A DNA stretch of 63,974 nucleotides, the filler included, from Eremomyces bilateralis CBS 781.70 (lineage: Eukaryota): NCBI GenBank assembly GCA_010015585.1. It is 11 parts of 8 records of this genome, joined end to end, with 100 filler letters (N's around TTAATTAATTAA, not from the genome) between each part and the next. Parts side by side here need not be neighbours in the genome. Positions count along the whole stretch, not along the records: positions 43,611 to 55,488 come from ML975153.1; 10 more parts are not named here. One strand, given 5' to 3'. Below are positions 1 through 63,974 of the stretch, piece by piece. The notes under the pieces were generated by a model. It had not been told where the DNA came from, did no database searches, and worked only from the letters and a program-made list of their open reading frames with translations. The position numbers and the translations under genes were made by a program. Position 1 is the stretch's first letter; the number at the start of each line of letters is the position of its first letter.

Positions 1-34
1 GGATCGTGGCAACGAGCGTGATTTCCTACATAGC

Positions 35-2284
35 ATGGCTCAATCTAGCATCGACTTCTCCCGAAGTACACGAAAAGCCCCTCGCCGGGATTATGCGGCA
101 TTAAACAACGGATTGAATGTTGCTCCCCTAGATCTTTCTCCGGATATTCCTAATAAACTCGAGTCCGACCCTCAAGAGTCCCCTAGATCATACGAGTCTG
201 TCATGTCTGATAGCTTAACACCCTTTGAGTCGGTATCATAAGTTCACTGCTCTTCGCAACCTCAGCCTCTAGGCTCTGAGCCGTCGACTAGGACTGAGTC
301 AACCACTCTGGCCAGACGTCAGATCAGAAAAGCAAAGTCACAAACTAGCTGGGCTTTAGAGCACTTTTGGATTAACGTGCTCGAAACTTCATGGGGCCAG
401 CCTCCTAAGAACGATCGAGTATTCGTTTGCAAGCGTTGTAGTTGGTCCTCGACCGATTCTGCTCGCCATAGATCGACCTCAAATCTCATTACCCACCTCC
501 GTACCCGCCATAGGGTAAAACGCGACTCGCCGAGCCAGTCGTCAACGTCGATGACCTCCCTCGATCGATTCGTCCGCCTTCCTAAGGCAAGTCCAAGCAT
601 TGAGCAAGCATTGATTCAGTGGGTGGTCCAGACACGGCAGCCATTCACGGTGGTGGAGCATCCTTCATTTCAAACAATCTTTGAAGCTGCCAATATTAAG
701 CTTCCGGTTAAGAGTGCGGATACTCTCTATAATCGAATCAAGAATGAGTTCTCTATAAGCAGGAATGCGCTTAAGCAAGACTTGGCACAAAGTTGCCACT
801 CTATTGCGCTGTCGCTCGATGCTTGGACCTCCGAGAATCAATTACCGATCTTAGGTATGATCGGCCATTAGATCACCCCAGACTTCGAAAAGCGAGAAGT
901 CCTCCTAGACTTTGCGGAGATCCAGGGCCCTCACTCGGGCCAAAACCTGGCCGATTGCCTTCTTACTATAATTCACGAACTGGATATCGCACCGAAAGTT
1001 CTAACCATCACGGGCGACAACGCTGGCAATAACGGCACCTTGTATGATGTTCTATATACCGAGCTGCTGAAAGAATATGAGGATGCAGATGATGACCTCG
1101 GCCTCAAGCCACTAATGCGGTTCCATGGCCGGAGAAGCTTCATTCGTTGTTTGGCTCATGTTATTAATCTCGTCTGCAAGGAAATTCTAGTAACTCTAGG
1201 ATCGAGTTCGAATAGGGAAGCTAAGGCAGCGTTAGATGAACTGGAACTTCATAAGAACCAGCCCCTCCTAACCACGAGTGAGGAGAAAAGCGCTATTGCT
1301 AAGATCCGCCTTCTCGTCCTCTGGATTGCCCGAAGTCCACAGCGCCGCCAAGATTGGAAGCTCGTCTCTCCGACCAAGCAAATTAACTACGACGTCGATA
1401 ATCGATGGAACTCAACATATATCATGATAACCGAGGCGATCCGACTCCGAAGAGAGCTTACACAGTTTATACGCACTCATCCCGACGTAAGAACACTACA
1501 TCTTATAGATGCAGAATGGTCCACCCTGGAGCAAATTGAGAGGATTCTAAAACCGTTTTGGGAGCATACCAACCACGTTTCAAGGAGTTGTCCGAGCCTT
1601 ATAGACTGCCTCCCAATCTATTAGGCCCTTGATAACCTTCTGGACGATGTTCAAACGGCGAAAGGCGGGTTTGAAGACGTGGGTGTCAACCTTAGAGAGG
1701 CGGTAGGAAGAGCGAGGAGGAAGATGGATAAGTTTACGAAGATGATGGACGATAATATCCTATACTACGTGGCGGCCGTCCTCGATCCGCGTATTAAGAT
1801 ATCCCTGATCGAAGCACAGATGAACAAAGAGGGTGCTAAGCTGATTGTTTCCGAAGTGCGCGAATTCTTCAAGCAAAAATATCCATTTTACCCCAGTCTA
1901 CCAGTTGAGACGGAACGCCCATCAGGTATGCCCGAGATACTGTAGAAGACACTTAAACGGATTCAGCCATATCCATATACGCAGGCCTCGGACGTCGACC
2001 GATACTTAGATTCTGCTCCGGCTAGCTAGTCGCATCCCTCGTTTGCGGACGGTGACCCTGACTGGGTATTGAAATGGTGGAAAGCAAATGCACCTGACTT
2101 TCCTTGCATGGCTCAAGCGGCACGCGACTATCTCCCGGTTCCCTCTGCTAAGGTAGGCGTGGAACGTCTTTTTAGTGGTGCGCGAGACGTGCTAGGTCTT
2201 AGGAGACACTCTCTGAATGCAGAGACGATAAGATGGCTTGTACTCCTAAAGGGACACTATGATAACGAATCCTTTCCTAATTGA
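35..2284 (+). pseudogene. hAT-family DDE transposase inactivated by 5 in-frame stops (RIP-type)
   Basis: ORFs at 35, 377, 1040, 1679 and 2069 share one frame. BED-like finger (FVCKRC...LITHLRTRH), SLDAWTS, ITGDNAGNN, RCLAHVINL, DNRWNSTY, AAVLDPR, dimerisation region WWKANAPDFP...VERLFS. Stops at 239 (TAA), 869, 1622, 1943, 2027 (TAG). Confidence 0.95.
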
Positions 2285-2554
2285 TAGTCTATTTCAGGAC
2301 TCTTTATGGCCGTTAGGAATGCATAGAGAACTACGAAGATAGTGATATACTACGATATCTACTTTCCTTTTATTTTTCCTTTCTTTCTTTGGCGACTTGT
2401 CATATATCTAATGTATTCAGACTATTAGCTTTTGACCAAATGAACATCGACAGTATATCTACGCCTTGATTATTATATTAACAGTCCCAAGCACTCCTTG
2501 ACATGTTATAGTAATGAGGCTTTAGATGTTATAATTTTATTTGCCTAGATCTAT

Positions 2555-2769
2555 GTGAAATATTCATGAATAATATGAATATTCATGAATAATATGAATA
2601 TTCATGAATAATATGAATATTCATGAATATCGTGAATATTCATGAATATCGTGAATATGAATATAAGGCGTATTCATATTCACATTATTCGCCAAGACTT
2701 TATTCATATTCGCAAATTATTCATATTATTCATATTATTCATATTATTCGTATTCGTTTCGGACCTCTA
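2555..2769 (+). mobile_element. 3' terminus of the hAT element: subterminal GAATA/TATTC repeats plus TIR
   Basis: Tandem ATGAATAATATGAATATTC-like units ending TATTCGTTTCGGACCTCTA (reverse complement TAGAGGTCCGAAACGAATA), 18/19 identical to the terminus at 56630. Confidence 0.85.
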
Positions 2770-3322
2770 AGTCCTTGATACCGACTGCATGCCCGAGGGC
2801 CCTCCTGGATCATGCGGCGTCCCATTTCGCATCAGACTCAGATCTCACGGATATACCATTGCCGCCAAAGCCACCGACTTCACTCACCGCCTAAAACATG
2901 AGGCTACCCTCTACGACGGCCTCCGTCCGATTAAGGGCAGCGGCATTGTGCCGGTTTATTTGGGCAACATCGACCTGAGCACTCCCTATTACTACGAGGG
3001 AATTGCGGAGCTTGATCACATGATGCTCATGAGCTTCGGTGGAGAGCTCCTATCCACGCACCTTGCTATCGAGAACCGGCCACGGATTCTTCGGTTGGTT
3101 CGCTCTTCAATCCGAGCGGTCGCTAGCCTCGGGATCGTTCATAATGATCTCGCGCTTCGCAACATGTTGTGGAATGAGGAGACCGGCAAAGTGATGCTGA
3201 TTGATTTCGAGCGGGCACAATTCATCGAGCAACGCTCCGCACTGGGCACTATCTCGGCAAACCGAAAGAGGAAGAGAGGCCCCAATGCGTGTGTGGCCAA
3301 GGGAGAGGTTCTGCATCTGTGA
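2770..3322 (+). pseudogene. 3' part of a fungal protein-kinase-like gene, cut by the hAT insertion
   Basis: LDTDCMP begins right after the TIR. IAAKA, VPVYLGNIDL, catalytic loop HNDLALRNML and MLIDFE present; no upstream coding sequence. Confidence 0.75.
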
Positions 3323-4549
3323 AGGAAATGCAGCAAGTGACCCTTGAGCTAGGCTCCTTGTGTGGCACCGTACAATCGATCCTTGTCTGGGGGCAATATG
3401 ATTATGTTAGCTGCTCCTCGAAACCAGACCGGATTAGGGTTTACTAAGCCCTTCCGTTCTAACTTGGTGTACGGAACCCAACTCGGTTTGTCCCTGGGAT
3501 TCTAGGATTGCGCTCTCCCGGAAGCGAGTGAGGAGGCCTGCATTTGCTACTGTGCCGTTTGGTAACCCGCTACTACTTCAAGACCGCCTTTTCGCCTACT
3601 AACAGCCAATTTCGTACAGAACTGCTTGATTATCGAAGTAGACTTGAGGATTAGATAATAGCCCTTAACCGCCGCATTTTGATAGCAGAGGGCCCCTTCA
3701 TCGCACCATCTAGCCCAGCAGCTTGTTAAGACCGACTGACTTTGTGCGCTTCTCGCTGGACGGGTGCTCCTCAAGCAAATGAGATTGACCATTCGATACC
3801 GGTTGCTCCAGCCGCCCTAGGAACACGCACTGCCCCGTCATCGTCGCTCGCTATCTTTGCAACGTACCCCATCACGCGGACTCGAGCCTGGGATATAGCT
3901 GGAACTCGGATGTGTTCGTGCGTAATGCATGAACTTGCTCCACGGCGATGGAACACAGCATGGACATCTCGACCTTCAGGTTTTAGGCGCTTCATGCGTT
4001 GCCACCGCTCTCGGGTTGGCCGAGCTGTCCGACTCGGAGGTTGCAGGAGTCCTTGGAACTCCAGCTCGCATAAAGGAACACGAAGGATCCACGGAGTCTT
4101 CCAACGCCCTAACCAAATACGAGAGTTCTCTGTGAGTTGACCTGGTCATGTTCGGCGGTTAAGCCGGTTCTCAAAGCCCACTTGCAAGTCAGGGCTTATC
4201 GTCCACTCAGTTCTTGATCAGCTATCCACAACGTGCTGAGAGCAGACGATGGTTCTCATGCGGCACGCCGCAGCTAGGTGTTAGCGCAGGGCCAATGAGC
4301 TTAGTAACTGTTTAAGGGAGATTCCTCAGTGCTGATGGTGTTAGAAAGGGAGAATTATAAAAGAAGGGGCGGATCAGTCAATCCGCTCATTGCTCACAGT
4401 AAACATCTTCCACCTCTCTCTTTCGACTTTGCCTATAGTATCATCATTTGGTTACGCTACATCTTCGGCTTCTTTCTTCAGATGGCCTCCACCTCTCTTC
4501 CCTTTACCTCTATTTTATTCCATTCCCTCAGCCAGGGGATTAGGAAGCA

Positions 4550-4960
4550 ATGGCTGCATCGCGAGACTCGGCCTCGTGGCCTTCGCCCCGTCTACCCTCT
4601 TTCTACGATTTGCCCTGGGAAAGGCAGTGGCTCCTCTTTGGTCGCCAGATCATCGACGGTCTCCGTCGATATTTCCCGACCCAGAAGTTGTGTCAGGCCA
4701 GCCCTCAGACTGACGGCGACCATGTGAAACCGACGATTCGATGCTCGGATCCGGAGCAGGTCCGGCTGCACCTTGAGCAAAATAACGCCCTGCTACGGGA
4801 CGGACCGTACAGCATACAATTAGATTAGCTTCAGCCAGTGGCGGAGCCACAAAGGCCGGTAAGACTCCCCCCTTTCGCCGTATTTCGATCTCGCCGCTAA
4901 CTCTATTCCCTTCTACAGCCGTACCAGTCCCAAGAGCGTGGGGAGGTACAGTGCCATCAT
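4550..4960 (+). pseudogene. hypothetical spliced gene remnant
   Basis: TATAAAAG near 4353, 92-aa ORF ending in TAG, then a canonical intron GTAAGA...GCTAAC...CAG (about 4859-4918). No recognisable domain. Confidence 0.25.
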
Positions 4961-5359
4961 CACCAGTCGTCTCTGCGGCAGGCGTGCGACAATAGGTTTT
5001 GGTTATCCTACCTTAGAAAACGCAGGTAATTCAGGAGCATTTCACAGGTTATTTATCCAGGAGGCTCAGCAAGGGACCTAGCCCCTAAGACTCTCTCTCA
5101 TCCAATCCATCAAAAACCTAAGTGCCATGGCTGACTGACCCAATCCCACCCGACTTTGCCTCCAGGGGCCCAGGCGGCACGGTTTTATTGCCACATTCGT
5201 ACCGTAGTAGCATTCGACCAGGCATGATGTATTTAAATGTTGAACACGGGCCTATCTTTTACTCCATATAATTAGATTTAGGGAACTTGACCTTCAAAAG
5301 TGCAGGGAAATACCGGGAGTTCTCAAGGTCATTTATTTTCCTTCGAGTCTTCGCTGTAC

Positions 5360-5832
5360 AGTCGTTATTGTTGTTATTGATTCATTTACCCTGACCTCTC
5401 CCGTGGGATATGCAGGCTACCACTATGGTATCAGGTCTATCCTTCCTAAGCTAATTTGCACTGTACTGCTTCTTGCACGAAGTGGTGATTACTATACTCT
5501 GTCCACGACCCCTGATTTGAGGCCGCCTTAGAGCCCTTGATGTGAACGTCTTAGATGCTTCCAAAAAGTCAAGCACTGCGTTTAGGACATCGCTGTGAAC
5601 TGCCCATCCCTTGGTTCTTCCTTAGTCTTCAGGTCTCCCTCCAAGCACTTCGGTGATACTGTTGAAATCGTCTCCTATCTTCTTCCGCAGCTGTTGTGGT
5701 AACTCTCTGAGATTCGGACAGTCCACTAGGACGTGTACCACCGTCTCTCTTGCTCCGCATTCGGATTGGTCATCATCTCGAAAGCCGTGGATTTTGGCAT
5801 GAGATGCAAGCCACGAGTGCCTTGTTCTGAGG
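5360..5832 (-). mobile_element. 5'-truncated Tad1-like LINE 3' end
   Basis: Minus strand reads LRTRHSWLASH...ECGARETVVHVLVDCP...AVLDFLEASKTF (LINE ORF2 C-terminal cysteine-rich region) with one internal stop, then a 3' UTR and an AAT/AAC-rich tail near 5363-5380. Confidence 0.8.
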
Positions 5833-6135
5833 AGACGGGTTGGGGAGGCACTATTTCTTAAACACTCTCAATAATAGCACCAATGAGGTTTTAAAGCCTT
5901 TTGATTTCTAATCAAACATTACTCATCGGCTGTTGCCACTCATGCTATTCAGGTAGTATATAAAAGACACTATCTGTAAGGTAGGTGGGCGGGGAGGAGG
6001 TTAAAGAGAGCTTAAGGAAATATCACAAAGTAATTTCCATGGTCATAACTCTTCCAGATGCATATCCGAAAGCAACAATGCCCCCATAAACAGCACTACG
6101 GCTTGGCCGATACTCGGGAGGAAGCCAAAGGATCC

Positions 6136-6235
6136 NNNNNNNNNNNNNNNNNNNNNNNNNNNNNNNNNNNNNNNNNNNNTTAATTAATTAANNNNNNNNN
6201 NNNNNNNNNNNNNNNNNNNNNNNNNNNNNNNNNNN
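6136..6235. other. artificial contig spacer N44-TTAATTAATTAA-N44 (also at 7300, 31793, 38899, 40834, 43511, 55489, 56850, 60720, 61832)
   Basis: Ten identical 100-bp N blocks with a central six-frame stop linker. Confidence 0.99.
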
Positions 6236-6790
6236 CGCTCAATCTCGTCTTCAAACCGGACGCGCGTTCGCGTACTGCGCGTACCAATTCCACGCAGTTG
6301 GGGTGCCATTTCCTAAATAAAAAATAAAAAACTTGATATAAAACTCAATCTAATAATTTCCCTTTAATTTCACAACTTGCAGGCACGAATTCAGCGCGTT
6401 TTGGTCATAAAATGGGTAATAACGCGTTTTCTGGTGGAGTTGCGGGCGGGACACACACACACTCAAAAAAACGCCAAGCGTTCTCTCACATTTTGCAACC
6501 GCCAGAACCTGTGTGGAGAGTGCAGCAGGGCGCAGGGGGCTACTAAAATATCTGGTAATCAACCGATGATTACGCTAATCCGGTTTTGGACGGTTAATTC
6601 ACACATAACAGGCGGAATTCCAGACGTTTTGCCTTGTAACTGATGAATCTAATCTACAGTCTCTATGCGGTTTCTCTATTAAACGTTACTAAATTTCCCA
6701 ACGTCTATTCTAATCTACCGGTCTATCTACGATTAGATATATCAGCGGATTAGAATTCAATCGGGAAATTTCCTCGATCGTTTTGCTTAA

Positions 6791-6836
6791 TTAACGGTTG
6801 GTTAGCGGTTGGTTAACGGTTGGTTAACGGTTTGGT
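6791..6836 (+). repeat. 11-bp tandem repeat (TTAACGGTTGG) x4
   Basis: ttaacggttgg ttagcggttgg ttaacggttgg ttaacggtttgg read directly. Confidence 0.85.
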
Positions 6837-7014
6837 AGGCAAAACGTCGGCTAAGATTCGGCTTAGCTTCGGGGGTTCCTATCAATCCGGCTCCTACCAT
6901 AACTCTACGATGCTCTCCTGGACCTAATCATACGGGTAGACACGTCATAAATGAGATGAGCTTCTTATATAAGACTCAGATGACCTATAACCACTCTTAA
7001 ACTCGATATTTGAG

Positions 7015-7299
7015 ATGGCTAACACTGCTGCTGGCATAGACCCGGCGCTGTCCGGCTCCCATGCTGGAGCGGAAGATGATGAACCAGGTCTTCCAGTATG
7101 CTCCGCGCACTGCCTTTCTCATATAAATTATATAGGAAGTCCAGTCTCTGACGCATTAAGTAGCCCGAGGATTTCCAATCCTACCTCCGTAACCCGAAGA
7201 AACGGGTACGAGCGAAGCGCCATCACCACGCCGAAGCCGTCAGTGAGGACAATGCTCGCGTTGCGAAGCTGTCCAGATCAACGAGGTGGAACCATTTCT
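7015..7299 (+). CDS. 5' end of a spliced gene of unknown function, cut by the contig end
   Basis: TATATAAG near 6967, ATG at 7015, probable intron from GTATGC (about 7096), then an open frame EDFQSYLRNPKKRVRAKRHHHAEAVSEDNARVAKLSRSTRWNHF running into the gap. Confidence 0.4.
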
Positions 7300-7704
7300 N
7301 NNNNNNNNNNNNNNNNNNNNNNNNNNNNNNNNNNNNNNNNNNNTTAATTAATTAANNNNNNNNNNNNNNNNNNNNNNNNNNNNNNNNNNNNNNNNNNNNG
7401 AGCATCAATTGATTGAGACATTGTTGTTTGTAGACCGAGTGTCGCGTTTTCTGGTTGAGGTGGCGGCTCGCTTGTAGTGGCGGCTCGCTTGTGGAATACG
7501 TTATTCATACTTCTACAGTGCCGACCTACCAATACTGGCTGTTTCTGATGGATGAGTATGACCTTTAAAACCTAATGACTTGATTCAGCGAACTCCGTTA
7601 TGACATGCCGATCCCCCCCAGTTGATTTGACCCAGACGGTACTGTTTGAATTTTCCTAATCACTTGATGCTACCTTGTTCATTCTTCTCACGCAATCTTA
7701 ATTA

Positions 7705-10249
7705 TCACTCAATCCTAAAAGCTTGTGAAAGGTCCTCAACCCCCGTTCCTTCATCAATTCGAGCCTCGACAACCTCATACACAGGTATCTCTGCCAACCT
7801 CGCTGTAATATGATGCAACGTCGGCAGTGCCTGGCGATCCCTTGCCTCAAAAGCCAAGTCCCCCTTTCTGGCTAACATCGTCCGTATGACATTGGGGGTC
7901 TGTGATGCACCTTCTGACGGAATAAATACGGCATACTCTGCATCCGCCGTTCCCGGTCGGCCGACTGCAGGAATATATCGGTAGCAGAAAGTTCCCTCCT
8001 CGGCCTCTCCAAGCTTATCGTTCATCGCCGGTGCCTTGTCGGCGGCCGACATTGATGAAGTCGAGTTAGGCAGATGGAGCCCTTCCAAGCGCATCCTCGC
8101 AAACTGCACTCCTCGCCAGTCGATGCCGGCCGCGTATTCGCCTTCTTTTTGATGCACTTGAATGGAAGCACCAAGCTTTGACATCCCCAACTCCTCTCGG
8201 CCGGACAGGATCGCATCAGCAAGGTCTTCAAAGACGACAACACAATAAGAGCCCCGAAGTACTGAGGCATCTCTCTTGGTATACTGGACGCCATGAACAA
8301 ATAGACCTGAGAAGTTGTACCCACCCCCACCGAGCCAACTCATATTCCCCAAAGTGGTCATTCGGATCGAAGCAGTGGCAACTGTTCCAGGAGAGCTGAA
8401 GCTGAAGGCTGGGGAGGGGAAGAAGTTCTGGAGCAAGGTTCTAGATGTTCTGAATTTGATCGAGGCAGTCACAAAGGTAGACTGCAAGCCGTCATGCGGA
8501 AGCCCGAAACTGTCTTGCCTAGGGCCGGGCATCGAACCAAAGGCAACGGGCATTCTCCAGAACCTATCTGGCGTTTTGGTCCAGTTTGATTTCCTGAGCA
8601 TCTGAATCGTGTGGTCGTATTCATCGTGGCCGAAACAATAGCTCTGATATTCCATCACTACAATCTGTCAGCGCTTCGCGTACCGAAGATGAATTTGGCT
8701 AGGTTCAACTTACTGTTGAGTTCTTTTCCGTCTTTCTTAGCTTCCTCGAGATCACGACCAGACAGTCTCGTATATTCTTGAATGCGATGAGCGCGCTCCA
8801 TCCTACATACCTCGTATAGGCGTAATCTTTCTTTGACTTCCTCTTTACGTGTTCCTTTGCCCAACAGGACACCTAGCGATACAGCATCTTCGATTGCCAT
8901 TCCTCCACCTTGACCCTGGTCTACGAGGACAGTGTGAGCAGTGTTCAATTGTGTGTCCAGCGCGGACTTACGCGGCAGGAAAGGATGCGCTGCATCCCCC
9001 ATCAGAGCCAGTTTGCCCACCGTCCAAGAACGTAAAACGTCCATGTCAAGGAGCGTCCAAACGCTCAGAGTTTCGGCGTTGACCTTCGACAGTAGAGCAC
9101 GCACGATGGGACAAAACTCTTTATACGCTTCAAGGAGTCTTGCTTTATTGCCACCTGTACTCCAACCTAATGCCACTCAGCCTTGAACAGTCAAGTAAAC
9201 GAAGAAGACGAAACATATGACACATATCGGTCGAAATTCGGATTGGAGCCGAGATTGGGAATACCAAATGAAACTCACCGTCACCAGGCATGTCAGATTC
9301 CTTGCTTGGGTGGATTGCGACAAAATTGAGAAGCGTGTTGTTGGAGCAAGGGTACATGACGAGCCTTCTATCGTTTCCCATCCACATCACCATACGACCG
9401 TCGCCATCAACCGCGTCTCTTGTTTCGGGATCGGCCAGTATCTCCTCTTTCGGGATCAGGAACCTGAACGCACTTCTTCCGGAACCAAAAGGTTTTGCTG
9501 TCTTGGATACCTGCTTTCTGGTTATGGACTGTCAGAAAGTGAGTGAACTGAGCCACGCTTTTGTCCTTGAGGCCATACATGAACGCCATCCGCTCCAATG
9601 ACCACATCTCCTTTGAATACATCACCGTTCTCGAGGGTGATGGTGGAAACCTCGGCATTGACGCTTGCCACACAACTCGATATCTTCATTTCAGCCGGAT
9701 TTCCCTTTCCGGCAGGATCGGCGGCGAATCTATACAGCGCTTTGTGGAGATGAGCACGATGGACCAGAAGCCATGACTTTCAACATTAGTCCTAAGCGGG
9801 CATAGAGGATAGGAAGACCTACGTGTTTCCAGAGCAAATTTGGCTTTCGAAGATCAAGGTTGAATGTCAAGTTGCCTGCTGCAGTGTACTGTACAATCTA
9901 GAGAGCAAACCGTCATCAGACGACACCGGGAATGAAGGTGTAAGAGAGATCGAATGTCTCTTACCCCGAGCGTAGGATTTCCTCCAATGTCCTCTGCAAA
10001 AAGCCCAAGGCGGCGGAGAAGACCATTACAGTTGGACCCCAAATGAATAGCGGCGCCGGCCTCATTGTCCAATTTGGATCTTTCAAATACCTACTTCGAA
10101 TTAGGATTTGGTCCATTCATGCTTCTGTTGCCCAGAAATACCGTGACTTCATGTCCCTCTTGCCTGAGAGCTGTTGCAGCAGTGAGGCCGCCAATTCCTC
10201 CTCCCACAATGAGCACTTTCAACGGTGCAGGATCCGGAGCGGCCGTCAT
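7705..10249 (-). CDS. FAD-dependent monooxygenase (salicylate-hydroxylase-like) fused to a C-terminal acetoacetate-decarboxylase-like domain; multi-exon
   Basis: KVLIVGGGIGGLTAA, VVIGADGVH, LMGDAAHPFLP..QGQGGGMAIED. Intron 8658-8713 joins LN-MMEYQ in frame to a 317-aa exon with FEDLADAILSGREELGMSK. Confidence 0.9.
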
Positions 10250-10730
10250 TGGGATTTAGGAGTGGCTGGGTTGGATAATAGACTGTATGATGATTTGCCA
10301 AGGCGTTCGCGGAAACTTGGCTGCCAGTGAGGGATTAGCGGACCAAAGTGCCTTTGCGAGAATGGCCAGTGGTCCGTACATAAAACGTGCCGTTCTCATA
10401 CTCGGAAGCATTTCGATTGAGTTCGCGACACTTAGCTTGTGGTGCTATCGGGAATTTCTTGCATGTGCTGAAGTGGGCGTGTGGCGGAATGTGGGCGAGC
10501 TTTCCGCGATGTTCTGTCTTCTCCCCACCGGCTTGCTGGCCAACTCCCGATCATGCCCACAAGCAAATGATAGAATATTCGGCATAGCACTGACGCTCGG
10601 CTAGTGGAGGCTACTTTTCTAGAGCGCGAGACGGATCTAAGTAAAGTAACTTGTTTAAGATTTTACTCAAGAGAAGTGAGAATCCTTGAGTTAAGAGGCA
10701 AGAGTGCAACCAAGAGCTTGGATTAACAAT

Positions 10731-12590
10731 ATGCCACTCCTAATTCAGAACATCCACAAGGTAGACGAATTATCATTCCCCTACATCTTCGAACAGCATG
10801 CAACAATCAAACTACAGTCCGGCGAAGGATTCATCCGCTGCAATGTCTACCGGCCCAAACCTTCCCCTGGTGGAGTCGACCGGTTTCCCGCTATTGTTAC
10901 ATATGGTCCGTACGGGAAAGACATTCACTACAGAGACTTTCATCCCGCATCATTCTCGGAGGTCAATCCGCAACACAAGTCTGAGCACTCCGCCTGGGAG
11001 ACACCGGATCCTGCGTTCTGGACTGCGCACGGCTATGTTGTCGTGCGGGCTGACGAACGTGGAACCGGGCAGTCGCCAGGACTCTTGGATACCATGTCCC
11101 GAGGCACGAGCGAGGCCTTTGTCGAAGTGATCGAATGGACCGCCCAGCAGCCATGGAGTACAGGCAAAGTTGGCCTGTTGGGAATCTCATATTATGCAGG
11201 CAGCCAATGGAGGGTCGCAGCGCGGAAACCTCGCGGCCTGGCGGCGATCATCCCGTGGGAAGGTATGTCCGATTACTACCGGGACCGTTGTCGACATGGA
11301 GGGATCCTGGCGAATGCTTTCATCAAGTTCTGGTGGAACCGGCAGGTGGTCACTAATCAATACGGCAGGCCGGGCCGAGCAGCAAACAACTGGGGCCCAG
11401 ATACGATCGAGGGCAACTTGACGCCGGAGGAGCTGGAGAAGAATCGAAAGGATCAGTGCCATGACAACGCCACTCACTCATTTCGAGAAGAACTCTACTA
11501 CGCGTCGAAGGAGTATGACCTTGGTGACATTGAGGTTCCTATGCTATCAGTTGGAAATTGGGGTGGAATCCTTCTTCATCTGAGAGGGAACCTGGAAGGA
11601 TACGTCTATGGGGGCTCGGAGTTCAAATATCTCCGAATGATTACGGGTCGGCATGATTTGCCGTTTTACTATGAAGAAGAAGCCAAGATCCAGCTAAGTT
11701 TTCTGGACGCATTTCTCAAAGGACAAGACCCAACTGGCTGGTCGATAAAAGGGAAACTCCCACCTGTCGATCTCGTCATTCGCCGGGGCGATATGGGATT
11801 CAACAATGCCGCTGCTGAGAAGCAATTCACTCGACGAACCGAAAACGAATGGCCCATTGCGCGAACCCAATATGTGAAATTTTTCCTGGGCCTGGATCAA
11901 ACTCTCACGAGGAACCCTCCAGTCATTACATTGCCAAAGAAGATCTCATACAAAGCCTTAGGGAGCATTGAGGACCCACAATGTGTACAATTTTCCACCC
12001 CCGCGTTCGAAGAAGAGATCGAGATCACAGGCTATGTCACCGCCACACTGAACGTTTCCATGAGTGCCGAAGTCTCCAAAGCTACCCCTAGGGACATCGA
12101 CCTCTTCTTAACTCTCCGCCATATCTCGCCAGAAGGGAAGGAGGTGTACTATACCGGTACCGCAGGCGACCCCGTTCCGCTCACTAAGGGATGGCTGCGT
12201 GTCAGTTTTCGCAAGACCAGTCCGGATCATGGGAAACATCGGCCTTATTTGCCGTGGCGGGAATACATCTCTCAGGAAGTTCAGCCTGTGATTCCTGGAG
12301 AGATCTATACCGTTGACGTGGAGATTTGGCCCACGAATGTCGTCGTTGAAAAAGGGGCCAAGATTGTACTTGAGGTCTCGTCTGGAGATACGCAAGGGAG
12401 CGGAATCTTTCTTCACAATGACCCTTCTGACAGGTATGTAGAACCCCCTTTTCTCTCGGCTAAGCTAACCGCAGTCATTTTCAGGAACGAGGAAAAGTTT
12501 GCCGGCGTCAACCACATTTGCTTCAGCCCCAATCTGTTGAACTGCCTGACGCTACCAATAATTCCTCCTAGGGAAAGTTGCACGGACTAA
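10731..12590 (+). CDS. CocE/NonD family (peptidase S15-like) alpha/beta hydrolase
   Basis: YGPYGKD, RADERGTGQSPG, nucleophile motif GISYYAG, GWLRVSFR. One probable in-frame intron about 12434-12484. Confidence 0.92.
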   Translation: MPLLIQNIHKVDELSFPYIFEQHATIKLQSGEGFIRCNVYRPKPSPGGVDRFPAIVTYGPYGKDIHYRDFHPASFSEVNPQHKSEHSAWETPDPAFWTAHGYVVVRADERGTGQSPGLLDTMSRGTSEAFVEVIEWTAQQPWSTGKVGLLGISYYAGSQWRVAARKPRGLAAIIPWEGMSDYYRDRCRHGGILANAFIKFWWNRQVVTNQYGRPGRAANNWGPDTIEGNLTPEELEKNRKDQCHDNATHSFREELYYASKEYDLGDIEVPMLSVGNWGGILLHLRGNLEGYVYGGSEFKYLRMITGRHDLPFYYEEEAKIQLSFLDAFLKGQDPTGWSIKGKLPPVDLVIRRGDMGFNNAAAEKQFTRRTENEWPIARTQYVKFFLGLDQTLTRNPPVITLPKKISYKALGSIEDPQCVQFSTPAFEEEIEITGYVTATLNVSMSAEVSKATPRDIDLFLTLRHISPEGKEVYYTGTAGDPVPLTKGWLRVSFRKTSPDHGKHRPYLPWREYISQEVQPVIPGEIYTVDVEIWPTNVVVEKGAKIVLEVSSGDTQGSGIFLHNDPSDRYVEPPFLSAKLTAVIFRNEEKFAGVNHICFSPNLLNCLTLPIIPPRESCTD

Positions 12591-12735
12591 GCGGCATGGA
12601 ACAGCCGCAGACTCAGCAGATTTCAGTATCTATATTATACTTGAGGGCCGTTTTCCTCCTTCCAATGTTATACCAAATCGTATCCCTGCATCCACTTTGT
12701 TCAACACGGTAGAAATAAATGTCATTCAACGTACG

Positions 12736-13885
12736 TCATGCCCAAGTACCTATGGTGAATTGCGAATTACACCTACTCTTATAAGCCGATGTTCCAAATT
12801 GTCAGTACAGAGGGCGAGTTCACTCACATGTTTGTCAGCTCCCATGTCTCTGCCTCCAACGTCGCAAATGTCCCCTCATCTTCCGGGTCACCTGCCGCAC
12901 CTGCGACAAACAGGCCCGCCATGAAGTGATCGTCCGTTGCGTGTGCGTCCCGGAACTGTGGGTGCTTCATCAACCGCGTCATGGCTCGCCGCAGCCGTGG
13001 CCCACTATTCTGCGTCAACGCATCCTCCACAGACTGGCGAAACTCCAACGCCCAGCCCTCCGGCGGCGTCTCCATGGCGAAATTGTCCAAGTACCGCAGC
13101 ATTGGAGCCCAGCGGTTACGGTAAAGGTTATGCACGGCGCCACCGCTGCCGATTAGGAGGTAGCCGTCGTGACGAAGCGGCCGCAGCGTGGCGCCGACTT
13201 TCATGTGGAAGTGTGGGTCGAAGCGGGCGTTCATGGAGATTAATACAGTAGGTGGGCATCCGTGAGGGAACATGCGGATTAAAATGAGGTATGTATCGTG
13301 GATCCAGTCAAAGGACGGGTTGCCATCCACGTTGAAGCCTTGGGTGCGGAGCATCTTGATGCACCGCTCAGCAGTGGTGAGGTCTGGATTGAGTTTGTAG
13401 TTCCGGTATTTGTCTGGATGCACATATCTGATTTTGTGTTACCAAGACAGCCAATATGAGATTCATTAGCCTCAAGCGAGAAATAGAATCAAGCACCTAC
13501 GCTACAGGTGACTTCTTTGGATCCGGATTGGTGGCTACTTCGATCCGATCTCCTTCTGCATCCCAGTGTGCCCCCTGCTCTGAATCAGCCTCTCCGTCTA
13601 CTAGTAATCAAGAAGAACACCATACGAAAGTTAACAATAATCATTGGTATCAGAGGCTATGTTCTGTTGGTACACACTCGGAAAAGCTAGAACATACCAT
13701 CATGATGACTCCTTTGACGCCTCTTCTTAGTGCTTCATCGCCACAGCGCTTCCAATAGTCCGCCGACTCCGATTCTTCCCCAAGCATCATAGTAGACCCA
13801 TGGGAGAAAAAGTGCACCGGGGTAGGGGCTTTCGTGAGGTTAACAACGCGCTCTGCGGAGAGGGGGTCGTCCGCTGCTTACCCAT
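12736..13885 (-). CDS. LigB/DODA-type extradiol aromatic ring-cleavage dioxygenase; multi-exon
   Basis: Spliced start M-APTPVHFFSHGSTMMLGEE, then GAHW, GSGGAVHNL, AHATDDHF, last exon CNSQFTIGTWA-stop. Confidence 0.88.
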
Positions 13886-14601
13886 CTTGAGTTCGAGTGT
13901 TCCCTTTACTTTGGGGCCAACCGCTTAGAAGACAGAGAGTCGAATGCAGGAGAGAAAATGAGGTATCTCATCTAATATGGTTGCGGCTTGGAGGTATAGC
14001 GTCACTCTAGAAGGTCTGCACATCACGGTATAACAGATAGGCCATTACACTCTCAACCCAAGCCGTCGATTCTGCCCCACTTCCCGAGCCTTCGCCCCGG
14101 TGACCACTGTATTGGTAATAGGGGTAATAGGGGCCGAACTGAGATAGATCAGGATTTTCATCCGAGCCGGATTCGCGGCACACTACAATTGGATACGCAA
14201 TGAGGGTAAGCATAGCAGGCCGCTAAATCCATATTGGTCCAGGGGAAGTTTTGTTTTCGTTTTTGGACTAAATTTTGTATGGGATTTGTCAGGTCAGAAA
14301 CAGACGTCAAGGAGCTAGATCATTCTCCGCCCTTGACCGCAGCAAGTGGAGACTGGTAATGAGAGGAGTATTGATTTGGCCTGATAGCAGACTTTATGCC
14401 TTCTACAGATCATGCTCTCTCACACGGGGGAGGCCCACCTGGGTATGGCTTGTACAATGGCTGACTGCTGTAGATTCGCCCTATGGGGCATATCATTGAA
14501 TTATCTTATACAAGATGCCCTCTTGACTGGGACAAAGAGCCGTGAAAAGCTAGATTGCGTCACAAAGCCCTTATTTAAGCACATCAGTCGGTCGGGTTCC
14601 C

Positions 14602-16658
14602 CTACTGGACCCACTGTGCAGTCGCGACTCGGAACCTCTTCCCCCAAATCAGAATGACAAAGACCAATAAGGAGAAAATCCCCATAAGCCCACCAAAAAC
14701 ACCGAACGGCACTGACGTTCCTGCCTTTGCAACCCTATTTGGTGTTAGAAATCTAAGCAACAAAAGATCTGTTTGACCTCTACCCTTACCACTCGCCAAT
14801 AAAAAATGTCCAGCTAAAAGCAATAATTGCGCGCATGCCTACTACTGCTACAAAACAGTCACTGGCCGCTTTGCCATATGAATCAATAATCTAACCATGG
14901 GTTAGACTGAGCTTCGTCAACCAAATTCAGGAGGGTACTTGCATAGTTAAATCCAACTGATGGCGTCTATGGTAGACTCGGTCGGAAAGTGTTCAACGGT
15001 TATATCTCGAGGAACCATGTGAACTCACCTGTATTAGACCGAATGCAAGCATCCCTAACCCGAATTGCATCCCCACCCACTTCGCACCCCCAGGATGGTC
15101 CGCACAAAATCCGAACACCCAAAGACCGGTGGTCGCAACAAAAAGGCCCGGCAAGGTTGTTTTCAGCCGTGATTCCGACTCCGCGAAGCCATGGGCTTCA
15201 TGCTTCACCTGGCCGGTCAGGACGCGATCGGCTACGAAGTAAGTGTATGCAGCGCCGACGAAAGTGCCGACGATGCCGCCCACGTTGGCTAGGCCGATGT
15301 GGTCATGCCAGAGGTATGGCGGTGAAGCCATGACCTGGGGGCTAATAGTGGTCACGGTGACGATCCCGCCAACAAGACCGGCATACCTGTGGAGCTCCGG
15401 GGTTAGGGGATGGCAAATACGGTTTCGTTTAAATTGTTATAACTCACCAAAACATGACCAGCCATACTCCAGGCAACCGGAGACTGAGCCAAGGCCCTCC
15501 GAGCTTCGATAGTAACCCGCCCTCATATCGCCCGACTTTGAGGGACTGGGCGAACGTGAAGGTCTTGTAGCTCGGAGGTGATATTGATTCTTCGATTGTT
15601 TTTTCGAAGCGGGCATCGGATTTTTCTCGCTCGTCCCCCGTCCGGACTGTGCTTAGACGCTGCTTTCGCACATACAGCGTCTCGGGTAGCAGGAAAAAAC
15701 AGAGAGCAAGACAAATTGCTGACAGGATCACGTTGGCCCAGTGGAGCCACGATATTCCGTAACGGAAAGCAATGTAGCTTCCACTAAGGCCGCCCAAAAA
15801 TGGACCGAGCGCGATGCTCATGGTGTAGACAGCCTAGAAATGCAAAATTAACGACTGGAAGAGGCCCGCAAGTCCATTAGGTTGGACGCACAGAAGAGCA
15901 GACCGACACGGGCATAGAGTATCGTACACCCCCAGGTCCACTCCCAATTAGGATGGAACCCATTTTTCACTCACCATAGCGCGTCCCCGCTGGTGGACAA
16001 AAAACACCTCCCCGATTGCAGCAGGAGATAAAGTCTCAGAAACGGAAGCACCAACTCCCATAAATGCACGAGCGGCAAGCAAGCTTCCGAAGCTAGTCGC
16101 CAGTCCAGCCCACATCGAGCTGAGGGTCAGAAGGAGGAGGCTGAACAATACTACCGGTCGCCTGCCAAAAGTATTGGCCAAAGGCACATTCCAAAGATTT
16201 GCGGCGCCCAAGAGCAAAACATTCACCTATATACACTCAGCACAATTTCAAAGTGGTCTTGACCGTCCGGTCCAGCGTACGTACGGCAACGAGGTAGGAT
16301 AACCGTTTCATCGGCACTGGCGGGTTGAACACCGCCGGCGTTGCTAGAAGAGGAAATGCACTGGCAATGGAAGCGGATGTGAAGTTCCCAACGAACGCAT
16401 AGAAAGATGCGCAGATTAGGAGGCCGACCTTGCTCCACCACTTCCAGTTCAAAGGATCGGCCGGATCGTCTGAAGGATCAGGGACCAACACGATGTGTCC
16501 GCCCCCCTCCCTATTCTGATCTTCGCGATCTAGACGACAATCAGACACCCATCTTGAAACGGGGACAGAGACTTACGGATAAGGACAGTAGTTCCCGGCG
16601 GTGTCAACTTCTCGATTTCCTCCTTAGGGAGGGCAAACGCGCGCTTGAAGGCGGACAT
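14602..16658 (-). CDS. MFS transporter (DHA1/HOL1-like); multi-exon
   Basis: VLVPDPSDDPADPLNW, NTFGRRPV, LLAARAFMGVG, IGEVFFVHQRG, ESESRL, WGKRFR; multiple hydrophobic helices across exons. Confidence 0.9.
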
Positions 16659-16781
16659 TGTGGCCAAGTTGAATTCAGTAATCGTCCCTTGGGGGTTTTG
16701 CAAGTTATACCGAAGAAGTGACAAAGCCATCGAGGTCGTGGATGGAACATATCCACATGGGAGGACGGATTGGACCCACAA

Positions 16782-16865
16782 CTGGGGAATCTGGGGCATC
16801 TGGGGCATCTGGGGGACGTGCGGGGGTTTCGGAGTCAATACTTGGGAGACTTCGGGAATGTGGGG
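16782..16865. promoter_or_regulatory. cluster of SYGGRG (CreA/Cre1-consensus) sites in the divergent MFS/cupin promoter
   Basis: CTGGGG at 16782, 16791, 16800, 16809 (9-bp period), GCGGGG at 16820, GTGGGG at 16860. Confidence 0.5.
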
Positions 16866-17138
16866 AAAGCACCCCGATCATGCACCAAGTCAATCAGAGG
16901 ATAATCGGCTCTGATATGGTCGTGCCTAGACAGTGTGGAGCCGTTAGAGTAAGTTATGCTTTGATGTGAAATGAGCGAAAGGTCGTCCTCGGATGCACAA
17001 ATGCCTCAAATTAGGAGTTAGCCCAGCCGCTCGACGAAAGGGAGACGCTTCTGGGCTTCTACTCTCCTCAACTTGCTATATCTGCTCCATATTTTGCAGC
17101 GACCTTCCGTTTCGTCCATTCTCACAGAACGCTACGCC

Positions 17139-17702
17139 ATGGGCCAAGATCCTTCACTACGTAACAATCTTGCCACGGTGCATCGTTACATTACGACGCA
17201 CAACAGCGATGGCAAGGCCATTTTCAGCGGCAGTCAACCCGAAACTCTAGATCCGACGCCGTTGCCGGATGGAAGGGCAGAATTTCGTTTGGGATTCGCA
17301 ACCCACAAATTTCCGATTCAACTCACCGGGGACCCGGACCTGGGATTCTATGCGGACAAGCTGGCCAACCCGCCGGGCCTGAACCTCTCGAACGGCTCGG
17401 TACTCCGATACGTGGACATGCCTCCAAACTCAGTGTCGCCTATGCATCGAACGGTCAGTCTGGATTATGGAATCGTCCTGGAGGGCCAGATCAGCCTCAT
17501 TCTAGACAGTGGAGAATCCAAGGTCATGGAAAAGGGTGACTGTGCGATCCAGCGAGGGACGAATCATGCATGGCACAATCAGCATGCGACAGAGTGGGCG
17601 CGGATGGTGTTCATTCTGCTTCCCTGTTTTCCCATTGAGATACAGAACGCAAGATTGGGGGAAAATTTGGGAGATATGAACGGAGTTCCGGCCTCAACTT
17701 AA
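17139..17702 (+). CDS. cupin-2 domain protein
   Basis: HRYITTHNSDGKA, SPMHRTVSLDYGIVLEG, QRGTNHAW. Confidence 0.9.
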   Translation: MGQDPSLRNNLATVHRYITTHNSDGKAIFSGSQPETLDPTPLPDGRAEFRLGFATHKFPIQLTGDPDLGFYADKLANPPGLNLSNGSVLRYVDMPPNSVSPMHRTVSLDYGIVLEGQISLILDSGESKVMEKGDCAIQRGTNHAWHNQHATEWARMVFILLPCFPIEIQNARLGENLGDMNGVPAST

Positions 17703-18534
17703 TCAACCTTAATGTGACAGAGGTTTCGCTGCCGTGTTGTCCCAGTCCAAATGCCAAGCACCATACCCTTGTCTAGTGCAGGCGTAGTTGATGAGCTTAT
17801 TTCAACGAAAATCATACACAGCTCCGTACGGAGTATTCCCTTAGATATCAAATTTTGCCCCCCAAATTGAAGCTTAAATCTAGCACCTCAAGAACTGCGT
17901 TTTAAATCGCCTTCGGAGTTAGTTAGGAGCTATGCGATGTATACATAAGTCTAGGTGTATATTTCGGAAGCGTATAACTTACGCGTTGTGAGGATATTTA
18001 AATGTACATTTTGGGCTTGGAGAGTTTTGGTGTGGGCCGATGACTAGGGTGGGCTGGTGAGTGGTTGAACACAGCAGAGTGCCAATTAATTAACTTAGTT
18101 GTGTTCAGGAAACTAACCATCCGCTTCGGCATCGACACGTACCCGCCCCCGCCGCCATCACTCACGTCCCGCACGACGCTGCAGCTCATCTTTACCATCC
18201 AGTCATTGCTACTTCATACTGTTGATATATTTAGCTCCGATGATGTCCTTTGAACGAGCCCTAGGCTGCGATTGCGTGCCGACCGTCACTTGAAGCCGAA
18301 CCGGTCAGGTTTACGGTGGGGCCTCATGTCGAACTTCGGCCTCGCGCCATCGAGCTCAGCCTTCTAGCTCTTAGAATCAATTCCAAGTTTCGTAATGCCT
18401 CTTTCCACATACGAGAGAACACATTAGCCTGGAGGCCCCAAAAGTAACTTTCAAGTTTCAACGAACGACACCTGTGCGAAAGTTCCCTCGTATGCGCCAG
18501 GGTACAGGAAATCCTCGCAGCGAAGTCTGGAGCC

Positions 18535-20884
18535 ATGGATCAACACGACCCATCCGCTGGTGTGCCATCCGCCAAGTGCCCACTTTGTGAGCAGTTCGCA
18601 ACGGCAATATCTTCGCTCCAGTCACGACAGCCCGAGCAATTCGATCTAGTCCCTCTCGAGCTTTTCTCGGGCCAAATACTTTACGAACGAGCAGACGAGG
18701 TCGACGGATACGACTTGTTCTCAGGACTGTATCTTGCGGAAAACTCGCAATGCTTAACATGTACAGCATTAACAGATAGCATCGTCCACAGAGCCTTGCG
18801 CGAGGTTTCGGATCCGGTTTCGACGCTGAAGTCATCAAAACTTTCGTTGAATGGGCCTATGTGCGCGACGGGATGTTTTATCCTTGACGTAAGTCATGAT
18901 ACCCTTCCAATCAAAACATGCCCTGACTATGACATAGATCGAGACCACAACCGAAAGGTACGAGCTGCGTATCGTTCCCTCGTCTTTCGCCAACTCATCG
19001 AAACCTGATCCCTCGCTTATTGATTTCGGCATGATTCGAAGCTGGGTGCAAACCTGCGATTACCAGCACGCTGGACAATGTCACACATTCTCAAGCGAGC
19101 GAAAGCGCTGTTACGTCAACATGCTGATGATCGATGTGGTTGAGTCGTGCATTGTTGCGATTCGTGTGGGTCAATATGTGCCTGAATATACCGCGCTCAG
19201 TTACGTATGGGGCAAGGTTGAAACACTCCTCTGTACTAAAGCAAACCATCAGGATCTGAAGATTCCTGGTTGCCTTGATACAGCTCCATTCTCGCTTACT
19301 CTAGCGAGAACAATTAGGGATGCAATGTCGCTGACAAAATCTCTCGGGCTGAGATATCTCTGGGCCGACATGCTTTGCATAGTCCAAGATGACCCGTCCG
19401 ATAAAGTCGTTCAGCTTCCAAACATGGCGAATATCTACGGAGATGCATATTTCACCATCGTTGCAGCTGATGGAACAGATGCTCGAAGCGGCATTCCAGG
19501 TATAAGTAGACATTCCCCTCGCACGTTTATACCACCTCTGCTTCATTTTAACACCTTCTCTTTGGCCGCAAACTTCGCAGTGAAACCTAATGCAGAGGAA
19601 ATCAGGGAAAAAGTATGGCACACACGTGCATGGACGATGCAAGAGCGTGCTCTGTCACGACGCACATTGATGTTTCTAGATCAGACCGTCAGCTGGACGT
19701 GCATGCAAGCGTCTTTCGACGAAGAAACGTTCATCCCAGCTTCGAGTGATAGCGTCAAGGCTTGCTATTACTGCCAGTCAAGCAGCGCCTCGGATACGAG
19801 CTTCTTGAGAATAGCCAAGTGGCCCCATCTCGACAATTACTCTGAGCTGGCGTCTTATTTCACGGAACGCTCAATGACCCGTTCGGACGATATGCTTAAT
19901 GCATTCGCCGGGATTCTTGCTGCACTGCGACCATCATTTCCCCATGGATTTTTCCAAGGCCTCCCGGAATTCTTCTTCGATGTTGCACTTTTATGGCGCA
20001 GATTCGAATCGGATCACAGTCGTCGCGCGCGCCGGCCCTTCCGCCGATGCTCCAAGCCAGGCAAGAAGTGGGCTTCTACTCATTTCGCAAGCTGGTCCTG
20101 GGCTGGGTGGGAAGATTGTCGCGTTCAGTGGCCAATGCTCTATAGCGATGCAGTGGATTGGGCGATGGAAGTCATTCCGATTTCACCTGTAACATCGTGG
20201 CAAAAAGTGAATAAGCACGGTAGTCTCTCAGCAGTACGGAACAGCTTCTATCAGCATCGTATTTCAGCCCAAGACTCTACTCACTTAGAACTAGAGGAAG
20301 GTTGGGAGAAAATCGACCAAGAAACTTCGCTACCATCCTCCGCGGATGGGTCATCCCGGTTCAAGCACCCCCTTGCTCCCGGTGTAAAGTTCCGCTACCC
20401 GATTCCCATCGCCAAGTTGACCTCGGAGCGGCCAACGCTAGATCTTCACTCCATGCACCTCAGATTCAGCAGTACAATTTGCATTTTTACATTCCGTGAG
20501 GAGGTCCTAGGCGTCCCATTCCCCCAAGGATCAATATACACAGCCAAAAAAGTTTGGGCAGGCTTCATGCACGACATCCAGACTCCAGTTCTGGCGGAAG
20601 ATCTCAACCCACTGGCTTGTGAGGTCGTCGCTATCAGTACTGGTTTCGTCAACATCAAACGCGAGCGTTTGCTCGACAAATGGGAACTTGCCCGGGTTGA
20701 AGATGTGGTTCCAGAAGTTGCACACTTTTCGCAGATTAGAGACGCTGGAGATGTATATCACTTTTACAACGTGATGTGGTTAGCGTGGGAAGATGGGATA
20801 GCGTATCGGAGGGGCATTGGGAGGGTGTGGAAACCGGTCTGGGAGCAACAAGAGCTGAAGCAAATGGAAATCACTCTCGGCTGA
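18535..20884 (+). CDS. HET (heterokaryon incompatibility) domain protein
   Basis: YTALSYVWG, TIRDAM, YLWADMLCIVQDD, MANIYGDAYFTIVAA, WHTRAWTMQER. Intron 18889-18937 (GTAAGT...CCTGAC...TAG) joins the two ORFs in frame. Confidence 0.93.
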
Positions 20885-21244
20885 TTTCTGGACCGACACT
20901 CCTGCGAACAGTCCTGCAGTCTCAATACCTGGATGTGCTGCATTGCCTGACTCTTTTTAATTGTGGCTGGCTTATTTCCAACCCAGCAGCAACACAAGCG
21001 TGCGTCAGCCACCGTAACAACTCAACCTTCAAGTCCGCCCTCAAGACCAAGCGACCCATCGGAGGCACCATGCTCTAACGCAAAATTTGCAACTTGAAAG
21101 GCTTTTATAGAGATCTACGGCTATGGGCTACAAAGCCCAAGCCTTTATATGACAAACATCTCAAGGACGTTTGAACATATATACGTTAAGCCATCGATCA
21201 GTTTTTGCCATGACGTGAGACTATTCAAGCCATCCCGGTTCCCT

Positions 21245-21510
21245 GGGCTTATCTTCACACTGAAATTGGTGCTATCGTTATTAGTGTACCATCCCTTTCA
21301 AATACTAGAACAGCTATTACAGAGCCTCAACATGCTCAGTATCACCGCGCGGCGCTGAGTTCAGGTAAGGCATGGATAACATATAATCTGCAGAACCCAC
21401 TGTGGTCACCCTCAGAGTATCGTCCACTATGCTCAGCAGTATTGGGGAAGACAATCGGCATCGGTGTCGGATCTGGAAAGGTACGGCTGTGCAACCTGGA
21501 GCTAGATGAA
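21245..21510 (+). pseudogene. remnant C-terminal tail of a NACHT-WD40 NLR
   Basis: YLHTEIGAI...AWITYNLQNPLWSPSEYRPLCSAVLGKTIGIGVGSGKV is clearly homologous to 41175-41428; no upstream repeats or NACHT. Confidence 0.8.
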
Positions 21511-22107
21511 TCTGAGGGATGCGGGAATGATAGTATAGAGGGAACTACGGAGTACCGAAGTTCATTTCAAAAGCTCTTTCATCCCTTCGAAACTCGAAAG
21601 TACTTGACCACCAACAATTTGTGTTACGCGTAGCGGAGTGAAAGGGCCAAAAACGCACCGAAAATCGAGGGGCATCGATGGAAGGTAAAAGGAAATAGTC
21701 GCCACCACAATCCGAGCCCTGCCTGACTTACCCACACGAAATCTGTACCTACCCGGACCTAGTAACGTGGATTCATGGCTGTCAGTCGTAGGGACAGGGT
21801 ATAACTCAATTGCCCTCATCGGTTTTCGGTCACTATGGGCGCTGGAAATGGAAAGAATTTGTGTTCGACCTTCCACCATCAAGCAGCCCCAGCAAATTTT
21901 GCACGTCGTAGACTTCTCATCGAAAACAGTCCTCCCGATGTGGGGGGAAAATGGCCCGAAAAGGGTCAGGGTTAGTGGCAGTCTCTCGGAAAAGCCAAGG
22001 ATCCCTCACTGTTTGAGCGGAGGAGGAGGAATCCATTCTTGTTTATGTTAATGTAGACCGTTGTATCAACCTTCTCGATCCGTTGTTATACTCACCTCGT
22101 CGACTCC

Positions 22108-23849
22108 ATGGCTGCAGATATTGACCGAGTCTGCGCTGCAGCAGTAGACGGCCGTCTAAGAAACCCAATTTGGCGCAAAGAACAGCTCTTCCAACTCCAT
22201 CAAGCATTTGCCAAAGATGCAGACAAGATACAGGCTGCAATTTTGCAAGACTCACACGGTTCAGTGGCCGAAGTAGCAGTCGAACTTCGCCTCGCATTGG
22301 ACGCGTTAAAGAAATGCTACCTGTCACTCGACCTCGACAAAGAACTAGAGATGGAATACCGAATAGCTAAGGGATTGGACGACCAAGATCGAAGCGACTG
22401 CCCAGGCCTCGTATACATTGAACCTACGCCGCATACTATGTTTTTTTCTGTGGTAGCAGCACTTGCTCCTGCAATAGCAGCAGGAAACTGCGTCATTCTA
22501 CTAGTGAGCTGCCCTTTTATTCACGCAGAGACAATGAGTCCTCACAAAAATTCATATAGCTCGAAAACACAATGAGAGCGGTGCCTACACTACTTCGCAC
22601 GATGCTGCCTCCTGCACTGGATTCTGACATTTTCTCCATTGCCCGAACCAAAGTGGCCGATCCGGACGTGCTGAGCAAGTGTACTCAAGTCCTCCAGAAT
22701 GGCATCGATGCGGTATCGACCGTCTTTCACCTCGTCTCCCAACCCAATGGGCTCGTGGTTGCAGTTGTAGATCGGACGGCAGACATCACGCAAGCCGCCC
22801 AAGCTTTGGTCATGGCTCGCTTTGCGTACGGGAGCGCCTCTCCGTACGCGCCAGGGCTTGTTCTTGTGCACGAAACTGTGAAGAAACAATTTTTGCTGGA
22901 GACCATGAAACACTCAATCAGAATGCTGCCGGAGCACAGCCTTGCGTCAGGCAAGCAACGCAATCAGTTCTCCAACGGAGACCCAGCGGGAAATTTGCAC
23001 AGTGGCCAAGACAAAGATGGAGTCCGAATCATCTTTCCGAGCTCGGCTGCGGCCATAGTCGAAGTGGAGAATAGGTTCGTGTGCATCAGGTGTCTTCTAC
23101 CAGTAGCACTTTCATGACACTCATCAGGGACTCTTCTCTTGCGCAGAAACTGAGCGAACAATGCCTCTGCGTCTGTTCAATCACGAGCTTAGATGACGCA
23201 ATCGACTTTTCGAATCGGTATGTGTTAGCAATTTCTCAGTTTCCTCTCCTCATACCTGAAATGAGAAGAAGCCAGCCCGAGATCTCGCTGACAACGGGCT
23301 GCAAATGCAGGTTGAGTGAATCACCAATAGCATGTTTCGCTTTTGCGTCAGCTCAAGCCGCAAAATATATATGCCAATATGTCAGATCTGACATTGGTTT
23401 CGTCAACCACATCCCTTTTGAGCTCTTGGGTACGTGGGGTCGCTTCCTGCGAGTTGTTGATCTCCCGTTTCAAATTAAAATCTTAACCTTTCACAGTTGG
23501 TCCCGCTGCCCCCATCAACCGTCCATTCTCCCTCGAGAGTCGATACTGCCCCTCCTTCTTCAGTAAACCTACTCCTCGCTTCGTCAAATCTAGCGCACAG
23601 TCCATACTGTTCCAAGCAGCGGTACTAGAAAGCAATGAAGTCGCAATATCTCGAATTTTAGAAGGGGCCGTCGAGAAGTTACCCGAGCCGAAGCGACCGA
23701 AGCGGCTGATCCCACGTGGATTTTTCGAAGAAGGCGTCCGAACCGGGGCCATTGTTGTATTCTCGCCGCTGTTAATATCAATGACTGCGGCGGGTTACTT
23801 CGGAGCCAAAGCACTGTACTATCGAGTTCTGCAGTACCCCCGCATTTAA
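22108..23849 (+). CDS. aldehyde-dehydrogenase-fold protein with C-terminal hydrophobic anchor, lacking catalytic Cys; multi-exon
   Basis: AIAAGNCVIL, AVVDRTADITQAAQAL, APGLVLVHE, ITSLDDAIDF, FVNHIP. Introns about 22504-22559, 23074-23127, 23218-23310, 23430-23496. Confidence 0.85.
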
Positions 23850-24892
23850 TAGTCGTTACGTTTGGCATGGTAGGGACCTTGTTGCACTTCTACCAGGAAG
23901 ATACGACAGACGAATGTTGCAAACATCTTTCATCTCAATTAGGAATTGTTCCTGGTAGTGATGTCCTCCAAAGGTGCCATACGGCGTTGAATGAGGACGG
24001 GATAAATACGTCGGAGGTTGGAGATTTCACACTGGTCGTCGTTACAAACACCGCGCCGATGGGTCGAAGTCCTTCATATTACATATATCGCTAGTTTCCC
24101 TACGTAATAGTCCATTTATTCGACTACAATGGCGGATTCATGAAATTGAATGGGTTAAAATCCAGATGTGTGTACTTATTCGACTATTCCTATCTCGTCA
24201 TGCTGACATTTGGCGACTCAAGACCGATAGCCGACTCAACGTGGTTTTATCACAGGTTCTATTCGCTTTAATTGTGTCAGTAGGAGCAGTCCACGCTTGT
24301 TAATCTACATCTTTAACCTCTCCAGTCGCTACATTTCAGTCTTATCAGCTAGGGATGCCAACATATCCTTAGATGTGAATCACCATACTACCGCATATTA
24401 CATTACAGCGGACCTAAACGGGGTAAAGACTGTTAGTGCAATGGAAACTAACCAGAGGCCCTTGAATTCCTGTTAAATCATAAAATGAATCTTCTGGTGT
24501 GGACGTCAAAGGGCAAGATTTTCCACACCTTCGCTTTGACGGACTGTTCCCTGAGGCTCATGGGGGACTGAAGACAGTGGAGTTCTTCCGGCTTGATTTC
24601 GCGACATTGTGCCACTCACGTACCAATAATATGGGGAAAGTGCATGGGAGAACCCTGGCCATACTACGGCTATTGGTAATAGAGAATAGCTCCTGCGCCA
24701 TTTGCTCCGGTGGTTGATCTTCAATGAGGTACTACCAGTCACTAGCACTTCAATACGCGGTCTTCCGTGCTTTTGACACCTTTACGAATGGTTAGCAACT
24801 ACACATGGCTACAACTGTTGACCGCCTTATGAGGATGGTCTCGTTTTAGCATTGCTTGCTATTCTTACCATAGTTAACTAGTTGGTTAACTA

Positions 24893-25250
24893 GCGTAACC
24901 CACCAGCGAGTCGCCCAAACCACCGAGTCGCCCATCTCAACCATGGCCCACTACTGTAATCTGAATATCTCAACAACTACTGAAGTCTTTTATTAATTAG
25001 GAAGTAGGCTAGGTTCTACGTTTTCTAATATAGCTAATTGAGCGCGTATTAGCGCCATTGATCACCTTCTTTTTGCGTTGTTTACGCTTTGATAGCGTCT
25101 CATTTGCCTTCCGAAGCTTTCCTATCTCAACCTCCATGATTGAAGCTCCGTGCGCGATCATTTGAACACCCTTTTCAAGGCTTGAAAAGCTTTCTAAAAA
25201 GCAGTGTTGGGGAAGTATTTTGATCTCTTTGAAGGCGCTGTCGTATTGCG
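24893..25250 (-). mobile_element. Fot1/pogo-type transposon 3' end (TIR plus transposase C-terminus)
   Basis: TA then GCGTAACCCACCAGCGAGTCGCCC..., matching the reverse complement of 60820-60903. Minus strand encodes LEKGVQMIAHGASIMEVEIGKLRKANETLSKRKQRKKK. Confidence 0.85.
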
Positions 25251-25289
25251 TTGAATACGCCTTCCTTACTTAGCCCGATGAAACATCAT

Positions 25290-27226
25290 GAGACAAATTA
25301 TAGCAGCATGCTATGTCCTAATACTACAGGACCCGGCCGCTCTATATGGGACATTACCAACCGAAGGGCCTTTGAAGCCCGCATCGATGCTTTGTTCCAC
25401 GCAAATCTCGTACCTGAGCCTCGCACTCTTACCAGTACACACTGGCCGTAACAATGTGGAGAAGATGATCTCCCGTTTGGGGTAGAGCTGTAGCTCTCGG
25501 ATAATTTTGCCTTTATCTCTGCTTGTGAATATGATGTTGGTTACGTTACTGTTGCCACCATCGAGCAGGCGAGGGGAAAGGAAAGGGAATATACTTTACG
25601 CCTTGCTGCGAACGAGGGTGTACGGTCTATGTGACCGTGTTAAAACGGCTCTTATTGAATTACTTCATGTCCTAGAAAAGTGTGCGACAAAAGGTAGTAG
25701 TACCATATTCATAACTATCTATAGACCATGCTGACGTTTGTTCCAGAGCTCTCGCGCAAGCAGTATGCTGAACAGTCTTTCGATATAATCGTCAACCTGA
25801 ATATGAATCGAATATACGGTCGACTCGAATCAGCCCACTTTCAACGTCCAGCTTATGATCGTGGCTCTCATCGAGGTCCGCTGACAGTCCGCTTGAAAGG
25901 GTTACCCACCGGCGCAATTCCAATCTGCAAGATGCATCTTACAAAACTCTCTCTTGAAGTAGACGCATTGCACGAATCTTTTCTTCGGCTAGAGAAATCG
26001 GGACCGGTAGAAACTACAGATACCATTAAAACCGTTGTGAAAAACGTTTATAAAATAACTATCGATGGCATATCACTTCCACGACGGCTCAGCGAAATCG
26101 GGTTGTCCAGAACTGATTCGCGTGAGACTCGCGAGGTTAACAAAATCGCAAATTACTGGCGTATGTCTCACTTTTGCTCATCTTACCCGCTCATACCGCA
26201 GTCTATTCAGAAGGCTGCGATTGGAAATTCTGAAACCATACATGCCGCTCCAGGAGACTAACCAAAAACGATATATCCACGCAGAAATTCAAATGGTTGT
26301 CTACTACGAAACATCTTCAGCTACCGTATGGCCTCGTGCACTAGGCTCTTCTAAGGAAGCCTGCTATTTGTGCTACTCTTTTATCAAGGCTCATGGCTCG
26401 TTCTTCGTTTCTAAGGCACGTCGCCAGATATTCCACCAGTGGACTGTTCCCGACCTCAGTACCTACACAAATGCAACATTACAGCGATTTCGCGCAGCGC
26501 TCAGCGCTGTTAACCAGGTTGTCAGAAGAGACATGAGGAATGCAGAACTCCTTCCGTCCTCGTGGAAATTCCCATTACAGAGCTCGATTCATTTACACAA
26601 AATAGAGCTTCCCACACCTTCTTTGATCACAGTCGTATCTAGCACTGAAACTGGGATAGGAACGGTTTCCACTGCCTCTCGCAACCCACACGAGAGCGCC
26701 GGCCTCCTTGATGAAGCCCAAGCAGATCATGGCTCTGCAGCAGGAGTTCGATATGCAGACACACCAGTGATACCTAAACGAGCAACAATTCATAGGAGTG
26801 AAACTACCTTATCCGCTGCAGAGCTATCTAATTTAGTAACAGTCGACCTGACGCCTATCTCTCCGGAACATGTTTCTCTAGGCTGGCTGAATCTGCACAT
26901 CTATCTAGACAACCTTTCTCTGATGGACAGGAACACTATCCAAGCTTCGGCTATGACCGCCACTCGCTTTTCGAGAGCTAGTGTTTGCTTCGAGCTATTC
27001 CAGAACCGGAATGACGCCAGAGGGGATATAAAGAGCGAGTATTTTGACGTCGGAGACAGCACCTAGAGAAAAGATAGCCATTACAATTCCGCATAGCACG
27101 TCTGGGGAAGGTGTATCGAACACGGAGTTTATACTCTCGGCTAGAACCAGAAACCCTATACGAGTGAGATATATGTACGTGGCACGAAGCACTAGATTCA
27201 ACTCAATGATTAGGATGGTTGATTGA
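25290..27226 (+). pseudogene. OTT_1508-like Zn-dependent nucleic-acid deaminase, frameshifted
   Basis: IHAEIQMVVYYE...LGSSKEACYLCYSFI (HxE/CxxC). Frame change at KIANYWR|CLTFAHL (about 26163) and a second near 27055. Confidence 0.75.
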
Positions 27227-27354
27227 TGCTGTAAGATGCTTGGGCTCCACGCGTAATGCGACACGATGCAACGTTACATAATCTTTAGTCTACTTTGGTT
27301 CAGGACCTGAGGAAGAGAAACCAATGGTACTGGGCGAACTAGGGCCTCTTCGGT

Positions 27355-29193
27355 TCAATTGTATCGAAATCGTGAACTCTTCAGCAGTTTGAGTATTCGA
27401 ATTGTCCCCCCCTTCAATCTCGCGCCACTCTTATCGCCCGCATGGCGCAGGCGTTCGCCCAGCTCCGCCGAGTAAAACTGTCCAACCAGGCTTGCAAAGA
27501 GTGGGTCCTCGCCCTCGTCGTCTTTGACTCTCGCTTTGCTTTCACTGTCGCCTGATTTGTCTGCTTGTAGTCGTTTGCTGGGCTCCGGAGCTGAGCGCGT
27601 CTTTCCATCCGACAAGATTCCCCTCCACGTCCGCTGCTCAGCTTCATCCGTCCAGGTCCAGCTCGGTAGGCGGCGAGTCCAGGCTCGAGCAGTTCTTAGT
27701 TCCGGCTCGCGGGCGGAGACTGGTTTATCGGGCGCAGTAGGAGAGTTGGCCGAGGATTGATAGGAGACCGGGGTAGAGACTTGATTTGCAGGCGTTGTAG
27801 TGCTGATTTCCTCTGTCGCTTGGGGGACTTCAACGAGCTTATTAGCCATGGCGGGCGCCCCCTTAGGCTCGCCCTCGACTTCGCTCTCTGATTGTGATTC
27901 TCCTGGGATAGCATTGCCTGTCGCTGCTTGGACATCATCCTCGGCCTCAAGCGCCCTCTCCAGCGCACCAGTATCGATGTTGCACAGCCGATCCATCAAC
28001 CGCCGGCCCCGCTCGTTCAGGCGCCCATCGGCGTACGCGTCTATCACAAACTTAGTCCACTGTATTACCATCATCACGGCCTCTTTGGCGTCTATCTCGA
28101 ACCATTCCCTGTGGGCCGTCTTGCAGAGTGCGCAGCTGATGAGAGAAATGTTGCGCTCGCTCAGGCTCCTACGCACGATTTGCTCAACGCGGTACGCCCC
28201 GACAAAGTGTACCTCGCTCTCCCAGTGCCGAACCGTGTTCCGCGCATAGCAGTTATTGGGCTGCGCCGCCCGCTTATCACTGTCATGCTGCGTGAATCCG
28301 ATCTTGACAAACCGCGAATTATCCTTGTTCGTCCACACGTATACCTTGCCCTTTTTGCCGTCCATAGAAGTGAAACGCTTCTCGATAGCTTCCATGAGCG
28401 GCCACTTCTTGCTCTTGACGGATTTGAAGCGCCGGTCGATGCGACCGAGAAGTTCGGGGCCGAGGTCGTGGTGCTCGCGGAGGATTCCAGCGAGCTCGTT
28501 GTGTTCTTTGGAGGCCCCGTCGTTTTCGTCATCTATTCTGTCATCTTGTCGTAGTCCACGATACGAGGAATTGCCTCCCTTCTTTAAACCAGTAGCTGGC
28601 GTTGGCGTATCGGGCCGCGACCTTGGCTCCAATTCGTCATCGTCATACTTGCCGGCTATTTGTTCGTGCCGTGCTTCCTCAAAGTGAGGCGTGGGACCCG
28701 GTGTCGTTGCAGCGGTGCTAGCAGGACTTACCATGTCAAATATACCGTCCGGCTCTGAGTCTGGAGAGTCAGCGGCAGTGTTTTCAGCATCGGAATACGC
28801 ATTGTCCCAATCCGAATTCGAAGCCGGAGAATCTTTCGGCGTAGCTGGAAGAGCCCAGGAGGTGGATGGATGGTGTGACCGGGCCTCCTTCCACGCCTGG
28901 AAGTTTTTCATGACAAGCTTTTTGTGTGTCCAACAGTGGGTGTGGAGGAGAAAATTTTGAACATCATTATAAAATGCCTCGCCAACCTCGTCGGGAACTT
29001 CATCTTTCAGCCCAATGAAGTTGTTTTTAAGTGTGTGAATGGCATGCTCCCGCTCTGAGACGACCAAGTGCTTGCATTGTTCCTGAGTGCTCTTAGCATA
29101 GCCGAAGCAGAATTTATCCGCGATATTGAAGATATCGTCCTGCTTAGTAAGCAACAGCAACTTAATCTCCTCAAGAAGCGGATAGCTCATCAT
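27355..29193 (-). CDS. T5orf172/MUG113 (GIY-YIG-like) domain protein
   Basis: Intact 612-aa ORF; GKVYVW...FVKIGFT...AYRVEQIVRRSL...CALCKTAHREWFEI. Confidence 0.85.
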   Translation of the reverse strand: MMSYPLLEEIKLLLLTKQDDIFNIADKFCFGYAKSTQEQCKHLVVSEREHAIHTLKNNFIGLKDEVPDEVGEAFYNDVQNFLLHTHCWTHKKLVMKNFQAWKEARSHHPSTSWALPATPKDSPASNSDWDNAYSDAENTAADSPDSEPDGIFDMVSPASTAATTPGPTPHFEEARHEQIAGKYDDDELEPRSRPDTPTPATGLKKGGNSSYRGLRQDDRIDDENDGASKEHNELAGILREHHDLGPELLGRIDRRFKSVKSKKWPLMEAIEKRFTSMDGKKGKVYVWTNKDNSRFVKIGFTQHDSDKRAAQPNNCYARNTVRHWESEVHFVGAYRVEQIVRRSLSERNISLISCALCKTAHREWFEIDAKEAVMMVIQWTKFVIDAYADGRLNERGRRLMDRLCNIDTGALERALEAEDDVQAATGNAIPGESQSESEVEGEPKGAPAMANKLVEVPQATEEISTTTPANQVSTPVSYQSSANSPTAPDKPVSAREPELRTARAWTRRLPSWTWTDEAEQRTWRGILSDGKTRSAPEPSKRLQADKSGDSESKARVKDDEGEDPLFASLVGQFYSAELGERLRHAGDKSGARLKGGTIRILKLLKSSRFRYN

Positions 29194-29599
29194 CTTGTTT
29201 GAAAGTAAGTTTAGGAACGTAACCGTGGATAAAAGTCAAAAACTACTCTTGCGGAGGAAGTTGAGATAGAGACAGAGACGTGACGACTGAAAAAACAAAC
29301 CGGAAACTTAGATGAGCCAGACTTTATATTCTATCTGATTCCTATCAAGTATTTGGTACGGTCATTTCAGGGTATGAGAAGCGAGGGCGGCACAGCAGGT
29401 CTGCTTCGAGTTAGCGCAAAATTAAACTTTGTTTTTGACCGCTTGTGGCAGTCTCTGGGGTATTTGAGGCGGCCTGAATGGGCTAAGCCTGTGACTTAGC
29501 ATCAATTTTAGCACCCGCGGAAGCGGGCCGGTGCAGATACAAGTTACGACTTTGGCGCGCAATTTGATGTTACTTTTGCTGCCTTTTCAACTATCCCGT

Positions 29600-30604
29600 C
29601 CGATCTCAATATACGCGATACCCCAGCCCACATCTTTTGAAGGCGAGATATATTCTCTTGGACTATATCGGCCCAGATGCTGAAACCATGTTGTCAAATT
29701 CTTGGAACCGGCACCTAGGCGATCCAGTGTGGAGGAATTCCTGTATAAAGGCCTTGCACAGGCTATTTTGACCCTGGCTCGTGTCCCGTTGCCGCGGATA
29801 GAATCCTTTACATTTCACGACGACGGGCCCCTCTCCCTTACAAACCGGCCTTTTTCTTGCTATATCGTGATCTTAGAAAACGACGGTGTACCCAGAGCAA
29901 TGGACAGAGACCAAACGTACACCACATCTGAGTCCTACATCTCGGACCTCTTGACCTACCATGATTTACGCTTTCTCCATCAGCCGAACGCGGTCAATAA
30001 TGGGGATGGTGGCCGGGAACTGATAGTCTCAAAGACAATGCTACGAGCAACTGGGCATCATTATTTGCTCGGAGCTCCGAAACGGCCATTTGTACTAGGT
30101 CTGACCGATCTGCACCAAAGTAACTTGTTCGTCGACGAGGACTGGAACATCAAATATCTCATCGGCCTGAAATGGGTGTGCTCCCTCCCTATTGAGATGC
30201 GCGGCGCTCTGTACTGTTTATGGGGGCACGACCTCGACGATATCATCGGCGCGAATCTAGAAGAATACGTCATAGTACGGGACGAGTACATGCGGATCTT
30301 TGAGGGCAAAGAGGAAGCGCTCTCGCCGAAGTTACAATATGGCTTGTCACTTGCCCAGGTCACGCAGTCAGTGTGGGAGAAGGGTTGGGTTTGGTATTGT
30401 CTGTCGTTGACGTCTGTGAATGGGATGTGCATCCTCTTTGATCAATACGTTTGCAGGAAATACCATCCCTTCCCGCTGACCAAGGAAATGGATACAGTCG
30501 TTTCCTGATTCTGGTCGCAGAACTCGGAAACGATCCTCGATGGGAAAATTGCAGATAAGATGAAGTATGATCAGGAACTGCAAGAGTTGTTCTCTAGAAA
30601 CTGA
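29600..30604 (+). pseudogene. APH/choline-kinase-like phosphotransferase, degenerate
   Basis: LARVPLPRIESF, LTDLHQSNLFVDEDWNIKYLIGLKW (metal-binding Asp replaced). Frameshifts near 29700 and 30505; 5' part missing. Confidence 0.8.
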
Positions 30605-31167
30605 AAGCACGAGCGGAAGAGTGATGCCGTTTCATCGGAGAGCTGATTTCATGCTGAGGATGTATGCCTGTCTGTGGAGGACTTGCTAGTCTACCTGTGG
30701 CATGAATACTGGATACATCGTGATGGGTCTTGGGAAAGCCTCATATCGTTCCTAGACGGCGCATTACTTCTCCTCTCCCTCTCCTTTACCTTCCCGTCTT
30801 TTTTAACGTGTTCATCACCCGACCCCTTCCCTCGCCATTTCCTAGCGGCCTTTCCTGACAGATAAACGACCTGTAGACTCAATAGTCTCCGCACCATACC
30901 ATACGGGCATACCAAGAGGCTCCCAGGTGCTCCGAGAAACACTCTGAGAATGCTATCCTAGATCATTGCGAGCGCCCTCCAGAAGGTCTGATATTACCTG
31001 AACGGCTGGCCACAGCGATGGATACCGCACGGTCTCCTGTGGGGTATCATGACGCGCTCTATGTTTTCCCGCTTCTTGTTGTTAGCAGCTGGTAGGGCAT
31101 TTTTCACTAATTACAACTAAGTAGACATGTCTCTGGGCACACCCCCGAAAGTCACCAAATCTGATAG

Positions 31168-31530
31168 CCATGCACCGTATCTTGAGATACGCTGCAAAAC
31201 ACATGCAAATGCAAATCCAGTCTACTTTTTGATTTCTTAATTAGAAAATATCTAATATTTCGTATGCCACCCTTTTGCTTTGATTACTGCCCGTAGTAGA
31301 CGTCGTGGAATTGAGTCGATTAGTTCTCGGATCGTCTCCTGAGGGATCGCCCACCACGCCTCCTTTAACGCCGCATTCATGGGCTCTCGTGCCTCCTCCG
31401 AGGCGCCCATCGTCTTCAATTCAGGGTGGAGCTCTAGGACCTTGGTTTTCAACAGATGCCATATGCGCTCGATGGGGTTGATGTCTGGGGAATTGGCCAG
31501 CCAATCGATGACCCAGATCAGGCGGTTGCA
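31168..31530 (-). mobile_element. Tc1/mariner (DD34E) transposase 3' remnant
   Basis: WLANSPDINPIERIWHLLK...LIDSIPRRLLRAVIKAKGWHTKY-stop (31252), followed by a TIR-like GTATCTCAAGATACGGTGCA. Confidence 0.85.
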
Positions 31531-31892
31531 TATATTGTTACAATGCTTGGCGTGCAACTCGCAAAAAAAAACCAGACTGCCAAATTTCGGTAACGACTCT
31601 TGCAATCCAAAACCACCAAAACCACCAAAATCTACCAAAATCTACCAAAATCAAGTTTCCTTAATTACTGCTTATCACAAGTACTAACTATAATAAAATC
31701 CCGCAAGGATCTACCCTATCACCCGCGCTGTTTATCCTATTTATATCTGACCTACTACAACAGTTTAAAGATGTTCAGGGTAACGTGCTCGGNNNNNNNN
31801 NNNNNNNNNNNNNNNNNNNNNNNNNNNNNNNNNNNNTTAATTAATTAANNNNNNNNNNNNNNNNNNNNNNNNNNNNNNNNNNNNNNNNNNNN

Positions 31893-32261
31893 TCTCTAGG
31901 GAGGCTTCCTCGTCACTGCCATCATTAAGAAGATGATAATCAACTCTCTCGGAGCGAAGACGGCGCTTCCCAAGAGACATGGATAAGTCATCCATATTAA
32001 GAAAGAAGTTGCAACATATTGATATGCTTTGTATCTCTTAGAGCTCAAATCCTCTAGTTGGAGCATGTTGGGTAAACAAAAGTCGCGACTGCTGGGCATT
32101 CATTCATTGGCTCGGCTTTTGCCGAATAAGTCTTGGCATTATTTACGAATATTCGCGAATAATACGAATAAAACGTCTCGAAATTTAGTCGAATACGAAT
32201 AATCGTTCCCAGGGAAAAGTCGAATACGAATAGCCAAAATCCTTATTCGTGTCCAGCCCTA
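31893..32261 (-). mobile_element. terminus of a second hAT-like element
   Basis: Reverse complement starts TAGGGCTGGACACGAATAAGG with multiple subterminal CGAATA motifs (32146-32250). Confidence 0.65.
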
Positions 32262-32262
32262 T

Positions 32263-32616
32263 ATTGACCGACGCCTCGTGAGTCCTGAGTCACTTAGAGA
32301 GGCGGGCGAACGATTCAAAGAACATCCAGATTATGTAGTCGTCCATCGAGTTCTCACGAAGGACGAGGTCCAAAGTCTGGCGGACTGTACTAGGGACTTG
32401 AGAGAAGTTATAAACCAAGCGTTGGTGGATGAAGCGGTCCCCCATATCCAGCGGTTCGCATCCCGTACCCATGAAATGAGGGAGGCTATATTGAGATCGG
32501 GAAAAGGAGGCCCGCTTTTCAGTTATGTGGAGGACTATGAGTCCGATTCCGAGAATGAGGCCCATGTCCGTGGTCACGTTGATCAGCCATCAGGTGCCTC
32601 TTCTGGTGGAGATTGA
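32263..32616 (+). pseudogene. 3' fragment of a gene carrying a conserved fungal motif of unknown function
   Basis: IDRRLVSPESLREAGERFKEHPDYVVVHRVLTKDEVQSLAD starts immediately after the TIR, so the gene was interrupted by the element. Confidence 0.6.
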
Positions 32617-32966
32617 ACCTGGCCAGACCGTGGACAAAAGTATTGGGCCTCGAAGTAGGAAACCGAGCCCATGTCGATTTTCAAAGGAAGACGAGGATGA
32701 GGAAGATCCCCTGGAGACGACAGAACACCCTTAGTTTACTTGAGTTAAAATGGTTGTCTTGGGTTTTGGACGGCTTTACTCCATTCATGGGCGCCTCTTG
32801 CTCAATCCGGTTGAACAATTGCCACTGTGATAAGTTGATTTTTAGTCTATGAACCCGTGAGCTTGGATTTCAACTTATTTGTCCTAATGACTGGCAATAT
32901 GGAATCGGTACCCTAAATTACATTGAGTGCCAATGAAAATAGATCGATCCAATTCAGAACGAAAAC

Positions 32967-35900
32967 TTAGTTTGAAAAATGCGGTTGCCTTCTCAATCGA
33001 TGACTTTGCTCATCCGACATTGACTCTTCGATAACTTTCCGTACTAGAATATCTTCATCCTCTTCAAGTGCGTAGTTTCTAGGATCGTCCAGTATCTGGG
33101 ACGCGTGGGGTCCCTGTACTTGAGCACTGGGCTCGCCACATTCTTCTGCCCCTGCGGCTGCTTGACGTTCTTCCTGCCGAGGGCGTTGAGGATTGATGTA
33201 GGTATAGACCCGGGCTGCTTGACGATAGGGCTGATTCGGAGACGCCATTGGATTGTCCGCCGGGGAGAGAACCCTGGATTGGTAGGGAGGCGGGTCAGGA
33301 AAGGGGCCGCGATTTTCAGGATATGTCCGGTAGCCTCTAGGAAAGGCACTGTAGTTTGGATTCGGTGCACGAAGAGGCCGAGTGTCTGGTGGCGGAAAAT
33401 TCCATGTTGGAATAGGAGAGAGCCTGCTCGGGGTATGTGAAGGGGGGGAAGAAGGGAAGGGTCTAGTTGGGATAGGAGATTGCCTGCTGAGTATTGGTGT
33501 ATTCTCACCGGAAAGACCAAAGTGTCTGCTTGGATAAGAAGGTTGGCTGTGAGGATAAGGAGAATGGCCACCTGGAAGAGGTGATTGTCGGTTGGACGAT
33601 GAGCCCACCCGCAGGTACCCCTCATCACTAAGATGGCGCTCTTGCTCAGCTCCAGTGTGTGAAATTTCGATATCCGAAGCAGAATCTCGCTCTGTGTCAT
33701 TTTTGTCGGCTCTAATTCCTTGCCGTGGCAGTGTGAAACGAGTACGGTCGCGAGGTATCTTCATCCCACCATGGCTCTCACTTGAGGAGCGGATGAATAC
33801 AACGTGTCGCTTTCCTCTCCTAGCCATTTGACTTTGCATTTCCTTGGCGTTTACGGGAGTTGCCAAAGACACTCCCCGGGACATCCAGTTCTCAGGACTG
33901 ATGACCAGATGTTGGGGCCCTCCAACATCAACCTTCCGGAAATTTGCCCCTTGGGGGTCAATCTTGACTCTTGATGCCTCCCAGAGGTTTGCTGTAGTGG
34001 TTATCTGCGTTTGGAGCACAGTCTGGGACTTGGCTTCCGTGATCGTACAAGTACTTGTACTGTGGTTTGGAACTTCGCATTCCAGACACACGTCCGCCAT
34101 TATGGAATAGCTGGCGGTTCTGTCCGAGTCCATCAAAAACTCAGCCCAGTTGTTCTTCTTCAAGCTTAACCCAACAGCCCATTCTTGATGGTTGTGCAAG
34201 AAGGCGACCTTGAACTTGTCTCCCCGGAGGCCAGTGCCATCAAGTAGATCGAGTACGCATAAAACAAGAGCTGCCATATCCTTTCGGTACGAAAAATGAT
34301 CAATCCAAACTTGCACTATAGCATACTCACTCTCATTATCTAGTGCCTTCAGGAAGTCACTTCCCCAGCGCGTTGTCGTCCAACCGGGCCTCTGTATTTC
34401 CAAAACAATTTCCAGGCTCTTGCTCAAGAGAAGCTCTTTCACGGATATCCGTCTTGCATTGCCTGTACAGCTGCTGATTTCGACCCCAAGGGCATGATTC
34501 AGCCATGCTGGATTGGCAGACTCGGGAGCCTTTCTCCATCTGTTTCTCACGGCTTGTTTCAGCGGGATTCCCGGCATCTTTTTCTGTCCGACATTAAAAC
34601 TGCCGCTAGCAATTTTGGAGAACCCGATTGTTGCACCACGGGTTTCAGTCTCCCATTCGGATGGCTTGGTGCCCAAAGGGCCGAACAGGTCGGAAAAATC
34701 GGCTTCGAAGTTGTCCATTGTGTATGTGCAATCACTGTTGTACCGATAGGGACCACCGATTAACAAAAGATCGTTCGCGGAAAGCAATATATCGTTCGGC
34801 TTGGAAAAGCGGTGGACAAGTCGCTTCTTGAGGTAGTATGAAGTGCTATTATACCAGTGACAACGGATTGCATTCTTGAAAGCCGGCGCCTTGGAGGCTT
34901 GAAGAGGGACAATAGCCCCTTTTGCAACTTCGAAGTGCTTGATTTCGCATTGTTGGGACTTGTTCTCGATAGACGTGACCGCATAAACAGGACCCCACAC
35001 ATCTGCGAAGGCTTCCATAGTTGTGAGGATGGATAGTCTCTTAAGGGCTCTAGAGTTGGGTGGAACCATCCCATTTTGTTTGAGAGAGCACTGGAAGACC
35101 CATGCTTTCTTCCCATTCAGAAAGCCGTCAAGGCAAGCGAGGCCTCCAAGATTGCAGGAGACGTTAAAGGCTCCATTCTCGAGACCATCAACGCTGACGT
35201 TTGCTACGTCTTTATCCATGCACTCCAGGTTGAATCGACTCCCATGAGAGCCCGCGTAACTGACTAGTGCAAGGTCGAGGAACAGTGCTATCGCTCGAAC
35301 CAGGACCAGAGGTGAAGAGACATCTGCAACAGCAAGTCCAACCATTTCCATGAACGACTTGCTTATATCCCGCAGGTCTTCCAAAGTGTCAAGCATGTCG
35401 TCTCCGTTTAGAAGTGATCCAATTACTGTCTCTATTCCCTCGTGGAAGTTGCAGAGCCAGCCTTCCGAGACCTGCTTAAGTTCTGCAATATTCTCGCCTG
35501 GACAGAGCAGAAGGAAACTGAAATAGGCAGAAGAGTCAGCAAGACCCCAATTATGGCCATCTCGGGGTCCATGGGCGAAGCAGCCGGTGCATATTTCAGG
35601 CATCGTCTCTTTGCGTTTCCATGCCGATCTTGTCTTGCATTCTCGGCACATCCAACCTGCGTTAAAACCACCTGCAGTGCTAAAAGCCGAGCGCAGATAT
35701 CGGAATGACTCAAGGACTTGCCATACGATGCAGTAAGTCTTCGTGAGATTTCGTAATGCAGCCTGTAGCTGCCTCCAAGACTTATCGAACTCGTCCATTG
35801 GTGTGCCACTTTCAATCGACTGATCTAATGGAATTTGGCTGAGCCAGCCCGGCAACTTCGCTCTTAACTCTTCAACATTGCTGATTTGGTGATTCGATAC

Positions 35901-36423
35901 ACTGTAGATTCCGCCAAATTGGGCGAACTCTGACGCTTCCACTACATGCCGTTCGATGAAGTCAAGCTTCGCATAATACGCGTCTGGATCAACAAGGTGC
36001 AGATCCGCGTCGAAGTTCCCAGCTCTTGCAAGTTCTTCCCATGCTTGTCTGGTCTTGTCAATTTCGGTTTCGTTAGCTATATCTGAGCATCTCTCTGGCA
36101 GCCTGTGCGTAGAATCCTCATCTGGATACTGAGTACCTAGACGTAGGATGAGATGAATTGTGGACTCCCTCTGGATGTTGAAATCACGCATAGTTCTTTG
36201 GTTGAATCTACCCTCGAGACTCTTGCCGGCGAAGATCCATCTATGCGAATCCATCGGTATCTTTTCTTTCTCGGATAGTAGCTTCTTCGCTTCTGCAATG
36301 GTGGTAGTGTGGTCGACTTCAAGAATAATCGGGCCTCCGGTCACTATCGTGCGATATTAGCTGACTTGAGTATAGAAACTCCATCCGACAACACTTACAC
36401 CCTTGGACATAGATCGGGAACAT
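32967..36423 (-). CDS. about 1130-aa protein: N-terminal ubiquitin-like domain, CxxC...CxxC insert, uncharacterised fungal domain, Pro/Ser-rich tail
   Basis: Exon 1 MFPIYVQG spliced (intron about 36344-36398) to LTGGPIILEV...IPMDSHRWIFAGKSLE...DFNIQRESTIHLILRLG (no GG). WMCRECK...ICTGC; GVEISSCTGNARR. Confidence 0.85.
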
Positions 36424-37808
36424 CTTGAGAATCGTGATTTGCGAAACTGTAGCCACACCTTCGCAATTGATCTTACCAATTCCCTTCTCGACGATGATCT
36501 GGATCTGAATTTGTATCCCCGACAGTCAAATCCCGCAAAGAGTATTGTCGTTTACTATATGTATGCCCCGCACTCACATAACGGCAGTGGTGATTGACTC
36601 AGCTGCCACGGCCTTGTGCGCCATTTTGGAGCTATGAAGCCTGGTTAAATTTGTGTCCAATGATGATCCTAGATTCATGATGGGCGATGACCAGGCTCGA
36701 TCCGGACATATGGTCCGTACTGCGATCTAGACCGACCCATTGGCTTGGGCTTGGGAGTTGGGCCTAGACGCATTTGCTTTTTCCACATTCTCTTTCGCGA
36801 AATTGCTCGGGTTGGCGAAGTGCGAGTTCCGACGAATATTGATATGCGACAGATTGCGTCAATAAGGTAGGCTACAAATTATAGCAGAAAACTGTTGAAT
36901 GTGATGGTTGGACTTCATCGCTTAGCCCCGGCTTAGCCTCTCGCTTCAAAGAGCTATCAGACATCTGCAAGAAATGAGGACATATTGGCTGAGATCGCTT
37001 AGGAGAATCATCACGATGCAATAAATATTAGTAAATGTGCAAAGAGAGACTGAGAACAGAAAATTACTGGTCAGGGTATGGGCATCAGAGCGCCTCTGGT
37101 CACTGGTGTGCTGTGCTGTGGTTCTCATGAGAATTCAAGCTTTCCGAACCAGAAGCTGTACCTGAATTTGACCTTTCTCACCGCACTCGGCTCTTTTGAA
37201 TTAGCAGGATCAACTCTTAGCTGAACGAAGCCAGGAAGAAAATTTGTCAAATGAGTTGAAATGCCAGCTGTTATTGTACATGGCACGCCGGGTGCCTAAA
37301 CTTGCTGTCTGGGGTGTTGAGATGGAACTCTTCAATGCTCGTAAGCCACCAGTGAATCGTGGCAGGGCTTGCTATCGACTATAAAACTATATTCGACAAC
37401 TTAGTTCTATGTCAGTCTCCGCGCCAGTAATCGAGGGTAAACCGTATTTGATACAGGTATCAAGCTTCTACTTCTGCTTTGCTCTCTAGCAATGTACTGC
37501 GTTTGCAACCTGCAGTACAGTGCACCCTGTCGATGAATCCCTCGATAACCATGGTTATAGACAGACTTAGAAGGGACTAATGTGTAAGTCTTCCATGCTG
37601 GAACCGGGCTAATTTGTTCAAGCACACAGCGCTCCCAGCCGGGAAATGTCTGCTTAGTGGTCGATACCGAGTTCTCCTCGAGATATAGTCTAGATGCTTT
37701 ATTCGCGGAAGACATCGCGACCGACTCTAAACGGTTGCGGTTCAATGGCCGCACGTAATGAGCAACTGTCAAGGCGTTCTAATCCTTAATAGACGAGCGG
37801 ATATCCGA

Positions 37809-38429
37809 TTATGTCGCTGCCGTTTCCCCGTCCGAGCCTCTTTGCACGACAAGCATTTTACGCTCTTCTCGATTCGCTGAATAGATCTGCATAAGTACTG
37901 GTTAGCGCCAACTATGGAGCAATCCAGACGGGTCCCAATTACATACCCAGTACCAAAGAAGTAGCTCCGTGAATGCCCAGGTGAATACCACACTATTCTT
38001 CAGGTCCTGCCCGAAGGCCCTTGTTTTGGAGTCACCCAGAGGCTTCATCATATATGTGAGCGCCGTAAGGCCAAATAGGAAGGCCAATCGAACAGGAACC
38101 TGGACTGCCCAGTATTGCATGGCAAGAACTGTGGGCATAGAAACAGCGGATAGATCGACGACGCCCAAGAACGCGAGGATGACGGCGAGGAAGGCTGATG
38201 CATGGCTCGGCTTGCTGAAGGCAGATGTCGCATGTGGCTACGGCTGTCAGTGGAATCTGAGTACAAGAAAATGAAGATGCTCCTCTATTACCATATGCGT
38301 CGCCTCTCCTAAGAAGAATACCAAATCATGGTCCGCAACCTTCTGTGGATTCTGAAGCAGGACAAAAGCCAAGAATATATGAAACACCGACACGACCCTG
38401 ATCAATGTAAAGGAGGAAATCAAAGCCAT
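37809..38429 (-). CDS. ILM1: Ilm1 (increased loss of mitochondrial DNA protein 1) family membrane protein; 3 exons
   Basis: MALISSFTLIRVVSVFH...NPQKVADHDLVFFLGEA, YWAVQVPVRLAFLFGLT, LKNSVVFTWAFTELLLWYW, REER. Confidence 0.85.
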
Positions 38430-38581
38430 TTCGAAGTGACAAGTGACAAGTTCTGGGCTTCCTCAATATCTCATGCAAAGCTGAAAGACGCGTGTAGTTA
38501 TGATAGACGCGATTGGACTTCAGTTGATAGATACCATTTTAGAGCCAACGATATGAACCAGAAGTGCAAGTCTTTCTAATA

Positions 38582-38898
38582 CTGTAGTGGTCTTCAATAA
38601 GTTCGAACCCCTGCCTGTTGGCCAACCACCTACTTGGCCAGTATCACCATCTTCACCACCATCACCAAACGCGTAATATCTCAACCACCATATCGTATTA
38701 CGATGTCAAATTCAGAGGAGGTACTCCTACAGGCTATCCATGCCGTAGAGACCGGTCAATGCAAATCACAAAATGAAGCTGCGGCCCTATTCAAGGTCAA
38801 TCGAGCTACGCTTCAAAACCGCCTCAAGGGCATGCAATCGCGCTCTACAGCTCAACAATCGAACCAACGCCTTACACCGGTGCAAGAGAGGTTTTTAG
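38582..38898 (+). mobile_element. 5' end of a Fot1/pogo transposon (HTH_psq start of transposase, ATG 38703)
   Basis: MSNSEEVLLQAIHAV...SQNEAAALFKVNRATLQNRLKG...QRLTPVQERFL, cut by the gap; preceded by TA and a putative TIR. Confidence 0.85.
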
Positions 38899-38998
38899 NN
38901 NNNNNNNNNNNNNNNNNNNNNNNNNNNNNNNNNNNNNNNNNNTTAATTAATTAANNNNNNNNNNNNNNNNNNNNNNNNNNNNNNNNNNNNNNNNNNNN

Positions 38999-40833
38999 CG
39001 AACACTCGTGTTGGTTCTTTTCTGTACTTCTTTGTGGCGTGCGCGAAGGACACCGATGAAATCTGTCTGATCTCTTTCGCAAACTTCCGGAGTTCAGGAG
39101 TGTCTAACTGCTTAACGGAGACGCCAGTTCTTTCGATGTGCAAAGTCCCCGTCTATACGTTCGTGTAGGCTCGTTCGTTCTCTAGCCAAGGAGTACCTAG
39201 GATCATCTAGTACTCTCCTGCTATCTTGGGGACAATATAAAGGAAAATCTTCCCCGATGGTGTTCGTGCTAATTGAGACCCTCCAATATCTAATGAGTCC
39301 AGTATTGCACACTCTGTGATCTTGTTCTTTGATAACTCTTCGAATCCTAATACCCCGATAGGTTCAGGGAGGGTAAACCTGTCAAGCTTCAATCGCCTTG
39401 CAACTCTTTCTTCGATCAGCCCATAAGATTGCGACCCATTATCGATCAGGGTAAGGACGTTATATTGCTTGTTCACGTATACGGGGATAGTAAAAAGTGT
39501 TCCTTCCATGTTAAATGAATTCCATTCATTTATCAACTTATTGTAGACTTTTCCATCCTTAGGCCCTAGGCGCCGACTTTCGGCTAGGGCATCTCGTTTT
39601 CCGATTCCGTCTCTTCTGCTTGTCCTTGCTCATTGTTCTGGGAAGTCAACAACACTAGTTAGGGCTTTTCCGTAAGAATTCCATTCGTGAAAACTCCGCT
39701 CGTCTGGGTTCGTCGAGGGGGAGGTGCATAGTAGCATTGGAAGGAGCGATGCCCTGCGTTTCCACAGGTGAAACAGACTCCTGCGGCTTGTCGTGCTTGG
39801 AATTCTTTGGAATTGATTGGGCGCCCTTTCGGACGGTTGTCAGGATTCGGGTGTAAGGAGCGCGACGGTCGGTTCTGCGTCAAGGCCTAAGCAGCTTACG
39901 TTTAAGTGACACGCGTTGTCCAATCCATTGCGTCCGGATGAGCCGGGGATGGTGCGGGCGCTAAGACTTGGACTTGCGGTGGGGTCGGGACCGCAGGCGT
40001 TGGAGATGGTGGTCGGTATTGCGATCGTGACGTACCTCCGCGGTTTCCAGGAACCCATCGAGAGGTTGAAGCGTGAGCTGCTTCAGAGGCGTAGTGGGCC
40101 GTATAGAGCATATCGACGAACTTATCATAGTTACTGAAATCAAGACCCGCGATGGTTGCAGGGAGAATGAGTTATCGCATCTCACTGCTCAGCTTTTCTT
40201 AGAGAACGTTGATTTTAGTTCGAGCATCTTGGTAATCCATCTGAGCCTCGGTCTGGAGTCGTTGGTGCTCTTTCATAAACTCTGGAAACGGTTTATTAAC
40301 TTGCTTTAGGCGAACGAATTAAGAGTAAGCACGTTCAGCCTCATGTTCGTCTCGATATCTCGAATCTAGGAAAGCCACAAATTTCTCCGTATCCTGGGAA
40401 GCCGTATTCCTGTCCCTCCATTGCGTAGCAAACAGCGCGGGTTCTCCATCGAGGAAGGCACAGATATAGGCAATTGCGGTTACGTGATCATGAGCGACAA
40501 GATGTCCATCTACTTGAATCTTGTTTTGCATCTTTGCTCTCCAAACTTTGTACTTCTTCTTGTCTCCTTCGAATCTCGTTGGTTTCGGGAGTTTCTGATT
40601 CCTGTCCCTAGCTAGGGTCTTAGTAGGGGTTTCCGGCTTAGCGGCTTCCTTAGGAGCTGTAGCTTCGCTTTGGACTTTTTTTGTTTGCGGTGTCTCGGCC
40701 TCTGTAGCCTTTCCTAGAGCTAACTCTAGCTGTTGTATCTTTTCTGCCATGGTGGCCATCATGGCTGCCATTTCCGTTTTCTCTTTATTCGTGAACGTAT
40801 TCGTATTCCCTGTCGGTGGACCCGGTGGACCCT
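38999..40833 (-). mobile_element. Ty3/gypsy LTR-retrotransposon gag-protease fragment with premature stops
   Basis: Gag KLPKPTRFEGD...AIAYICAFLDG, DAMDW, zinc knuckle CFTCGNAGHRSFQC, aspartic protease TLIDNGS. Confidence 0.9.
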
Positions 40834-40933
40834 NNNNNNNNNNNNNNNNNNNNNNNNNNNNNNNNNNNNNNNNNNNNTTAATTAATTAANNNNNNNNNNN
40901 NNNNNNNNNNNNNNNNNNNNNNNNNNNNNNNNN

Positions 40934-41428
40934 GCCTCCGCGTCGGGCGATAGCACGGTCAAGATCTGGGAGGCGAGTAGTGGCGCGTGCCTGCAGACGC
41001 TGGAGGGGCACAGTAATAGGGTCCTGTCGGTGGCCTTCTCACATGACTCGACCTGGCTCGCCTCCGCGGCGGACGATTACACGGTCAAGATCTGGGAGGC
41101 GGACAGCGGCGTCTGCCTACAGACGCTCCAAGTTAGGAAGGCACTCTGTGACATATCATTTGATGCTACTGGTTTGCATCTTCATACTGAAATCGGTACC
41201 ATCGCTCTTGATACGTCATTGGCTTCATTTAACTCCTCAATTATAACGAAGTCCCAAGGTCCACGATATCAAGGATGGGGATTAAGCTCAGATGGAGCGT
41301 GGATAACATATAATTCCGAGAACCTCGTGTGGTTACCCTCGGAATATCGGCCGTCATGTTCGGCCGTGTCCGTAAAGACTGTAGGTATCGGCGTTGGATC
41401 TGGAAGGGTGTGGATGTGCAGTTTCTAG
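40934..41428 (+). CDS. C-terminal WD40 repeats and tail of a HET-E-like NACHT-WD NLR (5' end missing)
   Basis: ASASGDSTVKIWEASSGACLQTLEGHSNRVLSVAFSHDSTWLASAADDYTVKIWE and tail WLPSEYRPSCSAV. Confidence 0.9.
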   Translation, partial: ASASGDSTVKIWEASSGACLQTLEGHSNRVLSVAFSHDSTWLASAADDYTVKIWEADSGVCLQTLQVRKALCDISFDATGLHLHTEIGTIALDTSLASFNSSIITKSQGPRYQGWGLSSDGAWITYNSENLVWLPSEYRPSCSAVSVKTVGIGVGSGRVWMCSF

Positions 41429-41559
41429 AATCCACAAGATCGTTGATAAGCTCGGCCTTTTGCTGGACATTCCACAACATACACATCTGTGGATTTCAAA
41501 TGATCGTTAAAATATCAGAACAGAGCAGTAATTCCTCAGCCCCAGCGCCTCGATCTCTC

Positions 41560-42958
41560 GCTCGGCAACCTCTACTTCACTCTTCCGTGTCTTTTTGGCG
41601 CCCAATACTGCTGATACAGAACTTTTTGCGCTTTCGACCACGTTTTCCTTTCACCAGGATAGCTCTTTTTCGCATCATGCTTCGCCTGGGCCTTGACAAT
41701 GTCCTCATAGCTTATCACTTTTGCCTTACCGGCTACCGTTGACCTAGCTGATTGGCGACTGTTGCTTTCATTGTTCTGCTCGAATAAGAGCCGGTTCTTA
41801 CCCAGAAGAAGGGCGTGTTCAGCAAAGGCCTTTTGAGCGGCACTGGCGAGTTTTTGCAAGCGGTGTTTGCTCGGACCGTCTAGGAATTGAGCATCGTCTT
41901 CGATTTGGATTTGCAGCGGTGGGAGGGCCTCCGATGTCACTGGCGTTTGCAGCCATATGCCTTGTAGACAAGATTCCACCTCCATTTCATGATCCTCCGG
42001 AGCGTACAATTCGGCTAGCGGCTTCTGATATCTCTAAGTACCCTGTCGGGGCTAAATGGATATAGACCTGTCTTCGACTAGCCGGACTTGATGTTTCGAG
42101 AGGTGAGCGCCTGTTCACGCGCACGGCTATAGCGAGAGGCAAAATGCAGCTTGCCGACGGTGTTTGCACCTCCTCGATACAATGGTTTAACCTGTTCGCG
42201 ATATGCAGACTTCAGTGGGCCAAAGACTCCGACGTCACAGGGCCGCGGCTTATGGGAGTTGTGCGACGGAATGCGGCAAAGGAGAATGTTGTTTTCAAGG
42301 CAATACTCCATCACTTCGAGCGACTCACGGGTTCCGAAGCCGTCACAAATAAGAACACGCGGTTTCTGATTCGCCTGTGCTTTAGTTTCAGGGTCACACA
42401 CACGTTTGACCCAGTCCAAGCTGACCTTGGAGTCGTGTATCCAAATTGGGAGCATATTACAAAATGCCATCATGGGTTGGGGTATGTAGTCCATGTGCTT
42501 CGATGGGTCGCGCTTGGCCAGATGATCAGTGGAAAGAGAGATCTACTGTTAGCAGAGATACACTCGATCGCGGTCGCCATTGTCCGCTCGACACCGGCGC
42601 CTCTGTGAGTTCGCAGGTCGTCCTTACCTACCAGGACTTTGAGGAAGCTGAGCATACTCAACATGACTCCCGTTTCGTCCAATGTTGTAATTACCGCATG
42701 GGCGCTGTCAGCGGGACAGTATAATATGCCGAGAAAAGTGAGGGAGGCACAGCAGGCTCCAGCTGTCGCATTTCGCGGGGGTGATGATTAAGCACGTTCG
42801 CTGCTTAGCTCAGTTGCTGTAGAGTCACAACGCAAGTTGGTCTTGACGATTTCCATTGTCTCCTCAAAAGGGGATCTAGCTAGCAAAACAGTTGAAGATA
42901 ACTAACCTCCCCCCCTGCGTGATGGAACGCCCGCCGTGCTGGAACAAAATCGAGGTAC
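41560..42958 (-). mobile_element. degenerate Fot1/pogo (DDE_1) transposon
   Basis: YN-DETGVML, AIECISA, VLICDGFG, PCDVGVFGPLKSAY, LTSRNIKSG, with frameshifts. Putative 5' TIR near 42920-42958. Confidence 0.85.
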
Positions 42959-43377
42959 TTTGACTTCAAACCCACTCAGAGGCTCTGTGCATGTTGTAAT
43001 TCTTATGATTTCATATAGAATAGATTTTCTAGCCACTCTTAAACATCTAGGACTTTGTCAAACATAAAAAATTACAATTGCATGGTCGCCGATCAGCAGA
43101 TTTCAGCGCAGCACTCGGAATACATCGTCCACGCCGCGACAGTATTTCCATGCTACAGCGCCACCATCATCATATTTCCTATTCAAAAGGCTATAAGATA
43201 AATCACTCTAAGCCATAAATCCCGTTCTAATGCTAGAAGTCCTTCATCCAGAGCATGCGTTGTGTTCGAAGCGATTTCAAATATTTCCACTATATAGGTC
43301 GGTACTTGCAGCCGATCACACTTCCTCTTTCGGCGACCTATAGAGTACAGCCACAGGGCTATTACATAATTAAGAAT

Positions 43378-43510
43378 TGTCGCAGACCAAGGTTTCATCT
43401 AAGGGAGCTCGAGGCTACAAACTGCATTAATAAACTTGCCACGAATCTCATATATCTGGAGGGCCAGGGGACCAGGCATTGACATAAGAACACGCAACTT
43501 GAACGCAACT
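43378..43510. repeat. partial LTR copy (inverted relative to 54845-54977), cut by the gap
   Basis: 133 bp starting TGTCGCAGACC; one visible mismatch to the reverse complement of the solo LTR. Confidence 0.9.
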
Positions 43511-43610
43511 NNNNNNNNNNNNNNNNNNNNNNNNNNNNNNNNNNNNNNNNNNNNTTAATTAATTAANNNNNNNNNNNNNNNNNNNNNNNNNNNNNNNNNN
43601 NNNNNNNNNN

Positions 43611-46600
43611 CTGTCGCTCGACGCCGACGCTACCACCTTGCCGTCCGGCGAGAAGGCCACGGCCTCGACCGGTCCCCCGTGGCCCTCGAACGTCTGCAGT
43701 AGAGCACTCCAATCATTCTCGACCTTGGGTAATCTTTGCATCCATCGAGGTATCCGGTCTTTAAACTGCCTCCTAACTATACTTATAGTAGGTGTAAAAA
43801 TCAATGCACTACAGTAGACCTGTAGAGGAGCGTACTCTAATACTGGCTGGTTAAATAGTGCAAATCTTTTGGCATCTTGAATAAACTCGGATAGACGGGG
43901 ACAGTCATGTTCCTGAACTAAATTAAGCTGGAAGACTCGTGTAAAGCGTTTGGTGTACTTACAAGGGCAACGGACTCTAAAGAAGTAATTGCATAGATCC
44001 CTTCAGAGATCCTCCGCATCCAGCTCAGCGCCTCAAGCCAATGTAGTAAGTGCATCTGTAGGAACTGATGCACTAAGTCGTTGTCATGAAGCCGAGTATC
44101 ACTCTTCTGAAGATGCTGAACCCAGCAGAGACATGCATATTGAACCTCCGGAGTAAAGTATTGTTCCACTCGATTGCTCGATATATCAGCTACGAGCACA
44201 CCTGGAGCTTTCATTCCACAGATGTCTTGCTTAAGAGAGGTGGACATTAACTCTATGCACCTGGCGGCTAATATTCCCTGAGCTTGCTTCTCGTTAACCC
44301 AAAAGTTTAAATCGTTGCATCTCTTCTGGTCGAGGAGGAAGTCGCGAAATGAAGGGTGATGCAGACGGAGCGGCCGGATTAGGTCATCCGGGATGTCTAG
44401 GATGGAATGCAAATCACCTAATGTTCGAATAACTTGCTCTGGGCTGACTTTAAGCAAACGAGCCAAGGAAAGTATGGAAAGAGGAGAAAGGAGAAGAACA
44501 ATACTTCCAGCCGTATCTTTCAATAGTTTGTACCATTTCTTTCTTTCTTTCTTTCGAAGATTTCCGACACTGCTTCTAAGAACGGTAAGGTAGATTTTGT
44601 TCAGCTGCTCATTCGGTGCAACTGCGGAGTCGTCAATGGAAGAGATATCTGTTTCGGAGTCATCCGTCGAGAGGGGATCTTCTATAAGACTGCCCTGAAG
44701 GATTATGGACAGCCTATCTGCCGCCAAGCTTCCGCCTTCATGAATATAACGACATGCGGTTGCGGCCCAGATAAACAGCCCACTTGCACTCTGAACCAGA
44801 TGTGTAATGGCATCTTCACCCGGCCAGCCAGCACCGAATGAGCGTTCCTGCCCAATAAGGCTCAGTTTACTTTCTAAGAAAACAGTGATGTCGTGGTTTA
44901 TAGTCGACCGCGAGATGTTATGAAGGACGAAATCTTTGTGTTCTGTATCAGGCATCTGACAGAGCCCGTATCGAATCGGAATTTCAGGTCTGCTCGTTAA
45001 AAAGATTCGTATCCGTATCTTCGTCACCGATCGTGTCTTGGCTAAAAGTTGTAGAATTGTCCGGATATTGTTTTCATCAGCGCACTCATCGAGGGCATCA
45101 ACGACAAGAACGTATGAGGATCGGGAGTCCTTGTCGTCTAGCTTCAATAAAGGACTGACGATAAGATGCTGCCATTGGTCGCGCAGAGACTGGTTAGCAA
45201 TATCGTTACGCTCCGCAATAGCGCCACAAATGTGTCGACAGAGATTAGGGACGTTCCTTGCAAGCTGCACGGCAATGCTTGTCACGAACTTGACTGCATG
45301 GCCAACATCTCCACCGCCTCTTGAGAAGAAGAAGCTGGCCCCAAGACGGCCATTCTCTAAGTATGTACGGGCAACAGTATGAGCAATCGTTGACTTTCCC
45401 GTTCCCGCCAGACCGTTCAGCCAGAAGATACTCCGTTCATCTTGGCCACCAGCCCAGTTGAATATTTCCTTCAGAACATCGACGCGGGTATTGGGGAGAC
45501 AGGTCGATTCGTGTTGCTTTTGAAACGAATTGAATAGAGCTTCGGCAGCGATCGGTAGGCGATCTAGTTCTTTCTCTGACGGCATCTCTGCAATGAGCAT
45601 TCTATTCCTTGGATTTCGGCTCTCAGATGTGGATTCACGATCTCCATTTGCGGTCAGCGACAAACGTGTTTCACAGCCCTGGAACTGCAAACATTACTCA
45701 CGCGATTGCCCATCCGATCCTGCTGCTGGCTGGACGGGGTCTTCCAGTAGTCGCTGCAGGTAGGGGACAAGATCCGAATAACTTGGCCCAAACTGTAATC
45801 GTACCAGAGGCTGGTGACTGAGAGAATCTCCGGTCCGAACCAAAAGACAATGTCGATTTGGAATATCACTCTGATGTTCGCATGCCCATTTCAACAGTGC
45901 GCTGAAGTTTGGGTCTTCCAATCCGGATCCACAGCCAACAAACATCATCGTGTAAGTATTCCAAAGCGTTCTTAGCATACCCTGAATATCATCTGAGTGT
46001 CTAACCTCATAATAGTCCGTTGCGTCCAGGATAACATCATTGGGTGTGTGGTAGCTGCCGTGTATATGGAGGATCCCGCGCAAATCTCCACTTTGGAACT
46101 TTAAGATCTCTTCATGATTAGACTGGTTGATGCGGCGCAAGTTGCAGTAGCCTTCTTCGAAGAGATCGTCGTAGTTCGTTGTAAGCAGCATAGCTCCTTT
46201 CTCATGAAACGATTTTAGAACATCGAGCACGGCTGGGTGCCTAACTTCCTTGGAGAGACCGTCAAACACTGCTTGTAACCAGGTAGGCAGCTGACGGGTC
46301 TTGTCGAGCAGAGATTTCAGAATACCTGCCGCGTCGAGCAGATCGTCCAGATCAGGATTGGACTGATCGAGTATCTCACATGCACGCTTCAATCTTCGAT
46401 TATTTCCCTCAACGTGGCCATCCGTGACAAGATAGTCCAAGCCATGTCGTATCAGGCCTCGCCACGATATTCGAGCGAGCGATTCGCCTAATACCGTTGA
46501 TGTTGCGCTGATTGTCACTCCAGCCCCAATAACAACCACGAGCTTCTTATTATTCAAGGCAACTCTGATCCGGTCTAGGCGCTCATTCTCGATCCTCGTA

Positions 46601-46682
46601 GCCTCTGCGAGGGCTGGGGCCTTTACGAAGACTTGTCAGTACAGTTCGAGGCTGAATAGGGCGGACATACTGAAGTCGCCAT
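43611..46682 (-). CDS. NLR: SIR2_2-like effector domain + NACHT NTPase + WD40 repeats (3' end lost in gap)
   Basis: SIR2: VVVIGAGVT, LLTTNYDDL, LHIHGS, FVGCGSGLEDPNF. NACHT: CLPNTRV, WLNGLAGTGKSTIA, VVDALDEC, FLTSRPE, HPSFRDFL. WD40: FEGHGGPVEAVAFSPDGKVVASASSD. Introns 46621-46670, one starting at 45701, and about 43912-43962 keep the frame. Confidence 0.92.
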
Positions 46683-47479
46683 CTTCACACTTCTCAATTA
46701 ACTTTAGTAGAGCCAGCACGAAACGCGCAGAAAGGAAACCATAAGCTGGAAAGCAATGCTCGTTGAAAGTCACTTCGCCCAGTCTAAAGAGGTAGTCGCA
46801 GGAGGTGAAGTAGGTAAGATTGTAGAGTTTTAAAGGTCGGAGAAATGATTTGTAGGTAGCATGGACACGATCGCATCCCAGCCTTGCGTCTTGCGGTGCC
46901 GCAGTTGCTCGCCCATCAGGTAAATTCGCAGGCAGACACTCAGCTGTAGTCAAAGACCCTACCAAGAGAGCATGTAACTCATTGGCGCTTTGGTTCTACT
47001 GTCTACAAACCCGATTGACCTGATAGATCGGGTACTGTACCCAGTCACCTCAACCATTTGAGCGGTCTTTAGAGACTTACTGATGACCATACTCCGTATA
47101 GCGGAAAAGGTTATGCTGAGACGTTTCAAGGTTTGGCGCCATGTTAGCCGTTTAACAGTATGAAGTATCTCCCAAGACGGTGTTCAACTGGCCCCTACAC
47201 TGAATCTAAATTTGGACTTTTGGAGAGTGAGAATGAGAATGTGTGACAGTGTGAGGGGTATGCAGCGACGGCTCAAGGGGATGATTAGACCTACCCAGTT
47301 GGGGAGCGCTAAACCAAACCGGGGGACTAACCATAACCCCACTTACTGGAATAATTATAGCCCTTGGTGAACTGGTTGGCCTCGGCGAATTAGCAAGGAA
47401 CTTCATCACTCAGTTACTTACTAGCCCGCTTATATGTTTATTCCCTTCACACCTATTTGAATAGAATCACGAGAGTAAC

Positions 47480-48579
47480 TGCTCTCTGTGTTATCCAGTG
47501 GCAACACCCTAGGACTGCTCCGGCAGAAGTCACTAATTTTGAGCACAATCCGAGTCTTATACGGTCATTTTGTTACCAGCTACGGCTGTGGAACATATCC
47601 GTTGCTCCCCTCCGCTCTTTCAGCGATGGATTGCGGCTTCAATTATGATTGCATGGTCACTATGATATGCAACAAGAAACATTTCGAAGTCCTCTTGTCG
47701 CCAAAAGTACCCCCAGGTTACGATGATGAGCAGAGCATCGAGGTCGAATTACTCCGAAGGAATGACCGCGCGATGCGGGCCGGCAACAACAACTCAAGGG
47801 GATAAAATATTGGAAGAAATTATGGATATCCTTGCAATTAACTGTCAGCCCTTTTTTTCGCGAATTTGCTCTGTCGTTGACGAGAGCAACCGGGAAGGTC
47901 TACGCGACTTACTCAACCCCGAAACCTTCACGTTGTAGTTGGTCACGGTCAAAGGGTGTTTGGAAGTCGTCAAACAACATACCGTGCCTCATGAGCGGAT
48001 CCGCCTACCCCCAATTGCAACCCCCAGCGGTTTGCCTGTATATAACTGGGCAGAGGTGGAATTGCCGGAAGAGGTACTAGGAGATAGGATAGTGAAGGTC
48101 TCTGTCAATGGCCTCACCAATTGGGACAAGACGGTCACCAACTGCACGAACGGAGAAGTTGCTAGAGAAGTCACTTCCTTCCAAATGGCGGCGGAGGCCA
48201 ATCCTTCTCTTGGCGTCCCTAAGCCGGTAGGGCTTGTCAAGTCAGATGATGACGAAATCGTTGCCGGTCTGTTCAACTACATCGACCACGATCCTAAAAG
48301 CCCAACACTGAGCAAGATCGAGATAGTCGCCGTGGAGAAATCTCGACGAGAAAAAATAGGCCACTCAAATCCGGGACGTCACCACTCAACCCCACGAGAT
48401 CGACTTCATCTGGGCGACGGGAAAGCAGGGACTATTATATTGACAAGGACGACGATGATGCCTGAGTTATCGACTTCGGAGGGGGATGGACCGATGGATG
48501 GCCGACGCAGGAGCTTGCTGGGACCGTCGAAGGTGACTTCGTAGCACTGGAGAAGATTATTGAATTCCTCAAAGTGTAG
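47480..48579 (+). pseudogene. protein-kinase-like pseudogene
   Basis: VPKPVGLV, GDGKAG, and in a shifted frame IDKDDDDA*VIDFGGGWTDGW; several stops and frameshifts. Confidence 0.7.
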
Positions 48580-48808
48580 CGGACTAGACGCCGTGTGGAA
48601 GTTGTGAAAGAGTTTCTGTGCGGTCACACGGAAGGGCGCAAAGCGTCTCCACTGCAACAAGAACGCATATCGAAATTGGGTGCTAAGCGGTTAGATACTT
48701 GTGAAGGAATAAGGGAGCGAGAATTTGCAGTGGAAGAGACCAAGCCGATACCAGAAACAGTGCATCCAATGATCCGCGTACGGATAGACAAACAAAAATG
48801 ACATTGAA

Positions 48809-51342
48809 CTAGAAGAGATCTCTTAAAATATTCGACAAATCCTCCTCTTCCTGCCCGAACATGAATCCAGGCCGGTCCAAAGTAGTCCCCTGCGGCTGGC
48901 CCATCTCCCCCGGCGGTTGCACCATGCTCGAGAACTCTCCGTTCTGCGCCAGCCCGGAATACCCGCCCGCTGCCTCGAACAAATCCGTCAGATCGTTCGC
49001 CATGCCATTCGGACTGTTTTCCATGCCGTTCGCCCCGACCGCGTTGCCCATCCCGGAATTGCTGCTAGCTTGTGAGGCCATCCCTAGATTGGTCGAAAGC
49101 ATGGACGCGTGGTTCATCGGGTGGCCTGCGAGGCCGGCCATAGCGACAGCAGCGTCTGAATGAGGATCGCTTGCTTGGTTTCCGGCGCCGGAGCGTGAGC
49201 TGAGGTTAAGACCGAGCTTTGGGGAAGCCTCTTTCACGTTGCGAAGGGTCTTCCACAGACGCTTGGAAGCACCGGAATTAGCGGAGAATCCCCTGATGAG
49301 GTCGACCGCCATGTTGAATTCGTCACGGACTTGGCTTGTATATTGCTGCGGGGCGTGACACACGGCGAGGATGAGGACGGCGACGGCGGAGATGAGGAAG
49401 TAGTTGAACAACACTTTTCCGTTGCTATAAAGCTCGGTCTTCTGGCTCATCTCGGTGAGGATGCGGAGGGATTCTTTGGCAATATCGACAACGGTGTCGG
49501 CGTGGCGGATATTGTCCTTGATGCTTGCTGTGTTGTGCAGGATCGGTCGATAGATGAGAATACGCATCTGGTTCCGGCGAAGGAGAAGGATGATTCTGAG
49601 CCTGCGACTAACGCGACTGTAGCGGTCGCTTTGCGGTATTGCAGCGGGTGGCAGATATTTCAAAGATTCCGGGAGGGAGCGATGCCATTCCAGAATTTCG
49701 TAGTCAAGATATCCCATCTCGCGTTCATTGAAAGTCGCTTTCGCTCCATCCCAATTCGTGATCGAGCGCCAGATCTTCGAACCAATCCTGCTATAATCGA
49801 TCATGGCCAATAAGTACGGAGGCCCATCCTTTCGGCATATCAGTAAGATTATTGGATGATTCTGGCCTCTATTAGTGTGCACTTACCGGTTGTAAAACCC
49901 GGGGATCAACATCGAAATCCTGCATCGCAAATGGTAATCCGCAACCGAAGCTCCATCGCTTATCCAGCACGTACATTGACCAGAAAACCCGGGTTGCAAC
50001 AGCTCTCTCAGGATAGGTAGTCATCTGCTTGTGGTACGTTTCGGTTCGATGTAGGCCAAGTTCGAAGCACAGTCTCACCGCAACCCCGACGATACGCCAT
50101 GCCAGGCACTCATCGTCCCGGTGGAAGTGATACATGGCCTGCAATCCATATGTTAGTGCTGAGTTGTGTTTAACCAAAGCGGCCAGCTTACTGCAACAGC
50201 TAACATCCTCACATTGTGGAGGCTCGCGCTGGACGTCAATTGCTCCTCGATATAGCAAGCAATGCTGTCATACAACTTCTTGCCAATGTCACTCTTTCCA
50301 GAACTGTCCAGCATGAGTGTGGTGGCTAGCACCACTTTCAACAATATCGTCTCGGGATCAACGAGAGCGTCGGGCCCAGTCCACCCCGTCGTGCTGAACC
50401 CCGTCTTCACCGCCGCCTCCAGGAATTGATAGACGTTGTTCGCATGCTGCAGCGTTTGCGTCACATCGAGGACGGGGTACATGACCCCAATCTCCTCCTG
50501 CCATACCCTCACCAACCGCACCGCTTCCTCCCGCGTGAGAAGCCACAACGGGTCCTTGCCCATCGGCATCGCGGACTTCGCATGCCGCGGGTGTGGACTA
50601 GCCCTCGGAGTCTCGTCCTGTGTGATCCCCGCCTCCTCGAGCGCCTCATCCGACGCGCCGATACCCATGCCCTGGAGGCTCGAATTGGCCACTCCGAGAT
50701 TGTAGGCGGAGGAAGTGGGGCCGCGGAAGCGCTGCTTGTGGGAGGGAGGGGGGTTCGGCGAGGGCGAAGGGAGGCTGGGAAGAGGGAGCGCACGCTGGTC
50801 GACGGGCTGGGAGAAAACGGGGTTGGTGGCGAGGGTATTGAAGCTCGTTTCGACGCTGTCGCGGAGAGATGTGAGGTTGGTGAAAAGGGTGTTGACTTGT
50901 TGTTGGAGGGTATCGATGTTCGTTTGCATTCGTTTGAAGTCCCTTGGAGGCGTGAGTAGATGCGGTCGAGCGGTATACGGTACATTGCTGCTTACTCGGT
51001 GTCTTTGAAGTTAGTGCAACAATTCGGCGCATACACGCAATCGAGACTCAGGTTTCCGCATCTCTATTTCCCGGAACATGGTCAGTTTGGTCCCGGATTC
51101 GCAGGATCTGGTTGTTGATACCTGGCATGGAGTCTTGCCATCGCATTTGATCTTTCTTCGCTTGCACTCATTGCTATCCTCATTAGCTCTACTTCTGGCC
51201 CGTCGAGCACATAGTCATACCATGCGATGGAAATATATCGGTTCCTCTTCGCCCGCTGCTGTTGTCCGCTACTGTCGGCCTTTCTCTTGCTCCCGGAGTG
51301 CCTGTCCTCGGAGCCCGGGCTGAACGGCTCAGGATCCTCCAT
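48809..51342 (-). CDS. Zn(II)2Cys6 transcription factor with fungal-specific TF middle domain; multi-exon
   Basis: Spliced [60 protein letters not shown]. Confidence 0.93.
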
Positions 51343-51762
51343 GGCTCAGCGGTTGGATTCGCCTAGCAGAAATAAGAAATGACACGATTGCGCTGACCAA
51401 TAATCCTTCAACTGCCTTGTGTTTGGGATAATTATGGATGGGTGGAGGGAGATAGAATGACTGGGTCTACGAGGGTCGTCCCTTGCGACTGGGTTCTGAT
51501 ATCCCAACCTTGCCCAAGCAGCATCAGGCTAACCGGTTACGGCAATAGATATTGACTGAAATGCTTCTGTGAGAGTTTAACTGCACGATATGATCGTTGG
51601 AATTCGTAAATTATGTCGCAATAGAAGATTATATAGATCTCTGGTCAAGGCAGCGTATCCAGGATTTACCTGCAAAAATCAAAAGATCACCTCTTCCTCG
51701 CTGAGAAGCATCCAGGAACCACAGCCCCGGCACAGTCCTGGCATGGTATCATAGCTAAATGC

Positions 51763-53767
51763 TCACGCTCCGCTGACGACACTCTTTGCATTGGACAGCG
51801 CCTGAATTCCGTAGTCAAGGGCAAAGCCGAATCCAACCCTCAGAAACCCCTTCAAATCCGCCAACTTCAATCCGACCTGCCTTGCCCGGTATGTCCCCAC
51901 GCAGGCAAGCGTGAGAAGCAGAAGCTTGGTCGCCCTAGACAACCGAAGCTTCCATAGCCCCTTCGAGGTGTAGTTGAAGTGGAAGTCGCCATATCGCGGG
52001 AACATGCACCTGAACAGGAACCATACCTGGGAGTATCTGCAGGAGAAAATGTCAGCGCACAGCTCAGAAGGTATGTGCATAGTCGGGATACTCACGGAAG
52101 CACAGTTGAGTTCCATCCGTCCTTATGATACCAACTACTGCAACCGCCCTTCATCCAAATCGTATCCTTCAGCTTGTCCTGGATATCAGCCGTGTACGCG
52201 ATCTCCGCCTCTTTCTTCACCTCCACCGTCTGCACGTCGCCCTTCAACACGGGCTCCATGAACTTTAACGAGAAGTTCACCATGTTCTCTGAAGCCAAAA
52301 TGACGGAACTGTGCCCGGTCGCGGTATTGGGTCCGAAGAGGAAGAACATGTTGGGGAATCCGTCCATGGCAGCTCCAAGGTACGCTTGCGGTCCGCCACG
52401 CTCGTCCCAGACGTCATACAGCGTCTTGCCGTCTCGACCGATGATCTCAAGCGGATGGAACCAGTTGTACGCCTCGAAGCCGTTGGCGAGTACGATGATA
52501 TCCGCATCGATTTTCCGTTCAGGTCCTAACGCCTTCAACTCCTCCTCCGATTTGCCAGGGCCAGCATACAAGGATCCAGGTCCAATGACCACGCCATCCT
52601 CCTGAACCCTCGTCAACGGCTGGGTTGTTAGCTCTATTTTCGAATCGTTCAATCCTGGGAACCACGTTGCGTCGAAAACCCGTCGCTTACAGCCAACGCC
52701 GTAATCCGGGGTTAACATGTCATGGTATTTTGCGGGGACAGTCTTCTTCATGTGCCTGAGGAGTTCCTTCTCAGAAGCTTTTCGGGACCACGTCGCGATC
52801 TTACCACTTCCAAACATGATAAAGGCGGATTCCGCGATGCCAGCGACCACCCATCGGACGAGCTTACCGAATCCAGGGACGCGAGTAATGAGCGTTCGAC
52901 TGTTTGCCTCCCACCACTCGTTACCACCCGGAGGCACGATGCGGGGACACACCCATGGCGGCGACCGCATGAGTTGGGTCACGGATTTGGCGTTGTACGG
53001 AGCTTTTGTCAGCGACGGAACGAACTGCGCGGCGCTACAACCGGTTCCCACCACCAGAACGTTCTTGTCCGTCATGTCCACCGAGTAATCCCATCGGGCG
53101 GAGTGGAAAACCGGTCCTTGGAAAGTCTCGAAACCTGGGATACCCCTTGGCACACCGGCTGGCTCGACAAGACCTCCAACACCACTTATCAGCATCTTGG
53201 CTCTGATTGTCTCAGTTGACGAGACGACAGCACCCGCTCCTTGTTCGTCCTGTACCCGTTGGCGGTCTTTTGCTGAAAGATCTCCCATCCCATGGACGAG
53301 ATGACGGAGCTCCACCTCCCATAGCTGTTCGTCTTCCAGCCATCGACACGAAGACACGTCTGTATTCAGCTCGATCTTGTCGGTGATCTGGTATTTCTCG
53401 CACACGTCGTGGAGGTAGTGGACGATCTCCGGGCCGTCAGGGAAGAACTTCGTCCAGTTGGGATTCGGGGCGAAACTGAAGGAATAAAAGACCGCCGGGA
53501 CGTCGCAGGCAACCCCGGGATATCTGATCGTGGAGCCTTGGTCAGCAGAAGTACGGTTTCGTGGGACCGAGCATTGTACCTGTTGATCCACCAGGTGCCT
53601 CCAATACCGGCCTGCCTATCGAAGAGTCGGAACTGGTCGAAACCCAATTCTGTCTTCAACCTGACGGCCATGGCGATTCCCGATTCTCCAGCACCGACGA
53701 CGACCACGGGGTAGTATGTATATGCACCCTCCCCATACCCCTTTACTCGACGAATGGCTTCCGGCAT
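51763..53767 (-). CDS. flavin-containing Baeyer-Villiger monooxygenase
   Basis: VVGAGESG, GGTWWINRYPGVACDVP, BVMO fingerprint FQGPVFHSARWD, VGTGCSA, GCKRRV, LANGF; hydrophobic C-terminal exon. Confidence 0.92.
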
Positions 53768-54751
53768 TGTGGACGTTTGCTGCCTCAACGCTTTGGACAG
53801 TTGGTTCCAGCTCTACTCGTGATAGACGGGCTATGTACACACTTGTCTTCACAGAAGGGTCGACCACTTCTGGACGATATTAACGCTGTTTGCTTTGAAT
53901 GGTGAGGATATGCGGAGAGCGGTCAAAGTCGTGACTTTGTCAACCACTGACCGAGCTGAGTTGATCAAGCGAATACCGAAAGAGGAGGGGATTGGCAAGT
54001 GTATAAGGGTAAAGTTTCGTGGCCTGAGAAGTCTCAGATGCGGAGGTTACACGCGGAGCGTCGCGGACGAGCATCGACGGTCGAGTCAACTTAGGCCTCG
54101 TAGTGGTTGATTACAGATTGGGAGAAGTCGTAATTACGATTTAGGAACCGTCCTGGGAGTCCGGATAGAGTTAGCATCGGCCAGAGGGAGCACGAGGATA
54201 GGTAATTAATAGTTCAGGGCCAAAAGAGAGCTGCGTAGCGCATAATCGGCCCATTCCGATTTCCCCATTTCTGACCATGGCACGTGAAAACATGACATCG
54301 AAGCGGAAGCTTCATCTTGCATGAAGTTTCCTTACCGAAAGCTCGGTTGTCCGAATGAGAAGCTCTGAGAGTCTGGGGCAGGACAGGTGCGTACAAACCA
54401 CAAGACGTCAACAAAATTCCTATGCCGACGCAACACTTCAGGATTTGAAATATCCCCTGTGGTGAAACGCTGAGGGATTTGAGCGTATCTGATCCGATCT
54501 GGGGTCGTGATCCGGTGCCAGCTATGTTAGGCCGCTAGGGAGCCGTAGCCCGTAACAGCTCGTATCTCCAGAGTATGAATAGTACGGATGAATATTCACT
54601 CCGCGTCAGATGGATATTCCCCGCAATCTGCGTGGATCTCCCTGCAGCTGGCGGAAACTATACGTAGCCTGTCCGTCCGAACGGCACCAATCGGCAATCG
54701 GCCAATCCGGTCTGGGTTGGTCCAATCATACAAAAGACGGCCCAAACTTTA

Positions 54752-54977
54752 TGTCGCACGTGATGTGCTAAAATGGTTGGGAGTGAGGTGCTGTTGTTCC
54801 GGCAGCGAAGTTGTTGTATTGTGTGTGTGATCTAGGTATCTGAAAGTTGCGTTCAAGTTGCGTGTTCTTATGTCAATGCCTGGTCCCCTGGCCCTCCAGA
54901 TATATGAGATTCGTGGCAAGTTTATTAATGCAGTTTGTATCCTCGAGCTCCCTTAGATGAAACCTTGGTCTGCGACA
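54752..54977. mobile_element. solo LTR (226 bp)
   Basis: Termini TGTCGCA...TGCGACA, 5-bp TSD CTTTA at 54747-54751 and 54978-54982, second copy at 43378. Confidence 0.9.
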
Positions 54978-54998
54978 CTTTAGGATGGTTTATTACCG

Positions 54999-55082
54999 TT
55001 TAACTAAGTTAGTTAGTTAACTAACTTAGTTAGTTAGTTAAGTTAACTTAAGTTAGTTAACTTAACTTAGTTAGTTAGTTAC
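54999..55082. repeat. low-complexity array of TA-(GT/AC/AGT/ACT)-TA units
   Basis: taactaagttagttagttaactaacttagttagttagttaagttaacttaagttag...; similar short arrays abut Fot1 TIRs at 24871-24892 and 60904-60927. Confidence 0.8.
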
Positions 55083-56629
55083 ATAGAAGTCAGTTAGTTG
55101 GGCCCATAATTACCTAACAAGTCACAGCAGATATTCAGATTTCAGATAACTACCAGTTATTCAGATTTTAAATATGTTAGTAAGTTAGTTAGCGGCACGT
55201 TGGGTGCATTGGGGCAGATCCGATCAAGCCATATTATGTGACTTTAAGCAACGTGGCGGAGAGACATTCAGGGACTGGGGACCTAGATGCCCTGACGACC
55301 AGAACGACTTCATGATTTTGGTTGTTTCTGTACTCTACCTGATGCTAAAGTACTAAGGCTAACTAAGCCAAAAGTCTGCGCACAGGACCCATTCTCACCT
55401 GAATATCTCTACACCCACCCCTTACTTTGACAATCAATAACTTTACCAAAATGAGGTCTTTTGGCACAAAAATAAGTGGTAATCGAGGNNNNNNNNNNNN
55501 NNNNNNNNNNNNNNNNNNNNNNNNNNNNNNNNTTAATTAATTAANNNNNNNNNNNNNNNNNNNNNNNNNNNNNNNNNNNNNNNNNNNNAGCGGACGGGAT
55601 GCCCTATATTCAGGTTGATATGGCCGTATGTAGTAGTAATTGAAACTTTTCACAATATCAACCTAGCAATCTGCAAAATTCAATAAAACAAAAACAAAAA
55701 CATATAGCAATGGGAGTTCCCCTATGGTCTCCTAGCGGTATAAACGAGGTCGAAAACAGAGGGTTAATACCACCGAAAGACGAGGGCCCGTCGAAAATAC
55801 TCTCTGGTAAGGATCGTAATGATGCCCTTTTCTTGATAGATGGGTGCGTGGGTATCATTCACGGAAGTACACCAATCGGACGTGTTCGGTAAGATACATG
55901 TATTGGTACGTATCTGCAAGAAAGGAGAAGTATAAGTGGTGGGTTTTGGACGAATCAATTGCCTTGTGAAAGTTCAAATGGCGCTAACCTCATATGACAT
56001 AATTAATAGCTGCAGCGGTGAATGTCTTGGCGACTGGTCGAAACAAAGATTTGGACTGTGCTTGCGAGGAAGCCAATTTCGCTAGTGATTGTACTGTACC
56101 TTTGCGGCTTTGCCGGTACAGCCGAAGCTTGTCGACCCTGGATTCTGTAGGCCGTTTGCTACCAAAGGAGGTCGGGGCACTGAGGTAAAACACTAGGGGC
56201 TTTGTTGGCTGTACCGCCGACAGGAAATTAGGGGTTCCGAATATGTCTCCACGCCAAAGCTTAAGACGGCTGTGTTGATCATGCAGGATCACGCTTAGCC
56301 TATTTTCCCCTCTCTTACTAGCTGATTTCAACCTATCTCCGTCTGACACCGTTCAACCCCCTTTTTATCACGTGTTTTCATCTCCAGATACGATATATCT
56401 AGATAGACGGTCTTTACCACAGATACTAGAGAATCAGATCACCTTGACCATCTAAACATACAGTCTGTTAGGTCCTGTGTTTCTCCTCGTTTTCTTATAC
56501 GAGTACAGCCTCACAACTTTCATCGGTCGCCTACCTAATCCGTAAAGCATGAACCCCCGAAAGTCCATCAGGCTGCTCACCGTCAACCATATATACGGCC
56601 GTGGGCAAGAACACTAGGACACTGGAGAG

Positions 56630-56765
56630 TAGAGCTCCGAAACGAATAAATGAATACGAATATGGCCCGTATTCATATTTGCCCTTCGCGAATATGAATA
56701 TCATGAATATTATTCATATGAATATGCCCAATATTCATATTCATATTCGTATTCGTATTATTCAC
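56630..56765 (+). mobile_element. hAT-family terminus (TIR plus GAATA/TATTC repeats)
   Basis: TAGAGCTCCGAAACGAATAAATGAATACG...; near-identical inverted copy at 57061-57196. Confidence 0.85.
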
Positions 56766-56849
56766 AAGAACATTATCCTCCTAGGGGACTTTAACTGCCA
56801 TCACCCAGCCTGGGGTGGAACCGGAACCCCAAAGGAGCTAAAGGCAGAC
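56766..56849 (+). mobile_element. LINE apurinic-endonuclease fragment
   Basis: KNIILLGDFNCHHPAWGG matches the GDFNxHHPxWG motif of fungal Tad1-like LINEs. Confidence 0.75.
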
Positions 56850-57060
56850 NNNNNNNNNNNNNNNNNNNNNNNNNNNNNNNNNNNNNNNNNNNNTTAATTA
56901 ATTAANNNNNNNNNNNNNNNNNNNNNNNNNNNNNNNNNNNNNNNNNNNNTCTGGCATAGGAACTGGACTGAAATCTGTCTATTGACAAGCAAGACGATAG
57001 CATATAACTATAGGAAGAGGAAACGGGTCGGCCCGGAACAACAAATTCCCGGAGAGATAT

Positions 57061-57196
57061 ATGAATAATATGAATACGAATATGAATATGAATATTGGGC
57101 ATATTCATATGAATAATATTCATATTATTCATATTCGTGAAGAGCGAATATGAATAAGGGCCATATTCGTATTCATTTATTCATTTCGGAGCTCTA
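57061..57196 (-). mobile_element. hAT-family terminus inserted in the LPMO gene
   Basis: Reverse complement TAGAGCTCCGAAATGAATAAATGAATACGAATATGGCCC... Confidence 0.85.
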
Positions 57197-57754
57197 GTCT
57201 TGACCACCGGTGATTGACACGGCAGCACAGTTCATATACATTTCGCGCTCACCGAGGTTGTTGAACCAGGTCCAGGCGAAAATCGCGTCGCCATTCTTGA
57301 CCCCTGGGGGAATCGTAAAGTCGAATGCGTTGACGCACTTGATGTCGCCGGAACCCGGGACGCACCTCTTAGCGGTGTCAAGATTCCACCAGTAGTTAGT
57401 TGGGCAGCCCTCAACGATGGAATAGATGACCTTCCAAGAGGCAGGGTCCTTAAGCTTTTCCGGGTTTTTCTCGTAGGTCAAGCTGAGCTGGCATGAACCA
57501 CCACCGTGGACGGCAGTGTTAGCACCACTGCCAAGGTTGAATTCGAGCAGCTGCGAGGGACCTACAGCCATACTAGTTCGCGAGCCGACATTGAAGAGAT
57601 CAGCGCTGTGGCATGGGAAATCGGAACCACTACCAGCGAGGGGATCCTTAGGAGCGGAGCCAGGAATAGGAGCTGGGTTTTGGATCATGAAGTGCGCGGA
57701 TGTCAAGGAGAATAGGGAAAATGCTATCGTAGTAGCGAGGAGTGTAGAGGACAT
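57194..57754 (-). CDS. AA11 lytic polysaccharide monooxygenase, C-terminally truncated by a TE
   Basis: Signal peptide ending LTSA then His1 (HFMIQNP), DFPC, HGGGSCQLSLTY, WKVIYSIVEGCP, AWTWFNNLGEREMYMNCA. The stop codon is the TAG of the TIR. Confidence 0.88.
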   Translation of the reverse strand: MSSTLLATTIAFSLFSLTSAHFMIQNPAPIPGSAPKDPLAGSGSDFPCHSADLFNVGSRTSMAVGPSQLLEFNLGSGANTAVHGGGSCQLSLTYEKNPEKLKDPASWKVIYSIVEGCPTNYWWNLDTAKRCVPGSGDIKCVNAFDFTIPPGVKNGDAIFAWTWFNNLGEREMYMNCAAVSITGGQD

Positions 57755-59410
57755 GCTTGAGGAAGAACGATAACTGGAATATAGCAAGTCAGGCCGGTGA
57801 TAAGCGTAAATCAGATTTCTAGAGGTCAAATTTTGTTGGATATGCTTTGCTCTAAAAGTTAACGGAAGAGACCCAGAGTTATGTAATGTTACAGCTGCTA
57901 TAAGAGAGGAATATGTCGATGTCGACGGAAAGGAAGATGTTTAATTGATGGAGGTGTATTGTCAGGACCTTCTTAAAGCTGACGCAAGGTTCTGCAACCC
58001 GTCACACTAGAAATCACACAGTTGCGCTTCTTCCATTCTTGCTTAAGATTAAGCTAATTATTCTGTTTCTCTAAGCCCTTACTATGCATACAGTTTTCGT
58101 GCACCCCTCATAACTTCAACAAGAGAGCCTGATCAACCAGTTTCACATCAAAACGGAGAATATCTGGAATTTCGACGAGCATGGGATTGAGTGCTGAGCC
58201 ACGCTCTGCGCCATGCTCTGCCTACAACCGATGGCTAACAGAGCTGATGTGGACGCAGCGTCCTTCCCTCTTATACAGTATCCCACACCTAACTTATGGA
58301 ACACTTAAGATACGAAGGCAAGGGATGACTTAGCGCCATTCTCAATCAACGGCACCTGGTCAGAACCTTCCTCAGGAGGCAGCTTCACCGCTGCCTTATG
58401 CCCGTTCCATCGCAGCCTCCACAGTGGTTCCGACCTGATATTGACGCTGCTAGATTGAATTAATAACCTATCCAGCTTTACTTTCGGCTAAGGGATAATC
58501 ACAGCGTCAATCATTTCCCCCCAATCTTCGACGGAACTAATTCTCACCCTGTGATCGATTAGATCTATTTCCGTCATAGCTTTCTCCAGGTTTGTAACCC
58601 GCTCTTAAAGCCTCGATATTTACGGGATAACGCACTGCGTTTCTCGTTGGTGATATCCTTGAATTATATGTATCACCTTGCCCGCTACAGGCTTTGACAT
58701 GAGCTAGGTTTTGCTTTAGTGTAGCCATCATAATTTTGTAACAGGGTAGGGAGCCATTAGTTCGATTGATCCGACTGATCCGACTGATTACAGCCGGTTT
58801 TACATTTTGGATCTCTTCTCAGCGCACGGCCATCTATCTGAAATAAGAATTGAACCTCGGTCCTGGCGTACTTTCTTTCGGAAGAGAAAATTTAAGATTC
58901 GTTTAGGTTGTCCCGAGGAGCATCGTGATTGTCCTTGCTGTGGTCATAATATAAATGAACGAAGCAACCCGCCGAATATTATAGATTAAGCAGTACTTTA
59001 ATACAGCGACACTGCATTAACGGCTATAGAAGAATTTGAAATCGTTAAAAGATATATCTGTTTCCTTCTGTGACTTCGACGCTCAGCTCTGGGTCACGTT
59101 TGTCTACAGTAAAGCTCTTAGACTAAAGACTTGGCCCAGTCTACGTTGAGACAGCAAGGCAGACACTTAAACCCTTCGCCACTTTCTTTGTCCGTCCTCC
59201 ACTCGCTACTATTTCCCTTTTCTGAGCGGTGAATCGTTTGATCCGTGCTGCGCCTTGTGGCTAGTCGGTCAATTCTCCTTTACTTCAGCGCGCTCCCTTG
59301 GAAAACTCAAGGCATGTATCTTGCGATTCGCTTGCGAATAAGGAGGTTAACAGATTCTGTATTGTTGCACACTGCGATTATGACGAGACTGATTCTTAAG
59401 GAATCTGGCC

Positions 59411-59776
59411 TCACATTTGCACGTCTAAGAGCACTCTCCAAAGAAAATCCCCATCTGGGTAAGTACCCCCCCGCATCTGAGTACACACATCATATATTGT
59501 GTGGAATCCCGTAAGGCATTGGCCAACGGTGAACGTGGTCGGTCCACCTATACCCGTTGTAGAGATAAGGGTGATATTGGCGCTTTTGTCTGTGAATATC
59601 CAGCTACGGGAATCAAAACAGGACGATTCCTCTCCTATTACAGCGGCGTTTTGTTGGCAGAAGGCGCCTATGTGTTCAAGGAGTAGAGCGCTATCATTTG
59701 TGTCTAGCATTCTGCCATAAAGCTCGCAGTATTGGCTAATCACGGCCGGAATAATGGCAAGGAGAAGATATTTCAT
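59411..59776 (-). CDS. small secreted cysteine-containing protein (effector-like)
   Basis: 121 aa, signal-like MKYLLLAIIPAVIS, 5 Cys, upstream TATATAAA near 59826-59833. Confidence 0.65.
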   Translation of the reverse strand: MKYLLLAIIPAVISQYCELYGRMLDTNDSALLLEHIGAFCQQNAAVIGEESSCFDSRSWIFTDKSANITLISTTGIGGPTTFTVGQCLTGFHTIYDVCTQMRGGTYPDGDFLWRVLLDVQM

Positions 59777-59932
59777 ATCGAATTATAAGCGCTCTTTCGC
59801 TTGATTGCTTTCTGCCAAAGCTCTTTTTATATACACTGCACTTTGAGATGTTAATTCCGTTCAGGAAGGAAAATAATTCCATTTAAAGTACAACATTCTC
59901 CGAACTTTACGACTCCCCAACGCAAATGACGG

Positions 59933-60420
59933 TCACTTCTTCTTTTTGGTAGCCTTTCGGGCGGGGGGCTGTTCCGGTTGCTTCATCTCCAGTGCTGCCA
60001 CTCGCTGCTGCAGCGCTACCAGAGTTTGATGCTCGGGGCACTTTCCTTGGTAGTCAAACATTTCAATTACCCTTTGTGCCGCATCATTTGCCACATGGAG
60101 CGCGCAATAAGCCGAATTTAGGGTTTGTAAGGCAACATTGATCGTAGTGTCCGCGTTATGTCTCTTCATCCGCCAATCTGCAATGAGGAGTCCGGAAGGG
60201 TCATCGGGCTGGCACGAGTTAGCTTTTGCTTTTGCAGAAATTAGATGCTGACCATCCTCACCGAATGCACTGCTTGGCTAGTGCCTGAAAAGTTTGGAGG
60301 ATCCTGGGAAGGCACTGAATTCAGAAGAGTGGCGGATGGGATAATGTAGTCCGAGAAATCTGACTCAGGGCTGGGCAGAATGAATGAGTTTTCAAATTCA
60401 TGTTGTGATAAGTTTTCCAT
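59933..60420 (-). CDS. hypothetical small protein with helical region and basic C-terminus (probably one intron)
   Basis: ATG at 60420, intron with GCTAAC...CAG ending about 60209, C-terminus PPARKATKKKK. Confidence 0.4.
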
Positions 60421-60819
60421 ATTGAAACGCGAAATGATTAAGCAGTGAGCAGAATATAATAATAATAAGAATCAATTTAACGTACTATCTGGATCCCTTT
60501 CGGGTCTATGAGCACGATATTCTATCTGGTCTGCCGCGGGCAAAAGTTTCCCCGTAGCCCTGAGGCTGCGGGTACATAAAATCCCGCCTCCTCCCTTTAG
60601 TAGACTATCTCAAACGTTTATCATCTATCCGTAAGAGTCGGTGTTTCCGCCTACGCGGAGAGCTTATTCTGGCACGTCGTGGAGGAACTGGAACGGTTTC
60701 CAGTCCTCTATTACCTCCTNNNNNNNNNNNNNNNNNNNNNNNNNNNNNNNNNNNNNNNNNNNNTTAATTAATTAANNNNNNNNNNNNNNNNNNNNNNNNN
60801 NNNNNNNNNNNNNNNNNNN

Positions 60820-60903
60820 TTGTTGAGATATTCAGGTTACGGTAGTGGGCCACGGTTGAGGTGGGCGACTCGGTGGTTTGGGCGACTCGCTGGTGGATTA
60901 CGT
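60820..60903. mobile_element. Fot1/pogo TIR (same family as 24893)
   Basis: ...GGGCGACTCGCTGGTGGATTACGT followed by TA. Confidence 0.85.
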
Positions 60904-61483
60904 TAGTTAAGTTAGTTAGTTAACTTAATTTTAAAAGTTTCAAATAATCTAGTACATGCGGCCACATCAACCTGAACAAAACGAGGACGACAGAGCTAGA
61001 CCTTCTATTTCGCGAGGGCAAGACCGTATGAAAACTGCTCTTGCCCCTCCAAAATTGGCTACTTCTGCTCTCAGGCGATAGGCACTAGAACGGGTGGGTA
61101 TGCATTGCAGGGGTGAACAGATAGACGGTACCTGTATAAACATTAGGCTCCCAGCACCCAGGACAGGCTCTTACTGCCCTTAAACTCTGGGAGGGAGGTC
61201 CCACCTACTTTCTTATGGCCTGCACATTATCAAAGGCCTCGCTTTTTTTCCATCAGCGACATGAGAGAAGATTCGAAGAGCACCATTAGGAAGGCTGTGA
61301 TAGTGTTGATTGTTCCGGCGTGTGAATCAATCACGGAAGCAATAGGTTACCTGACGGAGGCAGTGAGATGGTTAGTTACTTGTAACTTATTCGGTCAGAA
61401 GTAGGTTTACCTCGGAGAGTAGATATCCATATACATACCCAGGCACCCAGGCCTATGTATACTACATGTGCGATCACTAACTA

Positions 61484-61656
61484 CAGTCAACCTTCGCTAT
61501 AACGGTTGAATCCGTACAGGCGAATCCAATCGTTATAACGCGGATATCGCTAAAAAGAATTTTCTTGGCAGCATTGATTGAGAATCCGTGCAGGGAATCT
61601 TATCGCTATAATGCGAATATCGCTGTAGTGGTAATCGCTATAGTGGTGGTTGACTG
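61484..61656. mobile_element. 173-bp Tc1/mariner-pogo-type MITE
   Basis: TA|CAGTCAACC...GGTTGACTG|TA, with internal repeated ATCGCTATA motifs. Confidence 0.8.
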
Positions 61657-61931
61657 TAGTTAAGCAATAGCCTCTGACACTCTCAATAGGATCCAGGCAT
61701 CTAGAAGGGATGCCTTAGGCACAACTCTGACTCACCACAGCAGGGCGCATACCGGGGTTTATGTAATCGTCTATTGACTGTTAGTATCCCGTTACGGCTG
61801 CAAACGGTAAAAATTAGCACTTGGCTACTTANNNNNNNNNNNNNNNNNNNNNNNNNNNNNNNNNNNNNNNNNNNNTTAATTAATTAANNNNNNNNNNNNN
61901 NNNNNNNNNNNNNNNNNNNNNNNNNNNNNNN

Positions 61932-63974
61932 AGACACCCTAGTATCTGCTACCGATATTCGCGGCGAGAGGAAGGCAATTAGAGAGAAGTACTTAAATGG
62001 GAGGAGTCCGATTAAGACATTGTTAGATGACCTGTCTACGCCGGAATAGGTCTTTACTGTTAAGAAGGATGCGGATAATCACGTACAAGGTCTCTTCTTT
62101 ACCTACTAGAAGCAGATTAAGCTACTGCTTGCAAATCCCGATATCCTGTTGATGGACTGTACGTACCGAACCAACAAGTATAAACTCCTACTGTTGCACA
62201 TACTCGGCTGTACCAATCTACAGACATTCTTCTCTACAGGGTTCTGCTTCCTCCGCAGCGAGAAAGAAGCAGATTACCATTGGGCAATCTTAAACTTCCT
62301 CCTTAATACAGGGACACCGTAGCCACGCGTGTTCATTAGCGATCAGGAGGATGCGGTAAAACTAGCAGCTCGCACTCTGTTTCCAGATATCCCACAACTC
62401 CTGTGTATATGGCATATTAATAAGAATGTGCAGACAAAGGCTTAAAAGACCTGGCGAGACGCTGATGGCGTAACAAAAGAGGAGAAGCAGAGAATCGCTG
62501 AGCACCGGGCTCAATTTATGAAACGTTGGAGTTAGGTATGCTCCCTACTAATAGCCTAAGAGGCGTTACCGGAAGGCTTCCGGGAATGCCTCTTATAAGT
62601 TTTTTATAGAACTGACTGGAGCAGCTTGTCTATGTAAAGAGTCTACTTATATTTAAGCTAAAGTGGGACGAGTTACTCAAAGACTATGCCGACCAGCGAG
62701 AACTTTGCTAATACTTACGTGATAATCAATGGCATATACGTACCGAGTGGGCAGCTGCTTAGACGTCTCAGCATCGACACTATAATATAGTTACAACCTC
62801 TCCTATTGAAGGAATGCATAGGGTTTTGAAGGACCACCTTATGTCTTCAAGAGGCGACTTGCTACGTGTTGTTGGAAGGATTGAGCAGATGGTCAAGAGT
62901 CAATACAATAAGTACAGGAAATAGATTGCTTCTTCTAAACACAGCATTAAATTTGAGCACAGACTGGAGTCAATGCTATTCCTACCTCCTGGCATTTATG
63001 ACATCCTTATGCCAGCGGTAATTGAACGCATTAGACAATAGGATCTGCTGCGCCAGAAGGAGCAGAGACAACGTCGTAGGAGGCGTCCTTGTTCTGGCCT
63101 CTATAAGAAGATAAACGGTCTTCCATGTCATTATACGCTACGAGATATGATAAATTCTGGATCGACGTTACGACCAAATCACCTTTACGACGATCATTGG
63201 CGCTATTAACGTGAGCAAGGACGGTCTATAAGCCTCTCTCTAAGGCTATATCAATCTATCCTAGAGCCGCTTCCGGCTTAAACAAGAGGTGCGCCGAGGA
63301 AGAACGAGGCATTAACTCGTCGAGATCTATCAGCTTTTGAACGACGTGTACCGCCTTCTCTACCACAACCTTAAGGTCAATTACTTGCTGAGGTCTTACG
63401 GCACATAAACACCTCTGTCGCTGTGTCAATTCCTACATCTACACTACCTACGAATGCTATAACTCGTCGAGATCCTTCGGGCTTTGAACGACGTGTGCTA
63501 CCTTCTATCCCTCAATTTTAGCCTCCTCCTCAACCCCAGGGTCAAACACTTGCTAAGGTCTTGCGACACACAAACATAGCTATTACCATATCAGTTCCTA
63601 CATCTACACTAGCTACGAATCCTATAACTACTCCTCCACCTACTCCATCTTATTTATCTTCACCTGTCTCTATTACTGCGTCTATTACTACGGCTTAATC
63701 CCCTCTACAGCCTGCTTAGCAACCTCCGTCGTTGGAAGAGTTCTTTGCTGATATCGAGCGTCGACGACTTCAGCCTGTTCTATATAACTACAGTGACTTT
63801 GGCACAGTGATGAATCATTTGGCAGAGACAGGGCAGGAAAACGACCCTACAGAACTAGTTGAAGCACGGGATATGGCTCTCGCGACAAGAGGGGCGTTTG
63901 CTTCCTGCACTCCAACAATGGCATGGAATTATCACTTTGGAGATATGGAAGCTTTCTACGATGAAAGATTTGCA
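61932..63974 (+). pseudogene. MULE (Mutator-like) transposase, heavily RIP-mutated, partial
   Basis: LLMDCTYRTNKYKL, GFCFLRSEKEADY, FISDQEDA, QLLCIWHINKNV, TTSPIEGMH, GLPCHY; many TAG/TAA at Gln/Trp codons. Confidence 0.92.

Follow-up and report, generated by a model that had tools for sequence, protein, structure and literature searches.

A SIR2_2-fronted NACHT-WD40 gene of Eremomyces bilateralis and its proposed role as an NLR-type receptor

One locus and its exon joints

The window analysed here, namely a stretch of 63,974 nucleotides made up of joined parts of the Eremomyces bilateralis CBS 781.70 genome, holds at 46682-43611 a single minus-strand locus for which the gene model and Pfam matches give four exons, encoding a SIR2_2 domain, a NACHT-type NTPase and the first WD40 repeat of an array (Table 1). 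In the ORF scan the same region falls into three raw ORFs, all on the minus strand (45694-46557, 43918-45690 and 43559-43804), which the first-pass annotation had proposed to be joined by canonical introns, with a GTGAGT donor that reaches the NACHT frame through either of two acceptors. The ORFs do lie where that proposal placed them, the donor begins at 45701, following GQS and C, and each of the two candidate acceptors is in frame.

Which of these is used can be read from one public sequencing run (X1), taken, as a guess, to be RNA. A 1747-nt X1 contig lies on 45913-45702, omits exactly 45701..45642, a GT..AG stretch on the minus strand, and resumes over 45641-44107. Since exactly these 60 nt are omitted, it is the proximal GAG|AT acceptor that is used, and the splice yields GQS-H-RESTSES, the counterpart of which in P0003, an annotated protein of the same strain, reads ...FHRESTSES... 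The distal CAG acceptor, which would make intron 2 114 nt long, is ruled out by this contig and by P0003, both of which favour the proximal one.

The SIR2 and NACHT exons are thus joined in one spliced contig, which bears directly on the outcome that the first-pass annotation had named as fatal to its reading: transcripts ending at the TAA at 45694, that is, a stand-alone SIR2_2 protein closed by this codon (45696-45694) and a separate NACHT-WD40 gene downstream. Such an arrangement would accord with the separate raw ORFs and with the many fungal SIR2_2 proteins, some 300 aa long, that stand alone. However, the X1 contig joins both exons over a precise 60-nt skip, and therefore the two-gene reading loses. 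What is more, the junction peptide equals that of annotated full-length homologues, and the only ATGs of its own that the NACHT ORF has before the conserved domain are Met14 and Met19 of P0002. We consider two genes highly improbable.

Exon 1, and with it the start codon, is a prediction. The exon 2 frame is free of in-frame ATGs from an upstream TGA (46638-46636) to the first internal Met at about residue 144 of P0001, and adding the predicted exon 1 gives an N-terminus equal in length to that of P0003. X1 has no cover above 45913, hence none over exon 1 or intron 1, and 45921-46900 drew no contig at all, a blank that is uninformative on expression.

Table 1. Features of the SIR2_2-NACHT-WD40 locus, in positions of the window
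Feature	Position	Strand	Remarks
Predicted exon 1	46671..46682	-	ATG and three codons (M-A-T-S); prediction only
Predicted intron 1	46621..46670	-	50 nt, GTATGT...AAG, with CTGAC resembling a branch site; phase agrees with exon 2
Exon 2	45702..46620	-	SIR2_2 domain; P0001, 306 aa; entire fold ~46548-45748
Asn codon of TTNYD (N149 of P0001)	46174..46176	-	Predicted catalytic, from alignment
His codon of HIHGS (H187 of P0001)	46060..46062	-	Predicted catalytic, from alignment
Intron 2	45642..45701	-	60 nt, GTGAGT...GAG, phase 1; contains the TAA closing the SIR2 ORF (45696-45694)
Exon 3	43963..45641	-	Linker, NACHT NTPase (~45468-44953), helical region; P0002, 559 aa
Intron 3	43913..43962	-	50 nt, phase 0, GTAAGT...CAG; placed by homology to P0003
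Exon 4, cut	43611..43912	-	NACHT-WD linker and first WD40 repeat (~43702-43613)
Artificial contig-join linker	43511-43610	.	100 nt, N run, TTAATTAATTAA, N run; cuts the gene

The NACHT-WD40 chassis and its cut 3' end

The domain order proposed in the first pass holds up against Pfam, with all three families above their cut-offs: SIR2_2 (PF13289) at E 1.3e-18 and 67.9 bits, against a curated cut-off of 24.5; NACHT at E 7.9e-7 and 29.5 bits (cut-off 26.7); and WD40 (PF00400) at E 1.6e-7 and 32.0 bits (cut-off 27). NPHP3_N is matched as well, at E 4.1e-32 and 112.1 bits (cut-off 24.8), and the translation contains a Walker A motif, GLAGTGKST, at 45414-45388 and a Walker-B-like VLVVDALDEC. Over the NACHT and linker part, the best 120 of 2510 matches, HET-E-like fungal NACHT-WD40 proteins, show 51-67% identity; many of these 120 have HET (PF06985) as their front domain and some PNP_UDP (PF01048), RelA_SpoT (PF04607) or SesA (PF17107), while PF13289 occurs in at least 2 of the 120 listed. 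By its sequence, the chassis is of the ordinary HET-E/NWD type, with which it has Walker A and B and a following WD40 repeat in common. The difference lies at the N-terminus, which in HET-E/NWD NLRs is HET, PNP_UDP, RelA_SpoT, SesA or other domains and in the window gene is SIR2_2. The HET-E family includes heterokaryon incompatibility NLRs, which the window gene resembles in sequence.

Full-length SIR2_2-NACHT-WD40 proteins are annotated in Pezizomycotina, namely P0003 (Eremomyces bilateralis CBS 781.70, 1188 aa) and P0017 (Zopfia rhizophila, 1176 aa), and we found no experimental study of either in the literature searched. P0003 is colinear with the window gene, with the same domain order; its residues 1-849 show 66% identity and its residues 850-948 show 74%, and the 948 residues together take in both junctions; the junction peptides of P0003 and P0017 are identical to those of the window gene. 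Both proteins are complete, with several WD40 repeats and a C-terminal tail, whereas the window gene breaks off behind its first repeat. In a tblastn search with P0003, residues 1-849 fall on 46626-43960 and residues 850-948 on 43909-43613. Between the two the match leaves a gap of 50 nt and switches frame, and it is by this break that intron 3 is placed at 43913-43962. This comparison supports a NACHT-WD40 join on one predicted polypeptide. A TAG acceptor at 43918 was ruled out for this intron, being out of frame.

In X1, intron 3 occurs in unspliced form only (three contig records), at a depth of 66.3 for the contig that spans it vs 66.8 for the exon-3 contig; no spliced form is found among the X1 contigs, which show presence and not absence. 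With intron 3 retained the frame ends at a TAG at 43920-43918, and the protein would end before the WD40 array.

Would the locus then yield for the most part a product that lacks the sensor or does not function, whether through such retention or because the gene is an NLR paralogue in decay, with its 3' part gone or disrupted? The X1 contigs cross intron 3 with no joint there, the assembly breaks within the first WD40 repeat, and NLR families of this kind are rich in paralogues, as the 2510 matches show. That said, the reading frame is open in all four exons, exon 4 is in frame and its 74% identity to P0003 argues that it is coding, and a spliced minority form may exist, given what contigs can and cannot show. 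Near-identical repeats would be expected to break an assembly within a WD40 array. In our judgement this possibility is quite improbable.

As for the break, 43611 is the edge of a contig and not the end of the gene. The artificial linker that adjoins it is one of ten such linkers in the window, where 0 would be expected by chance, and the assembly has lost the array beyond its first repeat. The contig at 40934-43510 starts within a WD40 repeat, on the plus strand, and encodes an NWD-type C-terminal tail (P0225) with 39% identity to residues 1027-1183 of P0003; its first bases are similar, not identical, to loose X1 contig ends at 43612-43614. This contig may be the missing 3' end of the same gene or may belong to a paralogue.

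The SIR2 domain and its relatives

The motifs that the first-pass annotation had picked out, GAG (within VVIGAGVT), TTNYD, HIHGS and FVGCGSGLEDPNF, are all present in the translation of 46620-45703. Its remark that the zinc-binding insert of sirtuin deacetylases is lacking agrees with what we find: P0001 has five cysteines and no CxxC pair, and SIR2_2 alone is matched, with no Pfam match to the canonical SIR2 family at E<=0.01, so that the zinc-binding module of canonical deacetylase sirtuins is absent. Among PADLOC models the domain matches Dsr1 (4.1e-13) and ThsA (6.8e-11), and the LmuA model also.

The likeness to ThsA and DSR2 put forward in the first pass stands at the level of the fold, but neither is the nearest relative. 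In a phmmer search of the PDB, human FAM118B (PDB 9r3e, 9r0p) is the nearest solved structure, at E 5.5e-23 over residues 25-291, with DSR2 and ThsA more distant at E 1e-5. The AF2 model of the domain (pLDDT 91.6, pTM 0.89) gives the same order in Foldseek, namely FAM118B at 2.2e-12 (TM 0.68), DSR2 at 7.8e-8 and BcThsA at 3.2e-7, and the matches listed, to rank 50, are FAM118B, DSR2, ThsA and KomBC only. N149 and H187 of P0001 align with N163 and H206 of FAM118B and with N133 and H171 of DSR2, and are invariant in 28/28 aligned sequences. Sequence and model together support placing the domain among immune-type SIR2_2 domains, like those of FAM118B, DSR2 and ThsA, with the Asn and the His both conserved. 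A two-copy complex prediction of the domain, run without controls and without an alignment of its own, returned a score of 0.00 (mark 0.32).

The bacterial proteins of the bNACHT-type SIR2-NACHT, DSR1/DSR2 and ThsA kinds have the SIR2_2 fold and the catalytic pair in common with the window domain. Bacterial SIR2-NACHT proteins also have the domain order of the window gene, at 28-33% identity in the SIR2 part, but the NACHT of the window gene is of the fungal NWD type, unlike theirs; and both the SLOG/Macro domain of ThsA and the long C-terminal sensor of the DSR2 type are absent. With NACHT and WD40 downstream, the window protein shares its enzymatic domain type with ThsA and DSR2 but is a member of neither. 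A phylogeny with bacterial homologues, as the first-pass annotation had suggested, keeps these apart: in a tree of 59 SIR2 domains, with no FAM118 sequence included, 44 fungal-type rows form one group (SH-aLRT 94), separate from a 5-row bacterial SIR2-NACHT clade.

In the published literature, a 2024 preprint describes a SIRim clade A, fungal and animal, with an N-terminal SIRim followed by NACHT or NB-ARC and by ankyrin or TPR repeats (10.1101/2024.09.18.613514). FAM118B is the human member of this lineage. The design principle, stated there explicitly for fungi, is shared with the window gene; the accessible text names ankyrin and TPR repeats, whereas the window gene has WD40. Its architecture and its best PDB match, FAM118B, give indirect support for a SIR2 domain that may fit the clade A description. 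Fungal NLRs labelled 'SIR2' appear in a supplement of a 2022 census (PMC9815663). SIR2 is unmentioned in the main texts of the fungal NLR and fungal-immunity papers searched. The novelty implied in the first pass does not survive P0003, P0017 and these two reports of kin: both the idea and the architecture of SIR2-NACHT-WD40 are already in literature and databases, and the locus is a further example with splice evidence, with no new principle.

A proposed receptor and its alternatives

The explanation we favour, and hold to be somewhat probable, is that this single Pezizomycotina gene encodes an NLR-type (STAND) receptor with a SIR2_2 front, an NWD-type NACHT and a WD40 array, the front domain acting as an oligomerisation-triggered NAD+-consuming effector. 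Namely, the WD40 array would bind a non-self or modified-self ligand, upon which the NACHT domain would oligomerise, the clustered SIR2 domains would be activated as NADases, and the consumption of NAD+ would lead to growth arrest or cell death; the SIR2 module would be one interchangeable effector on the common NWD chassis, in keeping with the varied front domains of the NACHT-WD40 matches and with the spread of NLR-linked domains over the SIR2 tree. The mechanism would parallel those of bacterial SIR2-STAND/bNACHT, DSR2 and ThsA, and of the further enzymatic domains that fungal NLRs carry at their front. That the SIR2 domain cleaves NAD+ on oligomerisation is something we infer, and we found no experimental test of any SIR2-fronted fungal NLR in the literature searched.

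FAM118B is instructive here. It is a stand-alone vertebrate protein with no NOD or repeats, whereas the window gene has NACHT and WD40. According to PMC12700824, it forms head-to-tail filaments and needs FAM118A; it is a weak, partner-dependent NAD processor, for which the authors weigh a signalling role; N163A blocks NAD processing by FAM118, and mutants of the aligned Asn and His lose it. Because FAM118B is weak and depends on FAM118A and filaments, NAD+ depletion to death is not the sole reading of the window domain. Instead of a killer it could be a FAM118-like weak NAD processor or a scaffold that forms filaments, or it could transfer ADP-ribosyl groups or produce a signal molecule, the receptor then signalling. 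This accords with FAM118B being the best match in both sequence and fold, and with the many stand-alone fungal paralogues (203) and the HMG box, SH3 and PNP_UDP fusions, which fit a wider cellular role than that of a suicide effector. That said, the N-terminal slot of the NLR chassis is the seat of fungal cell-death and enzymatic effectors, the Asn/His pair is strictly kept, and bacterial relatives that share its domain order are described as NAD+-targeting defence effectors (10.1101/2022.07.19.500537). Moreover, the window domain is only about 25% identical to FAM118B, under the identity of at least 41% to human FAM118s by which the vertebrate-specific FAM118 clade is defined (PMC12700824), and so is a non-FAM118 SIR2_2 protein. 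On balance, we regard the signalling alternative as unlikely, if still to be reckoned with.

The wider family suggests a further picture. Near-length stand-alone fungal SIR2_2 matches number 203 at E<=1e-10, the best 120 of these 203 being 49-66% identical, and fungal SIR2_2 is also fused to HMG box, SH3 and PNP_UDP. In the SIR2 tree the NLR-linked domains lie interspersed with stand-alone domains and with domains linked to PNP, ANK, TPR or HMG, with 10 label changes, at least 6 of them forced by well-supported branches, a count that would be weakened if some 'stand-alone' relatives are split gene models. Fungal SIR2_2 could accordingly be pictured as a freely shuffled NAD-acting cassette, found alone or with PNP_UDP, HMG box, SH3, ANK, TPR, NB-ARC or NACHT, which on an NLR, instead of simply draining NAD+, may form FAM118-like filaments or a nucleotide-derived signal, while a sensor-less SIR2-NACHT isoform with intron 3 retained may regulate the full-length receptor. 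We consider this composite picture improbable.

Returning to the NLR-type receptor with a NAD+-consuming front, what would it mean for fungal biology? If the SIR2 domain is an oligomerisation-triggered NADase, a biochemically tractable effector would be added to the fungal NLR repertoire, and fungal non-self recognition would, if this is true, have a direct link to the logic of NAD+ consumption by which bacterial SIR2 defences and human FAM118 work.

Gene structure and splicing

The first-pass annotation had read the three open frames of this minus-strand stretch as one SIR2-NACHT-WD40 gene; Pfam matches confirm its domains and a spliced contig confirms its SIR2-NACHT join. Namely, the profile searches it proposed matched every family above the curated cut-offs: SIR2_2 (PF13289, E 1.3e-18) in exon 2, NPHP3_N (E 4.1e-32) and NACHT (E 7.9e-7) in exon 3, which carries a Walker A motif (GLAGTGKST) and a Walker-B-like motif (VLVVDALDEC), and WD40 (E 1.6e-7) in exon 4.

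The splice evidence comes from one public run, X1, in which 59% of the words sampled from the stretch occur, whose kind is only guessed as RNA, and whose contigs prove presence, not absence. A 1747-nt X1 contig, differing from the window by a single letter, matches 45913-45702, leaves out precisely the 60 nt 45701..45642 and resumes over 45641-44107; the ends of the skip, CT..AC on the plus strand, are GT..AG on the gene strand. X1 depth in the bin 45591-45700 is 31.0, the value expected from the spliced contig alone, and X1 cover above 45913 is nil. Since the near-identical contig lacks a canonical intron to the exact base, and given this depth and the missing upstream cover, cDNA is its likeliest source. 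A canonical intron thus joins the SIR2 and NACHT frames, as had been supposed, and the choice between two candidate acceptors is settled: the contig uses the proximal GAG|AT, while CAG|AG falls with the 60-nt length of the skip. Two separate genes, with a transcript ending at the TAA at 45694, are countered by the same contig. The junction peptide, GQS-H-RESTSES, has its counterpart (...GRFHRESTSES...) at the same place in P0003, an annotated 1188-aa protein of E. bilateralis. A tblastn alignment of P0003 falls into two blocks, residues 1-849 on 46626-43960 at 66% identity and residues 850-948 on 43909-43613 at 74%, with a 50-nt gap and frame change between them, as expected for intron 3.

In X1, intron 2 is cleanly spliced out and intron 3 (43913-43962, minus strand) is seen unspliced only. 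Short contigs running through keep it, no joint is found there among those listed, and the spanning contig has a depth of 66.3, against 66.8 for the exon-3 contig. If this retention is real, the protein would end at the TAG at 43920-43918, before the WD40 part, possibly giving a SIR2-NACHT product without WD40.

At 43610 the gene sequence meets a 100-nt block (N, TTAATTAATTAA, N), one of ten in the window, where none would be expected by chance. In other words, the window is eleven contigs artificially joined, gene order and orientation across the linkers carry no meaning, and sequence left of 43511 is not readable as a neighbour of the gene. The edge of the gene's own contig (43611-55488) cuts it within the first WD40 repeat, which explains the truncation. 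The contig 40934-43510 starts within a WD40 repeat; its coding sequence comprises two repeats, an NWD-type C-terminal tail and a stop (P0225, 40934-41428, plus strand; 39% identity to P0003 residues 1027-1183). P0225 may belong to this gene, as its missing 3' end, or to a paralogue. Over the first WD40 repeat (43611-43720) the summed X1 contig depth climbs to about 10,000, versus about 67 over the NACHT exon. Paralogues probably contribute many near-identical WD40 repeats that pile up at this point, and this would also account for the break in the assembly.

Features of the gene and other features of the window
Feature	Positions	Strand	Remarks
Exon 1	46682-46671	-	ATG and three codons; predicted, read from sequence, without X1 cover
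Intron 1	46670-46621	-	50 nt, GTATGT..AAG; predicted, without X1 cover
Exon 2	46620-45702	-	Read from sequence; SIR2_2
Intron 2	45701-45642	-	60 nt, GTGAGT..GAG, phase 1
Exon 3	45641-43963	-	Read from sequence; NPHP3_N and NACHT
Intron 3	43962-43913	-	50 nt, GTAAGT..CAG, phase 0; predicted
Exon 4	43912-43611	-	Read from sequence; WD40; stops at contig edge
Long ORFs within 46682-43611 (ORF listing)	45694-46557, 43918-45690, 43559-43804	-	Three
100-nt linkers, first five	6136-6235, 7300-7399, 31793-31892, 38899-38998, 40834-40933		N run, TTAATTAATTAA, N run
100-nt linkers, last five	43511-43610, 55489-55588, 56850-56949, 60720-60819, 61832-61931		N run, TTAATTAATTAA, N run
Open frame	245-871	+	Weak match to a BED zinc finger (E 2.3e-4); perhaps left over from a transposase
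Open frame, 647 aa	18941-20881	+	HET (PF06985, E 7.9e-30); different contig from the gene
Open frame	26062-27063	+	OTT_1508-like deaminase (E 7.3e-16)
Open frame	27358-29232	-	T5orf172/MUG113 (E 1.2e-10); same contig as 26062-27063
Open frame, 1128 aa	32970-36353	-	Sole Pfam match an N-terminal ubiquitin-like domain (E 2.4e-13)

Relatives and previous records

With scoring confined to the 8000 candidates that had most words in common with it, the NACHT part matched 2510 longer proteins. The best 120 of these, all fungal NACHT-WD40 proteins, are 51-67% identical to it, and several are named HET-E-1. Among these 120, the front domain is HET (PF06985) in at least 25, PNP_UDP (PF01048) in several, SesA (PF17107) in at least three and RelA_SpoT (PF04607) in at least one, with PF13289 in at least two, P0003 and the Zopfia rhizophila homologue P0017. 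On this showing the receptor is an ordinary NWD-type NLR bearing a rarer front domain.

When all 1.84 billion representatives were scanned with the SIR2 domain, matching proteins numbered 2177 (E<=1e-3), of which 1451 reached E<=1e-10 and 78 reached E<=1e-30, the last including SIR2_2 in 73, NPHP3_N in nine, ankyrin in six, TPR_10 in four, NB-ARC, NACHT, SH3 and NHL in two each, and WD40 in one. Eighty longer proteins matched; the best 23 (P0003-P0025, 41-70% identity) comprise ten that have a NACHT-type domain, to which two (P0003, P0017) add WD40, six fused to PNP_UDP, four with ankyrin only, and one each with TPR, SH3 or SIR2_2 alone, followed by bacterial SIR2-NACHT proteins at 28-33% identity to the SIR2 domain. 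Similar-length proteins gave 203 matches at E<=1e-10, the best 120 of which (49-66% identity) are mostly SIR2_2 alone, with an HMG box in front in five and TPR repeats in one. PNP_UDP is a known fungal NLR front domain; its fusions among close SIR2 relatives (P0004, P0005, P0008, P0010, P0013 and P0014, 49-59% identity) lack a NOD. The N-terminal HMG box occurs in P0434, P0442, P0448, P0450 and P0453. Discussion of SIR2-PNP_UDP or HMG box-SIR2 fusions was not found in the literature examined.

A quick tree was built by maximum likelihood from 59 SIR2 domains, picked from the three SIR2 searches above to represent each architecture and so not an unbiased sample. All 44 rows of fungal type fall into a single group (SH-aLRT 94) and five bacterial SIR2-NACHT rows into a separate clade (100); two TPR rows and the remaining three from bacterial SIR2-NACHT proteins lie on open forks outside both. 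To explain where 'NLR' occurs as a label among the fungal rows takes ten changes, of which well-supported branches force at least six, and shuffled labels never needed more (500/500). The gene's SIR2 domain falls in a seven-row clade (100) with P0003, P0006 and four stand-alone proteins. A caveat is that a number of the rows labelled 'stand-alone' may come from genes split during annotation, an error to which the raw ORFs of this gene could equally have led.

That SIR2 lies outside the usual fungal NLR effectors, as first noted, agrees with term searches of main texts, in which neither 'SIR2' nor 'sirtuin' occurs in Dyrka 2014 (PMC4986451), Wojciechowski 2022 (PMC9815663), Daskalov 2023 (PMC10197012), a Sordariales study of 2025 (PMC12258605) or a cell-death review of 2025 (PMC12881547); in full-text literature searches, no fungal SIR2 NLR turned up as the subject of an experimental study. 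The suggestion of novelty, however, is not supported, this kind of receptor being already recorded in three places. Supplementary file 2 of PMC9815663 has at least nine rows with 'SIR2' among fungal NLRs, including RDW58657.1 (our match P0122), full-length SIR2_2-NACHT-WD40 proteins are deposited from Eremomyces and Zopfia, and a preprint on eukaryotic 'SIRim' proteins (10.1101/2024.09.18.613514) describes fungal proteins in which an N-terminal SIRim precedes NACHT or NB-ARC and repeats, its passages leaving only the WD40 version unnamed.

The SIR2 domain and its probable action

All the motifs first picked out by eye (GAG, TTNYD, HIHGS and FVGCGSGLEDPNF) occur in the exon 2 translation (P0001, 306 aa). 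CxxC pairs are absent from the domain, and Pfam's canonical SIR2 family did not match exon 2 at E<=0.01, in keeping with the proposed lack of a zinc-binding insert. Against a defence-system library, exon 2 matched Dsr1 (4.1e-13), ThsA (6.8e-11) and LmuA models.

Among all PDB sequences, human FAM118B matches best (E 5.5e-23, over residues 25-291 of the query), followed by DSR2 (1.1e-5), SeThsA (1.3e-5) and KomC (0.026). Counted along the alignments, N149 of P0001 (46176-46174) pairs with FAM118B N163 and DSR2 N133, and the second histidine, H187 (46062-46060), with H206 and H171; this predicted catalytic pair is invariant in 28 of 28 domain-sized relatives, and passages of PMC12700824 report that FAM118 mutations at N163/H206 abolish NAD processing. 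AlphaFold2, given the 28-relative alignment, predicts the fold confidently (pLDDT 91.6, pTM 0.89). The expected likeness to DSR2 and ThsA is borne out by Foldseek against the PDB, though FAM118B is closer (E 2.2e-12, TM 0.68), ahead of many DSR2 chains (from 7.8e-8) and, below them, BcThsA (3.2e-7) and KomBC; the matches listed, at ranks up to 50, include no canonical sirtuin.

FAM118B, the nearest solved relative, is reported in PMC12700824 to be weakly active alone. The main alternative, which we regard as unlikely, is accordingly that the domain resembles FAM118 in processing NAD weakly or for signalling, or that it serves as a scaffold for filaments. The same source defines the FAM118 clade as vertebrate-specific with at least 41% identity, whereas the P0001 domain has about 25% identity to FAM118B; because this lies under the clade's minimum, the domain classes by sequence as a non-FAM118 SIR2_2 protein. 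NAD+ depletion is a reasonable reading, and the sequence of events that we consider, on balance, to be probable draws on established STAND/NLR and SIR2_2 enzyme behaviour. Namely, a ligand bound by the WD40 array would free the NACHT domain to oligomerise, and the SIR2 domains, once clustered, would activate and consume NAD+, so that the cell would be arrested or killed.
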